Positions 1-64,000 of a stretch of DNA of 64,000 nt are shown piece by piece. The notes below the pieces were generated by a model. That model did not search any database. It had not been told where the DNA came from and saw nothing but the letters and a program-made list of their open reading frames with translations. Position 1 is the stretch's first letter, and every line of letters begins with the position of its first letter. A program made the translations under genes and the position numbers. The stretch comes from an uncultured Actinomycetes bacterium (GTDB lineage: Bacteria > Actinomycetota > Acidimicrobiia > Acidimicrobiales > JACCXE01): positions 50,404 through 114,403 of the forward strand of contig OY970363.1 of assembly GCA_963718605.1 (NCBI GenBank), given 5' to 3'.

Positions 1-10
1 GGGCCGTTTC

Positions 11-448
11 TCAGGGGTTCGGTGCGAGGGCGAAGAACAGGCGGGCTTTGCAGGTCGCTTTGCCTTCAACGGTCGACTGGGCCACGCCCCAACCGCCCTT
101 GGTACTGAGCCGTTCCATCGTGACGTCGAGCACCAACTCGTCGCCCGGTTTCACCATGCGGCGAAACCGCACTTCCTCGACCCCACCGAACAGTGGGAGC
201 CGGCCGGCGAAGCGTTCGTCGCTCAGCACGGCAATCGCGCCCGTCTGGGCCAGCGCTTCTAGCTGTATTACGCCCGGAAACACGGGGTTTCCGGGGAAGT
301 GACCGGCGAGAAAGGGCTCGTCGCCCGTCACCAGGTAGCGACCGACGCACCGTTCGCCCACGACCAACTCGTCCACCGAATCGACGAAACGGAACGGGGG
401 CCGATGAGGCAGGAGGCCGACGAGGTCAGCCGAATTGGGCAGCGTCAC
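11..448 (-). CDS. fabZ: 3-hydroxyacyl-ACP dehydratase FabZ
   Basis: LPHRPPFRFVD and FLAGHFPGNPVFPGVIQLEALAQ hot-dog motifs; GTG start at 448; C-terminal part of the 408-aa track ORF. Confidence 0.92.
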   Translation of the reverse strand: MTLPNSADLVGLLPHRPPFRFVDSVDELVVGERCVGRYLVTGDEPFLAGHFPGNPVFPGVIQLEALAQTGAIAVLSDERFAGRLPLFGGVEEVRFRRMVKPGDELVLDVTMERLSTKGGWGVAQSTVEGKATCKARLFFALAPNP

Positions 449-458
449 CCGGCCGACG

Positions 459-1207
459 TTACGACGGGAACGTCGCGTCGATGGCGGAGAGCGCGGCGTG
501 CAGCGCCTCGCGCTCTTGCTCGGTGCCGACGTTGGCCAACTCCTTCGACATCGCCATCGACCAGCGTGCGTTCGACGTGGTAGCCGACGAGCCACGACGC
601 GGCTTGCACCATCATCGAGAACGCGTCGGCGAACTCTTCGGTGGCCTCGGGGTGCGGCTCGCCCTTGAGCATCGGCTCGCGCACGTAGCGCAGGAACAGC
701 TTCGAGGCGCCCTCGGCCAAAAGCTCGCTGCGTTTCGATCTGGTACTTGGCGACCGCCATGAACTCCTCCATGGGCACGCCCGCGCTGACCAGGGCTAAC
801 AGCATGCGCACGGCGCGGACATCGGCCCGGCTGTAGGGCCGCTCGGGGTCGTCGGCTGGCAGTGGACGCAGGATGCCCGACCCCTCGAGCGACCGCAGCA
901 TCGACGGTGGCACCCGGGCGCGCTCGGCCAACTCGGCGCGGGTGAGTCGCTCGTCGGCGCCGTCTTCGGCCGGGTCGGCCCATGGGCTGTCCTGCCCGGC
1001 CGACAGCACGTCGGCGACGGCCCGCAGCGACAGGCCCTTGGCCTTGAGCGCCTTGATCTTGATGAGGCGATCGAGGTGGCTCGAGTCGTAAATCGCGGTG
1101 CGGCCCTCGTGGCGGGGCGCCACCAGCAAGCCCTTGGACTGATACGAGCGCACGACCTCCACGGACAGGCCGGCGGCCTCCGCAAGTTGTCGCACATCGT
1201 AAGTCAT
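459..1207 (-). CDS. MerR-family regulator with two HTH domains (two apparent frameshifts, near 722 and 556)
   Basis: YDVRQLAEAAGLSVEVVRSYQSKGLL and LTRAELAERARVPPSMLRSLEGSGIL; reading continues in two other frames to ...DATFPS* (TAA 459-461); divergent from fabD. Confidence 0.75.
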
Positions 1208-1255
1208 CGCCATAGAAATGTAATACAGCCGAATCACAATGTTCGACCAATCTGT

Positions 1256-1266
1256 GTAACCATTAC
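1256..1266. promoter_or_regulatory. Palindrome GTAA-CCA-TTAC in the AT-rich merR/fabD divergent promoter region, candidate operator
   Basis: Short inverted repeat between divergent genes; function inferred from position only. Confidence 0.3.
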
Positions 1267-1320
1267 GTCAGTCACGGAGTCGAAAAGCTCTGTACGGGCG
1301 TCGAGAGGAGGTTGGTTCGC

Positions 1321-2191
1321 GTGAGCGTTGCGGTTGTTTTCCCAGGTCAGGGCAGTCAGGCAACAGGAATGGGCCTTGAGCTGCGCGACCTTCCGGCGTG
1401 GCACCTCGTCGAAGACGCCGAGGAAATTCTCGCCACCTCGCTCTCGCCGCTGCTCCTCGGTGACGAGCTCAAGACCACCCAAGCCGCGCAAATGGCCGTG
1501 CTGCTGCACTCCTTGGTGCGCTGGGAAACGCAGAAGGACGAGATCGGCACCGACATCGCGTCCTTCGCCGGCCACTCGCTCGGTCAGATGACCGCCCTGA
1601 TCGCTTCCGGCGCGCTCAGCTTCGAGGTCGGCGTGCAGGTCGCAGCCAAGCGCGCCGCGGTCACCCAAGACGCCGCCGACAACCGGCCCGGCGTCATGGC
1701 GGCGCTGCTTGGCGCCACCGACGAGCAGGCCGCCGCCGCCGTCGCCGGCACGCCCGACTCGTGCTGGGTCGCCAACATCAACGCTCCCGGCCAGATCGTC
1801 ATCGCCGGTACACCCGAGGGCCTCGGCCAGCGCCACCGAAGCGGCCAAGGCCGCGGGCATGCGCAAGGTCATGCCGCTCGACGTCGCCGCCGCGTTCCAC
1901 ACGCCGCTCATGGACGACGCCGCCATCGGGTTCGCCGAGTACCTGCCGTCGATCGACTTCGCCGCTCCGTCGGCACCGATCGTCTCGAACGAAGACGGCG
2001 TCGCCTACACCGACGGCGACGGCTGGAAGACCCGCCTCGTCTCGCATCTCGTCAAGCCCGTCCGCTGGGCCGACTCGATGATCACGATCGACTCCCTGGG
2101 CCCGTCATCTCTTCGTGAGGTCGGCCCCGGAACAACTCTCACAGGCCTCGCCAAGCGATGCCTCCCCGACACCGAATGGGTGACCTCCTAA
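1321..2191 (+). CDS. fabD: Malonyl-CoA:ACP transacylase FabD (frameshift near 1829)
   Basis: VFPGQGSQ, GHSLG, NINAPGQIVIAG, then AFHTPLM, PVRW and EVGPG in the next frame; GAGGAGG RBS. Confidence 0.9.
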
Positions 2192-2468
2192 ATGTCTCTT
2201 GCTGTTCGAACTCGCCGAATACACCGAAGTTGCCGAGAAGCTGATCTTGGCGCCGTCTCGCGGCGTCGTGCGCGTGCTCGACCCGGCGGTGGTTACCGCC
2301 GAGGGCGAAATCGTCGAGGTCGGCCAGCCGATCGCCATCATCACCAACTCCGGTGACGAGATCGAGGCGTGCAGCCGGTTCAACGGGTTCTTCATGGAGA
2401 TGCTGGTGGAGTCGGGCGAACGCGTCCGCGCCGGTCAGCCCCTCGCCTGGCTCCGCACCTTCGGCTAG
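2192..2468 (+). CDS. Biotinyl/lipoyl-attachment-fold protein lacking the acceptor lysine
   Basis: APSRG...GEIVEVGQPIAII...SRFNG...LVESGERVRAGQPLAWL repeats the BCCP/lipoyl hammerhead pattern; start either ATG 2192 with a frameshift near 2207 or TTG 2199. Confidence 0.7.
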
Positions 2469-2481
2469 AAGGCCTTTTCTA

Positions 2482-3416
2482 ATGGCTGCCATCGTCGGCA
2501 TGGGCACGGCGTTGCCCGACGGTCGTCTGACCAACGCAGATCTCGAGAAGACCCTCGACACCACCGACGCGTGGATCGTCGAGCGCACCGGCATCAAGGA
2601 ACGCCGCATCGCCGGACCCGGTGAAGACGCCGTCACGCTCGCCACCGCCGCGTGCGCCGAAGCGATCAAGGACTCGGGCCTCGACCACCGAAGAGATCGA
2701 CCTGTTGGTCGTGGCCACGATCACTCCCCCACGCCGGCTGCCCGCCGCGTCGGCGCTACGTGCAGGACAACCTCGGCTTGCGTTGCGGGGCGTTCGACCT
2801 CGTGGCCGCCTGTTCCGGCTTCGTCTACTCGCTACGTGATGGCCGACGCCTACGTGAACGCCGGCAACGCGCGCTCAGCGCTCATCGTCGGCGCCGAGAC
2901 GATCAGCTCGATCGTCGACCCGACCGACCGCGGCACCAAGATCCTGTTCGGCGACGGCGCCGCTGCCGCCGTGATCGTGCCGTCGGCACCGGGCTACGGC
3001 ATCCTCGGATCCGACCTCGGCTGCGACGGATCGGCGGCGGACATCCTCGCGATCGAGCCGCGGCGAGCAATACGCCCACATGGACGGCAAGGAAGTCTTC
3101 CGTCGCGCCGTGCGCGCCTGCATCGCCTCGGCGGAGACAGCGCTGGAGCGCGCGGGCGTCAACGCGAGCGAGATCGACCTGTTCGTGCCGCACCAGGCGA
3201 ACGGTCGCATCATCGACGCGATCATCGAGCGCATTGGTTTGGACAATGCTCGTACCGTGCGCAACCTCGATATGTACGGCAACACGTCGGCCGCGTCGAT
3301 TCCGCTGGCGCTGGCCGAAGGCGCAACCCAACGACGGCGACCTCGTCCTGCTGTGCGGCTTCGGCGCCGGCATGACGTGGGCGAGCGCTGTTGTGCGCTG
3401 GGGCACCGGCCTGTGA
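2482..3416 (+). CDS. fabH: Beta-ketoacyl-ACP synthase III FabH (several frameshifts)
   Basis: WIVERTGIKERR, AACSGFVY, LFGDGAAA, MDGKEVF, PHQAN, YGNTSAASIP and GFGAGMTW motifs spread across three frames. Confidence 0.9.
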
Positions 3417-3426
3417 GAGCGAACCG

Positions 3427-4160
3427 ATGACCGAGCAGCCGCGGTTGCGTTCGTAACCGGTGCCGGTGCCGGCATCGGGCGCGCGTGCGCGGTCGCGCTG
3501 GCTGAAGCGGGCATGCGCGTCGCCGTCGGATTCGGCGGCAACAAGGAAGGCGCGAACGAAACCGCGTCCATGTGCGGCGGCCTCGCCGTAGAAGTGGACG
3601 TGAGCGACTCCGCGTCGGTCGACAACGCGTTCAAGCAGATCGAGGCCGACCTCGGGCCTGTCACCGTGCTGGTCAACAACGCCGGCGTCACGGGCGACGG
3701 CTTGCTGCTGCGCATGAAGGACGACGACTGGCAGAAGGTGCTGCGCGTCAACCTCGACGGCGCCTTCCACTGCATTCGCCGCGCGACACCCGGAATGATG
3801 AAGGCGCGCTTCGGCCGCATCGTCAACATGGGCTCGGTCGTCGGGCTCACGGGCTCGGCCGGCCAGGTCAATTACGCCGCCGCGAAGGCCGGCCTCGTCG
3901 GCCTGTCCCGCTCAGTCGCACGCGAGCTCGCGTCGCGCAACGTCACCTGCAACGTGGTCGCACCCGGCCCGATCGCCACCGCGATGACCGACGCGCTGAG
4001 CGACGAACGCGTCGCTGCGATTACGGACGCGGTGCCGGCCGGACGCATGGGAACGACCGAGGAAGTGGCCGCCACCGTGGCCTTCTTGTGCAGCGCCGCC
4101 GCGGCGTACATCACCGGCGCAGTCATCCCCGTCGATGGCGGCCTCGGCCTCGGCCACTAA
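3427..4160 (+). CDS. fabG: 3-oxoacyl-ACP reductase FabG (frameshift near 3445)
   Basis: VTGAGAGIG upstream of the track start, NNAG, YAAAK, GAVIPVDGG. Confidence 0.9.
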
Positions 4161-4223
4161 CGCCACAAACGGCTAGACCTAACACTCAGATCGCTTTCAA
4201 ACCCATCAAGGAGAACCAAAGAA

Positions 4224-4466
4224 ATGTCCCGTGACGAAGTCCTCGGCGTAATGCGTGACGCGGCGGTCGAGCTGCTGAAGGTCGACCCGGCCAAGGTCAC
4301 CGAAGAGGCCACCTTCGCCGATGATCTCGAAGCCGACAGCCTCGACGTCGTCGAGCTCGTGATGGCGCTCGAAGAGAAGCTCGACATCAGCATCCCCGAG
4401 GAAGAGCTCGAAGGCATCAAGACCGTGGGCGAGGCGCTCGACGTCATCGCGGCCAAGGTCGCGTAG
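4224..4466 (+). CDS. acpP: Acyl carrier protein
   Basis: [18 protein letters not shown] phosphopantetheine site; AAGGAG RBS. Confidence 0.95.
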
Positions 4467-4474
4467 GTCTCGCA

Positions 4475-5712
4475 GTGAGCGAACGTCGACGCGTCGTCGT
4501 TACCGGCATGGGCGTGAAGTCCGCGGCCGGCAACACCATCGACGCCTTCTGGGACACGTTGCTGGCCGGGGCGCGCACGGCGGCCGGGCCGATCGAGCGC
4601 GTCGACGTGTCGGACTGGCCGGTTGGCTTCGCGTGTGAAGTGAAGGACTTCGATCCCGAGGCCTACATCGAGGCGAAGGAAGTCCGGCGGACTGACCGCG
4701 TCGCACAACTCGGCTACGCCGCGGCGGTTGACGCGCTCAACCAAGCGGGCGACCTGGGCCTCGACCCGGCGCGCATCGGCGTCGTTGCCGGCACCGGCGT
4801 CGGCGGCCTCGAAACCCAAGAGCGCGAAGAAATCGTCGTCTACGAAAAGGGCAAGACCCGCGTCTCGCCGTTCCTCGTGCCGATGATGATGACCAACGCG
4901 ACGGCGGCGATGATCTCGATGGGTCACGGCTTCCGCGGCCCGAACCTGTGCATCGCTACGGCGTGCGCGGCGGGCACGAACGCGATCGGCGAGGCCGCGC
5001 ACATCATTCGCTACGGCGGCGCGGACGCGATCATCGCCGGCGGTTCTGAAGCGGCGATCACGACCGTCGGCATGGCGGCGTTCGCCCGCATGGGCGCGCT
5101 GTCGACGCGCCGCGACGACCCCTCAACCGCCTCACGTCCGTTCGACGCGACGTCGTGACGGATTCGTGATGGGCGAAGCCGGGGCGTTCCTGGTGCTCGA
5201 GGAGTACGAGCACGCCGTCGGGCGAGGCGCGACGATCCTCGGGGAGATTCTCGGTTACGGCCGCAACGCCGACGCGCACCACATCACCGCGCCATCGCCC
5301 GACGGCGCGGGCGCCATCAACTGCATGGAACTCGCGATTGCCGACGCCGGCCTGACCCCGGCCGACATCGGCCACGTCAACGCGCACGGCACGTCGACAC
5401 CGCTCAACGACGCCGCCGAGTCCCAGGCGATCTACAAGGTGTTCAACGGCAATTCGCCCGCCAGTCGTTTCGACCAAGGGCGTCACCGGCCACTGCATCG
5501 GTGCGGCCGGCGCAGTCGAGGCCATCGCCGCGTTGCTCGCGGTGCGCGACGGCAAGGTTCCGCCGACCGCCAACCACACCGAGAAGGGCGAAGGCATCGA
5601 GGTCGACGTCGTGCACGGCTCGCCTCGTGAGGTCGGCCCGGCACCGGCGCTTTCGAACTCGTTCGGCTTCGGCGGACACAACGCGAGCCTGGTAATCGGC
5701 CCGGCCGAGTAG
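4475..5712 (+). CDS. fabF: Beta-ketoacyl-ACP synthase II FabF (frameshifts near 5150 and 5460)
   Basis: [26 protein letters not shown], then GHCIGAAG and [12 protein letters not shown] ending at TAG 5710-5712. Confidence 0.9.
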
Positions 5713-5715
5713 ACC

Positions 5716-7075
5716 GTGGCTCTTCTCGCGCTCGGCACGGCGCGCCTGGGTGGCGCGCAAGCCGAAATCCGCGAGTTGGGCGGCCAACGCGTCGGATGGT
5801 TCCGGCTCGCCGATGAGCCCGACGACGAAGCAGACGGCCGCGGCGCGATCGGTCCCGACGAGGCGGACTCGGTCGCGCGCCTGATCCATCTCGCCACCGA
5901 CACCGGCATGCCGATCGTGGGCGTGCTGGCCGTGTCGGGCACCGACGTGCGCCACGGCGTGGCGTCGCTCGTCGCGTGGGGGCGCATCGCGTCCGCGCTT
6001 GGTGGACGCGTCGGGAGTGGTGCCGATCGCGATGGCGGTAATCGGGCCGTGCGCCGCGGGTCCGGCGTTGCTGATCGGGCATCGCGGACGTAGTCGTGTT
6101 CACCGCAGGACGCCACCGCGTTCGTTTCCGGGCCCGCCGCGGTGATGGGCATGACGGGCGAGGAGATGTCGCCGTTCGACCTCGGGGGCGCCGTGATTCA
6201 CTCGACCGAGAGCGGCATCGCCGCGCTGGTCGCCCCCGACGAAGCGAGTGCCATCGACGCGATCTCCGTGGTGCTCGCGTACCTGCCGGCCAACAACCAC
6301 GAGCTGCCGCCGTGGGCGATGAACGACGACGTGATCGACCGTGACTGCGAGGCAAACGTTCCCGGACTCACCCAACGCGGGCTACGACGTGCGCAGCGTC
6401 ATCGACGAGGTGTGCGACCGCGGTTCGTTGTTCGAACTCTGGGCGCGCCACGCCGCCAACGCGGTGGTCGGCTTCGCGCGCGTCGACGGCTATCCCGTCG
6501 GCGTCATCGCGAACCAGCCCGCGTGGCTCGCGGGAACGCTCGACATCGAGGCGTCCACCAAGGCGGCGCGCTTCGTGCAGCTGTGCGACGCGTTCAACGT
6601 GCCGCTGCTGACCTTCGTCGACACGCCCGGCTTCCAACCGGGCAAGGACCTCGAGTGGCGCGGCATGATCCGCCACGGCGCCAAGTTGGTGCACGCCTAC
6701 GCCGCAGCCACGGTGCCGCGCGTGTGCGTGATCCTGCGCAAGGCGTACGGCGGCGCGTACATCGTGATGGACAGCCGCGGCATGGGCAGCGACTTCGTCG
6801 TGTCGTGGCCGAACGCCGAGATCGCCGTGATGGGCGCGGCCGGCGCGATCGGGCTGCTGTACGGCCGGCGCGAATTGCCGCCCGAGGAAATGACCGCGCT
6901 GATCGACCAGTACCAGGCCGACTACTGCACGCCGCGGGTCGCGTCCGAACGGGGCTACGTCGACGCCGTGATCGAGCCGACCGAGACGCGCCGCGTCGTG
7001 GTCGGCGCGTTCGAGGCGCTGCGCTCAAAGCGCGAACACCTCCCCAAACGGCGTCACGCCAATCCTCCTCAGTAA
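5716..7075 (+). CDS. Acyl-CoA carboxylase carboxyltransferase (AccD/PccB-like; several frameshifts)
   Basis: GVIANQP, VDTPGF, GMIRHGAKL, RKAYGGAYIVM, AEIAVMG, GYVDAVIEP, KRRHANPP; the N-terminal half is short and divergent. Confidence 0.82.
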
Positions 7076-7087
7076 GGATCTGCATTC

Positions 7088-7858
7088 ATGTTGCTCGAAG
7101 GTAAGAAGATCGTCGTCACCGGCGTGCTCACAGATGCGTCGATCGCGTTCGACGTGGCCCGCATCGCGCAAGAACAAGGCGCCGAGATCGTGTTGACGTC
7201 GTTCGGCCGCGCCATGTCGCTCACGCAACGCGTCGCGAAACGCCTCCCGACCACGCCTGACGTGCTGGAACTCGACGCCACGTCGAACGAGAACATCAAA
7301 GCCGCCGCTGACGCGCTTGCCTCGCAATGGGGACGAGTGGACGGCGTGGTGCACGCCATCGGATTCGCACCCGCTGCCTGCCTGGGCGAGAACATTTTCG
7401 AAGCGCAGTGGGACGACGTCGCGACCGCGATGCAAGTGTCGACATACTCGTTGAAGGCGCTGGCCGAAGGGTTCCTGCCGCTATTGCAAGCCGCGGGCGG
7501 CGGGTCGATCGTCGGCCTCGACTTCGACGCGACGAAAGCGTTCCCGATGTACAACTGGATGGGCGTGGCCAAGGCTGCGCTCGAGTCGCTGTCGCGTTAC
7601 CTCGCCCGCGACCTCGGCCCGTCGAACGTGCGATGCAACCTCGTGGCCGCCGGTCCGCTGCGCACGATGGCGGCCAAGTCCATCCCCGGCTTCGGCCAGT
7701 TCGAAGACATCTGGGGCGACCGGGCTCCCCTCGGCTGGGACCTCAACGACCGTGAACCCGCCGCCAAGGCCGTCGTGGCCCTACTGAGCGACTGGTTCCC
7801 CGCAACAACCGGCGAAATCATCCACGTAGACGGCGGCTTCCACGCCGTCGGCGCCTAG
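7088..7858 (+). CDS. fabI: Enoyl-ACP reductase FabI/InhA
   Basis: VTGVLTDASIAF, HAIGFAP, YNWMGVAKAALES, TTGEIIHVDGG. Confidence 0.95.
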   Translation: MLLEGKKIVVTGVLTDASIAFDVARIAQEQGAEIVLTSFGRAMSLTQRVAKRLPTTPDVLELDATSNENIKAAADALASQWGRVDGVVHAIGFAPAACLGENIFEAQWDDVATAMQVSTYSLKALAEGFLPLLQAAGGGSIVGLDFDATKAFPMYNWMGVAKAALESLSRYLARDLGPSNVRCNLVAAGPLRTMAAKSIPGFGQFEDIWGDRAPLGWDLNDREPAAKAVVALLSDWFPATTGEIIHVDGGFHAVGA

Positions 7859-7872
7859 TTCGAACCCAACCC

Positions 7873-7930
7873 CTTCGTTCTTGTAATCCTCAGTAGCAAA
7901 AACCCGGCGATTCCGGATACAAGAATGAGG
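7873..7930. repeat. REP-like palindrome family A, copy 1 (between convergent genes; may act as terminator)
   Basis: CTTCGTTCTTGTAATCC...GGATACAAGAATGAGG; closely similar to 16551-16607. Confidence 0.75.
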
Positions 7931-7932
7931 CT

Positions 7933-8397
7933 TTACGCGTTCTCGGCGATCGCCTTCAACCTGTTCAACGTTTGGGTCATGCCGTCGCGGTTGGTTTTGC
8001 CGCGGGCCCAGCCGAGGGCGGTCCAGTAGAGCTTGGTGAGGAGGTTCGGGACGAGTTGGAAGTACTCGGTGACGTCGGTGCCGCCGTCCTTGGCCTCGAA
8101 CCGGTAACCCCACGTGTTGACCATCACCTTGTCGGTGCCGACGCCGAAACCGAACACCTTGCCCGGCTCGCACTCGGTGACGGTGCACGTCGTCCAGTAC
8201 GTCGGGCCGCGTCCGTTGCGCTTCACGTGGCCGCGGAACTTTGCGCCGACCGCGGGACCCGTGGCGCCGTCGAGCCACTCGGCCTCGAAGGTCTCGGGCG
8301 ACAACTCGCCGATGCGAGTGACATCGGACGCGATGTTCCAACAAGTCATCGGATCAGCATTGACGTGAACGGTGACCGAATCTCCCAAGCTGGTCAT
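7933..8397 (-). CDS. SRPBCC (polyketide cyclase/START-like) family protein
   Basis: WNIASDVTRIGELSPE, GAKFRGHVKR, WGYRFE, GMTQTLNRLKAIAE. Confidence 0.85.
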   Translation of the reverse strand: MTSLGDSVTVHVNADPMTCWNIASDVTRIGELSPETFEAEWLDGATGPAVGAKFRGHVKRNGRGPTYWTTCTVTECEPGKVFGFGVGTDKVMVNTWGYRFEAKDGGTDVTEYFQLVPNLLTKLYWTALGWARGKTNRDGMTQTLNRLKAIAENA

Positions 8398-9857
8398 CGG
8401 AAGTTGCTCGCGAACTCGATGAGGGTGCGGACGCCGAAGCCGGTGCCGCCCTTGACGATCTCGCCCTCTTGCTCGGAAGCGCGGGCCGGTCCGGCGATGT
8501 CGAGGTGCGCCCACGGCAGCCCGTCGACGAACTCTTTGAGGAACATCGCGCCCGCGATGGTGCCGGCCTGACCGACGGCGCCGATGTTCTTGATGTCGGC
8601 GATGTCGGAGTCGATGTGCTTGCGATAAATGTCGGGCAGCGGAAGTTGCCAGATCGGCTCACCGGCCGCGGTCGCCGCGTCCTTCACCTTTTGGATTAGA
8701 GCCTCGTTGTTGCCGAGGATGGCCGCGATCCGGTTCCCGAGCGCGACCACCTGCGCGCCCGTGAGTGTGGCCGCATCGACAATCGCGGCCGGCTTTTCCT
8801 CGGCGGCCAGCGCCAGCCCGTCGGACAGCACGAGCCGACCTTCCGCGTCGGTGTTGAGCACTTCCATCGTCACGCCGTTGCGAGCGCGCAACACGTCGCC
8901 CGGCTTGATCGCCTTGGGTCCCGGCATGTTCTCGGTGCATGCGGCCAGAGCGACGACACGCGTCTTCACGCCCAGCGCGGCACACGCCGCGGTCGCGTTG
9001 AGTACCGCAGCGGCACCCCCCATGTCGGTCTTCATCGTCTCCATGCCGACGGCGGTCTTCAGCGACAGGCCGCCCGAGTCGAACGTGATGCCCTTGCCCA
9101 CGAGGAAGATGGTCTTCTTCGCGTTCGGCGGGTTGTACTCGAGGCGAATCAGGCGGGGCGGCTGGTCGGATCCGAGCGACACGCCGCGCAGCGCGCCGAG
9201 GCCTTCCTTCTCGATCCTCTTCTCGTCCCAAATCGTCGCCGTGAGTGTGGGTGACTCTTCGGCGAGGGCTTTCACGGCGTTGGCCATGTCCGTCGGGTTT
9301 AACTCGCCGGCGGGCTCGTTCACCCAGTCGCGCGCGTTGCACACGAAGCGGGCGACGATCACGCCACGATCGAGGCCCTGCTGCAGCTTGACCTTGGCTG
9401 TGGTCAGCACCGTGACGGTCGCGATGGCGTCGGCCTCGCCCGGCTTCTTGAGACGGGTGAACTTGTAGAGGCCGAGCAGCATGCCTTCGGCTAGTGCTTG
9501 ACCGAAGGATTTGGGATCGAGCCCGTCGGCCGGCGGGCCGGTCATCGCCACACGCGCATGACGCCGCGCGGCGCGAGCTCCGACCGCCAGCGCCGAGCGA
9601 ACGTTGTCGGCCGATGACCCATCGATAGGCCCAGCCCCTACGCCGATGATCGTTGTGCCATCCGGAGCCGGCACTGAGTGCGTCGAGCCGACCTTGCCCG
9701 TGATGCCCGCCGCCTTGAGGTGCGCGGCGTCGAGGTACTCGGCCCCGGCCGCCGTCGGCGGAACGAAGGGTCCGTCGTCCGTCGAGAAGATCGGAACGAT
9801 GATCGCGTCGACCCCGTCGGCCGGAAGATCCTTCGCGGCGGTGAATGTGATCGGCAT
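8394..9857 (-). CDS. pepA: Leucyl aminopeptidase (M17)
   Basis: VGKGITFDSGG, MKTDMGG, NTDAEGRL, WAHLDIAG. Confidence 0.95.
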   Translation of the reverse strand: MPITFTAAKDLPADGVDAIIVPIFSTDDGPFVPPTAAGAEYLDAAHLKAAGITGKVGSTHSVPAPDGTTIIGVGAGPIDGSSADNVRSALAVGARAARRHARVAMTGPPADGLDPKSFGQALAEGMLLGLYKFTRLKKPGEADAIATVTVLTTAKVKLQQGLDRGVIVARFVCNARDWVNEPAGELNPTDMANAVKALAEESPTLTATIWDEKRIEKEGLGALRGVSLGSDQPPRLIRLEYNPPNAKKTIFLVGKGITFDSGGLSLKTAVGMETMKTDMGGAAAVLNATAACAALGVKTRVVALAACTENMPGPKAIKPGDVLRARNGVTMEVLNTDAEGRLVLSDGLALAAEEKPAAIVDAATLTGAQVVALGNRIAAILGNNEALIQKVKDAATAAGEPIWQLPLPDIYRKHIDSDIADIKNIGAVGQAGTIAGAMFLKEFVDGLPWAHLDIAGPARASEQEGEIVKGGTGFGVRTLIEFASNFR

Positions 9858-10399
9858 TACGTGACGTCCTTTGTCCGGAGGGTGGTGTCACCCTCGACCC
9901 AGCGGGCCATGGCCCACAGCAAACTCGACAGGCGATTCAGGTACGGGAGGGCGAGCGAGCCCTCGCCGGCTGCCGACACCGCGTGACGCTCGCATCGCCG
10001 CACGACGGCGCGCGCCACGTCGAGCGCGGCCGCGCCGGCGTTCTGGCCAGGCACGACGAACGATTTCGGCACCTCGAACTTGGATTCGACCAAGTCCACG
10101 TGCGCTTCGAGCGCGTCGAGCATCGGTTGGTCGACCGCCATCTGCCCCGGCGTCAGCTTGTGGCGGTTCTCAGGCGCGGTGGCCAACTCGGCCATCAACA
10201 CCCAGAGGTCGCGGGCGACGTGGACGAGCAGCTCGTCGACCTCGCTCCCGGGCTCGAACTGCACGCGGGCCAGTCCGATGAACGCCTGCGCCTCGTCTAC
10301 GGCGCCGTAGGCCATAGGCAACGCCGAATCCTTCGGCACCCGCCCGCCGTAGAGCAGACCGGTCGTGCCGTCGTCACCCTTGCCCGTGTAGTGCGCCAT
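9857..10399 (-). CDS. PduO-type ATP:cob(I)alamin adenosyltransferase
   Basis: YTGKGDDGTTGL, AYGAVDE, ARAVVRRCER, YLNRLSSLLW. Confidence 0.92.
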   Translation of the reverse strand: MAHYTGKGDDGTTGLLYGGRVPKDSALPMAYGAVDEAQAFIGLARVQFEPGSEVDELLVHVARDLWVLMAELATAPENRHKLTPGQMAVDQPMLDALEAHVDLVESKFEVPKSFVVPGQNAGAAALDVARAVVRRCERHAVSAAGEGSLALPYLNRLSSLLWAMARWVEGDTTLRTKDVT

Positions 10400-10448
10400 G
10401 TGGTGCTCCAACTTATTCGGCGGTTGCGTCCACTACCTTCCCGCTCGT

Positions 10449-11610
10449 ATGTATCCCTGTCACGGACTGCGCGTGCTCGACATGTCGCGCGTCGTCGCGG
10501 GCCCGATTGCCGGTCGCATCCTCAGCGATCTCGGCGCCGACGTCGTGAAGCTCGAACCACCCGAGGGCGACGTCACCCGCAACTGGGGACAGGTGCGCCA
10601 TGGCCTGTCGGGGTTCTACACACAACAGAACGCGGGCAAGCGCAACGTCTGTGTCGACCTGCGCGCCGAGGGCGCGGTCGATGTGGTTCGCTCGCTGGCA
10701 AACCACGCTGACATCGTGATCGAGAACTTTCGCGCCGGGGTGCTCGACCGCCTGGGGCTTGGCTACGCCCAGCTCAGCGCGGCGAACCCGCGGGTCATGA
10801 TGCTGTCAGTGTCTGGCTTTGGCCGCGGCGGCCCTGAGTCACACCGCCCCGCCTACGCGCCGATGATGCACGCCGAGACCGGTCTGCTGCACCGCCAAGC
10901 CGAGTTCGACGCCGCGTGGCCGTCGGACCCGATGCTGTCGCTCGCCGACTCCTACAGCGGCCTGCACGGCACCATCGCGATCTTCGCGGCCCTGCGCGTG
11001 CGCGACGAAACTGGCGCGGGCCAGCACATCGACATGGCCATGTTCGACGCGATCACGTTCAGCGACGACTACACCCACCACGCGATCGACAACGAACCGG
11101 TTGTTCGCTTGGGCGGCGACGTCTACATGACCGCCGCCGGCCCGGTGCTGTTCGCCGGGCAACTGCGCGCCGTCTGGGGGTCGCTCAAGCATCTGATCGA
11201 CGACCCCGCACCCGGCGAGGTCCCGATCTCCGAGAAGGCACGCTTGCGCAAGGCGGCGGTCGCGGACTGGGCGGCGTCGTTCGACAACTTCGACGACTTG
11301 GCCGCACGCGCTCGACAAAGCCGGTCTCGCGTTCGGACCGGTCCGCAACCAGTTCGACGTGGTGCGGTCGCCCACCGCCGGCGCGCGTGGCACGGTGGCG
11401 CAGATCGACGACAACGGCGGCCACGGCCAAACGCGTGGCGTGGTGCAGACGCCGTACCGCTTCAGCAATGCCGAGTCCGGAGTACGAGGCGCGGCCCCCC
11501 ATCGCGGCCAGCACAACGCTCGGGTCCTGCGGGACTGGGCTGGTCTCGACGACGAATCGATCAACGCGCTCGAGACGTCGGGCGTATTGCAGTACGACGC
11601 GTTCGCCTAA
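10449..11610 (+). CDS. CaiB/BaiF family III CoA-transferase (frameshift near 11305)
   Basis: GLRVLDMSRVVAGP, LGADVVKLEPPEGD, NAGKR, ENFRAG; C-terminus PYRFS...APHRGQHN in another frame. Confidence 0.88.
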
Positions 11611-11858
11611 TCCGCGGGCGCGAGCAGCCCTCGCTCGGCCAGCAGCGCCAAGCCGCGCTCGACGTGCTCGATCGGCATCCCGAGGTGCGCCGCGATGCCG
11701 GTGGCGTTGAGCGAGCCATCCAGGACGCCGATGATCGGCACGAGCACTTCGTTCGCGGCCCGCCCCTGAAAGATCACGGGCGCGCCGCCGTTCACGACGG
11801 CGATGCCGTCAGGCAAAGCGACCACCTCGAGACCCTGGTCGAGTTGGGGCTGGCTCAT
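11607..11858 (-). CDS. Stand-alone RiPP recognition element (RRE)/winged-helix-like protein, 83 aa
   Basis: Three short beta-like segments then LDGS...IAAHLG...VERGLALLAERGLL helices; ATGA-coupled to the upstream E1-like gene. Confidence 0.6.
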   Translation of the reverse strand: MSQPQLDQGLEVVALPDGIAVVNGGAPVIFQGRAANEVLVPIIGVLDGSLNATGIAAHLGMPIEHVERGLALLAERGLLAPAD

Positions 11859-12400
11859 GGCGCCGCCTTAACGCAGCCGCACCCGTCCATCGGCACGACT
11901 CGACCCTCGATCACCTGATCGCGGTCGCTGTGCCGGCGCACGACACCGAGCAGCTTGTCGGGCACGGTGTCCACGCCGGGCAGTGTGATCGCGGTGCGCA
12001 ACGCGCCGATCTCGTTCGCCGCGATCCGGGTGAGTGCCCGCAGCGCGCGTGTCGGCGGCGGCACGACCGCCCGCAGCCAGTGCGAGTGAATCGCGTCGTG
12101 CACCGCGAGGTCGGTCGCGTGTTGCCGCTCGCGCGCCTCGAAGCACTCGAAGCAAGGCCCCCCGGGCGCCACCACCGGTCCGACCTGCAGACGGCCGTGA
12201 TAACCCCAGATCGGCACGAAGGGTTGGCCGCTCGCATTGAGGTCGCGCGCGACCGCGAGCGCCGGACGCGAGGCCACGAGCATCACGAGGCAGTCCTCTC
12301 CCATTGGGTCCGACGGCCCCTGGTGCTGGACGCCGCGGTCGCGCAACACGTTGCGCACGTCGCGTCCGTACATTCCGACGCCGACGACGAGCAGTCTCAT
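11855..12400 (-). CDS. TOMM leader-binding / ocin-ThiF (E1-like) cyclodehydratase partner
   Basis: PFVP...LQVGPVVAPGGPCFECFEAR and C-terminal VPMDGCGC; ATGA overlap with the YcaO gene. Confidence 0.75.
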   Translation of the reverse strand: MRLLVVGVGMYGRDVRNVLRDRGVQHQGPSDPMGEDCLVMLVASRPALAVARDLNASGQPFVPIWGYHGRLQVGPVVAPGGPCFECFEARERQHATDLAVHDAIHSHWLRAVVPPPTRALRALTRIAANEIGALRTAITLPGVDTVPDKLLGVVRRHSDRDQVIEGRVVPMDGCGCVKAAP

Positions 12401-13446
12401 GACGCGACCCGTGCGAGGCGGGCGTGGTCGGTCCAACCCGGCGTCGGTTGTATCGGGCTGAGGCCCGGGACGATCACGCGCACCGCCGCGAGATTCGCGC
12501 GGCGAAGTTCGTCGGTGGTGAGGTCAACGGCGTATCCCGCGAGGCCCGCTTGGCGCAGTCGCGCCACGATCGCGGGCTTCGTGACGTCAATCGGGTCGGC
12601 GGCGGTCAGTGGCGAAGGCGCGCCCTCGGTCGGGAGATCGAAGGCGGGATCGGGCGGTGGCTCTTCGGGGTAGGCCGCGATCGCGCGACGCGCGCGACGC
12701 CGCACCAAATCGCGGACGGCGGCGACGCGCGCAGCTTCCATCGTCGGCGCCGCCGCGATACCGACTTCAAATGACGCCCGGCCCTGCGCGATAGCGCACG
12801 GCACGCCGACGTCGCTCGTCGCGTCGAACACCGCTACGTCGCCGTCGTGCGACAACAAGGGCAGCACGGCGTTGCGGGTTCGCGCCAACGCGAGCGCGTC
12901 ACGCGCGAGGCAGTCCAAAAGTCCGTCGAGCACGGCGGCACCGAGGTCGGACGCAACCGCGAGGCCCGCGAGCGACGGACCCCAGAAGTTCTCAGCTTCA
13001 ACGGCGATCGGCAGGCCGATGTGCGTCAACACTGACGGCACCCACATCGGTCGCCCGTCGTCGAGCGCGAAACCTTCGACCCACCGGATGCGGTCACGGG
13101 TTTCAATCGGTGACACGCGCGCCAAGTCCTCAACGGCGATCGCCTCGTCAGCCAACTCATCGGCGCTCGCCCAACGCATGCTGGGCGCGTCCCACGACGC
13201 CGCGACATACAGCGCCAGCGCGCGACGCAACGCGTCGTCCGAGGCCGTCTTCTCGTTGGGTCCGACTCCCACCGCGGTCAGGGTCGGCGCATGCTCGGGA
13301 TGCGGGCCGTGCCCGACCGACGCGATCTGCACGGCAGTCGCGTTGGTACCCGACGCGTCGGGTGTGCCGTCGTCGTAGGGACGTATGAACGAGACGACCC
13401 CACCGATGGGGCTTACCAGCGATCGAGCGATGGTCGAAGGTAGCAA
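12397..13446 (-). CDS. Degenerate YcaO-domain protein
   Basis: LVSPIGGVV, IRWVEGFAL...MWVP, DATSDVGVP, VDLTTDELRRANLAAVRVIVPGLSP are YcaO scaffold motifs; TTG start 13446 with GGAG upstream. Confidence 0.78.
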   Translation of the reverse strand: MLPSTIARSLVSPIGGVVSFIRPYDDGTPDASGTNATAVQIASVGHGPHPEHAPTLTAVGVGPNEKTASDDALRRALALYVAASWDAPSMRWASADELADEAIAVEDLARVSPIETRDRIRWVEGFALDDGRPMWVPSVLTHIGLPIAVEAENFWGPSLAGLAVASDLGAAVLDGLLDCLARDALALARTRNAVLPLLSHDGDVAVFDATSDVGVPCAIAQGRASFEVGIAAAPTMEAARVAAVRDLVRRRARRAIAAYPEEPPPDPAFDLPTEGAPSPLTAADPIDVTKPAIVARLRQAGLAGYAVDLTTDELRRANLAAVRVIVPGLSPIQPTPGWTDHARLARVAS

Positions 13447-13497
13447 GCGGCGCCTTCTCCCACCGTGGAAGGACCGGATTCGCCTACGTTGCGCGGT

Positions 13498-14214
13498 ATG
13501 ACGATTGCGACGCGCTACGAAAAAGTGACGGCCGCCGACGGTGGCACATTCGATTGCTTTTGCGCGGTGCCCGACAGCGGTAGCGGGCCTGGCATCTTGC
13601 TGTTCCAAGAAATATTCGGCATCAACGACAACATCCGCGATCTCGCCGAGAGGCTCGCCGGCGAGGGGTACGTGGTGCTCGCACCCGACATGTTCTGGCG
13701 CATCGAGCCGCGCTTCGAGCGGAAGGACGAGTCGGGCATGGGCGACGCCTTCGCCATGGTGCAAAAGTTCGACTTCGAGCAGGGCGTGGCCGACATCCAG
13801 GCCGCCCATGCGCATCTGCTGGGCATGAGCGAGTGCACCGGCAAGATTGGGGCGGTGGGCTTCTGCCTTGGCGGCGGCCTCGCGTTCGCCGCCGCCGCGC
13901 TGAGTCGATTTAACGGCAACGGCATCGATGCGGCCGTGCCCTACTACGGCTCACCGGTGAACGGACTCCTCGTGCACGCCGACAAGGTCGAGTGCCCGGT
14001 GCTGTTTCACTACGGCGACGAGGATCCGTTCATCCCGATAAATCTCATCGAGGAAGTGGAAGCCGCGTTCGCCGGTCGCGATGACGTCGAGGTGCTGCAT
14101 TACGCGGCCGGCCACGCGTTCAGCAATAACGACGCGCCCTCGATGTACAACGCCGAGGCCTCGGCGTTGGCGTGGGAGCGCACGCTCGCGTTCTTCGATC
14201 GCACGCTCCGCTAG
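13498..14214 (+). CDS. Dienelactone hydrolase family protein
   Basis: QEIFGIN, GFCLGG, YYG, GHAF; TACGTT -10 box 7 nt before ATG. Confidence 0.93.
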   Translation: MTIATRYEKVTAADGGTFDCFCAVPDSGSGPGILLFQEIFGINDNIRDLAERLAGEGYVVLAPDMFWRIEPRFERKDESGMGDAFAMVQKFDFEQGVADIQAAHAHLLGMSECTGKIGAVGFCLGGGLAFAAAALSRFNGNGIDAAVPYYGSPVNGLLVHADKVECPVLFHYGDEDPFIPINLIEEVEAAFAGRDDVEVLHYAAGHAFSNNDAPSMYNAEASALAWERTLAFFDRTLR

Positions 14215-14240
14215 CGACTCCTTCGCTAGCGTCGTTTTGC

Positions 14241-14744
14241 GTGGTCGGTCGCGTCGAATCCGTGAACGTCGGGCTCCCTCGCACGGTGGAGTGGTTTGGC
14301 CGGAACGTGGTCACATCCATCTGGAAGGAGCCCGTCGCCGGTCGCGTGCGGGCAGAAGGCGTGAACCTCGCCGGTGACGCGCAGGCTGACCTACGCGTGC
14401 ACGGCGGCCCCGACAAGTCGGTCTACGTGTACAGCGCCGAGGATTACGCGTGGTGGGCTGACGAACTCGGCACGCCACTCACTCCCGGTACCTTCGGCGA
14501 CAACCTGACCGTCAGCGGCATCGACTGCTCCAGTGCGATTGAAGGCGAGGTGTGGCACATCGGAACCGCGACGTTCGTCACGACGCAACCTCGCCAACCG
14601 TGTTTCAAACTCGGGATCCGTATGAACGACGCCAGCTTCGTGCAGCGCTTTGGCGAAGCGAACCGACTCGGTATGTACCTGCGGATCTCCGAAGCGGGTG
14701 ACGTGGGCGCAGGCGACGACGTCACGATCACGGTGCCGGCCTGA
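14241..14744 (+). CDS. MOSC domain protein (YiiM-like)
   Basis: GDAQADLRVHGGPDK, FGDNLT, QPRQPCFKL. Confidence 0.9.
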   Translation: MVGRVESVNVGLPRTVEWFGRNVVTSIWKEPVAGRVRAEGVNLAGDAQADLRVHGGPDKSVYVYSAEDYAWWADELGTPLTPGTFGDNLTVSGIDCSSAIEGEVWHIGTATFVTTQPRQPCFKLGIRMNDASFVQRFGEANRLGMYLRISEAGDVGAGDDVTITVPA

Positions 14745-15586
14745 TGCGGCCGCGCGAGGAACGCGGGTCACTGGCGTGGATCGCGTCGGACTTCCGTTCA
14801 CTTTTGCCCGGAGCCAGCGCCGGCCTGATGCAGCTGATGTATCCCCCGCTCGGCCACGCCGTGATGGAGCACTCGGCGTTCGTGGACGACCCGTTTGGTC
14901 GGGTGTACCGATCCATTCCGCAGATCTGGGCGACGATCGTCATGCCCGACGCGGAGGACCGCGCCCGCCACGTGCGCGACCTCCACAAAGCCATCAAGGG
15001 CACCGACGAGGCGGGCGCCCGCTATCACGCGCTCGATCCGGACACATTTTGGTGGGCCCACGCCACCTTCACGTGGGAGATGTTCCGGTCCGTCGAGCTC
15101 TTCCACCGGCGCCAACTCGATGAACGCGAGCGTCACGCCCTCTACGCCGAGACCGTCGAGTGGTACGCGCGGTACGGGGTGTCGATGCGGCCAGTCCCGA
15201 GCGACCTCGACGCGTTCAATGAGCGCTTCGCCGAGATTTGCGCAGACGAACTCGAGCTCACGCCAGCCGCGACCTACGCGATCGAGATCGCGGCGACGGG
15301 CCAACTCGGGCTGCCGCTTGTCCCGGCGCCGGTAACGCGTGCGATGCGACCCGCTCTCCGCAACCCGGGTCGCGCGGTGGCTTTTGGCTGCATGCCGAGC
15401 GCGTTGCGCCAACGCATGACCATCCCGTGGACCCGCGGCGACCGCCGCACACTCGGGCTGCTGAAGGCCACGATGCGCGCCGGCGGCACGGTGGTGCCCA
15501 ACGAGTTGAATCGCCGGGCACTGCGATTCTCCCTGCGGCAAGTCGGCGCTCGCACGCGCGCCGAGCGTTACCGGCCCGCGAGCTAA
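14744..15586 (+). CDS. MpaB/DUF2236 oxygenase-family protein
   Basis: QLMYP..V.EHS, LHKAIKG, YHALDPDTFWWAHAT. Confidence 0.85.
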   Translation: MRPREERGSLAWIASDFRSLLPGASAGLMQLMYPPLGHAVMEHSAFVDDPFGRVYRSIPQIWATIVMPDAEDRARHVRDLHKAIKGTDEAGARYHALDPDTFWWAHATFTWEMFRSVELFHRRQLDERERHALYAETVEWYARYGVSMRPVPSDLDAFNERFAEICADELELTPAATYAIEIAATGQLGLPLVPAPVTRAMRPALRNPGRAVAFGCMPSALRQRMTIPWTRGDRRTLGLLKATMRAGGTVVPNELNRRALRFSLRQVGARTRAERYRPAS

Positions 15587-16539
15587 GCGGGAAAATACGT
15601 CTCTACCAACGCGCCGAACCGCTCTGGAATCGATCCGCTCGGCGCCGGTCCGCACCACCAACGCTTGAACATTTCCGCCGTGGCCTCGAGACGCGCGGAC
15701 GCCGCGTAGGGCGAGACGTGCATGCCGAGCGCATACCGGGCCTCGGGGACCTCGAACACTTTCTCCAGCGTCGGTTGCCCAAACCAGCCTCCGATGACGC
15801 GGCGAAACTCGATCGTCGCCGCGTAATCGCGGGACTCCCACTCGCCTTCGATCATGTGCCACATCTCGTGGGCGACGACGCCGTCGATGGCCGTCCACGG
15901 CTTGGGCACCTCGGCCGGGTTCCCTTTCGTCGGCACTTCGCCCTGCCTGGATGCGCGCGCCGCCGCAAGTGCCTCAAGACCCTCGACGAACGAGTAGCTC
16001 GCGTTCATGTGAATAAACGCACTCAGGCGGGGCGCCGCACCCGCCGTCTTGCCCTCGGCCATTCCGTGCACGGCGTGGTCGAACGAGATCGCATTTACAA
16101 ACTGCGCGGCGCGACCAAACCGCTCCTGTACGCCGAACGCGGTGTCAACGGCCAGCGCGACCGCTTCGGCGACGTGGTCGTCGCGCTCCGGTAAGCCCAC
16201 TCGAAACGACGGCCGGCCATCGGTGGGCTCGATGCTCAAGCGAGTCATCCCGCCGAATCCGGACGTGAAGTCGGCGACTTTGCGCAGGAATCGGTTGCGG
16301 TGCGGCAGGGCACGCACGCGGGTGTCCGGCAGCAGCTGTTCGACCTGGGATGCGAGGTCACCGAGGGCCAGCGCTGTCCCCCGGGTGAGTGGTGCGCGCA
16401 GAGGTCCGCCGTATCCCGCCTGGCGTGCCGCCAGGCGAACCAACAGATCGCCCGAATCAATCTGTGTCGCCCCGGCGGCCGCCTGTTCGGCAACGACGGC
16501 ACGCGCTTGGGCTAGGTCCACTCGCTCATCCGGCCCCAT
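15583..16539 (-). CDS. Hypothetical protein with zincin-like HExxH motif
   Basis: VVAHEMWH followed by VSPYAASARLEATAEMF. Confidence 0.65.
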   Translation of the reverse strand: MGPDERVDLAQARAVVAEQAAAGATQIDSGDLLVRLAARQAGYGGPLRAPLTRGTALALGDLASQVEQLLPDTRVRALPHRNRFLRKVADFTSGFGGMTRLSIEPTDGRPSFRVGLPERDDHVAEAVALAVDTAFGVQERFGRAAQFVNAISFDHAVHGMAEGKTAGAAPRLSAFIHMNASYSFVEGLEALAAARASRQGEVPTKGNPAEVPKPWTAIDGVVAHEMWHMIEGEWESRDYAATIEFRRVIGGWFGQPTLEKVFEVPEARYALGMHVSPYAASARLEATAEMFKRWWCGPAPSGSIPERFGALVETYFPA

Positions 16540-16550
16540 TGTGACCGAGC

Positions 16551-16607
16551 CTTCATTCTTGTAACCCTCAGTAGCCGATTCGGCGACTCTGGGTTACAAG
16601 AATGAAG
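16551..16607. repeat. REP-like palindrome family A, copy 2
   Basis: Perfect 17-bp arms CTTCATTCTTGTAACCC / GGGTTACAAGAATGAAG. Confidence 0.8.
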
Positions 16608-16609
16608 TT

Positions 16610-16635
16610 GGAACAACGGATCGATCCGGCACGTT
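16610..16635 (+). promoter_or_regulatory. SigH/SigR-type ECF promoter of msrB
   Basis: GGAAC-N18-GTT matches the actinobacterial thiol-stress sigma consensus. Confidence 0.65.
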
Positions 16636-16682
16636 CTTCATGCCGTAGTAATCGGCAGGAAACCCATCGCAATGGAGGATGA

Positions 16683-17135
16683 ATGGCAACGCGCAGCGGA
16701 GGACTCGGCGGACTCTTCAAGAAATTGCTCGGCGACGAACCCGACGCCACGCCCCGCGCGGTCAACAAGACCGACGAAGAGTGGCGCGCGGAACTAAGCC
16801 CCGAGCAGTACCGCGTTCTTCGACAAGCCGATACGGAACGACCGTTCAGCCATGAGGACGTCCACGCCGACGCCGACGGCATGTACCGCTGCGGCGGATG
16901 CAATGCGGCCCTGTTCCGCGCTGACACGAAGTTCAACTCGGGGTCCGGTTGGCCCAGCTTCTACGAGGCCGAGGAGAACGGCGTCGAACTTCGCCGCGAC
17001 TTCTCGATGGGAATGCCCCGCACCGAGGTCGTGTGCAAGGCCTGCGGCGGGCACTTGGGCCATGTGTTCAACGACGGCCCCCGCCCGACCGGCAAGCGTT
17101 ACTGCATCAACGGCTGCGCTCTCGCGACCGATTAG
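16683..17135 (+). CDS. msrB: Methionine-R-sulfoxide reductase
   Basis: TERPF, KFNSGSGWPSF, GHLGHVFNDGP, RYCING; two CxxC. Confidence 0.96.
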   Translation: MATRSGGLGGLFKKLLGDEPDATPRAVNKTDEEWRAELSPEQYRVLRQADTERPFSHEDVHADADGMYRCGGCNAALFRADTKFNSGSGWPSFYEAEENGVELRRDFSMGMPRTEVVCKACGGHLGHVFNDGPRPTGKRYCINGCALATD

Positions 17136-17152
17136 GGCAGTTCAGCCGGCGC

Positions 17153-17178
17153 GGAACAATTGGAATGGGGCTGCCGTT
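17153..17178 (+). promoter_or_regulatory. SigH/SigR-type ECF promoter upstream of metH
   Basis: Second GGAAC-N18-GTT. Confidence 0.55.
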
Positions 17179-17204
17179 GAGAAGGCCCTACCCTTATGGC
17201 CAAG

Positions 17205-20200
17205 ATGCGTGACTATCTGAAGGCAGTTCGCGAGCGGGTTGTCGTTTTCGACGGCGCCACCGGCACCAACCTGCACGCCCGCGACCTGAGCCTCGACGAC
17301 TTCGGCGGCCCTCAATTCGAGGGCTGCCCCGAAATCCTCAACATCACCCGGCCCGATGTCATCCGCGACCTCCATGCGTCGTTCTTCGACGTGGGCTGCG
17401 ACGTCGTCGAAACCAACAGCTTCGGCGGGTTCTCGACCGTCCTCAACGAGTACCAAATTCCCGAACGGGCCTACGAGCTTTCGCTGGCGTCGGCCCGCAT
17501 CGCCCGCGAGGTGGCCGACAGCTACGACGGGGACCGTTTCGTCGCCGGCTCGCTTGGGCCCGGCACGAAGATGGCGACCCTCGGCTGGATCTCCTTCGCC
17601 GAGCTGCGCGACAGCTACGAGACTGCCGCGGCCGCCTTGCTCGAGGGTGGCGTCGACCTCTTCATCATCGAGACGGTGCAAGACCTGTTGCAGGCGAAGG
17701 CCGCGATGATCGCGTGCCGCCGCGCTATGAAAGCCGCGGGCCGCGAGGTGCCGATCCAAGTGCAGGTCACGATCGAGACCACCGGCCGCATGCTGCTGGG
17801 CACCGAGATCGGTGCCGCGCTCGCGTCGCTCGGCGCGATGCGGCCCGATGTGTTCGGCCTGAACTGCGCGACCGGTCCGAAGGAGATGCACGAGCACCTG
17901 CGGCACCTGTCGCGGTATTCGCCGTTCCCGATCAGCTGCGTTCCGAACGCGGGTTTGCCGTCGATCGTCGACGGTCACACGCACTACGACCTCACGCCCG
18001 AACAGTTGGCGGACGCGCACGAACACAACGTCACCGAACTCGGAATCAGCGTGGTCGGCGGCTGTTGCGGCACCACGCCCGAACACCTGCGCCATGTGGT
18101 CGAGCGCGTGCAGAACCTCACACCGGCGGTGCGCACGCCCACCGTTGAGCCGAGTGTGTCGTCGTTGTTCAGCGCGGTGCCGCTGCGGCAAGAGACGAGC
18201 TACCTCGTCATCGGCGAGCGCACGAACGCCAACGGCTCGAAGGCGTTCCGGGACGCACTGCTCGACGGCAACTGGGACGTCTGTGAGGACATGGCCCGCG
18301 AGCAGGTCAAGGAAGGCAGCCACGCGATCGACGTGTGTGTCGACTACGTCGGCCGTGACGGCGCGCCGGACATGAGCGAGTTGGCCCGGCGCTACGCCGA
18401 GCGCATCGACGGCGTCATCGTGCTCGACTCCACGGAACCGCAAGTGATCCAGGCGGGCCTCGAACGCCTCGGCGCCCGCGCGATCATCAACTCCGTCAAC
18501 CTCGAAGACGGTGACGGCGAGAACACGCGTTTCCACAAGGTGCTCACGCTCGCCGCCGAGTTCGGCGCTGCCGTCGTGTGCACGTGCATTGACCAAGAAG
18601 GTCAGGCGCGTACGCCCGAGTGGAAGCTGCGGGCCGCCCAACAGATTCGCGACCTCGCCGTCAACCGCTACGGGCTGCGCGACGAGGACCTGCTGTTCGA
18701 CGCGCTGGCGTTGTCGATCGGCACCGGTCTCGAAGAGTCACGCGGCGACGGTGCGTCGACGATCGAAGGCATCCGCCTGATCTCACAGGAACTGCCGAAC
18801 TGCTTCACCACGCTCGGCCTGTCCAACGTGAGCTTCGGCCTGAACCCGGCGCTGCGCCACGTCATCAACTCCGTGTTCCTGCACGAGTGCGTCGAAGCGG
18901 GGCTCACGAGCGCGATCGCCCATGCGGGCCGGTTGATGCCCCTGAACCGCATCGACGAGGAAGACAAGAAGCTCGCCCTCGACCTGATCTACGACCGTCG
19001 CACCGATGGCTACGACCCGCTCACAATCTTGCTCAACAAGTTCGAAGGCGTGAAGGCCGGCGCACTGGAAAAGGAAGACCGCAGTGGCTGGCGGGTCGAA
19101 GACCGCCTTAAGCAGCGCATCATCGACGGTGACCGCACCGGGCTCGATGCTGATCTCGACGAGGCGCTCGGCACCACGGCCGCGCTCGACATCCTCAACG
19201 ACACCCTGCTCGAAGGCATGAAGGTCGTCGGCGATCTCTTCGGACGCGGCGAGATGCAGCTGCCGTTCGTGCTGCAGAGCGCCGAGGCGATGAAGGCCGC
19301 GGTCGCCCACCTCGAGCCGCACATGCCTAAGACCGCGGACTCGACGAAGGGCCGCATCGTGCTTGCCACCGTCAAGGGCGACGTGCACGACATCGGCAAG
19401 AACCTCGTCGACATCATCCTCACCAACAACGGCTACGAGGTGTTCAACCTCGGCATCAAGGTCCCGCTGAACGACATGGTGCAAAAGGCGCGCGAAGTGG
19501 GCGCCGACGCGATCGGCATGAGTGGGCTGCTTGTGAAGAGCACGCTGATCATGCGCGAGAACCTTGAAGAATTGAACGAGGCCGGCCTGGCCTCGGATAC
19601 GCCGGTCATTCTCGGCGGCGCCGCCCTTACGCGCACCTACGTCGAGCGCGACCTGCGCGAGGTCTACGACGGCCGCGTGTTCTACGGCAAGGACGCATTC
19701 GAAGGCCTGCACACTCTGGACGACCTCATGAACCGCAAGCGCGCCGGCACCCTCGAAGGCGACGAAGCCTTCGGCCGGGAGGCCGGTGGTCGCAACCTTC
19801 CTCGCCGCGAGCCCAAGCCGGTCGTCGATCCGTCGACACTGCCGTCGCGGTCGCCCGCCGTCGCCGCCGACAACCCCGTCTTCACGCCGCCGTTCCTAGG
19901 CTCACGCGTTATCAAGGGCATCGCGCTCGATGACATCGTCACGTACATCAACGAGACGGCGCTGTTCCGCAACCAGTGGCAGTACCGGCCGGAAAAGGGC
20001 GAGAACGACGAGGACTTCAAGGCCCGCATTCGCCCCGTGTTCCGCGAGCGGCTGGCCGAAGCGAAGTCGCTCGGCCTGCTCGTGCCACAGGTCGCGTACG
20101 GCTACTTCCCGGCGAACGCAGACGGCAACGACGTGATCATCTGGAAAGACGACGACCGCAACGCCGAGTGGATGCGGTTCTCGCTCCCCCGCCAGCAAAA

Positions 20201-20669
20201 AGAGCCGTTCATGTCGATCGCCGACTTCGTGAAGCCCGTTGGTTCGGCCGAATCCGACTATCTCGCCTTCCACGTTGTGACGATGGGCGACGTCGTGTCC
20301 CAACACGCGGCCAAGTTGTTCGCCGAGAACAAATACACCGACTACCTCCACGTGCACGGCCTCGGCGTCGAGATGGCCGAGGCGCTCGCCGAACTGTGGC
20401 ACCGCCGCATTCGTGAAGAGTGGGGGTTTGCCGACGAAGACGGGCCGTCGATCGCCGGACTCTTCCGCCAGCAGTACCGCGGCGGCCGCTACTCGTTCGG
20501 CTACCCCGCCTGCCCCGACCTCGAGGACAACGTGAAGATCGGCGAACTGCTCGACGCCAGTCGCATCGGCGTCGAGTGCAGCGAGGAGACGTCGTTCCAG
20601 TACCAACCGGAACAGACCACGTCCGCCGTCATCTGCCACCACCCGCAGGCCAAGTACTTCGTCGCGTGA
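17205..20669 (+). CDS. metH: Cobalamin-dependent methionine synthase
   Basis: DGATGT, GGCCGT, IGERTNANGS, GDVHDIGKN, RYSFGYPACPDLE; alternative start 17196. Confidence 0.97.
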   Translation: MRDYLKAVRERVVVFDGATGTNLHARDLSLDDFGGPQFEGCPEILNITRPDVIRDLHASFFDVGCDVVETNSFGGFSTVLNEYQIPERAYELSLASARIAREVADSYDGDRFVAGSLGPGTKMATLGWISFAELRDSYETAAAALLEGGVDLFIIETVQDLLQAKAAMIACRRAMKAAGREVPIQVQVTIETTGRMLLGTEIGAALASLGAMRPDVFGLNCATGPKEMHEHLRHLSRYSPFPISCVPNAGLPSIVDGHTHYDLTPEQLADAHEHNVTELGISVVGGCCGTTPEHLRHVVERVQNLTPAVRTPTVEPSVSSLFSAVPLRQETSYLVIGERTNANGSKAFRDALLDGNWDVCEDMAREQVKEGSHAIDVCVDYVGRDGAPDMSELARRYAERIDGVIVLDSTEPQVIQAGLERLGARAIINSVNLEDGDGENTRFHKVLTLAAEFGAAVVCTCIDQEGQARTPEWKLRAAQQIRDLAVNRYGLRDEDLLFDALALSIGTGLEESRGDGASTIEGIRLISQELPNCFTTLGLSNVSFGLNPALRHVINSVFLHECVEAGLTSAIAHAGRLMPLNRIDEEDKKLALDLIYDRRTDGYDPLTILLNKFEGVKAGALEKEDRSGWRVEDRLKQRIIDGDRTGLDADLDEALGTTAALDILNDTLLEGMKVVGDLFGRGEMQLPFVLQSAEAMKAAVAHLEPHMPKTADSTKGRIVLATVKGDVHDIGKNLVDIILTNNGYEVFNLGIKVPLNDMVQKAREVGADAIGMSGLLVKSTLIMRENLEELNEAGLASDTPVILGGAALTRTYVERDLREVYDGRVFYGKDAFEGLHTLDDLMNRKRAGTLEGDEAFGREAGGRNLPRREPKPVVDPSTLPSRSPAVAADNPVFTPPFLGSRVIKGIALDDIVTYINETALFRNQWQYRPEKGENDEDFKARIRPVFRERLAEAKSLGLLVPQVAYGYFPANADGNDVIIWKDDDRNAEWMRFSLPRQQKEPFMSIADFVKPVGSAESDYLAFHVVTMGDVVSQHAAKLFAENKYTDYLHVHGLGVEMAEALAELWHRRIREEWGFADEDGPSIAGLFRQQYRGGRYSFGYPACPDLEDNVKIGELLDASRIGVECSEETSFQYQPEQTTSAVICHHPQAKYFVA

Positions 20670-21139
20670 GCTTCACGCTCACCCCCATCGGCTTCGTCTG
20701 CGGCGGACGGGCGGATCCCATCGACGACGACTGGGGTGACGTGGAGTGCACGATCGAACTCGACGCCGCACAGTTCGACCCTGACGTCACCGCCGGGCTC
20801 GACGCGTTCAGTCACCTAGATGTTGTCTACGTGTTTCATCGCGTGGACGAAACAAAGGTCGAGACGCGGGCGCGTCATCCGCGCAACAACGAGGACTGGC
20901 CGCTCGTTGGCATCTTCGCCCAGCGCGCCAAAGGCCGGCCCAACCGCATCGGTGTCACCACCTGCGAAATTCTCTCGGTCGACGGATTGCGCGTGCACGT
21001 ACGCGGCCTCGACGCCATCGACGGCACCCCCGTCATCGACCTCAAGCCCTACATGACCGACTTCGCCCCCCGTTCAGAAGTCCGCGAGCCCACGTGGGCG
21101 AAGGAGTTGATGGCCGGCTATTGGTTCTCCGGCCAGTAA
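20666..21139 (+). CDS. TsaA/TrmO-like SAM-binding protein
   Basis: LTPIGFV, GIFAQRAKGRPNRIG, LDAIDGTPVIDLKPY; GTGA overlap with metH. Confidence 0.88.
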   Translation: MSFTLTPIGFVCGGRADPIDDDWGDVECTIELDAAQFDPDVTAGLDAFSHLDVVYVFHRVDETKVETRARHPRNNEDWPLVGIFAQRAKGRPNRIGVTTCEILSVDGLRVHVRGLDAIDGTPVIDLKPYMTDFAPRSEVREPTWAKELMAGYWFSGQ

Positions 21140-21145
21140 CGACGC

Positions 21146-21194
21146 CACTTCTGGACTACCCGCGTCGCACAGCGACGCGACTTGACCAAAAGTG
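21146..21194. repeat. REP-like palindrome family B, copy 1
   Basis: CACTTCTGG...GCGTCGC-ACA-GCGACGC...CCAAAAGTG; resembles the reverse complement of 34821-34869. Confidence 0.75.
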
Positions 21195-21200
21195 CGGGAA

Positions 21201-22418
21201 TTAGGCGATGTCTCGGGCGAGGCGGAGGCCGCTGAAGGCCCAGCGGCAGTGGGCGCCGAAGAAGTTGCGGTAGGTGGCACGGGCGTGGCCCTTGGGCGTG
21301 GCGCAACAAGAACCACGCAGCACCTGCTGGTTCACCATGAACTTGCCGTTGTATTCGCCGACGGCGCCGGCCGCGGGCGCGAAGCCGGGATAGGGCGAGT
21401 ACGACGACGCCGTCCACTGCCAGACCGAACCGAACCACTCGTCGGCCGTCGGGTGGAGGCACTTCGGGTCGAGCCCGCTGCGGGCCGGCGCCTTCTTCGG
21501 CGCAACGGCTTCCCACTCGAACTCGGTTGGCAACCGCGCACCGGACCAGCGCGCGAACGCGTCGGCCTCGTACCAACTCACGTGCACGACGGGCTCGTCG
21601 GCGCGCACTGCAAGCGGCCCGCCCAACGTGAAGGTCATCCACTCGCCGTCTTCCTGCCACCAGTACAAAGGCGAGTCCCACCCCTCGGACTTCACCGTGT
21701 TCCAACCGTCGCTCATCCAGAACTCGGGGCGCTCGTAGCCGCCGTCGTCCATGAACGCGAGCCAGTCGCCAGAGGACACGAGCGAGTCGCTGATCGCGAA
21801 GGGCTGCAGCAGCGCGTCGTGGCGCGGCGCTTCGTTGTCGAAGGAGAAGCCGTCGCCGCCGAAGCCAACTTCGACCACGCCGCCGTCGTGCTCTATCCAG
21901 GTGCCTGCCTTCGACCGGTTGATCGGCTGATCCCACCACCGCGCCTTGCCATAGTGCGGCTGCGTCGGGTTGACCGACAGGACGTGCTTGATGTCCATCA
22001 CGATGAGCTCTTGGTGCTGCTGTTCGTGGTTCAGGCCCAACGCGACAAGCGCGGCGACGTCATCGTCACCATCGGCGCGCTCAAACAGCAACTGCATGTG
22101 CTCGTCGACGTACTGCCGGTAGTCACCGATTTCCTTCGCTCCCGGACGGGTGAGATGGCCCCGCTCGTTGCGCGCGTGCCGGGGCCCGACACCCTCGTAA
22201 TACGAGTTGAACAGGTACCGGTAGTGCTCGTCGAAGTGCCGATAGCCCGGCAGCGACGGTTCGAGCAGGAAGGTCTCGAAGAACCATGTGGTGTGAGCCC
22301 GGTGCCATTTCGTGGGGCTGACGTCGGGCATCGTCTGCACGGTCTGGTCTTCAGCCGACAACGGCTCGGCCAGTTGCTCGGTGACCTTGCGTACTGCGTC
22401 GTAATCGAGATCGGGCAC
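21201..22418 (-). CDS. egtB: Ergothioneine sulfoxide synthase EgtB
   Basis: SPTKWHRAHTTWFFE, HEQQHQEL, FGE-sulfatase domain RLPTEFEWE, EYNGKFM. Confidence 0.93.
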   Translation of the reverse strand: MPDLDYDAVRKVTEQLAEPLSAEDQTVQTMPDVSPTKWHRAHTTWFFETFLLEPSLPGYRHFDEHYRYLFNSYYEGVGPRHARNERGHLTRPGAKEIGDYRQYVDEHMQLLFERADGDDDVAALVALGLNHEQQHQELIVMDIKHVLSVNPTQPHYGKARWWDQPINRSKAGTWIEHDGGVVEVGFGGDGFSFDNEAPRHDALLQPFAISDSLVSSGDWLAFMDDGGYERPEFWMSDGWNTVKSEGWDSPLYWWQEDGEWMTFTLGGPLAVRADEPVVHVSWYEADAFARWSGARLPTEFEWEAVAPKKAPARSGLDPKCLHPTADEWFGSVWQWTASSYSPYPGFAPAAGAVGEYNGKFMVNQQVLRGSCCATPKGHARATYRNFFGAHCRWAFSGLRLARDIA

Positions 22419-23374
22419 TACGCCACCTCCGCGACGGTGAGAAGGAAGTCTCCCGCATCATCGGTCCACCGGTCGATCACCTGCATGCCGGCGGCCGCGA
22501 GTTCTGCCTCGACGCCCGCCGCGGTGAACTTCGCACTGATCTCGGTGCGCAGTACTTCGCCTTCATCGAAGCTCACTTCAAGGTCCAGCGCGTCGATGCG
22601 CACCCGCTGGGCGACGAGCGAAATCAACTGCATCTCGATCCAGTTGTGCTCTTCGTTGTAGATCGCCTTGTGACGGAACTGGTCGAGGTCGAAATCCGCG
22701 CCCAGGTCGCGATTCAGTCGCACGAGGACATTCAGATTGAACGCGGCGGTGACGCCTAGCGCATCGTCGTACGCGGCGACCAGACGGCCCCGGTCCTTCT
22801 GTAAATCCGTGCCGAGCAGAAACGTGTCCCCCGCATCCATCGTCGCGCGCAGCGTGGCCAGCATTTTGGCTCGCTCGTCGGGTGTGAAGTTGCCGATGGT
22901 CGAGCCCAGCAGCGCAATGAGACGTCGCCCCTCGCGCGGGATATGGACGAGGTCGTGCGCGAAGTCGCCGATGATGCCGTGCACGTCGAGGCCTGGGTAC
23001 TCCTCCAGCAATGCCTCGGCGGCATCACGCAGTGTTGACTCGGCCACGTCAAAGGGGACGTACGTCGCGGGCATCTGCATCGCGTCGAGCAGAAAGCGGG
23101 TCTTCTCCGACGTGCCCGAACCGAGTTCGACCAGCACGTTCGGTTCCGTGACCGCAATCACTTCCTTCGCGTGGCCGGCCAGGATCGAGCGCTCAGCCCT
23201 GAAGGGGTAGTACTCGGCCAGCCGGGTGATGTCGTCGTAGAGCTCGGAGCCTCGCTCGTCGTACAACCACGTGGGCGAAAGCGTCTTGGGGGACGAGGTG
23301 AGCCCCCGGACCACTTCGCTTCGGAGCGCGACGGCAGCCGCGGCCTCGTCGAGGAAGACCTCAATCCGCATCAT
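22418..23374 (-). CDS. egtD: Histidine N-alpha-trimethyltransferase EgtD
   Basis: YDERGSELYDDIT, ELGSGTSEKT, LGSTIGN, AYDDALGVTAAFNLN, TEISAKF. Confidence 0.94.
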   Translation of the reverse strand: MMRIEVFLDEAAAAVALRSEVVRGLTSSPKTLSPTWLYDERGSELYDDITRLAEYYPFRAERSILAGHAKEVIAVTEPNVLVELGSGTSEKTRFLLDAMQMPATYVPFDVAESTLRDAAEALLEEYPGLDVHGIIGDFAHDLVHIPREGRRLIALLGSTIGNFTPDERAKMLATLRATMDAGDTFLLGTDLQKDRGRLVAAYDDALGVTAAFNLNVLVRLNRDLGADFDLDQFRHKAIYNEEHNWIEMQLISLVAQRVRIDALDLEVSFDEGEVLRTEISAKFTAAGVEAELAAAGMQVIDRWTDDAGDFLLTVAEVA

Positions 23375-23445
23375 GGGCAATCTACGGAGGGGGTGTGACA
23401 TCGGGATGACATACCCATAAACAGTCTCCCCCCAGCCCGCGCGCG

Positions 23446-24084
23446 TTACTCGCGGGCGACGTTTCGCCCAATAAAGAACGCCGCGGCAACAAAAGCGGCC
23501 GCGCCCAGCCCTGTGAGCCACGGCCCCGCTGTCTCGTAGGCCTCATCCAAGCCAAAACCCAGGCCCAGCATCAACGCGAGGGCTGCGACGCCGCCGATCG
23601 TGTCGTAAAGCAGAAATCGCCTCGGATCGAACCGTGCGACACCCGCCGCCGCGGCGATAACGCTGGAGGGCATCGCCGCGAGCCGGCCGAGCAACACGAC
23701 GCGCGCGCTGCTCCTGTCGATCGCCTTGCGCATCGTTTGTATCCGCTTCCGCGGCAATAGCCGCCCGAGGATTCCGGGCAGGGCTTTGCGAGCGAGCCTC
23801 GGCCCGAACGCGTAACCCAGCGCGTAGAGCAGCCAGACGCCCCCGAAGTACAGCGGGACGAGTGCGACCAACACCACGTACCAAGAGACGTCGCCGCGCT
23901 GGATCGCGTAACCCGCGAACAACAACACCTCTTTCGTGGGCCGCATCAGAACGAGCACACCGACGTGGCGGCGATAGAGGAAGGGCGCGAGCGGTATGGC
24001 GGCAAACTGCAGGACTACGCGCAAAACCGCGAGGCCCGTCAAGATGGTCTCGTACCGCGAAAGGCGCGGTTTCGCGGTCGCCAT
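23446..24084 (-). CDS. DedA/VTT-family membrane protein
   Basis: Hydrophobic; YALGYAFG, VLLGRL, AAGVARFDPRRFLLYDTIG. Confidence 0.75.
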   Translation of the reverse strand: MATAKPRLSRYETILTGLAVLRVVLQFAAIPLAPFLYRRHVGVLVLMRPTKEVLLFAGYAIQRGDVSWYVVLVALVPLYFGGVWLLYALGYAFGPRLARKALPGILGRLLPRKRIQTMRKAIDRSSARVVLLGRLAAMPSSVIAAAAGVARFDPRRFLLYDTIGGVAALALMLGLGFGLDEAYETAGPWLTGLGAAAFVAAAFFIGRNVARE

Positions 24085-24107
24085 GTTTGTTTGTTCCTCT
24101 AACGGGA

Positions 24108-24875
24108 ATGGTCGGTGCAGTGAAAGACGGATTACCCGAAGCAGTCGCAACCAAACTCAAACCGGCGGAACGCTACGGACTTCGGGAAACGCTGCTCGTG
24201 GTCGCGGTCGCGCTGGTAGGCGTCCCGTTCGGTCTGCTGTTGCAACAGGTCACCGCCCACGGGCCTCTGACCAAAGCAGACACGAGTCTGGCGAACTGGC
24301 TGCATGGCCAAGTGCGTGACAACTCGTTCATCACCGCGGTGATGAAGACCCTGTCGTTCATCGGGCGTCCAACGTTTCTCGTGCCGTTCGTGGCCCTCGC
24401 CGCATTGTGGTGTGTGCGGAGCAACGCCCGCAAGCTGGCCGCGTTCCTCATCATCACGTGCCTCGGTGGCGCCGCGGTCGACACCATCGTCAAGATCCTC
24501 GTCGCCCGCCCCCGGCCGGAATTCGACGACCCGATCGCCACTGCCGTCGGAAAGAGCTTCCCGTCGGGTCATTCCATGAGCTCGACCATCTGTTTCGGCG
24601 CCGTCGTGCTGGTGGTGTTGCCGATCCTGTCCGCGCGGTGGCGGCCGGTGCTGATCGGTGCAGCCGCCGTGCTGGTGGTGGGGATCGGTGTCTCTCGCCT
24701 CGCGCTCGGCGTGCACTACATGTCCGACGTGCTCGGTGGCTACGTGCTCGGTGCCGCCTGGTTGATCGGATCGGTAGCGGTTTTCGAGATCTGGCGCGTC
24801 GAACGCGGCAAGCCGAAGACGGCACCGCTCGCCGAGGGCGTCGAGCCCGAAGAGTCTTCGGCGCTTACGAGTTGA
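24108..24875 (+). CDS. PAP2-family membrane phosphatase
   Basis: KILVARPRP, SFPSGH, SRLALGVHYMSDV; start approximate. Confidence 0.9.
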   Translation: MVGAVKDGLPEAVATKLKPAERYGLRETLLVVAVALVGVPFGLLLQQVTAHGPLTKADTSLANWLHGQVRDNSFITAVMKTLSFIGRPTFLVPFVALAALWCVRSNARKLAAFLIITCLGGAAVDTIVKILVARPRPEFDDPIATAVGKSFPSGHSMSSTICFGAVVLVVLPILSARWRPVLIGAAAVLVVGIGVSRLALGVHYMSDVLGGYVLGAAWLIGSVAVFEIWRVERGKPKTAPLAEGVEPEESSALTS

Positions 24876-24876
24876 A

Positions 24877-25761
24877 TCAGCTCGCGAGCACGGCGCGGGC
24901 CACGAGGTCGGTGCCGAACGCCGTGAGGATCGCGAGGTACAACAGGCCGGTCGCCGCCATCACCGCGCTGTAGGAACGCTCCTTCAGCGCCGCGTTCGTC
25001 ACGAAACACAACGCGATCGTGGTGATCGCGCACGCGATCCAAAACCACCCGAGCATGCCGCCGTAGCCATCGTCGATGGATCCACTGAACACCGAGAACA
25101 TCCCGGTCGGTATCAGCAGCAGCGCGATCTCAACCGGCCAGATGCGGGCGACCCACACGTTGAGTTCGAAGAGGGGTGCCCGGGGCAGGCCGGGCTGCAC
25201 CAGATACCAGTGGCCGAGCAGCATCGCGTCGGTGACCGAGCCGAGAAATGCGGCGCCGACGATGATGCGTGCGACCGACAGCAGGTGCGTGCCGGCGCCA
25301 CCGCTACGCGCGTCGGCCCAACCGGCGGCGAGCAGTCCAATCACACCGATGACGGGAGCGACAGCGTCGAGTACGGGCGGAAACTCGGGGCCGACGATCT
25401 GGTCGTCCAGCGTGGTGTCGCGCGTCGCGGGATGGCTTTTTTCGAGCATCGCGGCGACGCGCTCCTGGCGAGCGCCGGCGAGGTCGCGGGCGCCACTTAC
25501 GCCGGCCTTCCGTCGCGTGATCGAAACAACCAATGCGATGGTCGACGCGATCACTACGCCGACTGATGCCAGTTCCCGCACGGCAACCGTGTCGAGCGCC
25601 AATCCCGCCGCGAGCGAACCCAGCGCGAAGGCGATGAAGATCGCCCGCATCAACCAGCCGTAGCCAATCCCCAGCAGACGCCCGCGGGTCGTTACCCACA
25701 GAAACGCCAGCCCCCCGACCGACCACTGCAACAACACGGTCGCGGCGTCGAGTTTTATCAA
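24877..25761 (-). CDS. Multi-pass membrane protein of unknown function
   Basis: Several hydrophobic segments; AMLLGHWYLVQPG and AVMAATGLLY; TTGA overlap with the peptidase gene. Confidence 0.75.
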   Translation of the reverse strand: MIKLDAATVLLQWSVGGLAFLWVTTRGRLLGIGYGWLMRAIFIAFALGSLAAGLALDTVAVRELASVGVVIASTIALVVSITRRKAGVSGARDLAGARQERVAAMLEKSHPATRDTTLDDQIVGPEFPPVLDAVAPVIGVIGLLAAGWADARSGGAGTHLLSVARIIVGAAFLGSVTDAMLLGHWYLVQPGLPRAPLFELNVWVARIWPVEIALLLIPTGMFSVFSGSIDDGYGGMLGWFWIACAITTIALCFVTNAALKERSYSAVMAATGLLYLAILTAFGTDLVARAVLAS

Positions 25762-26873
25762 CCGACGACGACGAGGCTGTGGTCGGCTTTGTTGAGCGAC
25801 CACGGCCCGTCTTCGGTAGCTACCACGATGTCTTCGAGGCGGGCGCCGAAACGGCCAGGTAAGTAGATGCCGGGCTCAACCGAGAACGCGTTGCCGGCCT
25901 CGAGCAGGGTGTGGTTTCCGTCCACGAGATATGGGTCTTCGTGCACGTCGCGCCCGATGCCGTGGCCGGTGCGGTGCGGGAAGAACTCGCCGTACCCGGC
26001 GTCGGCGATGACGTCGCGGGCGGCGCCATCCACGTCGGCACACCGCGAACCAATCACCGCCGCGCTGAGGCCCGCGGCGTGCGCTTCGGACACGACTGCG
26101 TACATCTCTTGCATCTCGGGTGTCGGCTCACCGGTCACGACGGTGCGGGTTATGTCCGAGCAGTAGCCGTCGAGAACGCCGCCGAAGTCGCACACCACCA
26201 TCTCGTCGCGCCCGATGATCCGCTCTCCGGGCTCGTGATGCGGCGACGCCGAGTTGGGCCCCGACGCCACGATCACGAACGCGACCTTGTCGTGGCCCTC
26301 GGCGATGAGCCGGCGACCGATGTCGTTGGCCACCTCCGCCTCGGAACGCCCGACCAGCGGAATGTCACCGGCGTGGATCGCGCCCGCCACCCGGTCGGCC
26401 GCGGCCGCGGCGCGAGCGAGGCAGTCGAGTTCGGCCTTGTCCTTGGCCGCCCGCAACGGGGACGTGACCAGCGACGCCGGATGCCACCGACGCGCCGGCA
26501 GTTCGGTTTGCAGCGCCAACAAGAAGCGCGACCACGTGTGATCGCCTATCGCCAGCGTGATGCGGCTGCCCACGAGGCCACCGACGAGCCCGATCGGATC
26601 GTCGGTCTCGTCCCACGCCATGAGCCGGAACAGGTCGGGTTTGTCGTCGACGCGGGGTGCTTCGAGCCGAGGCACGATCAGCGTGGGCTCTTCCTTGGCT
26701 GGCACGACGAGCATGGTGAGTCGCTCGAGTGGCATGGCCTCGTAGCCGCACAGCCACGGCAAGTCGGCCCCGACCGAAAGCAGCAACGCGTCCACTGCGA
26801 GGTCGGACATCCGCATGCGCACCCGCGCCAAACGGTCGTGAAAGACCCCTGATTCCGTACCCACCGGCGTCAA
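25758..26873 (-). CDS. Xaa-Pro peptidase (M24B)
   Basis: PHH, DFGG...YCSDITRT, HRTGHGIG, HE, EPGIY, RLED. Confidence 0.92.
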   Translation of the reverse strand: MTPVGTESGVFHDRLARVRMRMSDLAVDALLLSVGADLPWLCGYEAMPLERLTMLVVPAKEEPTLIVPRLEAPRVDDKPDLFRLMAWDETDDPIGLVGGLVGSRITLAIGDHTWSRFLLALQTELPARRWHPASLVTSPLRAAKDKAELDCLARAAAAADRVAGAIHAGDIPLVGRSEAEVANDIGRRLIAEGHDKVAFVIVASGPNSASPHHEPGERIIGRDEMVVCDFGGVLDGYCSDITRTVVTGEPTPEMQEMYAVVSEAHAAGLSAAVIGSRCADVDGAARDVIADAGYGEFFPHRTGHGIGRDVHEDPYLVDGNHTLLEAGNAFSVEPGIYLPGRFGARLEDIVVATEDGPWSLNKADHSLVVVG

Positions 26874-26875
26874 AG

Positions 26876-28510
26876 CTACCGAGTCGTAACTTGCGCCGCA
26901 TCCGCGGCGCTGCGGGCGTGGTAGCTGGACCGGGTGAGCGGCGAACACTCGACGTGCGCGAAACCGAGCGCCTGCGCGTCGGCGCGTAGCGCGTCGAATT
27001 CCGCGGGCGTCCAGTAGCGCGCCACGGGCAGGTGGTGCGCGGTCGGGCGCAGGTACTGGCCGATGGTGACGATGTCGACGCCAACGGCGCGCAAGTCGGC
27101 CAGCGCTCCCATCACTTCGTCGCGGGTCTCGCCTAAACCGACCATGAGGCCGGATTTCGTCGTGAGCCCAGCGGCTTTCGCCCGCGCCAGCACCGCGAGG
27201 CTCCGGGCGTATCCGGCGGACGGGCGGACGGCGCGTTGCAACCGAGCGACGGTTTCGAGGTTGTGGTTCAACACATCGGGACGCGCTGCGAAGATCACGG
27301 CGAGCGAGTCGGCGTCACCCTTGCAGTCACTTATGAGTGTCTCGACGTTCGTGTCCGCATTCGCGGCGCGAATCGCGGCGATCGTCTCCGCAAACGCCTG
27401 GGCACCGCCGTCCTCCAGGTCATCACGGGCCACGCAGGTAATCACGACGTGCTGCAAGCCCAGTTCAGACGTCGCCGCGGCCACCCGCTGCGGCTCGCCG
27501 GCATCGAGCGGCTCGGGTTTGCGCGTGTCGACGAGGCAGAAACCGCAGGCCCGCGTACAGCGCGACCCGTTGATCATGAACGTGGCCGTGCCCTCGTTCC
27601 AACAGTCATAGATATTCGGGCAGCCCGCCTCTTCGCACACCGTCACGAGGTCCTTGGACCGCATCGTCTGCTTGAGGGCCCGGTACTCGGGACCGAAGTC
27701 CGCCTTCACCCGCAACCATTCAGGCTTGCGCTGGTCGACGGGCAACGCGGTCGACGTGTCAACGCCCGCCGCATTGAGACGGCCGAGCAAGCGCACCGGG
27801 GCGCCGTTGCCTTCCGCATGCGCGCGGCTGAACGGAGCGAGGTCGTCGGGGCGCTGATGCCAGGCGATGTCGGAGCGGTCGGCGACGCCGTCGCCCCACA
27901 CCACGGCGGCGCGCACGGCGATGGCATCGGCGAGGTCGCGCATCGACGCGTCAACGCCTTCCGCCGCGACCGACGTGACGGGGTAGTCGGCGATGCCGCA
28001 CGGCACGATGTGGTTGAACCAGCTCAGGTCGGTGTTCACGTTCAAGGCGAAGCCGTGCATGCTGCGCCCGCGGCTCACGCGCACACCGATGGCCGCGATC
28101 TTGCGGGGGTTGGTCTCCACGTCGACCCACACGCCGGGATAGCCGTCGAACCGGCTGGCGTTGGTAATACCGACGCCCGCGAGCGCGTCGATCACGAGCT
28201 GTTCGATCACGTGCACATGCGCGGGTATCGCGCCGGTCCCCATCTGCACGTTGACGACGGGATAGCCCACCAATTGGCCCGGGCCGTGGAACGTGACGTC
28301 GCCGCCGCGGTCGGTTCGTACCTGGGCGGCGCCGACCGACGCCGGGTCGACGAGGATGTTGGCCAGGTCGGTGCGCGCCCCGAGCGTGTAGGTCGGTGGG
28401 TGCTCAACCAGCAGAAGCGCGTTGCCCTCGTCGTGTTCCCACATGGCACGCATGAGCGCGTGCGATTCGTCGTAGGGGACGCGCCCTAACCACCGGACGC
28501 GAAACGTCAA
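26876..28510 (-). CDS. lipA: Fused octanoyltransferase LipB / lipoyl synthase LipA
   Basis: N-half EHPPTYTLG, RGGDVTFHGPGQ, KIAAIG, HGFALN, IVPCG; C-half CEEAGCPNIYDC, CTRACGFC, RSSY. Confidence 0.93.
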   Translation of the reverse strand: MTFRVRWLGRVPYDESHALMRAMWEHDEGNALLLVEHPPTYTLGARTDLANILVDPASVGAAQVRTDRGGDVTFHGPGQLVGYPVVNVQMGTGAIPAHVHVIEQLVIDALAGVGITNASRFDGYPGVWVDVETNPRKIAAIGVRVSRGRSMHGFALNVNTDLSWFNHIVPCGIADYPVTSVAAEGVDASMRDLADAIAVRAAVVWGDGVADRSDIAWHQRPDDLAPFSRAHAEGNGAPVRLLGRLNAAGVDTSTALPVDQRKPEWLRVKADFGPEYRALKQTMRSKDLVTVCEEAGCPNIYDCWNEGTATFMINGSRCTRACGFCLVDTRKPEPLDAGEPQRVAAATSELGLQHVVITCVARDDLEDGGAQAFAETIAAIRAANADTNVETLISDCKGDADSLAVIFAARPDVLNHNLETVARLQRAVRPSAGYARSLAVLARAKAAGLTTKSGLMVGLGETRDEVMGALADLRAVGVDIVTIGQYLRPTAHHLPVARYWTPAEFDALRADAQALGFAHVECSPLTRSSYHARSAADAAQVTTR

Positions 28511-28599
28511 ATTTTCTCCAGCGAACTACTTGCGCTTTTCTGCAGCACAACGCGGATCGAGGAAACGAAGAGTCGCAAGTAGTTCGCTGGAGAAAATTT
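28509..28599. repeat. Perfect 26-bp inverted repeat filling the dlaT-lipBA spacer
   Basis: AAATTTTCTCCAGCGAACTACTTGCG (28509-28534) and its exact reverse complement (28574-28599). Confidence 0.9.
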
Positions 28600-30059
28600 C
28601 ATGCCAGTTCGGTTTCCCAGTCGCGGGTCTCGAGGATCTCGCGGATGGCGGCGAGGAACGCGGCGGCGTAGGCCCCGTCGAACGCACGGTGGTCCCACGA
28701 GAGCGCGAGGTTGCCGACGTGGTGCACCGCGATCGCGTAGGTGCCGTCTTCGAGCGGCACCGCGACGGGCTTGGGCTTCACACCGTCGGTCGACAAGATC
28801 GCCACCTGCGGCTGATTGATGATCGGGCCCGTGATGAACGTGCCGTAACCACCGGCGTTGGTGATCGTGAACGTGCCGTCGCTGATGTCGTCGGCGCCGA
28901 GCTTCTTGTTGCGAGCGCGGCCGGCGAGGTCGGCGATCTCATGCGCCAGCGCCCGAAGCCGCTTCGTGTCGGCATCATGGACGACCGGCACGATCAGGCC
29001 TTCGAAGTTGAGGTCGACGGCGATCCCGACGTTCACGTAGTTGTGCTGGATCAGTTCGTCGTTGCCGACCGACGCGTTGGCGTGCGGGAACTCGCGTAGG
29101 GCGTCGACCACCGCGCGCGCAATGAACGGCAGGTAGCTGAGGCTCACGCCCTCCTGCTGCTTGAACGCGTCCTTCTGCTTCGCCCGGACCTTCTCGACGT
29201 TCTCGTAGTCGACTTCCGTGACCACAAGAGTGTGTGCGCTCGTTGCCAACGACCGCACCATGTGCTCGGCCGTACGGCGCCGAATATTGCTGAACGGAAT
29301 CGCGGTGTCACGTTCTCCGGCCCGAGGCGCCGGCGCCGCCGCCGCGGCGGCGGCGGGCGCAGGAGCGGGGGCGGCGGGCGCGGCGGGCGCCGCGGGAGCG
29401 GCAGGTGCCGCCGGTGCAGCAGCGGGAGCCGCCGCGGGAGCGCCGCCCTTAGCCTGCTGGTCGATAGCGCCCAGTACGTCATTACGCGTGATGCGCCCCC
29501 CGGCACCGGTCCCCTTGATCTGCGCGGCATCGAGATTGTTCTCAGTCAACAGCTTGCGCACGACGGGCGACAACACCGCGGAAGGCCCACCATTCGACGA
29601 TGCCGAGGCGGCAGGCGCCGCGGCAGCGGGTGCCGGCGCAGCGGCAGGTTCCGGCGAAGGCGCCTCAGAAACGGGAGCGTCGACGACAGCCGGTTCTTCG
29701 ACTGGAGCAGGAGCAGGCTCAGCGGCAGGCGGCGGAGGGGAGTCGGCCACGGTGGGGTCGGGTGGGCTGGCCACCGAGGGCGAGCTCCCCTCCGCCGCAG
29801 CAGCCTCGTCCGCGGGTTCTGAACCAGCGTCCCCCACGACAGCCAGCACGGCCCCAACCGGAACTGTCTCGCCCTCGGCCACCACGATCGACGTGATCAC
29901 TCCGGACACCGGCGACGGGACCTCGGAGTCGACCTTGTCGGTCGACACCTCGAAGAGAATCTCGTCCTCTTTGATCGTGTCGCCAACCGCCTTGGCCCAA
30001 CGCGTGATCGTGCCCTCGGTGACGGTTTCACCCAGTTGGGGCATCGTGATGTCAGCCAT
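28599..30059 (-). CDS. dlaT: 2-oxoacid dehydrogenase E2 dihydrolipoamide acyltransferase (DlaT/SucB-type)
   Basis: STDKVDSE lipoyl domain, E3-binding GTGAGGRITRND, DHRAFDG. Confidence 0.92.
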   Translation of the reverse strand: MADITMPQLGETVTEGTITRWAKAVGDTIKEDEILFEVSTDKVDSEVPSPVSGVITSIVVAEGETVPVGAVLAVVGDAGSEPADEAAAAEGSSPSVASPPDPTVADSPPPPAAEPAPAPVEEPAVVDAPVSEAPSPEPAAAPAPAAAAPAASASSNGGPSAVLSPVVRKLLTENNLDAAQIKGTGAGGRITRNDVLGAIDQQAKGGAPAAAPAAAPAAPAAPAAPAAPAAPAPAPAAAAAAAPAPRAGERDTAIPFSNIRRRTAEHMVRSLATSAHTLVVTEVDYENVEKVRAKQKDAFKQQEGVSLSYLPFIARAVVDALREFPHANASVGNDELIQHNYVNVGIAVDLNFEGLIVPVVHDADTKRLRALAHEIADLAGRARNKKLGADDISDGTFTITNAGGYGTFITGPIINQPQVAILSTDGVKPKPVAVPLEDGTYAIAVHHVGNLALSWDHRAFDGAYAAAFLAAIREILETRDWETELA

Positions 30060-31476
30060 GCAGGCCTCTCCCGGTTAGAGCGAGCACGGTTTCACCGAAG
30101 AGTTCGGACAGGCTCGGGTGCGGTTGGATGAACGCGCTCACTTCGTCGACGGTCGCTTCCCAGTTGACGGCGAGGTAGCCCTGGCCGAGTTGCTCGGTGA
30201 CCCACGGCCCGGCCATGTGGACGCCGATGATCTTGCCGGCCTTGCCGTTGGCGTCCTTCTCGGCGATCACCTTCACGAGGCCTTCGGTCTCACCGACGAT
30301 GATCGCGCGGCCGTTACCGATGAACTTGTGCTTGGACACCGCGATGTCGACACCTGCCTCTTTTGCGGCGGCCTCGGTCATGCCGCAGTACGCGACCTCG
30401 GGATGTGTGTAGATGCACATCGGGACCTTCGAGTAGTCGACGGGCATCGCTGGTTCGCCCAGGATCGTCTTGATCACGAGGATGCCTTCGATGAAGCCCA
30501 CGTGCGCGAGCTGTGGGTGCACCTTGACACCGTCGACCGCGATGAGATCACCGAGCGCGTAGACGTTCGGCGCGCTCGTGCGCATCCATGGATCGACCGT
30601 TACGAAGCCGCGCTCGTCCACCGCGACCTTCGAGCCCTCGCCGAGCAGGCCGTCGCTGAGCGGACGGCGACCTACCGACATCACGATCACGTCTGCAGTG
30701 ATCGTCTCGTTTTCGCCGTAGGTGATCACCGTTTGCTTGCCGTCGGCTGTGGGCGTGTGGCCCTTCACTTCGACGCCGGTTTTCACGTCGATGCCGCGCT
30801 TCTTGAACGAGCGCGCGACCACGTCGGCGGCGTCTTTGTCGCAGCCGGTGAGGATCTGCGGGAGGAATTCGAGGACGGTCGTTTGCACGCCCAGGTCGGC
30901 GAGCGCGCTGGCGAACTCACAGCCGATCGCGCCGCCGCCAACCACCACGGCCGAGGTCGGGAGCGTGTCGAGCATGAGGACTTCGTCCGACGTCATGACG
31001 AACTTTCCGTCGATGTCGAAGCCGGGCAGCGTGCGCGGAACGGATCCGGCGCACAGCAGCGTGTTGGTGCCTTGCAGTTCGGTGCCGTCGGCCTCGCCGC
31101 CGCTGACGCGCGTGATGCCGTCGGCGTCGAGCCGACCGGTGCCGATGAAGGTGGTGATCTTGCGCTGCTTCATGAGGCCTTGCAGGCCCTTCCACAGTTG
31201 ATCCACCACCTTCTGCTTGCGGGCCTGGCTGGTGGCGAACTCGATCGTCGGCTGGTCCGAGATGACGCCAAAGTCCTTCGAGTGACTCACGGTGCGATAC
31301 ACCGACGCCGTTTCGAGGTACTCCTTGGCCGGGATGCACCCGCGATGCAGGCACGTCCCTCCCACCTTTTCTTTCTCGACAACGGCGACGCTCAGGCCCG
31401 CACTCGCGCCGTAAAGCGCGGCCGCGTATCCAGCCGGTCCACCGCCGATAACGACCAGGTCGAACTGTTCAGCCAC
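30052..31476 (-). CDS. lpdA: Dihydrolipoamide dehydrogenase
   Basis: GGGPAG, GGTCLHRGCIP, HPSLSE. Confidence 0.95.
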   Translation of the reverse strand: MAEQFDLVVIGGGPAGYAAALYGASAGLSVAVVEKEKVGGTCLHRGCIPAKEYLETASVYRTVSHSKDFGVISDQPTIEFATSQARKQKVVDQLWKGLQGLMKQRKITTFIGTGRLDADGITRVSGGEADGTELQGTNTLLCAGSVPRTLPGFDIDGKFVMTSDEVLMLDTLPTSAVVVGGGAIGCEFASALADLGVQTTVLEFLPQILTGCDKDAADVVARSFKKRGIDVKTGVEVKGHTPTADGKQTVITYGENETITADVIVMSVGRRPLSDGLLGEGSKVAVDERGFVTVDPWMRTSAPNVYALGDLIAVDGVKVHPQLAHVGFIEGILVIKTILGEPAMPVDYSKVPMCIYTHPEVAYCGMTEAAAKEAGVDIAVSKHKFIGNGRAIIVGETEGLVKVIAEKDANGKAGKIIGVHMAGPWVTEQLGQGYLAVNWEATVDEVSAFIQPHPSLSELFGETVLALTGRGLHG

Positions 31477-31509
31477 GGCTCTGAGCCTATCTGCGTGGCT
31501 GGAGGGCTC

Positions 31510-31602
31510 TTACTTGGCCGCGAGAACCAATTGAATCGTGAACGCGATCACGATGACCACGCCGCACAGCAGCGCTAAAGCAATCAAGACCCGGGTAGGC
31601 AC
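31510..31602 (-). CDS. 30-aa single-pass membrane peptide (not in ORF track)
   Basis: [36 protein letters not shown]; TACGTT -10 box 6 nt upstream. Confidence 0.6.
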
Positions 31603-31623
31603 CCCGGTAACGTACGCCTTGGA

Positions 31624-32394
31624 ATGAGCAACGACCCACTTGTGATCGCCGGACGCACGTTCGGTTCGCGGCTCTTTTTGGGGACGGGCAAGTTCCCGTC
31701 CAACAATTCGCTGCGCGATGCAATCAAAGCCTCGGGCACCGAGATGGTCACCGTGGCTATGCGGCGGGCCGACCCGTCCGCCGATGACGACATCGTCGAC
31801 GCGATCCCGTCGTCCGTGTTGCTGCTCACAAACACCAGCGGTGCGATGAACGCGGACGAGGCCGTGCGCATCGCGCGTTCGGCGCGCGCCGCCGGCTACC
31901 CGGACTGGATCAAGCTCGAGCTCACCCCCGAGCCGCGGTACCTGCTGCCTGACGGGGTCGAGACGCTGGCCGCGGCCGAGAAGCTCGTGGCCGAAGGCTT
32001 CACCGTGTTGCCGTATGTCAACGCCGACCCCGTGTTGTGCAAGCGGCTCGAAGAAGTCGGGTGCGCCACTGTGATGCCGCTCGGTTCATGGATCGGTTCG
32101 AATCAAGGCCTGCGCACGCGGGGCGCGCTGGAAATCATCGTCGAACAGGCGCGTGTGCCCGTGGTGGTCGACGCCGGTCTGGGTGCGCCCTCGCACGCTG
32201 CCGAAGCGATGGAGTTGGGCGCCGACGCGGTGCTTGTGAATACAGCGATCGGCACCGCGTGGGACCCGGCCGCGATGGCCGACGCGTTTCGCATGGCCAC
32301 CATCGCGGGACGACTCGGTTACGTGTCGGGGTTGGCACCGTCGCGGCGGTCCGCTGACGCCTCGTCCCCCCTCACAGGGTTCTTGGAGTCATGA
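31624..32394 (+). CDS. thiG: Thiazole synthase
   Basis: [33 protein letters not shown]. Confidence 0.96.
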
Positions 32395-33557
32395 CCACCG
32401 CGTTGCCGGTCGAGTTGCTCTCACGGCCGCGCGAAGTTCCCCCCGACAGCGCGGCCGCGTCGCTGCTGAGGATGGCCGACGAGTTGGCGGCGCTGCGTTC
32501 CCTCGTGAACCGCGCCAGCGACGCCGACGTGTCCCGCGCCCTCGCGCGTCCGCGCCGCGACCTGACAGATTTCGCCGCACTGCTGTCGCCGGCCGCCGCA
32601 CTGCGCCTCGAAGAACTGGCCGTCGCCGCGCGCGACACCACGCTGGCGCGTTTCGGTCGGGCCCGCACCTTGTTCGCGCCGCTGTACGTGTCGAACGAGT
32701 GCGTGTCGATCTGCACGTACTGCGGGTTCTCCGCAGGCAACGAGGTGGCGCGGCGCACATTGTCGGTCGACGAAGTCGTCGCCGAAGCACGCGAACTCGC
32801 GAGGCGCGGATTCCGTCATGTGCTGCTCGTGGCCGGTGAACACGCGCGGATCGTGTCGAAGGATTACTTGGTCGAGTGCGTGGCCGCCGTCTCGGAGTGC
32901 ATGGCCCACGTCGCGGTAGAGGTGCAGGTGTGGGACGAGCCAACCTACGTGCGGCTTGTAAACGCCGGCGCCGACGGCGTGGTCGTCTACCAGGAGACTT
33001 ACGACCGGGGCACCTACGCCGACGTGCACCTGCTCGGCAAGAAGCGCAACTACGAGTGGCGCCTCGCCGCACCTGACCGTGCCGCCGCCGCCGGGGCGCG
33101 TCGGCTCGGCATCGGCGCGTTACTTGGTCTGCACGGAGACTGGCGCGCCGAGGCGTTGTACGTCGCCGCGCACGCTCGCGAACTTATGCACCGCTGGTGG
33201 CGGGCCGAGGTGTCGGTCGCGGTCCCGCGGCTGCGTCCCGCGGCCGGCGACTACGAGCCGCTCGATCCGGTTGACGACCGCGCGTTCACGCAGCTCATCT
33301 GCGCGCTGCGGTTGTTCTTGCCCGACCTCGGCATTTCCCTGTCGACCCGCGAGCCCGCGCACCTCCGCGACGCGTTGGTGCCGCTGGGCGTGACCAACCT
33401 GTCCGCCGGCTCGCACACCGAGCCCGGCGGATACGCGAGTGAGAGCCACGCCGAGCCCCAGTTCGAAATCAGCGATACCCGGTCCCCCGCCGAGTTCGCG
33501 GACGCGTTGCGGGCGATGGGATACGACCCGGTCTGGAAAGACTGGACCCGGATCTGA
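32391..33557 (+). CDS. thiH: 2-iminoacetate synthase (radical SAM tyrosine lyase)
   Basis: [42 protein letters not shown]. Confidence 0.93.
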
Positions 33558-34396
33558 CCGACTACTACGCCGTGCTTGGGGTAGCGCGCGACGCCTCACA
33601 CGACACCATCCACCGCGCGTACCGGGTGCTCGCCCGCCGGCTGCACCCCGACGTGGCCGCGGCGCACGGCACGGACGCCAACGACATGGCCGCGGTCAAC
33701 GAGGCCTGGGAAGTCCTCGGTGACGAGCGGAGTCGCGCCGAGTACGACCACTCGCTCGGGATAGAGAAACGTGAGGTCACGTTCTTTCTCGAGCCGGAGC
33801 CGCCCCGAGGTTTTGGCCCCATCGGCCGCTTCGCGTACGCGAAGAGCCTTGGGTGGCTGCGCAGCGATCCGGAGCGCGACAACAAATGGCAGATGGCGCT
33901 GCGCGCACTCTCGCAGGATCTCTCGGCCCTCGATGAGTTGGACGATCGCGACCTGTGGCGGCTCGACCTCCGGCGTAGTGCCGCGGGCGACGAACAAGTG
34001 CGCGCCCTGACTCGTTTCAAGAGCCTGGAGGAGCTGCAATTGGGCAACACCGCTGCGACGGAGGCGTGCGTGCCCGCCCTGCTGGAGCTTCCTCACTTGC
34101 GCGTGCTCGACGTCGACTGTTGCCCGATCACCGACGACGGGTTGCGCCAGCTGGCATCGATCAAGACGCTCGAGGAGCTATTGCTCTTTGACACGCGGGT
34201 GACCGACGCCGGCATGGAGTCGCTCGCCTTTCACCCTGAACTCGCGGTACTCGACCTGCGAGACACCGAGGTCACCCGGGACGGCGTCGTCCCCTTACTG
34301 ACGATGCCGGAACTCCACGAACTCCGCTTGCCCCGGCGAGCGCATCACGGCCTCCACCAGATGCGCAAAATCCGGCCCGACGTCCGCGTGATCTAG
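33554..34396 (+). CDS. J-domain protein fused to leucine-rich repeats
   Basis: TDYYAVLGV...LHPD...VNEAWEVL, then about five LxxLxLxxTxVTDxG-type repeats; probable CTG start at 33554 (track start 33572). Confidence 0.8.
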   Translation: MTDYYAVLGVARDASHDTIHRAYRVLARRLHPDVAAAHGTDANDMAAVNEAWEVLGDERSRAEYDHSLGIEKREVTFFLEPEPPRGFGPIGRFAYAKSLGWLRSDPERDNKWQMALRALSQDLSALDELDDRDLWRLDLRRSAAGDEQVRALTRFKSLEELQLGNTAATEACVPALLELPHLRVLDVDCCPITDDGLRQLASIKTLEELLLFDTRVTDAGMESLAFHPELAVLDLRDTEVTRDGVVPLLTMPELHELRLPRRAHHGLHQMRKIRPDVRVI

Positions 34397-34403
34397 GCCG
34401 CCG

Positions 34404-34802
34404 TCAGAGGTTGCCGCTGAACCGCAGCGCGATCGTGGCGGCGCCAACGGCTAGGCCGACGAACGAGTAGGCCGACAAGACCGACTGCCGCACGAGGACC
34501 GACGACGCGTGCGCGGCTCTCGCGTTGCGATACGAGTACACGGCGGCGAGCGGTGCGGCCAGGCCGACCGCAGCCCACAACAGGGCGAGCCTGTACTCGG
34601 GCGGCTCGCCGCCTGCGAGCGTGATCGCCTCAATCAATGGACCCGCAACGACGACGATCGTCACGATCAACGCGAGCGCGACCGACGCGCCCGCCGGTGT
34701 TGGCGCCTTGGGCGCCGGCTGTCTACCGAACGCTTGGCGAATCCGTGCTCGCGCCGCCCGCGCCACGATCACAGTGACCCCGATCAGCAGCACGTACTTC
34801 AT
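34404..34802 (-). CDS. Hypothetical membrane protein
   Basis: ORF with about four hydrophobic segments. Confidence 0.55.
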   Translation of the reverse strand: MKYVLLIGVTVIVARAARARIRQAFGRQPAPKAPTPAGASVALALIVTIVVVAGPLIEAITLAGGEPPEYRLALLWAAVGLAAPLAAVYSYRNARAAHASSVLVRQSVLSAYSFVGLAVGAATIALRFSGNL

Positions 34803-34820
34803 CCACCGGCATTCTCGCCG

Positions 34821-34869
34821 CACTTCCGGTCAAGTCGCGTCGCCTAGCGACGCAAAGTAACCAGAAGTG
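34821..34869. repeat. REP-like palindrome family B, copy 2 (inverted relative to copy 1)
   Basis: CACTTCCGG...GCGTCGC-CTA-GCGACGC...CCAGAAGTG. Confidence 0.75.
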
Positions 34870-34877
34870 CCGACCGG

Positions 34878-35150
34878 TTACTTCTGGCAGCGGGGGTCGT
34901 TGGGCGCGACCGCGAGCGCGCCGTACGCCGAGTTGCTCTTGAACACGACGTAGACGCGGTTGGGTCCGTCGCATTTGGACGACACGTTCGAGAACCCGTC
35001 GGGCATCGTGATGATGTCGGCCGGGCCGTTGTTGGTAGCGCCGCGAGGCGCATCCTTGAACCGCTCCGTGATCTTGCCGAGGCCGGTGTTACAGGCTCCG
35101 CCGAGCAACGCGGCACCGGCGACGATCAGGGCAACCTTCTTCTTGGACAT
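34878..35150 (-). CDS. Small lipoprotein
   Basis: MSKKK, hydrophobic stretch, LGGAC lipobox; MPDGFSNVSSKCDG...NDPRC. Confidence 0.75.
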   Translation of the reverse strand: MSKKKVALIVAGAALLGGACNTGLGKITERFKDAPRGATNNGPADIITMPDGFSNVSSKCDGPNRVYVVFKSNSAYGALAVAPNDPRCQK

Positions 35151-35185
35151 GGTGAACATGCCCGAGGTTTAGCAACAGGCGCAGG

Positions 35186-35953
35186 TCATTTCGGTGGCAT
35201 GCGGATACCGCCGTCGAGACGGATTACTTCGCCGTTGAGGTAGGTGTTGTCGACCATCTGCATGACGAGGTTGGCGAACTCGTCGGGGATGCCGAGCCGC
35301 TTCGGGTACAGCACGCTGTCGCCGAGCGACTTGCGGGCCGGCTCGGGCAGCATCGCCAGCAGCGGCGTGTCCATCAGGCCGGGCGCGATCGTGTTCACGC
35401 GAATGTTCACCGCGGCAAGGTCGCGGGCGGCGGGCAGCGTCATACCGACCACCCCGCCCTTAGTCGCCGAGTATGCGAGCTGACCGATCTGGCCGTCGAA
35501 GGCGGCTACTGACGCCGTGTTGACGATCACGCCGCGGTCACCCGAAGGCGTCGGATCTGTCGCCGCGATCTTCGACGCCGCGAGCGACATGACGTTGAAG
35601 GTGCCGATCAGGTTGATCCCAACCAGCATGTTGAACATCTTCGGATCGTGCGGGCTGTTGTCTTTGTTGATCGTGCGCACCGCGATGCCGAGACCGGCGC
35701 AGTTCACGCAGACGCGCAAGTCGCCCGCCGCCGCGGCTTGGTCGACCGCCGCGCTGCACTCGTCGTATTTCGTGACGTCGGCCTGCGCGAAGTTCGTGCC
35801 TCCCCCGAGTTCCTTGACCAGCGCGTCGCCGGCCTCCGCGTTGCGGTCGAGGATGGTTACGGCCACGCCGGCCGCGTGCAGACGACGCGTGGTGGCCTCA
35901 CCGAGACCCGACGCGCCACCCGTGACAATTGCTGATGCACCCTGGAGTTCCAT
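35186..35953 (-). CDS. SDR, 3-hydroxyacyl-CoA dehydrogenase type II-like
   Basis: TGGASGLG, VNCAG, YSATKGG, LNGEVIRLDG. Confidence 0.92.
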   Translation of the reverse strand: MELQGASAIVTGGASGLGEATTRRLHAAGVAVTILDRNAEAGDALVKELGGGTNFAQADVTKYDECSAAVDQAAAAGDLRVCVNCAGLGIAVRTINKDNSPHDPKMFNMLVGINLIGTFNVMSLAASKIAATDPTPSGDRGVIVNTASVAAFDGQIGQLAYSATKGGVVGMTLPAARDLAAVNIRVNTIAPGLMDTPLLAMLPEPARKSLGDSVLYPKRLGIPDEFANLVMQMVDNTYLNGEVIRLDGGIRMPPK

Positions 35954-35969
35954 GGGGGCACGGTAACCG

Positions 35970-36410
35970 TCACTTGTCGCCTGAAGCGCCTCGCTGCGAG
36001 TGCGACGCGGCCACGGCGAGCTCGTCGACGCGCAGGTTCATCGGGTCGGTGCCGTGGCCCTTCACCCACTTGAACGCGATCTCGTCGATACGGGCGCGAT
36101 ACAGATCGATCAGCGGCTCCCACAAGTCGCGATTGGCGACGGGCTTCTTGGCGCTGTTGGTCCAACCCCGCGCCAACCAGTTCACCCACCACTTGTCGCG
36201 GAAGCAGTTCACGACGTACGTGGAGTCGCTCACGATCGTGATCGCGCCGGGGTTGGCGAGCAGCGCCTGCAGGACGGCGTTGACTTCCATGCGCTGATTG
36301 GTGGACGGGTTTTCGGCGCCGGACGCCCACGGCCCCGTGATGTCCGCCCACGCCCATCCCCCGGGCCCGGGGTTTCCTCGGCACGCGCCGTCTGTATACA
36401 CAGTCTTCAT
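35970..36410 (-). CDS. rnhA: Ribonuclease HI
   Basis: [34 protein letters not shown]. Confidence 0.95.
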
Positions 36411-36447
36411 CGGACTGCGGAACCTACCGGTGGGTAACGCCTTTACG

Positions 36448-39147
36448 ATGGATCACGTGATTTTCGACGGCTTTAGCCATCAACTTCCCGACACCGACCC
36501 CTCGGAAACGTCTGAGTGGATGGAGAGTTTCGACGCGATTGTCGAGACCCACGGAAAGAGCCGCGCCCGTTTCCTGCTGATGAAGTTGCTCGAGCGCGCT
36601 CGCGCGCAGCAGATCGGCTTCCCGGCGACCGTGTCGACGCCGTACATCAACACGATTCCGCGCGACGCGGAACCGTGGTTCCCCGGCGACGAGCACATCG
36701 AACGTCGGATCCGCGCGTTCATCCGTTGGAACGCAGCGGTGATGGTGACGCGGGCCAACGCGCGCAGTGAAGGCATCGGCGGCCACCTGTCCACATTCGC
36801 GTCGAGCGCGTCGCTCTACGAAGTCGGCTTCAACCACTTCTTCCGCGGCAAAGACGACGGCCAATTCGGCGACCAGGTCTTCTTCCAGGGCCACGCCGCG
36901 CCGGGCATCTACGCGCGGGCCTTCCTCGAAGGCCGCATCACCGAAGGCCAACTCGACGGATTCCGTACCGAGATTGGTGGCCTCGGGCTATCGAGCTACC
37001 CCCATCCACGGCTGATGCCGGACTTCTGGGAGTTCCCAACGGTCTCGATGGGCCTCGGCCCGCTGCAGGCGATCTATCAAGCCCGCTTCAACCGCTACCT
37101 CGTGAACCGCGAGATCGCGGACACGAGCAAGGCGAAGGTGTGGTGTTTCGTCGGCGACGGCGAAACCGATGAACCCGAAACACTCGGCGCGCTGTCGCTG
37201 GCCGCGCGCGAAGGGCTCGACAATCTGATCTTCGTCGTGAACTGCAACCTGCAACGCCTCGACGGCCCGGTGCGCGGCAACGGCAAGATCATCCAAGAAC
37301 TGGAAGCGGTGTTTCGCGGCGCCGGCTGGAACGTCATCAAGGTCATCTGGGGCTCCAAGTGGGACGATCTGCTCGCCCGCGACACCGACGGCGTGCTGCT
37401 CAACCAGATGAACACCACGGTGGACGGAGCGTTCCAGAAGTACGCAGTTTCAGACGGCGCCTACATCCGCGACCATTTCTTCGGGCCGGACCCGCGGCTG
37501 CGCAAGATCGTCGAGCACCTCACCGACGACGAGATCCACGCGCTGCCCCGCGGCGGCCACGACTACCGCAAGCTCTTCGCCGCGTACAAGGCCGCCGTCG
37601 AGCACGAGGGCACGCCGACGGTGATCTTGGCCAAGACCATCAAGGGTTGGACGCTCGGTCCCGAGATCGAGTCGCGCAACGCCACGCACCAGATCAAGAA
37701 GATGAACAAGGCGCAGCTGATGGTCATGCGCGACACGCTGTACCTGCAGGACGAGATCCCCGAGGCCGCGCTCGACGAGAAGCTGCCGCCCTACTACCGG
37801 CCCGCCGACGGCTCGGACATTCACGACTACTTGATGACGCGACGCAAGGCGTTGGACGGGTCGCTGCCCCGCCGCCTCCCGCGCGTCGCGCTGGCGGAAC
37901 TGCCGGCCCCCTCGACGTTCGAGGAATTCATGGGCGGCTCGAAGGCGCAGGCGGTCTCCACCACGATGGCCTTCGCCCGGCTCATCCGAAATCTGCTGCG
38001 CGACAAGGCCATCGGGGAGCGCGTGGTTCCGATCGTGCCCGACGAAGCGCGCACCTTCGGTATGGACGCGCTGTTCAAAGAGTTCGAGATCTACGCGCCG
38101 GGCGGTCAACTCTACGAACCGGTCGACAAAGAACTCCTCCTCTCCTACACCGAGTCGAAGGACGGCCAGATTCTCGAGGAGGGCATCACCGAGGCGGGGT
38201 CGATGTGCTCGTTCACCGCCGCGGGCACGGCTGCCACCACGTGGGGCGCGCCGATGATCCCGTTCTTCATCTTCTATTCGATGTTCGGTTTTCAACGCGT
38301 CGGCGACCTCGCGTGGGCCGCCGGCGACAGCGGCGCACGCGGGTTCCTGCTCGGCGCGACGGCCGGCCGCACCACCTTGAACGGCGAAGGCCTTCAGCAC
38401 CAGGACGGTCACTCATTGCTCTTGGCCTCGACGGTGCCGACCGTCGCCGCCTACGACCCGGCCTTCGCGTACGAAGTGGCCACGATCATCCAGGACGGCA
38501 TTGCTCGAATGTTCGGCCGCGAGAACCGCGACGAGTTCTTCTACATCACGCTCTACAACGAGAACTACGTGATGCCGGCGAAGCCCGCCGGAGTCGATGA
38601 CGGCATTCGCCGCGGTTTGTATCGGTTTGCTGAGGCGCCCGAAGGCCCAAGCCGCGCCGCGACGGTGCTGTTCAGCGGCAGCGCGTCGCAGGCCGCCCTG
38701 GCTGCCCGCGACGCGCTCGCAGCCGACTTCGATGTGGCCGTGGAACTCTGGAGCGCCACGTCGTACAAGGCCCTGCGCGAGGACGCCCTGTCCGTCGACC
38801 GCTCGAATCGGCTGCACCCGTCGCGCCCCTCTGAGGTGCCGTACGTCACCGAGGCACTCGCCAACTCGGACGGACCGATCGTGGCCGTCACCGACTTCAT
38901 GAAGGCGGTACCGGATCAGATCGCGCGCTGGGTGCCGCGCCCGTACACCACGCTCGGCACGGACGGCTTCGGACGCAGCGACACCCGCGAGGCGTTACGC
39001 CGACACTTCGAAGTCGACGCCGCGCACATCGTGGTCGCGGTGCTCAACGCGCTGGCCGCCGAAGGCGCCGCGAAGCCCCAAGAGGTCGAAGCGGCGATCG
39101 AGAAGTACGGCATCAACCGCGACGCCGCGGACCCTCGGCTCGCTTAG
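36448..39147 (+). CDS. aceE: Pyruvate dehydrogenase E1, homodimeric
   Basis: [42 protein letters not shown]. Confidence 0.96.
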
Positions 39148-39965
39148 TTCTTCGTAACGACGACCTCGAGATACTCGGACGGCACCGCGAGCGCGCCACC
39201 CGCTTCGTTGCGGTTGTGACGGTTGGCGAGTTCCACGATCTGATCGCGGAACGACACTTTCCCGGCGTCATCGAGCGCGCCCCACGCCTTGAACGTCGGT
39301 CCATAGAAGGTCTTGAACGTTTCGAAGAAGTCGTCCGCCGAGGTGTACCGGAAGACGAAATGACGACGGACGACGTCGACCTTGCCATCGCCGCCGAACA
39401 GTTCGTTCAGACGGCCCTCGGTCCCCCATTGCAGCGGAGAGCGGATGCCGGCGGGAGGCGGCACATGCGCGCCGACGATCTTGAATAGCTGTCCGATGAA
39501 CCCCTCGGGCGTCCAATTGGTCAGCCCGATGCGTCCACCAGAGCGGCACACGCGGACCAACTCTGCGCCTGATTGGTCCGGGTTGGGCGTGAACATCACG
39601 CCGAAAGTGGACAGCACGGTGTCGAACGCGGCGTCTTCGAACGGCAAGGCCTCGGCGTCGGCGAACTGGGTCGTGATGCCAAGGCCTTCGGCCCGCGCGC
39701 GCTGATTCGCCCCCTCGAGAAGCGCTTCGACGTAATCGGTGGCGGTGACGTCGCAGCCGCGCCGCGCCGCCGCGAGTGACGCGTTGCCGTTGCCGGCGGC
39801 GACGTCGAGCACCCGGGTCCCGGCTTGCACGTCGACGGCTTCACAGAGCGACTCGCCGACAAGCTGCAGCGTCGTGCCAATCACCGCGTAGTCGCCCGAC
39901 GACCACGTGGCCTGCTGTTTGGTCTTGATGGCTTCGATGTCGTTCTGGCTGAGTGTGTCGGTCAT
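39144..39965 (-). CDS. Class I SAM-dependent methyltransferase
   Basis: [23 protein letters not shown]. Confidence 0.92.
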
Positions 39966-39971
39966 GCCCGC

Positions 39972-40049
39972 ATCCTGAACCCATCACCAGAAGGCCGCAT
40001 CGGGCGCGCGCCTCATTTCGCTGACGTCGGAATGGGGCGAATGCCTTAG
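39972..40049 (-). promoter_or_regulatory. Leaderless promoter (CAGGAT) with paired candidate LuxR-type activator sites
   Basis: Sites 39997-40016 and 40032-40049; same architecture as 42080-42161. Confidence 0.6.
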
Positions 40050-41671
40050 TCGTTCGGGTCGGCGATGTTGTGTGCGAACGCGAAGGCGCTCGCCGCGACT
40101 CGGGAGGACACGCCGAGCTTGGTGAAGATGTTCGAAACGTGGCGTGAGACGGTCTTGGCGCTCAGGTGCAACTGCGCCGCCACTTCCTTGTTGGACAGGC
40201 CCGAAGCAACCAGGCGCAGCACTTCCGCTTCGCGCTCGGACAGGCCGGCGGGCAGCGACTCGGGTCGCTCGCCGCCGTCACGCCCGTTCAGCCGCACGCC
40301 AATATCCTCGAACAACGCGCGCGCAGCGGCGAACGACTCTTGCGCGCCGGAGTCGTCGCCGGCGTCGCGCTGCGCGACCGCGAAGACGGTCTTCGCGGTC
40401 GCGGCCTCGTAGGGCACGCCCAGCTCGTGCCACAAGGTGTGGGCGCGGTGCAGGGTTGCCTGAGCTGTTACCGGGTCACCCTCAGCGAGTTGCAAGCGCC
40501 CACGGGCCAGCATCGCGACCGCGCGCAAGTACGGAGTTTCGAAGGCATCGGCGATGGCATCGATTTCGGTTACGTGCGCTTTCGCGAGGTCGAGGTCTCC
40601 CGCGGCGATCGCAATCTGCGCCGCGATCGGAAGCACGCGCGCCCGCGCCAAGCGGTTGGGCGATAGCTCGGCCACGCAGCCGGCGATTATCCGTGACGCC
40701 TCGTCGACTCGGTTTTGCGACAACCGCAGCAGCGCCGTGCCCGTGCAGGTGCGGCCGCCCAATTCCTCGGCCCGGGTGAAGGCTTCCTCCGCTCGAACCA
40801 GGTCACCGAGGCGACGTCGGATGTCACCCACTTCCGCGTAGGCCGCGGCGGCGTTCGGCACGTGGCTGGCCAGCAATTCGGTGCAGGCTTGACTCGCCTC
40901 GCGTTCGGCATCGGCGAGCGCGCCGCCCCGATCGAGCACCGCCGCGCGGTGCACGCGACAGATGCCGGGGAAGATCGCGAACGGGTGTTGCTCGGCCCAC
41001 TGATTCGTCGCTTCGGTCCAGTCCGCGGCGCGCCGCAAGTCCCCCAAGTCTTCGCACGCACTGATCAGGCTGCAATACACCTTGCCTGTCGAATAGGGCC
41101 CGAGCCTGCCCTCGACTGCGAACAACATCGCCTCATCGAGATGCGCCAAGCCGACCTTCACCTGGCCCGCATCGATGAGCACGCGTCCGATTGTCTGCAA
41201 CGCCTCGGCTTCTACGTCGGCCGAGCCGAGTTTGCGTCCGAGGGCCAGCGCGCGTTCGGCCAGATCGGTGGCGTCGGTCAGCCGGCCGTCCCCATGGGCC
41301 AACTCGGCTTCTCGCATAAGCAGCGCACCGTGTTCGATGCACTCATCGTCGTGGTCGAGTGCGCGCCGAGCCCGCATCAGCCAGCCCGACGCAACCGCCG
41401 GTCGGGCGTGCTGGCTGTGGTTCTCGTAGAGCCACACCGCGCAGTAGCCGGCGCGGCGCATGTCCCCGGCCGTCTCGAACGCGAGGTAGGCGTTCTGTCG
41501 AGCCTCGATCGCGTCGGCGAGACGACCCAACCACCAGGCCGCCTCGCCGATCAGCGCCAACCGTTCGCCTTCTGCGGCGGGTTCATCGAACGCCAGCGCC
41601 GCGGCTTCGTCGTGGCAACGCTGCCACTCGTACCGTTCGCGCGCGGCGTACGCCGCGTCGAGGGCGCTCAT
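40046..41671 (-). CDS. TPR-like / LuxR C-terminal HTH transcriptional regulator
   Basis: [22 protein letters not shown]...[17 protein letters not shown]; start chosen at MSALD because the longer ORF overlaps the cupin gene. Confidence 0.88.
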
Positions 41672-41700
41672 GCCGACGAACGTAGCCCTGTCCTTCTCGG

Positions 41701-42072
41701 TCAGGTTGACGCTGCCATCTGCGCACCGAGATGTTCGAGCACAGGGGTGATTTCGGCCGTCGGGCTGAACTCGACAAAGGTGACGCCGCCATCGGTCCAG
41801 CCGGTGTGGCCACCCGGCCAGTAGTACGCCTCGCCGGCGCTCGTGGTCTCCTCGGAGCCGTCGGCGTAGCGCACCGTGATCGCGCCCTCGAGCACGACGC
41901 CCCAGTGCGGGCACTGGCACATGTCGCCGGGCAACCCGACGAACAGCGGCGTGAAGTCGGTCCCCGCCGGCAGAACGATGTGGCGGAGCAGCTGGTCGCC
42001 GGTCTCGATGCCGCGGGTCTCGATCTCGCCCACCTGCATCTCGATCGGAATCTCGTTGTATGGAATCTTCAT
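41701..42072 (-). CDS. Cupin-fold protein
   Basis: [13 protein letters not shown]...[10 protein letters not shown]...VEFSP. Confidence 0.82.
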
Positions 42073-42079
42073 GCCGGCC

Positions 42080-42186
42080 ATCCTGGGCGACTCTCGCCTT
42101 CGGGCGCATCGGGCAGATGAACCATCTGCGGCCTACCGCGACTGGGGCGTTCGCCCGATGCGGGCAGCCGGGCAAAAGCAGACAAT
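42080..42186. promoter_or_regulatory. Divergent promoters with inverted pair of candidate LuxR-type sites
   Basis: GCATCGGGCAGATGAACCAT (42106-42125) and CTGGGGCGTTCGCCCGATGC (42142-42161), each 19-20 nt from a -10-like hexamer. Confidence 0.6.
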
Positions 42187-42297
42187 GGTGCAGTGATCGA
42201 AGCCGACAGCTCCGGAAGCGACCCCGTTACGAAACTCGTAGAACTCGGGCGCGATCGGGAAGCCGCCGACCTCGGGACAAACACTCAAGGAGATCCC

Positions 42298-42846
42298 ATG
42301 GACGTACTGACTCAGCTCGACCAACTCGGCCCCGTGCTCGAAGGAGTGATCGGTGGAATCTCCGCCGAGCAGCTCGACAACAAAACGCCGTGCAGCGAGT
42401 ACAGCGTCGAGGGTGTGCTGCAACACATGACGGGTGGGGCCACGATGTTCGCCGCCGCGTTCCGGGGCGACGAGCCGGCTACGCCGGACATGAGCAATGT
42501 GCTGGCCGCTATCGGACCCGCGCTCGACGGACTGTTCGAGTCGATGCACCGGCCGGGCGCGCTCGACGGCACCGTCATTGCGCCGTTCGGCGAGGTGCCG
42601 CGCGACACCTTCGCTCGGTTCGTGGTGCTGGACGGGCTCGTGCACGGATGGGACATGGCGACGTCGACCGGTCAGTCCTATGACCCGCCGGCCGCCTTGG
42701 TCGAAGCGGTAGAGGCGTTCGCCGCCGAGGCCGTGCCGCCGCTGCGTGATGGCGTCACCTTCGGACCCGCCGTCGAGCCCTCGGCAGATGCCACCCCCAT
42801 CGAACGACTCGCCGCGCTCACCGGCCGCCAACCAGTCAGTCAGTAA
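42298..42846 (+). CDS. TIGR03086-like DinB/mycothiol-dependent-fold metal-binding protein
   Basis: TPCSEYSV..VLQH, VHGWDMA, LAALTGRQP; AAGGAG RBS. Confidence 0.85.
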   Translation: MDVLTQLDQLGPVLEGVIGGISAEQLDNKTPCSEYSVEGVLQHMTGGATMFAAAFRGDEPATPDMSNVLAAIGPALDGLFESMHRPGALDGTVIAPFGEVPRDTFARFVVLDGLVHGWDMATSTGQSYDPPAALVEAVEAFAAEAVPPLRDGVTFGPAVEPSADATPIERLAALTGRQPVSQ

Positions 42847-43783
42847 GCAGCGCGCCGGGGCGCGTCCGCAGAATCTGCTCCGCGTCCTCGCTGATCCGCC
42901 GGATCACATCGCCGGCTGGCTGGACTGCAGTCACAAAACGAGCGGACTGGCCGTAGAGCAACGCACGACCCGGCTGGGCCGTTTCGCGGTTGGCCTGTAA
43001 CTCCGCTTCCCTTTCATGCCACTGATCGGTGAATGCGTCGCGCTTCACTCGCTCCGCGATGCCTGCGGGCCACGGGGCGCCCGACACGATGTCGTACGCG
43101 CGCGTGTAGACGGTGTCCCCGCCGTCGCTGTCGACGATCGCCGCCTTGTAGTCCTCGTCGATCTCCACCGCCTCGGGCGTCGCGAGCAGCGCGGTGCCCA
43201 GCCACGCGCCGTCGGCTCCCGCGAGCAGCGCGGACGCCAGCGTGCGCCCGTCACCGATGCCTCCCGCCGCGAGCAGGGGCGTGTCGGGGAAACGATCAGC
43301 CAACCCGGCGAGCAGCGGAAACAGCGTCATCGTGCCGGTGTGCCCACCGGCTTCGTTGCCCTGCGCGACGAGCAGGTCGGCACCGGCAGCCACCGCCAGG
43401 TCGGCATCCTCGAACGTCTGCACCTGACAGATGAGGCGGCACCCCGCATTCTTGACCCGCGCCGCCCACGGGCCAGGGTCGGAAAACGAGAGCGCGATCG
43501 CGGCTGGCGCCGCGTCGAGCGCGGCCGCGAAATGCCCCTCGTATATGCCTAGGAACGCACTGATGAACCCAATCGCGAACGGGCCGTCGGTGCGCCCGCG
43601 CACGAGGTTGGCTTGTTCGGTCACCCACTCCGGACCGCTCGTGCGGTGGATGCCGCCGAAGGATCCCATCGCTCCGGCCGCCGCCACACCACCAGCCAGC
43701 GTCCCGCCGCTGTGCATCGCCATGGGCGCACCCATCAACGGATGCGCCAGTCCGAACATCTGCGTAAACCGAGTACGGAGCAT
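42836..43783 (-). CDS. Nitronate monooxygenase family flavoprotein
   Basis: APM, AQGNEAGGH, AAGGIGDGR, WLGT. Confidence 0.9.
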   Translation of the reverse strand: MLRTRFTQMFGLAHPLMGAPMAMHSGGTLAGGVAAAGAMGSFGGIHRTSGPEWVTEQANLVRGRTDGPFAIGFISAFLGIYEGHFAAALDAAPAAIALSFSDPGPWAARVKNAGCRLICQVQTFEDADLAVAAGADLLVAQGNEAGGHTGTMTLFPLLAGLADRFPDTPLLAAGGIGDGRTLASALLAGADGAWLGTALLATPEAVEIDEDYKAAIVDSDGGDTVYTRAYDIVSGAPWPAGIAERVKRDAFTDQWHEREAELQANRETAQPGRALLYGQSARFVTAVQPAGDVIRRISEDAEQILRTRPGALLTD

Positions 43784-43807
43784 GGCGCTCAGCGTACGGG
43801 CGCGGTG

Positions 43808-44005
43808 TCAGCGCCAGCGCTGATGCCAGCTAGCGCCGCCGTCAGGTTGCATCGACCTTGGCGCATGGTCACCCGACCGCGTTGCGTCCGCGGTCGGCGC
43901 GGGACTGCCGCGCCCACCCGCAGCCGCGATTGTCGCCCCGAGCATCGCCACAACAATTACGAACTTCCCCGTCAGGCTCGTTCGCAGGGTCGGGGTTCTC
44001 GTCAC
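43808..44005 (-). CDS. Possible small secreted peptide, 65 aa
   Basis: GAGAGG upstream of GTG; basic N-terminus plus hydrophobic core. Confidence 0.4.
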   Translation of the reverse strand: MTRTPTLRTSLTGKFVIVVAMLGATIAAAGGRGSPAPTADATRSGDHAPRSMQPDGGASWHQRWR

Positions 44006-44104
44006 TGCCTCTCATTGTGTTGGCGATCGAACACCCGCGCCAGGGTGCAGGCATGACACTGCGGGGGGCGCTACCACCTCACTCGGACGTAGCCTTTCTC
44101 TTCA

Positions 44105-44530
44105 ATGACAAGCGAATTCATGGACGTCATTCCGGTCCTTCCGTATCGCGACATCCAGGCCGCCCACGACTACCTGATCCGGGTGCTGGGATTCACGTCG
44201 GGCGGCGTCGAGCAGGACGGCGGCGGCAGAGTGGTGCATGCGGAAGTCCGAGCGGGCGACCGACGGTTCTGGTTGCACGAAGCGTCCGCAGGCCTCGCTC
44301 CACCCGCCTCCAGCGGCACCCGGTCGGGGGGCGCCGTCGTGCACGTCGCGGACGTCGACGGTCACTTCGAACGCGCGCAGCGCGCTGGCGCCGAGATACT
44401 GCGACCGCCGATCGATGAGGGCTACGGACAGCGCGAGTACGGGCTCCGTGACTGCGAGGGACACGATTGGTTCTTTGCGACGCCGTTTGCGCGACCAGCA
44501 ACTCGCGGCGAAGGCAGCAGCGCAACATGA
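44105..44530 (+). CDS. VOC/glyoxalase/bleomycin-resistance family protein
   Basis: VIPVLPYRD, VVHAE, YGQREYGLRDCEGH.W.F. Confidence 0.88.
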   Translation: MTSEFMDVIPVLPYRDIQAAHDYLIRVLGFTSGGVEQDGGGRVVHAEVRAGDRRFWLHEASAGLAPPASSGTRSGGAVVHVADVDGHFERAQRAGAEILRPPIDEGYGQREYGLRDCEGHDWFFATPFARPATRGEGSSAT

Positions 44531-45429
44531 CCTCGGTACGGCCACCCACGCGACGTCGCACTCACATCCACGACGACAGTCGACGTTGGGAGGCATTCGT
44601 TTCGCGGCCCGACGACATTTTCATATCGACCCCGCCGAAATCCGGGACCACCTGGACCCAGGGAATCGTCAGCTCGTTGTTGTGGCCACAGGGCGACGCG
44701 CCCGCGCCCGCGTTCGATCTGGCGCCGTGGCTCGACGCCCGGATGGGGCCAGTCGACGAGTTGCTGGCGCGGCTCGACTCATTGCCGTACCGGCGGCTGA
44801 TAAAGACACACAGCCCTGCTGATTGCACCCCGATCTTCACCGGGTGCCGCTACCTCGCCGTCTACCGCGACGGGCGCGATGCGCTGGTGTCGTGGGCGAA
44901 CCACCGTCGCAAGATGCGTCCGCAGGTGATCGAGACGCTCAACGCCGCGGCGGCGGCCGATGGCGTGACCCCGTGGCCGCCCGTGTGGGAGGGGGACATG
45001 GACCAGTTGCTCGACGAGTGGGTCGACTGGGGAACGCCGATGGAGCACTTGGCGTCCTGGTGGTCGCTGCGCGGCGAGCCCTTCGTGCTGCTCGTGCACT
45101 ACGCCGACCTCCTGGCCGACCTCGACGGCGAGATGCGGCGCATCGCCGACTTTCTTGGCGTCGACGTGCCCGCCGACCTGTGGGGCGACGTCGTGAGGCG
45201 TTGCGAGTTCGCAACGATGCGATCTGACCATGACGCGTCGCCGATCCTGTCGAACGCATTCGACGGCGGAGCGTCGGCGTTCTTCAACCAAGGCACGAAC
45301 GGTCGCTGGCGCGGCGCGCTGACCGAGGCGCAGCTTCAGCGACACGACGACCTTGTGCACGAGTTCCTGCCCGATGACGCCGCCCTCTGGCTCGAGCAAG
45401 GTTCAATCGCGCTCGGACGACGTCCGTGA
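44527..45429 (+). CDS. PAPS-dependent sulfotransferase (SULT-like)
   Basis: RPDDIFISTPPKSGTTW, IKTH, RDGRDALVS, FFNQGTNGRW. Confidence 0.9.
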   Translation: MTSVRPPTRRRTHIHDDSRRWEAFVSRPDDIFISTPPKSGTTWTQGIVSSLLWPQGDAPAPAFDLAPWLDARMGPVDELLARLDSLPYRRLIKTHSPADCTPIFTGCRYLAVYRDGRDALVSWANHRRKMRPQVIETLNAAAAADGVTPWPPVWEGDMDQLLDEWVDWGTPMEHLASWWSLRGEPFVLLVHYADLLADLDGEMRRIADFLGVDVPADLWGDVVRRCEFATMRSDHDASPILSNAFDGGASAFFNQGTNGRWRGALTEAQLQRHDDLVHEFLPDDAALWLEQGSIALGRRP

Positions 45430-45464
45430 TGCTCGTCGATTTCGCTTCCCTTTAGAATTCGAAC

Positions 45465-46058
45465 ATGCCCGCGACCCAGTTGCGCATCACCGGCAATCCG
45501 GAAGCGGATGCTCTCAACGCGCGTGACCCGCTGGCGCTGCTGATTGGCATGGTGCTGGACCAGCAGGTGCCGCTCGAGTGGGCGTTCCTCGGTCCGCACA
45601 CGTTGACGCAGCGGCTGGGCGCCGACCTCGACGTGGGCACGCTCGCGGCGATGGAGGAGGACGCGCTTGTCGCGGTGTTCTGCGACCGGCCCGCGATGCA
45701 TCGCTACCCCGCCGCGATGGCACGGCGGGTGCACGAACTGTGCAACCTCATCGTGAGCGAATACGACTCGGATCCCGCGGCCATCTGGACAACCGCGGCT
45801 GACGGCAAAGACCTCTACAAGCGCATCAAGGCGTTGCCCGGCTTCGGCGAGATGAAGGCGGGGATCTTCGTAGCGCTGCTCGCGAAACAATTCGGCGTCA
45901 GGCCGCCAGGTTGGGAAGCGGTTGCCGGTGATTACGGGCAAACGGGCAGCTTCCTGTCCGTGGCCGACATCGTCGACGCGGCGAGCCTCGGCAAAGTGCG
46001 CGCGTACAAGGCCCAGAAGAAGGCGGCGGCCAAAGCCGCGGCCGCCCCGAAGCCCTGA
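45465..46058 (+). CDS. HhH-GPD-type putative DNA repair protein (actinobacterial)
   Basis: LLIGMVLDQQVP.EWAF.GP, HRYP, LPGFG; TAGAAT -10 box 6 nt before ATG. Confidence 0.88.
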   Translation: MPATQLRITGNPEADALNARDPLALLIGMVLDQQVPLEWAFLGPHTLTQRLGADLDVGTLAAMEEDALVAVFCDRPAMHRYPAAMARRVHELCNLIVSEYDSDPAAIWTTAADGKDLYKRIKALPGFGEMKAGIFVALLAKQFGVRPPGWEAVAGDYGQTGSFLSVADIVDAASLGKVRAYKAQKKAAAKAAAAPKP

Positions 46059-46258
46059 TCACCGTCACCGCCAACGGCACGCCGGTCTCGCTGGCCGAGG
46101 GCGCGACCGTCATCGATCTCCTCACGGAACTGGGCTGGGCTGGGCGCACTGTCGCGGTCGAACACAATGGCGACGCGCTGATCCGCAGTGAACATCCCAC
46201 GACCTCGCTACACGACGGCGACACACTGGAGATCGTGAAAGCCGTGGCCGGTGGCTGA
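46055..46258 (+). CDS. thiS: Sulfur carrier protein ThiS (missed by ORF track; apparent CTG start)
   Basis: ITVTANG...VAVEHNG...LHDGDTLEIVKAVAGG*, 67 aa ending in GG. Confidence 0.88.
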   Translation: MITVTANGTPVSLAEGATVIDLLTELGWAGRTVAVEHNGDALIRSEHPTTSLHDGDTLEIVKAVAGG

Positions 46259-46862
46259 AGTCGCCTTGCGTCGTGCGTTGCGCGCCGATCTCGGCACGAT
46301 CGCCGACATTTGGGTCGACGCGTTCACGGCCGACCCTTGGCTGCGTTATATGCAGCCGGACGACGCAGGGTGGGCGGCGTTCGGTCACAAGTGGATGCGG
46401 TTCGTTGTCGACCACACCTTCGAACGCGGACATACCTTTCTTGCGCGGAATCAGGACGCCGCGATCGTGTGGATCCCGCCTGATCTTTCGTTCATCGACG
46501 CCGCCGACGTGGAGCGCGCCCACGAAATAATCGCCGCCGCCTCCGGTGCGGCACGCGCCGACGACTGTCTCGCCACGATGGCGCAGGTTCGGCAGCATTT
46601 CAGCGACGGCGCTCACTGGACGCTGCAGTGGATCGGTGTGCGCTCTTCGGGCCGCGGCCGCGGCCTCGGCGCCGCGCTTGTCACGCCGGGCCTCGCGGCG
46701 TGCGACGACGATGGGCTGCCGTGCAGCCTCGTTTCGAGCAATCCGCGGAACGTCACGTTCTATGAACGCCACGGCTTCCGAGTTGTCGCCGAGGTGCAGT
46801 CGCCCGATAGCGCCGTCACCTTGACACCGATGCACCGCGAGCCGCGGCCTGCCCATGGGTAA
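46251..46862 (+). CDS. GNAT-family N-acetyltransferase
   Basis: HWTLQWIGV...GRGRGLG, NVTFYERHGF. Confidence 0.88.
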   Translation: MAEVALRRALRADLGTIADIWVDAFTADPWLRYMQPDDAGWAAFGHKWMRFVVDHTFERGHTFLARNQDAAIVWIPPDLSFIDAADVERAHEIIAAASGAARADDCLATMAQVRQHFSDGAHWTLQWIGVRSSGRGRGLGAALVTPGLAACDDDGLPCSLVSSNPRNVTFYERHGFRVVAEVQSPDSAVTLTPMHREPRPAHG

Positions 46863-47505
46863 CGAGCCGCTAAGCGGGCCGCTGGCCGGGCGCCGTTTCT
46901 ATCTGTGCACCCCCGACCGGCCCGACCTGCCGCAGTTTGTCGATGCGTGCATTCGCGGCGGCGTCGACATCGTGCAATACCGGGAGAAGAACGCCGACGC
47001 GCGTGCAGTGCTGAAGCGCGCCGCGCTCGTGCGCGACGTCTGCCGGTCCCACGGCGTGCCCTTCATCCTCAACGACCGACCTGACCTCGCGGTCGAACTC
47101 GGTGCCGACGGCGTGCACGTGGGCCAGGACGACTGCCCGCCCGCGGCCGCTCGACGCATCCTCGGACCGAACGCGATCATCGGGCTGTCCACGCATCACC
47201 AGGACGACATGACCGGCGCCGAACGCGAACCGATCGACTACATCTCGGTCGGCCCGATCAACCCGACGCCTACGAAGCCGGGTAGGCCCGGCGTCGGCCT
47301 CGGCTACCTGCGTTACGCGGTCGACAACGCGCCGGTGCCCTACTACGTGACGGGCGGCGTCAACCCGAAGTCGATCGGGGATCTACTCGCGTCGGGCGCG
47401 ACGCGCTTCGTCGCGGTGCGCTGGTTGACCGAAGCCTCCGACGCCTACGAAGCGGCCAAGAAACTCCGCCGCGCGATCGATACCGGCAAAGCCGTCCGCG
47501 ACTAG
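46855..47505 (+). CDS. thiE: Thiamine-phosphate synthase
   Basis: VQYREK, LNDR, GVHVGQDD, GLSTH, PTPTK. Confidence 0.95.
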   Translation: MGNEPLSGPLAGRRFYLCTPDRPDLPQFVDACIRGGVDIVQYREKNADARAVLKRAALVRDVCRSHGVPFILNDRPDLAVELGADGVHVGQDDCPPAAARRILGPNAIIGLSTHHQDDMTGAEREPIDYISVGPINPTPTKPGRPGVGLGYLRYAVDNAPVPYYVTGGVNPKSIGDLLASGATRFVAVRWLTEASDAYEAAKKLRRAIDTGKAVRD

Positions 47506-49196
47506 GCGCGCACGAGAGTGCCGGGGCGGGCGCCGGTGGCGACGCCGTTCTCGAAGGTGACCTCACCGGCGCAGATCGTGGCCGTGTAGCCGTCGACGTA
47601 CTGCACGAGGCGGCGGCCGCCGGCAGGCAGGTCGAAGATCATCTCCGGCGCATGGATCTGCAGGTTGTCGAAATCGATGACGTTGATGTCGGCCCGCTTG
47701 CCCGGCTTCAGTTCGCCCCGGTCGGTGAAGCCGTAGAGGTGGGCGGTGCGCTGCGTCTGCTGCTGCACCACGTATTCGATCGGAAGCTTCTCGCCTCGCT
47801 TGCGATCGCGGGCCCAGTGGGTGAGGTTGAACGTGGTCATTGACGCGTCGCAAATGAGGCCGCAGTGCGCGCCGCCATCGGACAGGCCGAGCACGGTCGA
47901 TGGGTGCGACACCATCTCGCGGATCGCGTCGAAGTTGTGGTCCACGTACGACGCGAGCGGAGCGAAGAAGAACGCCTTGCCGTCGCGCTCGAGCAGCCAG
48001 TCCAACGCGACTTCTTGCGGCGTGCAGCCGCGGCGCTCGGCCTCGGCCGCGACCGACGCCTCGCGCGGCGGCTCGTAGTCCGGCGGATCACCGAGCGGGA
48101 ACATGTGGTCCCAGCGCGACATGAGCGGCGACGTGACCTTGCCCTCTTCGCTGAGCAACGCTGCGCGCACCTCGGGCTTGCGCAGCTCGGCGACGCGCTC
48201 AGCCAGCGGAAGGTCGCTCAGTCCCCGATAGGTCGGGTGCGTGATGAAAGGATGGAACGACGACTGGAGGCCGAAGAGCATGCCGGTCGGTCGGTTGCCG
48301 ACCTGCGGCACGAACTGCACGCCCTCTTCCTGCAACGCCTGCGCGTGCGCGAGCACGTCGCGATAGCCCTCGGGCGCGAACGGCGTCTGCGCGGTGAGGA
48401 AGGTGACGGGCCGACCGGTCGAACGCGCGATCTCGACCATCCAGTCGCGCTCGGGGCCGTCGTGGCCCGAGCGGTCGCTGATGATCTGGATGACGCCCTT
48501 GCCGGTCTTGCCGATCGCCTCGGAGATGGCGACTACCTCTTCGCCCGGAGCGGTGGTGCCGGGCACGAGGCCGTACTTGGAGCGGTGCAAGACCGTGCGC
48601 GAGGTGGAGAAGCCGACCGCGCCGCTCTCGACCGCTTCGGCCGACAGCTTCGCCATCATCGCGACGTCTTCGTGCGTGGCGCCATCGTCGTGGGCCCGGT
48701 CCCCCATCACGTACGCGCGCAGCGCGGCGTGGGGCACCTGCGCGGCGACGTCGAGCACGCGCGGCATCGAAGCGAGCGCGTCCATGTATTCCGGGAAGCT
48801 CTCCCACTGCCAGTCGATGCCCTCGTGCAGCGCGGTGCCGGGGATGTCTTCGACGCTCTCCATGAGCTCGATCAGCAAGCCCTGCTCGTCCGCGCCGCGA
48901 CGGGCGGGCGCGAACCCCACGCCGCAGTTGCCCATGACGACCGTGGTGGCACCGTGCCAGGAGGACGGTGTGACTTCGGGGTCCCACGTGACTTGCCCGT
49001 CGTAGTGCGTGTGCACGTCGACCCAGCCGGGAGCGACGAACTTGCCGGCCGCGTCGATGTCGCGGGTGCCCTGCGGCGCCGTGCCTGCAGGTTCGATCGA
49101 AGTAATCGTGGAGCCGTCGACGACGATGTCGCCGGCGTAAGCGGGCGCACCTGTCCCGTCGACGATGGTGGCGTTGCGAATGACGAGATCAGGCAT
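47502..49196 (-). CDS. N-acyl-D-amino-acid deacylase family amidohydrolase
   Basis: PGWVDVHTHYD, GNCG, SDGGAH. Confidence 0.9.
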   Translation of the reverse strand: MPDLVIRNATIVDGTGAPAYAGDIVVDGSTITSIEPAGTAPQGTRDIDAAGKFVAPGWVDVHTHYDGQVTWDPEVTPSSWHGATTVVMGNCGVGFAPARRGADEQGLLIELMESVEDIPGTALHEGIDWQWESFPEYMDALASMPRVLDVAAQVPHAALRAYVMGDRAHDDGATHEDVAMMAKLSAEAVESGAVGFSTSRTVLHRSKYGLVPGTTAPGEEVVAISEAIGKTGKGVIQIISDRSGHDGPERDWMVEIARSTGRPVTFLTAQTPFAPEGYRDVLAHAQALQEEGVQFVPQVGNRPTGMLFGLQSSFHPFITHPTYRGLSDLPLAERVAELRKPEVRAALLSEEGKVTSPLMSRWDHMFPLGDPPDYEPPREASVAAEAERRGCTPQEVALDWLLERDGKAFFFAPLASYVDHNFDAIREMVSHPSTVLGLSDGGAHCGLICDASMTTFNLTHWARDRKRGEKLPIEYVVQQQTQRTAHLYGFTDRGELKPGKRADINVIDFDNLQIHAPEMIFDLPAGGRRLVQYVDGYTATICAGEVTFENGVATGARPGTLVRA

Positions 49197-49243
49197 CAAT
49201 GGAGTCTAATGCAAGGGCATTAATCCTGCCGAATGCAGCCTCT

Positions 49244-50173
49244 CTAGTACGACTCGAGGTCGAGGGCCGAGGTACCGATCGTCTTCGCGATGGCGGCCGC
49301 GTCGCCGTCGCCGTAGTCGGCACCGAGTTCTTCGCCGAGTTCGCGCAACGTGTACTTGTACCGATTCGCCCACGTCTCGTAGCTCTCGACGCGGGACGCG
49401 TCGGTGTGGCTCACGATGTAGCCGCGACTGGATTTGCGGATGACGGGCTCGGTCGCCTCACCGAACCGGATGTCGATCGACCAACGCACGCGACCGGCGT
49501 TGTTGTCCAGCGCGTGATGCAGCGTGAGATCGCTGAAGAACAGCACGTCGCCGGGCTCCATCGCCGCGGTGAACGGATTCGCCGGAACGTGCTCGTCGGC
49601 GACGGTGCGCAGGCCGTTGACCGAGGGCACCTGCGGAATCAAACCCTGCCGATGCGAACCCGGGCCCATTTCGAGACAGCCGGAGTCGCCGTCAACCCGG
49701 ACCAACGGCACCCACGCGCTAATCAACTTCCCGTCGGTCGGATCCCACTGCTTGTAATAGTGCGCGTCCTGATGCCAGTGGATGCGCTGCGTGTCGTGTC
49801 CGGCCGAGTCGCGTGGCCGGCCGTTCCAGATCGAGTGCGCGATCAGGTCGGGCCCGATGAGCGTGCGCGCCGCGTCCAACAGCGCGGGGTGTTGCCATAG
49901 CGCATAGACCTCAGGGCTGACGAGGATGCGGCGCCACGCGGTCGCGTACAGCGCGGGCAACTGGGCCCGCAGCACGTTCCAGCGCTGATCGAACGGGTAG
50001 CCCTTCGCCGCGTCCGTGATCACGCCGGCCTCGACCCACGAGTCGGCCAAACGGTCGACCGCGTCTGCGAAGACGCGTTGCAGACCTTCCAGCGTTTCTT
50101 TGTCGATCACGCCCCGGCGGATGAGGAACCCATCGCGCTCGAAGGTGGCGACCTCTTCCCCCGTCAAGGACAT
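49244..50173 (-). CDS. Phytanoyl-CoA dioxygenase (PhyH) family Fe/2OG enzyme
   Basis: WHQD, GCL..PGSH, GDVLFF...LHH, RWSIDIR. Confidence 0.88.
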   Translation of the reverse strand: MSLTGEEVATFERDGFLIRRGVIDKETLEGLQRVFADAVDRLADSWVEAGVITDAAKGYPFDQRWNVLRAQLPALYATAWRRILVSPEVYALWQHPALLDAARTLIGPDLIAHSIWNGRPRDSAGHDTQRIHWHQDAHYYKQWDPTDGKLISAWVPLVRVDGDSGCLEMGPGSHRQGLIPQVPSVNGLRTVADEHVPANPFTAAMEPGDVLFFSDLTLHHALDNNAGRVRWSIDIRFGEATEPVIRKSSRGYIVSHTDASRVESYETWANRYKYTLRELGEELGADYGDGDAAAIAKTIGTSALDLESY

Positions 50174-50214
50174 GACATAAACCGTACCAGTTGGTCAGTA
50201 ATTTGGGAATGGAC

Positions 50215-51321
50215 TCAAAGCGACGCCTCGACGCGGGCGGCGGTGGCGAGCAGCAACTCTTCGCCGCCGGGGCCTGCGACCAGTTGCAGGCTGGCGCCGG
50301 GCCCACCCGGAAGCGGAATCGAGACTGCGGGCACGCCGGCGAGGTTGAACGGGAACACGAGCGGGTTGGGCAGGAAGTCGGCGCCCACGGGCACCGGCGC
50401 CTCATGCAGCGTGGGCAGCGCGATCACCGGGACACGCGCGAGCAGGGCGAGGAGTTCGCGCGTCCACTGTTCTTGCTCGCTTAGGCCTTCCTTGTACGCG
50501 TCTTCGGTGATGCCGGCGCAGCCGCGCAAGCGATCGCCGACGTACTCGTGCACCCCGCCGGGGATAGCCAACAATTCCTGGTCGGACTGCCACGCCTCGA
50601 AACCGATCACTATCGCGAAGGAGCGGCCGCACCGGTCCCAGCCTTCGAGTTCGACCGGCTCGATGTTCATTTCGGCATCCCGCAGCGCATCGTCGACCGC
50701 TTTGTCGAAGAGCGGATCGACCGACACGTCAGGCGCAGTAGCGAGCCGTCCGATCACGGTGGCCGGCGCAACACCATCCACACTGAATCCGGGCACCAGC
50801 ATTTGCATGCCGACGACAAGCCCGGCGACGTCGCGCGCGAGCGGGCCAACGGTGTCGAGCGACGGAGACAAGGGCCAGACGCCTTCAAGCGACACTCGAC
50901 CGTGGGTCGTCTTGAGGCCGGCGATGCCGCAACACGCGGCGGGCAGCCGCACGGATCCCCCGGTGTCGGTGCCGAAGCCGACGTCGGCTTCGTCAAGCGC
51001 CACCGCGACCGCCGAGCCGCTCGAGGAACCACCCGGCACGAGACCGGGCCAACGCGGGTTCACCGGGTCGCCGAACGTCGGGTTGAGGCCGGTGGTGCCG
51101 AAGCACAGCTCGTGCAGGTTGGTCTTGCCCACGATGCGCGCCCCCGCGGCGCGCGCCGTCGTGACGCACGCCGCGTCCTTCTCGGCGACGGTGCCCCGGT
51201 CGGCCAACGCTTTGCAGCCCGCGGTGGTGACGGTGCCCGCAATGTCGATCGCGTCTTTGACGGCGAGGCGCGGCGCGGCGCTATCGCCATGCTCGTCAAG
51301 ACGCAGTATCCACTCGTTCAA
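50215..51321 (-). CDS. Amidase-signature family enzyme
   Basis: AVKD, GKTNLHE, GGSSSGS, GTDTGGSVR. Confidence 0.9.
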   Translation of the reverse strand: MNEWILRLDEHGDSAAPRLAVKDAIDIAGTVTTAGCKALADRGTVAEKDAACVTTARAAGARIVGKTNLHELCFGTTGLNPTFGDPVNPRWPGLVPGGSSSGSAVAVALDEADVGFGTDTGGSVRLPAACCGIAGLKTTHGRVSLEGVWPLSPSLDTVGPLARDVAGLVVGMQMLVPGFSVDGVAPATVIGRLATAPDVSVDPLFDKAVDDALRDAEMNIEPVELEGWDRCGRSFAIVIGFEAWQSDQELLAIPGGVHEYVGDRLRGCAGITEDAYKEGLSEQEQWTRELLALLARVPVIALPTLHEAPVPVGADFLPNPLVFPFNLAGVPAVSIPLPGGPGASLQLVAGPGGEELLLATAARVEASL

Positions 51322-51331
51322 TTGGGCTCCC

Positions 51332-52111
51332 TCATCCGTTTTCGTTTCGGGGTGGGCCGAGACGCGACGCCCATCCCACGAGCACAGCGATCGCGCGCGG
51401 GTCGTGGCGCAACCGGTGTTGCGCGCCGACGAGCACGCGCACGTCCACGTCGCCGTCGTCACCGCCGGCCGCCATTAGCTCGCGGGCCGACGTGACGGGC
51501 ACGACATCGTCTTCGCTGCCATGCACCAACAGCACGGGCCGCTTCTGCATCTTTGCGATCGCCTTGCGCGGGCTCTCGCTCACAAAGTCCGTGGCCCATA
51601 GCGAAACATCCTCGGGAAAGGCTTTGTCCTTCACCACGCCGAGTTCACGGCACGCGTCGAGAAAGCGGCGCGGCTCGGCCGACCAGCTGTCGAAGGTCGC
51701 CGGCACCGCGAACCCGGCGACGGATTTGATGCGGGCGTCGTGTGCGCCGCGACACAGCGCGACCGCGCCGCCGGCGCTGAAGCCGGCCACGCCGACTTCC
51801 ACGAGATTGCGGGTTTGGGTGATCCAGTCGATCGCGACGCCGAGGTCGTCAATCCATCCCGACAAGGAAAAGTCGCCGTCGGACTTCCCACAACCGCGGA
51901 AGGTGAAGGTCAGCACCGCCGCCCCGGTCTCGTCGGCGAGGAACTGGGCCAGGTCGGCGTAGCCCTCGCCGGTCGCGAGCGCGCCGCGCGGCATGGAGGG
52001 AAAACCGTGGCAGAGCACCACCGCCGCGGCGCCGCGCTCGGCACCGGGAGGCAGCGCAAGTTGTCCGACAAGGTCGCCCGCCGCCCCCGGCAAGACGACG
52101 GGCTCAGCCAC
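51332..52111 (-). CDS. Alpha/beta hydrolase
   Basis: CHGFP, GFSAGG, HGSED, QHRLRHD. Confidence 0.85.
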   Translation of the reverse strand: MAEPVVLPGAAGDLVGQLALPPGAERGAAAVVLCHGFPSMPRGALATGEGYADLAQFLADETGAAVLTFTFRGCGKSDGDFSLSGWIDDLGVAIDWITQTRNLVEVGVAGFSAGGAVALCRGAHDARIKSVAGFAVPATFDSWSAEPRRFLDACRELGVVKDKAFPEDVSLWATDFVSESPRKAIAKMQKRPVLLVHGSEDDVVPVTSARELMAAGGDDGDVDVRVLVGAQHRLRHDPRAIAVLVGWASRLGPPRNENG

Positions 52112-52327
52112 CTAACTCAAATCGCGGTCGGAGTGGCCCTTCCACAGCTTGTAGCCGCGGTTGCGCGCCTCTGCGAGGCGATCGGGGCCGAACGTTTGGT
52201 AGGTCTGAGCGGTGACGAGTTCGTCGACCAGCGCCGAGTCCAGGTCCGAAGCGTCGAGGTCATAGACGACTTGCGATCGCTTGTCGCCGAGAAACCGGTT
52301 GTGTTCGAAACGGGTGGGCCGACTCAT
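52112..52327 (-). CDS. Small hypothetical protein, 71 aa
   Basis: Typical codon usage; FLGDKR...FGPDRLAEARNRGY; abuts the hydrolase gene. Confidence 0.72.
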   Translation of the reverse strand: MSRPTRFEHNRFLGDKRSQVVYDLDASDLDSALVDELVTAQTYQTFGPDRLAEARNRGYKLWKGHSDRDLS

Positions 52328-52353
52328 TGCCGTTTGAAACTACCTGCAGACGC

Positions 52354-52386
52354 GCCGAAGGGGCACCACCGTGGCGCCCCTTCGGC
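52354..52386. terminator. GC-rich terminator-like hairpin
   Basis: GCCGAAGGGGC...GCCCCTTCGGC; no long U-tract. Confidence 0.65.
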
Positions 52387-52613
52387 TAGATAACTATCGG
52401 AAAGTCTCGCTGACCGGACTACGCAGGGAGGACGAGGCCTGCCCGGGGGTTCCAACGAGGGTGACTGGCGAGTATTCGCCGGGTGGTCCGACAAGCCGCC
52501 TTAGCGGCCAGCCACCTCCAGAGTCCTAAAACGTAAATGCATTCGCTGGACCACCTCCTTTCTCTGGTGCACGCAGTAAATCAGAAACCGAGGGCCTTGT
52601 GGTGGCATTTACG
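52354..52613 (-). ncRNA. Candidate structured RNA with two extended SD motifs and a 13-codon ORF (52501-52542)
   Basis: Several complementary segments, an 18/19 match to the 16S 3' end and a terminal hairpin; strand and ends inferred. Confidence 0.55.
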
Positions 52614-52665
52614 CGCGGTTCACAGGTGCCCCCGGAATTCGGCCCCAGCGGCATAGTTTCGGAGC

Positions 52666-53583
52666 GTGAGAACAACGACCCGGCGGGCCCTGATCGTGGT
52701 GGTAGCAGTCGCGGTGCTCGGTCTGTTCGGCGGACTGGTGGTGCACGACAGCGACCGTACGTTGTTCGGGCTCGGCTCCAAGAAGACTCCTCCGACCCTG
52801 GCCGACGGCTCCCCTGTCCCCACTCTGCCGAACGGCTCACCCGTCCCGACCTTCCGCGACCACACGCCCGTCCCGACAACTCCCGAAGGCAGGCCCATCC
52901 CGACCTTCGCGGACGACCCGAGAAACCTCGTGAACAAGGACGGCTCGCGGCGTCCGACCACCACGCGGTTCGTGGAAAGCAAAGAGGACGACCCGGAAGC
53001 AGAGTGGGGCCCCGTAGCCGACTGCCCGAACGCCGAAGCAACGCGGCCGGCCGTCCTGGTGGCACAGTTCACGCACACCGACAACACGCCGCTCAGCTTC
53101 GACCGCGCCGTCGGCATGTTGGACGAGGCCAACGTGTCGAGCGAGCGGCTACGCCGCCTCGGTGAAGCGCACTTCCTCGGCTTCATCGCAAACCCGGGGA
53201 CCGTTGGCTCTCTCATCGAGGGGGCTAGGCGGCTGGCCGCGCTCGCGCCCAAGAGTGGCGAGAAAAAGGTCGACGTAGAAATGCACTGTGAGGGTCATAC
53301 GCGCAGCGATGGAAGTATCACGCTGGTCTTGCCCGAGGGCATCGACCCCGATGCCGTTGTGTACCGCAACGGTTTTCGCGACACCGTCGACCGGACATTC
53401 TCGTTAAGCGACGAGCGCGGCGCGACGCTGTGGAGCCTGAAGACGGACAAGGACCACACCGTGCGTAGGGCGATCGCCTACATGCGCGACCGCGACGTGC
53501 TGGCGGCCTACCCCGGCGCCGGCTGCGCGGTGAAGAACGGCGACCCGAACCAGCCGGTGCCTTGCGGGCTGCGCGTCGGTTAG
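52666..53583 (+). CDS. Secreted/membrane-anchored hypothetical protein with four 9-aa Pro-Thr repeats
   Basis: N-terminal hydrophobic helix; DGSPVPTL/NGSPVPTF/DHTPVPTT/EGRPIPTF. Confidence 0.65.
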   Translation: MRTTTRRALIVVVAVAVLGLFGGLVVHDSDRTLFGLGSKKTPPTLADGSPVPTLPNGSPVPTFRDHTPVPTTPEGRPIPTFADDPRNLVNKDGSRRPTTTRFVESKEDDPEAEWGPVADCPNAEATRPAVLVAQFTHTDNTPLSFDRAVGMLDEANVSSERLRRLGEAHFLGFIANPGTVGSLIEGARRLAALAPKSGEKKVDVEMHCEGHTRSDGSITLVLPEGIDPDAVVYRNGFRDTVDRTFSLSDERGATLWSLKTDKDHTVRRAIAYMRDRDVLAAYPGAGCAVKNGDPNQPVPCGLRVG

Positions 53584-54014
53584 TTGTCCGCGACCGGTCC
53601 CACGGCGCCGATTAACTCCAGATACGCGAACACGCTCTCGACAACCGACTGGGCCTGGTCGTAACCAAGAGCGACGCCGTTCTCGGACGCCCGCCGCATT
53701 GCGTGAGTAACGGCCTCGGCCTCACCGACCACGACGGCCTCGCCCGCGTCCGGCACGTCACCGGTCACGCTCACGACGCCGGCGTTCGTGCGGAGCAACT
53801 CGATGGTCCAGTCGACAATTCGTTGCACATCGGCGTACGACAGTGTGGCGGTGACCTGGGGTGAGAGGTGTTCGGCGATCCAGACGGTGGCCTCGTCGGG
53901 ATCGAACACGGGACGGGCCGGCACCGCGTCGAGCAAGTGGGCCTCGCGTCCGACCGCCCCGGCCGCGATCGCGAACACGATCAACATTGTCAGTACTGCA
54001 GCGGCGATAACCAC
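53580..54014 (-). CDS. Hypothetical protein with N-terminal membrane anchor
   Basis: Hydrophobic N-terminus; AYLELIGAVGP C-terminus. Confidence 0.68.
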   Translation of the reverse strand: MVIAAAVLTMLIVFAIAAGAVGREAHLLDAVPARPVFDPDEATVWIAEHLSPQVTATLSYADVQRIVDWTIELLRTNAGVVSVTGDVPDAGEAVVVGEAEAVTHAMRRASENGVALGYDQAQSVVESVFAYLELIGAVGPVADN

Positions 54015-54024
54015 GGCGAGGTTT

Positions 54025-54381
54025 CTAGACCTCGTTGCGCATACGCAGGAAAACGCCGACGACAACGGCCGCGATGGCGAGCACCAACACCACGAGCAAC
54101 ACGACTGCTCCGCTGTTCACCGGCTCTTTCTTCTGGACGACCGTCGTGCTGGTGGTCGACGAACTACTCGACGTCGTGGACGACTTCTTGATCGTCGTGA
54201 CCGGACGCGCCGTCGTGGGCGGCGCGGTGGAGGGCGCTTCCGGCGTCGTCGTGACGACGGGAGCTTCAGTGGTTTCGGGCGTCGTGGGCAACGTCGTGTC
54301 CGCCTGGGCGAACGCAGACGCCAGCGCGAAAACCGACAGCGCTACCAGCGTCGCCAGAACGGCCGCGACGCGTCTAACCAC
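54025..54381 (-). CDS. Thr/Ser/Pro-rich surface protein (signal peptide plus C-terminal TM)
   Basis: AFA signal cleavage motif, T/S/P tract, hydrophobic tail. Confidence 0.68.
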   Translation of the reverse strand: MVRRVAAVLATLVALSVFALASAFAQADTTLPTTPETTEAPVVTTTPEAPSTAPPTTARPVTTIKKSSTTSSSSSTTSTTVVQKKEPVNSGAVVLLVVLVLAIAAVVVGVFLRMRNEV

Positions 54382-55496
54382 TAGATCCCGATGCGCTGGG
54401 CGAGTTGCTCGCGGTGATATGTCGGGTCGCCGAGGAACAACTCCATCGACTTCGCCCGCTTGAAGTAGAGGTGCGCGTCGTGCTCCCACGTAAAGCCGAT
54501 GCCGCCGTGAATCTGGATGTTCTCGGCCGCAGCATGGAAGTACGCGTCCGAGCAGTACGCCTTGGCGAGGCTGGCGGTGACGGGCAGTTCGTCGTTGCCT
54601 TCCGCGGCACACCAGGCGGCGTAATACGCGGCCGACTTCGCCGACTCGACCTCGAGCAGCATGTCTGCACACTTGTGCTTGATCGCCTGGAACGAACCGA
54701 TCGGACGGCCGAACTGCACGCGCACCTTCGCGTACTCAACCGACATTTCGAGCACCTTCTGGGCGCCGCCGACCTGCTCGTTGGCGAGCGCGACCGCCGC
54801 GAGATCGAGCGTGGCCTGCATGGTGGCCCAGCCCCCGCCGTCGGTGCCGATGAGACGGGCGGGCGTGTTGTTGAACTCGACGCGGGCCTGCTTACGGGTC
54901 TGGTCCATCGTGGACAGCGCCTCGCGGGTGACGCTCGCGTCCGACGGGTCAACCGCGAACAGCGACACGCCGGCGCCGGTGCGGGCGGCGACGATGATCA
55001 GGTTCGCGACGTGACCGTCGAGCACGAACATCTTGGAACCGGTGAGGCTCCAGCTGTCGCCCGACTGCGTGGCCGGAAGCGTGATGCCTTCCTCGTCCCA
55101 CTTCCCGCTCTCCTCGGTGAAGGCGAGCGTGGCGATGGTCTCGCCGCTCGCGATGCCGGGGAGCAGTTCCTTCTTCGCCGAGTCGTCGCCGGACTGCAGC
55201 AGTGCGGTGGTGGCCAGTACGGCCGAGGAGAAGAACGGCGCACACAGGAGCGACCGGCCCATCTCTTCGAGCACGATGCCGAGTTCTATGAACGTGTAGC
55301 CCGAGCCGCCGAATTCTTCAGGAATGGCCAGGCCCTGGAGGCCCAGCTGGTTCGCCATCTGGTCCCACACCCCGGGGTCATAGCCCTCAGCGGTCTCCAT
55401 GAGGCGACGGACCTCAGGGGAGGACGACTTGTCGTCCAGGAAGCGACGAACCGAGTTACGCAGTTCGTCCTGCTCTTCGGTGAAGGCGAAATTCAC
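54381..55496 (-). CDS. Acyl-CoA dehydrogenase (FadE-type)
   Basis: FTEEQ, IPEEFGG, RVQFGRPIGSFQAIKH, IQIHGGIGFTWEH. Confidence 0.95.
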   Translation of the reverse strand: MNFAFTEEQDELRNSVRRFLDDKSSSPEVRRLMETAEGYDPGVWDQMANQLGLQGLAIPEEFGGSGYTFIELGIVLEEMGRSLLCAPFFSSAVLATTALLQSGDDSAKKELLPGIASGETIATLAFTEESGKWDEEGITLPATQSGDSWSLTGSKMFVLDGHVANLIIVAARTGAGVSLFAVDPSDASVTREALSTMDQTRKQARVEFNNTPARLIGTDGGGWATMQATLDLAAVALANEQVGGAQKVLEMSVEYAKVRVQFGRPIGSFQAIKHKCADMLLEVESAKSAAYYAAWCAAEGNDELPVTASLAKAYCSDAYFHAAAENIQIHGGIGFTWEHDAHLYFKRAKSMELFLGDPTYHREQLAQRIGI

Positions 55497-55546
55497 GGTG
55501 TTTCTCCCGGTGGGCGACGACAAATAGGAACGCCAATGCTTACTAG

Positions 55547-55558
55547 ACCGACCGGTCA
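55547..55558. promoter_or_regulatory. Palindrome GACC-GACC-GGTC, candidate TetR-type operator
   Basis: Upstream of the acyl-CoA dehydrogenase; related TACCAGTTGGTC upstream of the PhyH gene (~50186-50197). Confidence 0.4.
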
Positions 55559-55570
55559 AGTTTCCACCGA

Positions 55571-55713
55571 TCGCGCCGCTTGGCGACGCTCGGCCTCGTC
55601 GACAACTGACCGGCGCTGCGGGTCCTGTCGCCGAGCAGCCCCACCGTCCTCGCAAGCTGCGGGCGGCGGGGCGCCCCGCTCGGCGCCACCCGCACCGCCT
55701 CGCCGTCGCGCGA
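55571..55713. other. Highly structured GC-rich intergenic element
   Basis: Nested complementary segments TCGCGC/GCGCGA, GCCGAGC/GCTCGGC, GCCCC/GGGGC, CGCA-AGC-TGCG. Confidence 0.45.
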
Positions 55714-55734
55714 TTTCCCGCAACCCCGCGGTCG

Positions 55735-55807
55735 CGTTACTACGCGTGAAAGGGTCGTGATTCGGCGCAAGTCGCGGCAGATCGCAGCCCTTTCGTGTGT
55801 AGTAACG
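55735..55807. repeat. Long imperfect inverted repeat (20-bp arms)
   Basis: CGTTACTACGCGTGAAAGGG / CCCTTTCGTGTGTAGTAACG. Confidence 0.75.
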
Positions 55808-55896
55808 AGCGGCCTCGGTCTTCCAGGCCACGCATGGGTGACGCTCGCGCGCTAAGTGCGGACGGTGCTGCGGAACCGCTGGGTAGCGTTGGCCGC

Positions 55897-56505
55897 GTGA
55901 GCACGCTCATTTACGAAGACGCGCTGGCCGAGGTGCACATGGTGGTTGTCGGGTCCTACGACAACAACGTGTACGTCGTGCGATGCAAGGAGACCGGCGA
56001 CGGGCTGCTCGTCGACGCCGCCAACGAGCACGAAAAGCTGCTCGAGCTGTGCCAGGCGCTCGACGTGCGCCGCGTGGTCGAAACCCACGGGCACTGGGAT
56101 CACATCCAGGCCGTCCCCCAGATCCGCGACGCCGGCTACCGGGTCGCGGTCACGCAGGCCGACGCCGGCATGCTGCCGTCCTACGACGACATCTTGGAGG
56201 ACGAGTCGGTTCTCGAAGTCGGCCGGCTGCGCATCGACACGATCGCGACACCGGGCCACACCCCGGGTTCCATGTGCTTCCGCGTGCAGGGCACTCCCCT
56301 GCTGCTGAGCGGCGACACGCTGTTTCCCGGTGGGCCCGGCAACACGAAGTTCGAGGGCGGCGACTTCGACACGATCATGCGCTCGCTCGATGAGCGCCTG
56401 TTCACTTACCCCGACGACGTGATCGTGCTGCCCGGTCACGGCGACTCGACGACGCTCGGCCAGGAGCGGCCGCACCTCGGCGAGTGGGCCGAGCGCGGCT
56501 GGTGA
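55897..56505 (+). CDS. MBL-fold metallo-hydrolase (glyoxalase II-like)
   Basis: THGHWDH, TPGHTPG, SGDTLF, PGHG. Confidence 0.92.
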   Translation: MSTLIYEDALAEVHMVVVGSYDNNVYVVRCKETGDGLLVDAANEHEKLLELCQALDVRRVVETHGHWDHIQAVPQIRDAGYRVAVTQADAGMLPSYDDILEDESVLEVGRLRIDTIATPGHTPGSMCFRVQGTPLLLSGDTLFPGGPGNTKFEGGDFDTIMRSLDERLFTYPDDVIVLPGHGDSTTLGQERPHLGEWAERGW

Positions 56506-57077
56506 ACGCGCTCGACGCGATCTTCGCCCGGCGATCGATCGGCCGTCTGACCGAGCCGGCCCCGAGCGCGGCTGAACTGGAAACGATCCTGCGGGCCGGC
56601 GCCGCCGCTCCCGATCACAACGAACTCCGGCCCTGGAAGTTCGTGATCCTCAGCGGCGACGAAAAGGACGCCTTCGGCGCTGTCCTGGCCGACGCGTACG
56701 CGGCGCGCTGTGCGAGCGACGACGAACAGGTCTTCACGGCCAAGCTCGAGAAGGAACGGACCAAGCTTGGCCGGGCTCCGTTGGTGATCGTGGTCGGCGC
56801 CGTGCATCGCGGCGACGAGAAGATTCCGTTCATTGAACAGTTCGCGAGCGCGGCTGCGGCCTCGCAAAACATGCTGCTCGCCGCGACGGCCCTGGGCTAC
56901 GGCTCGATGTGGCGCACCGGTGAACCGGCGTACGACGAGAACGTGAAGGGCGCGCTCGGCCTACGACCCGAAGACGCGATCGTCGGCTTCCTGTATCTGG
57001 GCACCCCGAGAGAGGGCGGGACTAAACCGCCGAACAATCCCGAGATCGACGATCTCGCAATGGAGTGGAGCGTTTAG
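56502..57077 (+). CDS. Nitroreductase (YdjA-like)
   Basis: RRSI, APDH..LRPW, GSMWRTG, GFLYLGT. Confidence 0.9.
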   Translation: MNALDAIFARRSIGRLTEPAPSAAELETILRAGAAAPDHNELRPWKFVILSGDEKDAFGAVLADAYAARCASDDEQVFTAKLEKERTKLGRAPLVIVVGAVHRGDEKIPFIEQFASAAAASQNMLLAATALGYGSMWRTGEPAYDENVKGALGLRPEDAIVGFLYLGTPREGGTKPPNNPEIDDLAMEWSV

Positions 57078-59218
57078 GCCGTCGCGGCGGTAAGCGGGTG
57101 CCGCGGCGTCTGCACCAACTCGATGCCGTCGGGCAAGCCGTGCACTTGCACGCCGTTCGCGTCGACGATCACTGATACCCGTCCCCCGCCGAGCGCGATG
57201 TTGTCGACCTTCAACTCGGTCATATTCGGCAAGAGGTCGGGCGACATCCAGATCTGGCCGTGCGGCACCCACGGGTCGAGGCGAAGGATGCTGCGCAAGA
57301 ACGCGAGCGGCGTCGCCGCGGCCCAGGCCTGCGGCGAGCACGACGTGGGGTACGGCACGACGCCGGGGAAGTCGGCGCGGTCGAGCCCGGCAAACAACTC
57401 GGGCAGGCGGCCGCCTTCCATCGCCGCAGCGTCGAGGATGCCGTTGATCACCATGTGCGCTTCCTCGACGAAGCCGTAGCGGATCAGCCCGGCGACGATC
57501 ATCGCGTTGTCGTGCGGCCACACCGACCCGGTGTGGTAGCCGATCGGGTTGTAGCCCGCGCTCTTGGTGGACATGGTGCGCACGCCCCAGCCCGAGAACA
57601 TGTCCGGCGCGGTGAGTGATGCGGCGACGCCCGCGGCCTTTTCGGGCGCAACGACGCCGGTCCACAAACAGTGCCCCTGGTTGGAGCCGATCGCATCGAC
57701 GGGCCTCTTGTCCCCGTCGAGCGCGACCGCGAAGCACTGCTTGTCCGCGAGCCAGAAGTCCTCATTGAAGCGAGCCTTCAGGGCCGCGGCCCGCGCCCGC
57801 CACACGCCCGACTCGTTCTCGCGGCCGAGTTCGTCGAGGAAGTACGCCCACGCGAGATACGCCGCGTACGCGTAGCCCTGCACCTCGGCCAGCGCGATGG
57901 GCGCGCGGGCCAGCGTGCCGTCGGCGAACTGGATCCCGTCCCACGAGTCCTTCCAGCCTTGGTTGGCCAGCCCGTGATCGGTCTTGCGTTGGTACTCGAT
58001 GTAACCGTCACCGTCGGCGTCGCCGTAGTTCACCAACCAGTCGACCGCGGCTTCGGCGTTCGGCGCGAGGGCGTCGACGATCTCGGGCGCCAAGCCCCAC
58101 CGCCGCAACTCGCCGAGCAGGATCACGAACAGCGGCGTCGCGTCAGCCGTGCCGTAATAAATCGTGCCGCCGCCGAGCGACAGCGTCGCCGCCTCGCCGA
58201 AGCGCATTTCATGCAGGATGCGTCCGGGTTCCTCTTCGGTGCGGGCGTCGGACTTCGTGCCCTGGAACCGCGCGAGCGTCTGCAGCACGCCCAGCGCGAG
58301 GTCAGGGTCCACGGGCAACGCCATCCACGAGGTGAACAACGAGTCGCGACCGAACAGCGTCATGAACCATGGCGCGCCCGCGGCGACCACGGCCCGTTCG
58401 GGGTGCTCCGGATCGAACATGCGCAGCGCACCGAGGTCCTCGGCGCCGCGCGCGATCACCGCCGCCAGCGACGGGTGATCGGATTCGACCTCGGGCACGG
58501 CCGCCCGCCACTTGTTCAGCCGCTCTTCGGGCGCCGCCTTGCCGACGGGCACCCCCGGGTGAAAACGCGCCTCGATTCGGTGGCCTTCGATGGACACGGA
58601 GACGCCGATCGACGTCGTCCAGCTTTCGCCGACCGGCACGATCACTTCCCAGGACACACCCTTTTCGGTGAGCCGGCACGCGCCGTCGAACGCCAGATGC
58701 ACGGCCCGGTTCGACTCGCCCCGAACATGCGTGAAGGTGAGTTCCTGGCCGTCGATGCTGGCCTTGGTCGCGGCGCCGCCGACGACGCGCTGTTCCTTCA
58801 CTTCGAACAGGTCGGCGAAGTCGGCTTCGATCGCGAGCTCGAGCAGGCAGTACGCCGGCTCTTTGCCGACGTTGCGCAACTGGATGTCCTCGCGCATGCC
58901 GCGGCCGATCCAGCGGCGTCGAAACACCATCAGCGTCGAGTCGGCTTGGCCCGGTTTCGGCGCTCCTCGCGACACCACGGCGCCGGCGAACGGCTCGGGC
59001 AGCGCATGGGAAAGGAACTCGGGGCGCCCACCGTTCAGGCGCAACTCGAAACGGCTCAGCAGCCGCGAGTCACGAAAGAACAGCCCGTGCGGCGAGCCGA
59101 CGTTGATGTCACCCGACGCGGACGAGATGCAAAACGACGACCCTTCGACGAGTGACAGAACACCGCCGTCACCTGCGATGACGGGCGGCGCATCGACGAA
59201 GGCCCAGGGGTCGGTCAT
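57074..59218 (-). CDS. Amylo-alpha-1,6-glucosidase / glycogen debranching family protein
   Basis: AGAPWFMTLFGRDS, EEPGRILHE, NQGWKDS, YHTGSVWPHD, CSPQAWAA. Confidence 0.9.
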   Translation of the reverse strand: MTDPWAFVDAPPVIAGDGGVLSLVEGSSFCISSASGDINVGSPHGLFFRDSRLLSRFELRLNGGRPEFLSHALPEPFAGAVVSRGAPKPGQADSTLMVFRRRWIGRGMREDIQLRNVGKEPAYCLLELAIEADFADLFEVKEQRVVGGAATKASIDGQELTFTHVRGESNRAVHLAFDGACRLTEKGVSWEVIVPVGESWTTSIGVSVSIEGHRIEARFHPGVPVGKAAPEERLNKWRAAVPEVESDHPSLAAVIARGAEDLGALRMFDPEHPERAVVAAGAPWFMTLFGRDSLFTSWMALPVDPDLALGVLQTLARFQGTKSDARTEEEPGRILHEMRFGEAATLSLGGGTIYYGTADATPLFVILLGELRRWGLAPEIVDALAPNAEAAVDWLVNYGDADGDGYIEYQRKTDHGLANQGWKDSWDGIQFADGTLARAPIALAEVQGYAYAAYLAWAYFLDELGRENESGVWRARAAALKARFNEDFWLADKQCFAVALDGDKRPVDAIGSNQGHCLWTGVVAPEKAAGVAASLTAPDMFSGWGVRTMSTKSAGYNPIGYHTGSVWPHDNAMIVAGLIRYGFVEEAHMVINGILDAAAMEGGRLPELFAGLDRADFPGVVPYPTSCSPQAWAAATPLAFLRSILRLDPWVPHGQIWMSPDLLPNMTELKVDNIALGGGRVSVIVDANGVQVHGLPDGIELVQTPRHPLTAATA

Positions 59219-59281
59219 GAGGTACGAGACGATACCCCCGGTCTATTTCCACTACGTGCGTAGTGGTAATACAATTGTGGG

Positions 59282-60012
<731 letters not shown>

Positions 60013-60022
<10 letters not shown>

Positions 60023-61236
60023 CCCCCCTGGACGCGAAGGTCGTCCGCAAGGACTTTCCGATTTTCAACGAGGGCAAGCTCGTCTACCTCGACTCGGCGT
60101 CGTCGTCGCAGAAGCCCACCGCGGTGATCGAGGCGATGAGCCGCTACTACGAGACCACGCACGCCAATGTGCATCGCGGCGTGTACGCCATCGCCGAAGA
60201 GGCGACGCGGCTCTACGAAGACGCTCGCGCCAAGGTGGCGTCGTTTCTCGGCGGTCGCGCCGACGAGATCGTCTTCACGAAGAACGTCACCGAAGCGTCG
60301 AACCTGTTCGTGCAGAGCTGGGGTCGCCAGAACCTCAAGCCGGGCGACGTCGTGCTGCTCACGCAGATGGAGCACCACGCCATGTTGGTGCCGTGGTTGA
60401 TGCTGGCCCCGCAACTCGGCGTCGAACTGCGGTATCTCGACGTCACGCCCGACGGCTACCTCGACCTGAGCGACCTCGACGCCAAGTTGCAGGGCGTGAA
60501 GTTCGTCGGCGTCACAGCGGCTTCGAATGTGTTGGGCACGCTCAATCCAATCCGCCAGATCACCGACTCCGCCCACGCAGCCGGTGCGGTGGTGTTCGTG
60601 GATGGTGCGCAGTCCGCGCCGCATGTGGCCACCGACGTTCTCGCGCTCGGCTGCGATGCGTTCGGCTGGACCGGCCACAAGATGCTCGGACCCACCGGCA
60701 TCGGCGGTTTGTGGGCCAAGGCCGAGATCCTCGAAGCGATCCCACCGTTCCTCGGTGGCGGCGAGATGATTCGTGACGTCCGCCTCGACGGCTTCGAACC
60801 TAACGACGTGCCCTGGAAGTTCGAGGCCGGCACTCCCCCAATCGCCGAAGCCGTCGGTCTCGGCGCCGCGATCGACTACATCAACGCGCTGGGCATGGAC
60901 GCGATCCGCGCTCACGAATTGGAACTCACCCAGTACGCGTTCGACGCGTTCGCGGCGGCGTACGGCGCTGACCACAAGGTCCACGGCCCGGCCAACGTGC
61001 ACGACCGCACGGGCGTGTTCTCCTTCGAATACAAGGGCATCCACCCGCACGATCTCGCGCAGGTGCTCGACGAGCACGGCGTGTGCGTGCGCGCCGGTCA
61101 TCACTGCGCCAAGCCCTTGATGCGCTGCCTGCAAGTACCCGCCACGGCTCGAGCGTCGTTCTACGTCTACAACGACACGTCCGACGTCGATGCCCTCATC
61201 AACGCGTTGGCCGAGGTCGACGCGTTGTTCTGTTAG
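60013..61236 (+). CDS. sufS: Cysteine desulfurase SufS
   Basis: YLDSA, NVHRG, GHKMLGPTG, RAGHHCA. Confidence 0.95.
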
Positions 61237-61248
61237 GAAATAGCGCAA

Positions 61249-61728
61249 ATGGCCGGCCTCGAAGACCTCTACCGCGAGATCATCCTCGATCACTACCGCT
61301 CACCGCGGAACCGGGGCGTGCTCGACACGCCGCCCGCGCACAAGGTCGAGGGCTACAACCCGCTGTGCGGCGACGAGATCGTGCTGTATCTCCAGGTCGA
61401 GGACGGCGTCGTCAGCGACGTGAAGATTGGCGGACAGGGTTGCTCGATCAGCCAGAGTTCGGCGTCAATGATGTCTGCCGCGATCAAAGGCAAGTCGGTC
61501 GCCGAGGTGCGGGCGCTCGTGCGTGCGTTCAAGGGCCTGATGTCGATTCACGAGAACCGTCTCGGCGGCGACAGCGACGACGCCGCGATGGATGAGGCGC
61601 CGGTCGAAGACGTGAAACTCGGCGACCTCGAAGCACTCCAAGGCGTGGTGAAGTTCCCCGTCCGCATCAAGTGCGCCACCCTCAGCTGGAACACGCTGAC
61701 CCAAGCGCTCGACGAGTCCGGGGTTTAG
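61249..61728 (+). CDS. sufU: SufU sulfur acceptor/scaffold
   Basis: LYREIILDHY, NPLCGD, GCSISQSS, RIKCA. Confidence 0.94.
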   Translation: MAGLEDLYREIILDHYRSPRNRGVLDTPPAHKVEGYNPLCGDEIVLYLQVEDGVVSDVKIGGQGCSISQSSASMMSAAIKGKSVAEVRALVRAFKGLMSIHENRLGGDSDDAAMDEAPVEDVKLGDLEALQGVVKFPVRIKCATLSWNTLTQALDESGV

Positions 61729-61753
61729 GACCTTCATCTCCTAGAGTTCCGGC

Positions 61754-61981
61754 GTGCGCGAATACGCCCCTCACAAGTACGCGACCGAAGACCGCACCGA
61801 CCTGATGCTCAAGGTCCACGACAAGGTCGTGGCGGCCACGAACCTGCCCGGCGTGCCCGAAGGCACCAAGGGCAAAGTGCTGGTGGCCAACGGTATGAAT
61901 TGGCGGCGCTACCGCGTCTTGTTTGAAGACGGCATGGAGCTCGGGCACCTCGACGCCCGGCACATCACGAAGGCGAAGTAG
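61754..61981 (+). CDS. Small hypothetical protein, 75 aa (SH3-like pattern)
   Basis: LPGVPEGTKGKV...W.RYRVLF; TAGAGT -10 box 6 nt before GTG. Confidence 0.7.
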   Translation: MREYAPHKYATEDRTDLMLKVHDKVVAATNLPGVPEGTKGKVLVANGMNWRRYRVLFEDGMELGHLDARHITKAK

Positions 61982-61986
61982 GAGTC

Positions 61987-62730
61987 ATGGGGGGACGGCT
62001 GGAAGGCAAGGTCGCACTGATCTCGGGCGGCGCCCGCGGTCAAGGCGCCACCGAGGCAGAACTGTTCGTCAACGAAGGCGCGCAGGTCGTGATCGGTGAC
62101 GTGCTCGACGACGAAGGCAAGGCCACCGCCGAGCGCATCGGGCCGAACTGCAAATACGTCCACCTCGACGTGACGCAGGAAGAGGACTGGGCCGCCGCAC
62201 TCGCGACCACCACCGACGAGTTCGGCACGCCGGACGTGTTGATCAACAACGCGGGCATCTTCATCATCCGCCCGATCGTGATGACCTCGCTCGACGACTT
62301 CGAGCGCGTCACCCGGATCAACCAGACCGGCGTGTTCCTCGGCATCAAGGCCGTCGGGCCCGCGATGTGTCAGGCCGGCCGCGGATCGATTATCAACATC
62401 TCGTCGGTCGCAGGCCTCAAGGGCGCCGCGGGCACGATCGCGTACAGCGCGTCGAAATGGGCGGTGCGGGGCATGACCAAGGTCGCCGCCAACGAGTTCG
62501 CCTCGTTCGGCGTGCGCGTGAACTCGGTCCACCCCGGCATCATCGACACGCCGATGGCCGAGGAGTTCAAGAGCATGGGTGTGATGGACGCCGTACGCGA
62601 GGCCATCCCCATGGGCAAAGAGACCGGGCCCGAAACCGTGGCGAAGCTTGTGCTGTTCCTCGCCTCTGACGACTCGTTCTACTCAACCGGTTCAGAGTTT
62701 GTTGTCGACGGAGGGATGGTCGCCCGATGA
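61987..62730 (+). CDS. SDR oxidoreductase (3-alpha,20-beta-hydroxysteroid dehydrogenase-like)
   Basis: SGGARGQG, NNAG, YSASK, VNSVHPG, TGSEFVVDGG. Confidence 0.92.
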   Translation: MGGRLEGKVALISGGARGQGATEAELFVNEGAQVVIGDVLDDEGKATAERIGPNCKYVHLDVTQEEDWAAALATTTDEFGTPDVLINNAGIFIIRPIVMTSLDDFERVTRINQTGVFLGIKAVGPAMCQAGRGSIINISSVAGLKGAAGTIAYSASKWAVRGMTKVAANEFASFGVRVNSVHPGIIDTPMAEEFKSMGVMDAVREAIPMGKETGPETVAKLVLFLASDDSFYSTGSEFVVDGGMVAR

Positions 62731-62918
62731 AGGTCGTAGTCGATTTCGACATTTGCCAAAGCAACGCGGTCTGCATGGATGTCGCACCCAAGATCTTCGA
62801 AGTCCGCGATGACGGCTACCTCTACGTGCTTCAAGAGTCGCCGCCGGAATCGCAGCGCGCCGAAGCCGAAGAAGCCGCCGAACGCTGCCCCACCGGCGCA
62901 ATAACCATCGAGGGCTAA
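62727..62918 (+). CDS. Single-cluster ferredoxin ([3Fe-4S]-type)
   Basis: CQSNAVC...CP, 63 aa. Confidence 0.9.
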   Translation: MKVVVDFDICQSNAVCMDVAPKIFEVRDDGYLYVLQESPPESQRAEAEEAAERCPTGAITIEG

Positions 62919-63574
62919 GCGTCGGCTAGCAGCATCCGCTCGATCGCATCGGCGAGCCACTTCTCGTAACGATCGAACGACCAGCCGTAGTCGCCCACGA
63001 GCATGTCGGCCACCTGGGGGCTGTACAGGACGTACAACGTGGCCGCCGCCGTCTGAACGCTTACGCGCAGGTCGCCGCCGCCCACAAGCTTTGCCGAGGC
63101 CGCCATTTCCTCACGGCGTACCGCGCGCATCGAGTCATACAGCGGGGCGAATTCAGGATCCACCGCCGCTGCCTCCGCAGCCACGCGTACTATCGGTCCA
63201 ACGCGCTCGATGATCCCCCGGCTGAGCTTGGCCGCCATCGCCGCGCGTCGGTGCGGGTCTGACTCGGCACTCAGCGCGACAGTCTCGGGCCGTTCGGTGA
63301 TGGCCTCGGGTTCGTCGTCACCGGTAATGGCAGTCTCGATGAGCTGAATCATTAGTTCACGCTTGTTTCGAAAGACGGCGTAGACGGTTTGCACCGCGAC
63401 GCCCGCCTCGTCCGCGATCGACTGCATCGAGGTCGACCCAAAGCCGTTCGCCACGAAAAGTCGCCGGGCGCCCTCGATGATGGCCCAGCGCGTCGCCTTG
63501 GCCTGCTCGTGGCGCTTCGCCGAGACGTAGCTGCGCTTGCGGTCTGGAGAATCGCCCTTGACACTTCGCGCCAT
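62915..63574 (-). CDS. TetR-family regulator
   Basis: LFVANGF..TSMQSIADEAGVAVQTVYAVF.NK. Confidence 0.92.
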   Translation of the reverse strand: MARSVKGDSPDRKRSYVSAKRHEQAKATRWAIIEGARRLFVANGFGSTSMQSIADEAGVAVQTVYAVFRNKRELMIQLIETAITGDDEPEAITERPETVALSAESDPHRRAAMAAKLSRGIIERVGPIVRVAAEAAAVDPEFAPLYDSMRAVRREEMAASAKLVGGGDLRVSVQTAAATLYVLYSPQVADMLVGDYGWSFDRYEKWLADAIERMLLADA

Positions 63575-63577
63575 GTC

Positions 63578-63614
63578 GATAGAGTATCGCTCTATCCAAT
63601 AGAGTTAACCTCTA
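63578..63614. promoter_or_regulatory. Tandem TetR operator, 2 x TAGAG-N5-CTCTA
   Basis: GATAGAG-TATCG-CTCTATC (63578-63596) and TAGAG-TTAAC-CTCTA (63600-63614) between tetR and the divergent gene. Confidence 0.75.
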
Positions 63615-63639
63615 CTGAATTTAAGAGTCAGGAGTCATC

Positions 63640-63912
63640 ATGGGATACGCAACTCTGATGGAGTTCGACGTGGACCTCGACACGCATCGCAAAATCGTTG
63701 ACGCTGTCGGGGACGAGCCCGGGAAGGGTCTGATTGTGCACGCCGCGGGCCCGTCGGCGAACGGTGTTTACAGCCTTGACGTGTGGGACTCGAAGGAGGA
63801 CGCCGACCGTTACTTTGTCGAGCGCATCATCCCGGCGATGGAAAAGGCCGGCATCGCGGGCGGCCCTCCCCTCAGCGTCCAAGAGTTCGACCTGCCGGTA
63901 ATCGTCCGCTGA
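63640..63912 (+). CDS. Small hypothetical protein (ABM/dimeric alpha-beta barrel-like)
   Basis: GLIVHAAG...DVWDS...RI.PA; AGGAG RBS. Confidence 0.75.
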   Translation: MGYATLMEFDVDLDTHRKIVDAVGDEPGKGLIVHAAGPSANGVYSLDVWDSKEDADRYFVERIIPAMEKAGIAGGPPLSVQEFDLPVIVR

Positions 63913-64000
63913 TAACCGCATAGGTGCAGCCCGTACGACTGCGATGCTGCACGGGTGGAACCGGCGACGAAGGACGGGCTGTGGGTTCCGGCCCGTCGCG

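Follow-up and report, generated by a model that had tools for sequence, protein, structure and literature searches.

The 64,000-nucleotide stretch of DNA analysed here (the window) encodes on its minus strand a member of the Ms_IGR-5 family (Rfam RF02471), which is read with moderate confidence as a small RNA that stands alone, engages ribosomes and changes its fold as they load onto it and translate it. The unit occupies about 215 nt of intergenic sequence from promoter to hairpin (52568-52354) and is present in a single copy in the 4.1-Mb genome. Its conserved frame is woven into its own folds, and the ribosome itself is therefore probably what switches the RNA.

Family membership is established by homology, the element's own score being below the cut-off. 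In an E-value scan, RF02471 ('Actinobacteria sRNA') matched the element over model positions 1-184 of 184 (38 bits, E 3.3e-7), on the minus strand only; the curated gathering cut-off is 45 bits, an operational threshold for a family whose seed is centred on mycobacteria, and an Rfam scan of the whole window at gathering thresholds gave no match. Same-genus orthologues score above the cut-off (50.5, 50.5 and 45.6 bits), and the Rfam model matches 10 of 10 other genomes of the window's family and 28 of 41 relatives, 9 of the 41 above the cut-off. A model made here from 50 relatives (R1) recovers 97 of 100 loci at E <=0.01, including loci titled Mycobacterium, Micromonospora and Nocardioides, and a core member (L162) that scores 185 bits with the Rfam model is matched by R1 at 56.8 bits (E 2.6e-14). 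The sequence-only reading had found no family to which the element could be assigned; the E-value scan, the scores of the relatives and the R1 link place it in a family that is already described, and the window copy alone, as a sub-threshold member, is a modest result.

Homologue collection gave 177 loci. R1 matches are present in 99 of 151 genomes of the window's order, RF02471 model matches in 45 of 151 genomes from a phylum-wide sample, and Acidobacteriota also carry members with scores above the Rfam cut-off. The motif order common to the window and the Rfam consensus line is a 5' A, an extended SD, GGAC, GAGGUGGCUG, the stop codon, GGCGAAU, CAGUCACC and a 3' hairpin with a GUCC loop. Ms_IGR-5 itself (M. 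smegmatis IGR-5, or ncMSMEG15794c) resembles the window element in its 5' motif, second SD-like motif, anti-SD partner and 3' domain, and is likewise intergenic and single-copy, whereas the window's lineage differs from the Ms_IGR-5 core in having one more element (GGACCACC), a short insertion past the stop codon and a fixed neighbour gene of 71 amino acids. Absent from the RF02471 consensus structure are all three features with covariation support in this analysis, namely helix P1, the long-range SD2:anti-SD2 helix and the pseudoknot. A literature search for the function of Ms_IGR-5, with supplements and the original 2013 description (RNA) outside its reach, found no functional study.

The element is apparently transcribed on its own, from the A at 52568 to the hairpin at 52354-52386. 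This A on the minus strand, the putative transcription start, is the first position of the Rfam model and is nearly invariant in the 50 relatives; M. smegmatis IGR-5 also starts with A, as an NAD-capped +1A transcript, according to a preprint (bioRxiv 10.1101/2021.12.14.472595). Upstream on the same strand are a -10-like hexamer (TTTACT, 52575-52580) with TG at -15/-14, conforming to a conserved TGTG....nnnACT / TANNNT pattern located 6-7 nt before the conserved 5' A, and an A-rich motif (GTAAATG, 52606-52612, approximately -38 to -44), which has GAAAT-like counterparts at the same spacing in 56 unique upstream regions and in named loci, and which is a candidate UP-like element or site for a regulator. 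A generic sigma-70 promoter scan and a T-run terminator scan found no site at the ends of the unit, so that the promoter reading comes from conservation only. The unit closes with a predicted 15-bp GC-rich hairpin on the minus strand (52354-52386), terminator-like and without a U run; hairpins of <=-25 kcal/mol occur at the corresponding distance in 48 of 57 loci versus 20 of 57 control regions.

Transcription of other family members is on record: the S. lividans member was validated by RNA-seq (PMC8079986), the S. avermitilis member is a separate sRNA transcription unit (PMC8780764), and the M. smegmatis member is ncMSMEG15794c (PMC10454040). Short contigs from soil metatranscriptomes (4 runs from as many studies) are confined to 52451-52558, with depths up to 147; they derive from the conserved core of relatives and are blind to ends and strand, and the uncovered parts are without meaning. 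In no sequencing run screened were at least 50% of the words sampled from the stretch present. At 52534-52547, several contigs run out into Illumina adapter sequence, a signal too weak for a processing-site call.

The 5' end of the RNA is dominated by SD1 (AGAAAGGAGGUGGUCCAGC, 52545-52563, minus strand), a 19-nt complement of the 3' tail of the organism's own 16S rRNA. The plus strand at this location is identical to the 16S 3' end at 18 of 19 positions, as had been noticed from the letters, and the sole mismatch becomes a G-U wobble in the minus-strand RNA. Sites able to pair (Watson-Crick or G-U) continuously over at least 15 nt with the 19-nt tail number two in 4.1 Mb, namely SD1 and the antisense of the 16S gene. 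The predicted energy of the duplex with the 16S tail is -37.4 kcal/mol for SD1, compared with -19.8 for a 12-nt SD and -8.7 for GGAGG. The core of SD1 (AGGAGGTGGTCC) is invariant or nearly so in the 50 relatives.

Further segments of the same RNA can pair with SD1. Anti-SD1 (GGACCACC, 52482-52489, minus strand), a mimic of 16S GGAUCACC, is present where it had been proposed as the partner of SD1, and the pairing is possible in 93.5% of cells of the alignment of 50 relatives (A1), with one-sided G-U changes; by eye, anti-SD1 is present in the window's order and missing from many other lineages. The tail motif CUUUC (52400-52404, minus strand), complementary to GAAAG of SD1, is paired with SD1 in the minimum-energy fold and is partly conserved, a CYUUY motif being found in the tail of 22 of the 50 relatives. 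SD1 also contains GGUCC, to which AGGAC of the frame could pair (P2, GGUCC:GGACY), and this pairing is possible in 99.2% of cells. SD1:anti-SD1 and P2 cannot covary because SD1 never varies; on their conserved pairing potential they are considered alternative states, kept apart from the helices described below.

The conserved frame itself is a mini-ORF of ATG, 12 codons and TAA (MHLRFRTLEVAGR, 52501-52542, minus strand), located as the sequence-only reading had it, with codons that are indeed rare (TTA, 1% of Leu; AGG, 2% of Arg; TTT, 11% of Phe, in 586 long ORFs of this genome). A stop codon lies exactly 15 nt past the GAG codon in 167 of 177 loci (TAG 114, TAA 31, TGA 22), and in 57 of 57 loci found with the Rfam model. 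Among 147 unique loops, stops in the 21 nt upstream of GAG occur in none for frame 0, versus 93 and 52 for the other frames, and an open in-frame canonical start occurs in 118, versus 7 and 31 (36 versus 2 and 9 among 46 representatives of <75% similarity). All 11 loci of the window's family start with ATG; among the 57 Rfam-model loci, however, the start position is CTG in 14 and ATT or ATC in 6, and no start was found in 2, so that part of the window's order may translate the frame weakly or do without its translation. Small-ORF lists from mycobacterial ribosome profiling, placed in supplements, could already include this frame.

It is the frame that is conserved among these loci and not the peptide sequence. 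Codons 2-6 vary freely even within the genus (MHLRFR, MHLCFR, MHPSSR, MNLVSR), and the length ranges from 12 to 19 codons across lineages. A C-terminal pattern, x-E-V-A-x-R, recurs in most loci, but no synonymous variation is seen in its GAG GTG GCT codons, which lie in covarying helices; their conservation is thus explained by RNA pairing and is uninformative on translation. The loci have no common stretch of repeated codons for a single amino acid. Ribosome footprints on Ms_IGR-5 homologues of M. abscessus and M. smegmatis appear in one report (PMC4974804), and together with the conserved open frame they support engagement of the element with ribosomes. Translation, rather than the peptide, seems to be the conserved property; the earlier suggestion of a peptide-coding regulatory RNA comes close to the favoured reading in this respect, and departs from it in that the peptide drifts.

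Three covarying pairings, P1, P5 and a pseudoknot, tie the ORF into the fold, as judged from A1 and from a second alignment (A2) that spans classes and was fitted to the nested helices of the model, hence favouring those. P1 joins CCAGA (52563-52567) to UCUGG in codons 8-9 (52518-52522, both minus strand), with pair counts of AU39/GC11 and GC32/AU16 in A1, and CG39/AU38/GC13 and CG50/AU25/GC15 in A2. The pseudoknot joins AGGAC in codons 6-7 (52523-52527) to GUCCU in the apical loop of the 3' domain (52429-52433, both minus strand), and is 98.4% paired in A1 (GC39/AU8 and GC48/UA2) and 89.1% paired in A2, where its columns are outside the model. P5 is the helix between SD2 (GGAGGUGGCUGG, 52508-52519, minus strand), in which GAGGTG is invariant and GGUGGCUGG both encodes E-V-A and forms the 5' strand, and anti-SD2 (CCAGUCACC, 52460-52468, minus strand), which forms the 3' strand. 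The second copy of the 16S end (52504-52519) and the partner proposed for it (CCAGTCACC) are accordingly both in place. P5 is 88-90% paired (88% in the 50 relatives), with compensatory changes in its distal pairs (CG41/UA5/AU1/GC1 in A1; UA69/CG18/UG8 in A2); an alignment-free comparison of own versus swapped partners separated them weakly (9.49 versus 9.09 of 10 pairs), and P5 is judged here by the counts from the alignments.

Approximately 150 nt of conserved structured RNA follow the stop codon, and the small hairpins predicted earlier at the stop codon and at 52467-52480, as well as the closing hairpin, are all present. P3 (52495-52508, minus strand) holds the stop codon in its loop and is 87% paired in A1, with few double changes. 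P4 (GGCGA-AUAC-UCGCC, 52467-52480, minus strand) contains the widely conserved GGCGAAU and varies at pair 112:122 (CG33/UA7/UG4). The 3' domain (52406-52459, minus strand) consists of nested stems, which covary in the model-fitted alignment, around the conserved GUCC loop, which is invariant (T137 and its neighbours). The covariation score on A2 is 0.333, against 0.117 for shuffles (0 of 500 reach the observed score) and at most 0.057 with the partners slid. RNAalifold, run on A1, missed both P1 and P5 and yet brought out the pseudoknot pairing; the minimum-energy fold of the single sequence is the closed state, in which SD1 is paired with anti-SD1, rather than the state with P1, P5 and the pseudoknot. 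A further pairing that had been suggested, of 9 bp between the start region and 52605-52613, is a genuine inverted repeat at the DNA level, yet it is rejected as an RNA helix because its upstream arm lies about 40 nt 5' of the putative transcription start, within the conserved A-rich motif; by eye, this arm does not track the loop sequence in relatives.

Adjoining the element downstream on the minus strand is a conserved hypothetical gene of 71 amino acids (52112-52342), which is probably leaderless, judging from a TAGTTT -10-like box 9 nt before its ATG. In 32 of 177 loci the gene immediately follows the RNA on the same strand (223-360 nt past SD1); these loci, and a 33rd (L032) in which it lies 1369 nt away, are all of the window's lineage type, and a TANNNT box is found 11-17 nt upstream of its start in 29 of these 33 loci. 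Its product has 2041 homologues, all unnamed and none with a Pfam domain, and it matched no family in Pfam or NCBIfam. A PDB profile search returned only a designed protein (E 0.01), and the best Foldseek match, the Ada N-terminal domain fold (E 0.65, TM 0.46), was not taken as a finding because the protein has no Cys. Outside the window's lineage the element has other neighbours, including convergent genes, and no conserved neighbour was seen at six loci inspected by eye.

In the favoured reading, a stand-alone RNA switched by the ribosome and more than a plain non-coding RNA, the 5' end would serve as a 30S landing pad, with its 19 nt complementary to the 16S tail and a 13-codon frame beginning 5 nt later. 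The second half of the frame doubles as the 3' strand of P1, which closes the landing pad, as a pseudoknot strand and as SD2, for which a 16S-tail mimic within the RNA is the partner in P5. The folded state, with P1, the pseudoknot and P5 formed, would leave SD1 and the start codon exposed, and the leading edge of a docked ribosome would abut the P1/pseudoknot/P5 stack. Elongation through 13 codons would have to melt P1, the pseudoknot and P5, and termination in the P3 loop would then free the anti-SD-like strands and the 3' domain until they refold. In the alternative closed state, SD1 would be paired with GGACCACC and the CUUUC tail; given such a state, the RNA would report on ribosome loading or be gated by it. 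As output, the RNA might titrate ribosomes, regulate its own stability, or base-pair through the anti-SD-like strands once these are free. What the analysis shows is membership by homology, the conserved frame, the three covarying pairings and the unique 16S complementarity; the transcript ends and translation in this organism, the order of these events and any output are inferred.

If the 16- to 19-nt SD merely held 30S or 70S ribosomes as a sponge or parking site, with elongation incidental, one would expect the -37.4 kcal/mol duplex, unique in the genome, the invariance of SD1 across phyla, the structured stack at the leading edge of an initiating ribosome, and the tolerance of non-canonical starts in 20 of 57 loci; the homologue footprints are equally explained by bound, non-elongating ribosomes (PMC4974804), and the preprint describes the M. 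smegmatis member as NAD-capped, like the abundant RNAP-binding Ms1 (bioRxiv 10.1101/2021.12.14.472595). Such a decoy is nevertheless unlikely, the fixed-distance stop in 167 of 177 loci and the stop-free frame in 147 of 147 loops being hard to explain without elongation. The sequence-only reading had likewise proposed a stand-alone RNA that binds or traps 30S subunits through its SDs; a stand-alone minus-strand RNA with two SD-like sequences, internal partners for both and engagement with ribosomes is retained from this proposal, and a pure trap without elongation is hard to reconcile with a conserved in-frame stop and a frame free of stops. At the other extreme, the unit might be a tiny mRNA with a functional 13-residue product, as the conserved frame, start and stop and the recurrent x-E-V-A-x-R terminus would suggest; that is a highly improbable account of a peptide whose codons 2-6 differ freely within a genus, whose length is variable, and whose conserved C-terminal codons are nucleotide-invariant and paired, in an RNA with so much conserved structure beyond the stop.

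The position of the 71-amino-acid gene, on the same strand at the loci given above and with the terminal hairpin intervening, raises a cis-acting leader in which RNA and mini-ORF attenuate read-through into that gene, and this too is very improbable: a TANNNT box of its own precedes the gene in 29 of 33 loci, the RNA ends in its own hairpin, other neighbours replace the gene outside the lineage, the S. avermitilis member is called a separate sRNA unit in its report (PMC8780764), inspection by eye revealed no alternative fold in which the ORF region pairs with the terminal hairpin, and no run of codons for a single amino acid is conserved. A leader-peptide transcription attenuator was rejected on similar grounds, there being by eye no pairing that would let terminator and antiterminator alternate, no regulatory codon run, a -10-like box belonging to the downstream gene and neighbours that differ by lineage. 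The copy of the 16S end on the plus strand (18 of 19 positions) had also suggested an anti-SD sRNA on that strand, an rRNA-end remnant or chance; these readings are already largely refuted and hardly credible. The Rfam match, the promoter-like elements and the terminal hairpin favour the minus strand, as do the folding z-scores (-2.55, versus -1.30 for the plus strand) and the G-U pairs within covarying helices, which would be C-A on the plus strand; similarity to 16S ends after 19 nt, and the element is conserved as a unit in 99 of 151 genomes of the order. A 16S fragment or pseudogene was rejected as well, the window having no SSU rRNA match and the single 16S gene being elsewhere in the genome.

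SgrS/SgrT and RNAIII/hld are dual-function small RNAs with a short ORF, and rnTrpL/peTrpL of Sinorhizobium is reportedly a liberated leader RNA that carries one. The element resembles these in being a small stand-alone transcript with a short frame and conserved structured RNA, and differs from them in that its peptide is not conserved and its frame is embedded in its own long-range helices. The rpsO/S15 pseudoknot illustrates entrapment or standby of 30S on a folded mRNA, and shares with the element an SD left accessible next to a pseudoknotted fold, which the ribosome opens, or in the element would open, after docking; the element differs in its far longer SD, in a further SD sequestered by a 16S mimic of the RNA's own, and in not being the leader of a ribosomal protein gene. 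The consensus of the Caulobacter sRNA CC2171 (RF01867) begins with GAAAGGAGGUGAUCCAG, a similarly extended SD, but membership in that family was rejected (18 bits, E 0.12, cut-off 75), the likeness being confined to the SD and the terminal hairpin.

Leaderless mRNAs are common in Actinomycetota, and in the window's order the element sits immediately upstream of a leaderless-looking gene. 6S and Ms1 RNAs occupy a cellular machine by substrate mimicry, and the element, for its part, imitates an SD:anti-SD duplex and the 16S tail through its SD2:anti-SD2 helix and through two separate segments, GGACCACC and CUUUC; the presumed target would be the ribosome, not RNA polymerase, and the conserved frame would imply turnover by translation, unlike 6S and Ms1. 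Ms1 is NAD-capped, and so is the M. smegmatis member of the family, according to the same preprint (bioRxiv 10.1101/2021.12.14.472595). As a speculation that is doubtful at best, Ms_IGR-5 RNAs might be the ribosome's counterpart of 6S/Ms1, decoy mini-messages sitting on free anti-SD and reset by one round of translation of the 12- to 19-codon frame, so that their free pool would track ribosome availability and could shift initiation between SD-led and leaderless messages.

Catalogued so far as a non-coding 'Actinobacteria sRNA', Ms_IGR-5 nevertheless belongs to the more broadly retained small RNAs of Actinomycetota. A landing pad that matches nearly the whole single-stranded 16S tail, an open frame with a drifting peptide, an SD2 locked by a 16S mimic, and a pseudoknot between the frame and the 3' domain lead to a hypothesis for cultured relatives in which the ribosome is the ligand and translation the switch. 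If true, this hypothesis would suggest that the Rfam structure of RF02471 needs revision, and it would bear on the balance between SD-dependent and leaderless initiation in these bacteria.

The element lies in a 338-nt divergent spacer between a 71-codon ORF (52112-52327, minus strand) and a 305-codon ORF (52666-53583, plus strand), and each sequence feature listed for it by the sequence-only reading was found where that reading had placed it. The genome has a single 16S gene with the 3' end ...GCGGCTGGATCACCTCCTTTCT, and therefore positions 52545-52563 of the plus strand reproduce the 16S tail of this very organism at 18/19 positions. Pairing between this tail and the minus-strand RNA can extend across 19 nt with one G-U pair, through the RNA's first Shine-Dalgarno-like sequence, SD1 (predicted duplex -37.4 kcal/mol, versus -19.8 kcal/mol for a 12-nt SD); in the 4.1-Mb genome at least 15 continuous pairs with the tail are possible at only two sites, 52545-52563 and the 16S gene's own antisense strand. 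This complementarity is far beyond chance.

The element, which the sequence-only reading could assign to no family, is a new sub-threshold member of one already described in Rfam, RF02471 (Ms_IGR-5, "Actinobacteria sRNA"), and its claim to novelty is thereby withdrawn. An Rfam scan of the whole window at the gathering threshold was empty, and an E-value scan of 52250-52750 gave a full-length minus-strand match of 38 bits (E = 3.3e-7), below the family cut-off of 45 bits; the genome has one copy. The Rfam model matches 28 of 41 related genomes (E of 0.01 or better), including all 10 others of the same family, and exceeds the cut-off in nine of the 41, same-genus loci among them (50.5, 50.5 and 45.6 bits). 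It also matches 34 of 151 genomes of the class and 45 of 151 of the phylum, 22 of the latter above the cut-off (G310, G338, G405 and G294 are among the genomes matched). A covariance model made here from 50 relatives, R1, matches 99 of 151 genomes of the order (E of 1e-5 or better; G212, G267 and G195 included) and 97 of 100 loci selected from all those collected, including L162 (185 bits with the Rfam model).

A scan for the exact pattern, with each species represented by one genome, found at least 120 loci. According to record titles, those listed come from Mycobacterium, Micromonospora, Nocardioides, Pseudonocardia, Nonomuraea, Acidimicrobiia (including Microthrix and Ilumatobacteraceae) and Solirubrobacteraceae and, outside the phylum, from Acidobacteriota, a Leptospira and a Syntrophobacter MAG; 10 of the 120 listed are chance or aberrant matches, eight of them within coding sequence. 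Three acidobacterial loci lie above the Rfam cut-off. The members from Acidobacteriota MAGs, the Leptospira genome and the Syntrophobacter MAG (loci L076, L081, L085, L093, L094, L098, L105, L107, L133, L151, L155, L156, L163 and L175) share the SD, the frame, the position of the stop and the covariation in P1, with longer frames of up to 19 codons. The name "Actinobacteria sRNA" is thus too narrow. When E values up to 1 are admitted, the Ms_IGR-5 model picks up matches in the control genomes of Caulobacter vibrioides and Thermus thermophilus as well, and an extended SD of this kind opens the consensus of the Caulobacter sRNA CC2171 (RF01867); analogous RNAs led by a long SD may exist in other phyla.

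Downstream of SD1 on the minus strand, a 13-codon frame runs from ATG 52542 to a TAA ending at 52501 and contains a second SD-like sequence (SD2, 52508-52519). Judged by sequence comparison, the reading frame as such is conserved, and its peptide is not. When all 177 collected loci were anchored on the two invariant motifs, a stop codon (TAG 114, TAA 31, TGA 22) stood exactly 15 nt past the GAG of the second motif in 167, the other 10 being the chance or aberrant pattern matches; it does so in 57/57 loci found by the Rfam model. The variable stretch is represented by 147 unique sequences. An ATG, GTG or TTG from which an open frame leads to this stop lies no more than 13 nt past GGTCC in 118 of them (7 and 31 in the other frames), and stop triplets in the 21 nt upstream of GAG occur in frame 0 in none, in frame 1 in 93 and in frame 2 in 52, counts that are not independent, the sequences being related; among 46 representatives with less than 75% mutual similarity, the start is in frame in 36, versus 2 and 9. 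Start and stop identities switch repeatedly while position and frame stay fixed. Peptide codons 2-6 vary even inside the window's genus, and the common C-terminal x-E-V-A-x-R is nucleotide-invariant and located in helices. The rare codons noticed earlier in the frame are real by genome codon usage, and are explained by RNA-level constraints.

The codon at the start position in the 57 Rfam-model loci is ATG in 24, CTG in 14, TTG in nine, ATT or ATC in six and GTG in two, with no start found by script in two; within the window's own family it is ATG in 11/11. Many genomes belonging to the window's order lack a canonical start at this position and have, always 2-3 nt past GGTCC, an in-frame CTG (L003, L006, L012-L014, L016, L021, L022, L024-L026, L030, L034 and L046) or ATT/ATC (L002, L007, L009, L027, L029 and L048). 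In E. coli, CTG, ATT and ATC are codons against which initiation factor 3 discriminates.

Compensatory changes were identified in three pairings in the alignment of the 50 relatives. P1 joins the five bases past the 5' A (52563-52567) to the two codons preceding GAG (52518-52522), with two pairs varying (AU 39/GC 11 and GC 32/AU 16) and zero unpaired cells. A pseudoknot joins (G/A)GGAC of the frame (52523-52527) to the 3' domain's apical-loop sequence GUCC(C/U) (52429-52433; 98.4% paired; GC 39/AU 8, GC 48/UA 2). P5 joins SD2, GGUGGCUGG, to CCAGUCACC (52460-52468; 88% paired; distal pairs CG 41/UA 5/AU 1/GC 1 and UA 44/CG 2). A broader alignment of 98 rows (one spurious), spanning several classes and Acidobacteriota, was fitted to the nested helices and hence favours them; it gives CG 39/AU 38/GC 13 and CG 50/AU 25/GC 15/UA 2 with zero unpaired cells for P1, UA 69/CG 18/UG 8 for P5 and 89.1% pairing for the pseudoknot, whose columns lie outside the model. 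Its covariation score is 0.333, versus 0.117 in shuffles (0/500 reach it) and at most 0.057 for slid partners. Both pairings proposed by the sequence-only reading are thus conserved, SD1 with GGACCACC (52482-52489) and SD2 with CCAGUCACC; covariation can test only the latter, which has the compensatory changes, because SD1 never varies. The minimum-energy fold of the single sequence (-98.6 kcal/mol, z -2.55) is a closed form in which SD1 pairs with GGACCACC and GAAAG with the 3' CUUUC tail (52400-52404), a tail found in similar form in 22/50 relatives. The Rfam structure line, unlike the structure supported here by covariation, lacks P1, the long-range P5 and the pseudoknot, and pairs GGUGGU of SD1 with GCUGCC; it is probably in need of revision.

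We infer the limits of the unit in the window's organism. Upstream of the conserved 5' A are a conserved TG-extended -10-like box (TTTACT, 52575-52580, minus strand) and, near -43 on the same strand, a conserved A-rich motif. About 170 nt past SD1, 48/57 loci have a hairpin at least as strong as -25 kcal/mol, versus 20/57 control regions; the window's counterpart is a terminal 15-bp hairpin without a U run (52354-52386, minus strand). The Streptomyces lividans homologue is validated by RNA-seq (PMC8079986), that of S. avermitilis is an sRNA unit of its own (PMC8780764), and that of M. smegmatis is an NAD-capped +1A transcript, "validated but uncharacterized" (bioRxiv 10.1101/2021.12.14.472595); the M. 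smegmatis RNA is also listed as ncMSMEG15794c (PMC10454040), and the homologues of M. abscessus and M. smegmatis carry ribosome footprints (PMC4974804). Soil metatranscriptome contigs (four runs, four studies; depth up to 147) match 52451-52558 only, derive from relatives and prove neither transcript ends nor strand. At 52534-52547, immediately 3' of SD1, several such contigs of more than one study pass into Illumina adapter sequence, which could reflect a processed 5' end without SD1 or simply short inserts. A literature search, with the original IGR-5 description outside its scope, found neither a function for the family nor the anatomy worked out here; published small-ORF lists may already include this frame.

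In the divergent 305-aa ORF a hydrophobic segment at the N terminus precedes near-repeats rich in proline (GSPVPTLP, GSPVPTFR, TPVPTTP, RPIPTF), and a Pfam search found no family for this ORF. On the RNA's own strand, the downstream gene (52112-52342) encodes a 71-aa conserved hypothetical protein (consensus MxRPTRFEHHRFLGDKR...FGPDTLAEARNRGYRLWKGH) with 2041 homologues, none named, and no match among Pfam and NCBIfam families; its AF2 model, of moderate confidence (pLDDT 78.6), is weakly like the Ada N-terminal domain (E = 0.65), and the 71-aa chain contains no Cys. This gene lies 223-360 nt past SD1 in 32/177 loci and 1369 nt downstream in a 33rd (L032), and all 33 share the window's architecture type. 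That the RNA is a cis-acting leader of the 71-aa gene is quite unlikely: a TANNNT box 11-17 nt ahead of the gene start in 29/33 loci (9 nt ahead of the ATG in the window) makes its own promoter and a leaderless or near-leaderless mRNA probable, and in other lineages the RNA has different neighbours, mycobacterial loci coming by eye after a class IV aminotransferase-like gene. The -35 region of the 71-aa gene coincides in part with the hairpin that ends the RNA.

A micropeptide gene, to which the conserved frame, start and stop might point, is very improbable given a peptide that varies within the genus, and a plus-strand RNA, an rRNA remnant or a chance match, for which the 16S likeness might be taken, is scarcely credible. 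A pure decoy that merely docks ribosomes through SD1 is improbable; because the frame is conserved, selection on ribosome transit, not docking alone, is argued for. Somewhat favoured is a ribosome-gated RNA switch. With P1, the pseudoknot and P5 formed, RNA positions 8-41, holding SD1 and the start codon, would be single-stranded, and the first structured base, 15 nt past the A of the start codon, would lie at the leading edge of an initiating ribosome, a placement that rests on the established ribosome footprint. Elongation across the 13 codons would have to open P1, the pseudoknot and P5. With the stop codon in the loop of P3 (52495-52508) and the second SD ending 8 nt upstream of it, the anti-SD of a terminating ribosome could keep hold of that SD; during that time neither the internal 16S mimics (CCAGUCACC, GGACCACC and CUUUC) nor the 3' loop would be paired. 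It is this opening by elongation, together with the freed mimics, that suggests a gated switch; the cycle is far less firmly established than membership of the family and engagement of ribosomes. As candidate outputs, such a switch could let the freed anti-SD-like strands pair with SDs on other mRNAs, govern the decay of the RNA itself, or titrate free anti-SD.
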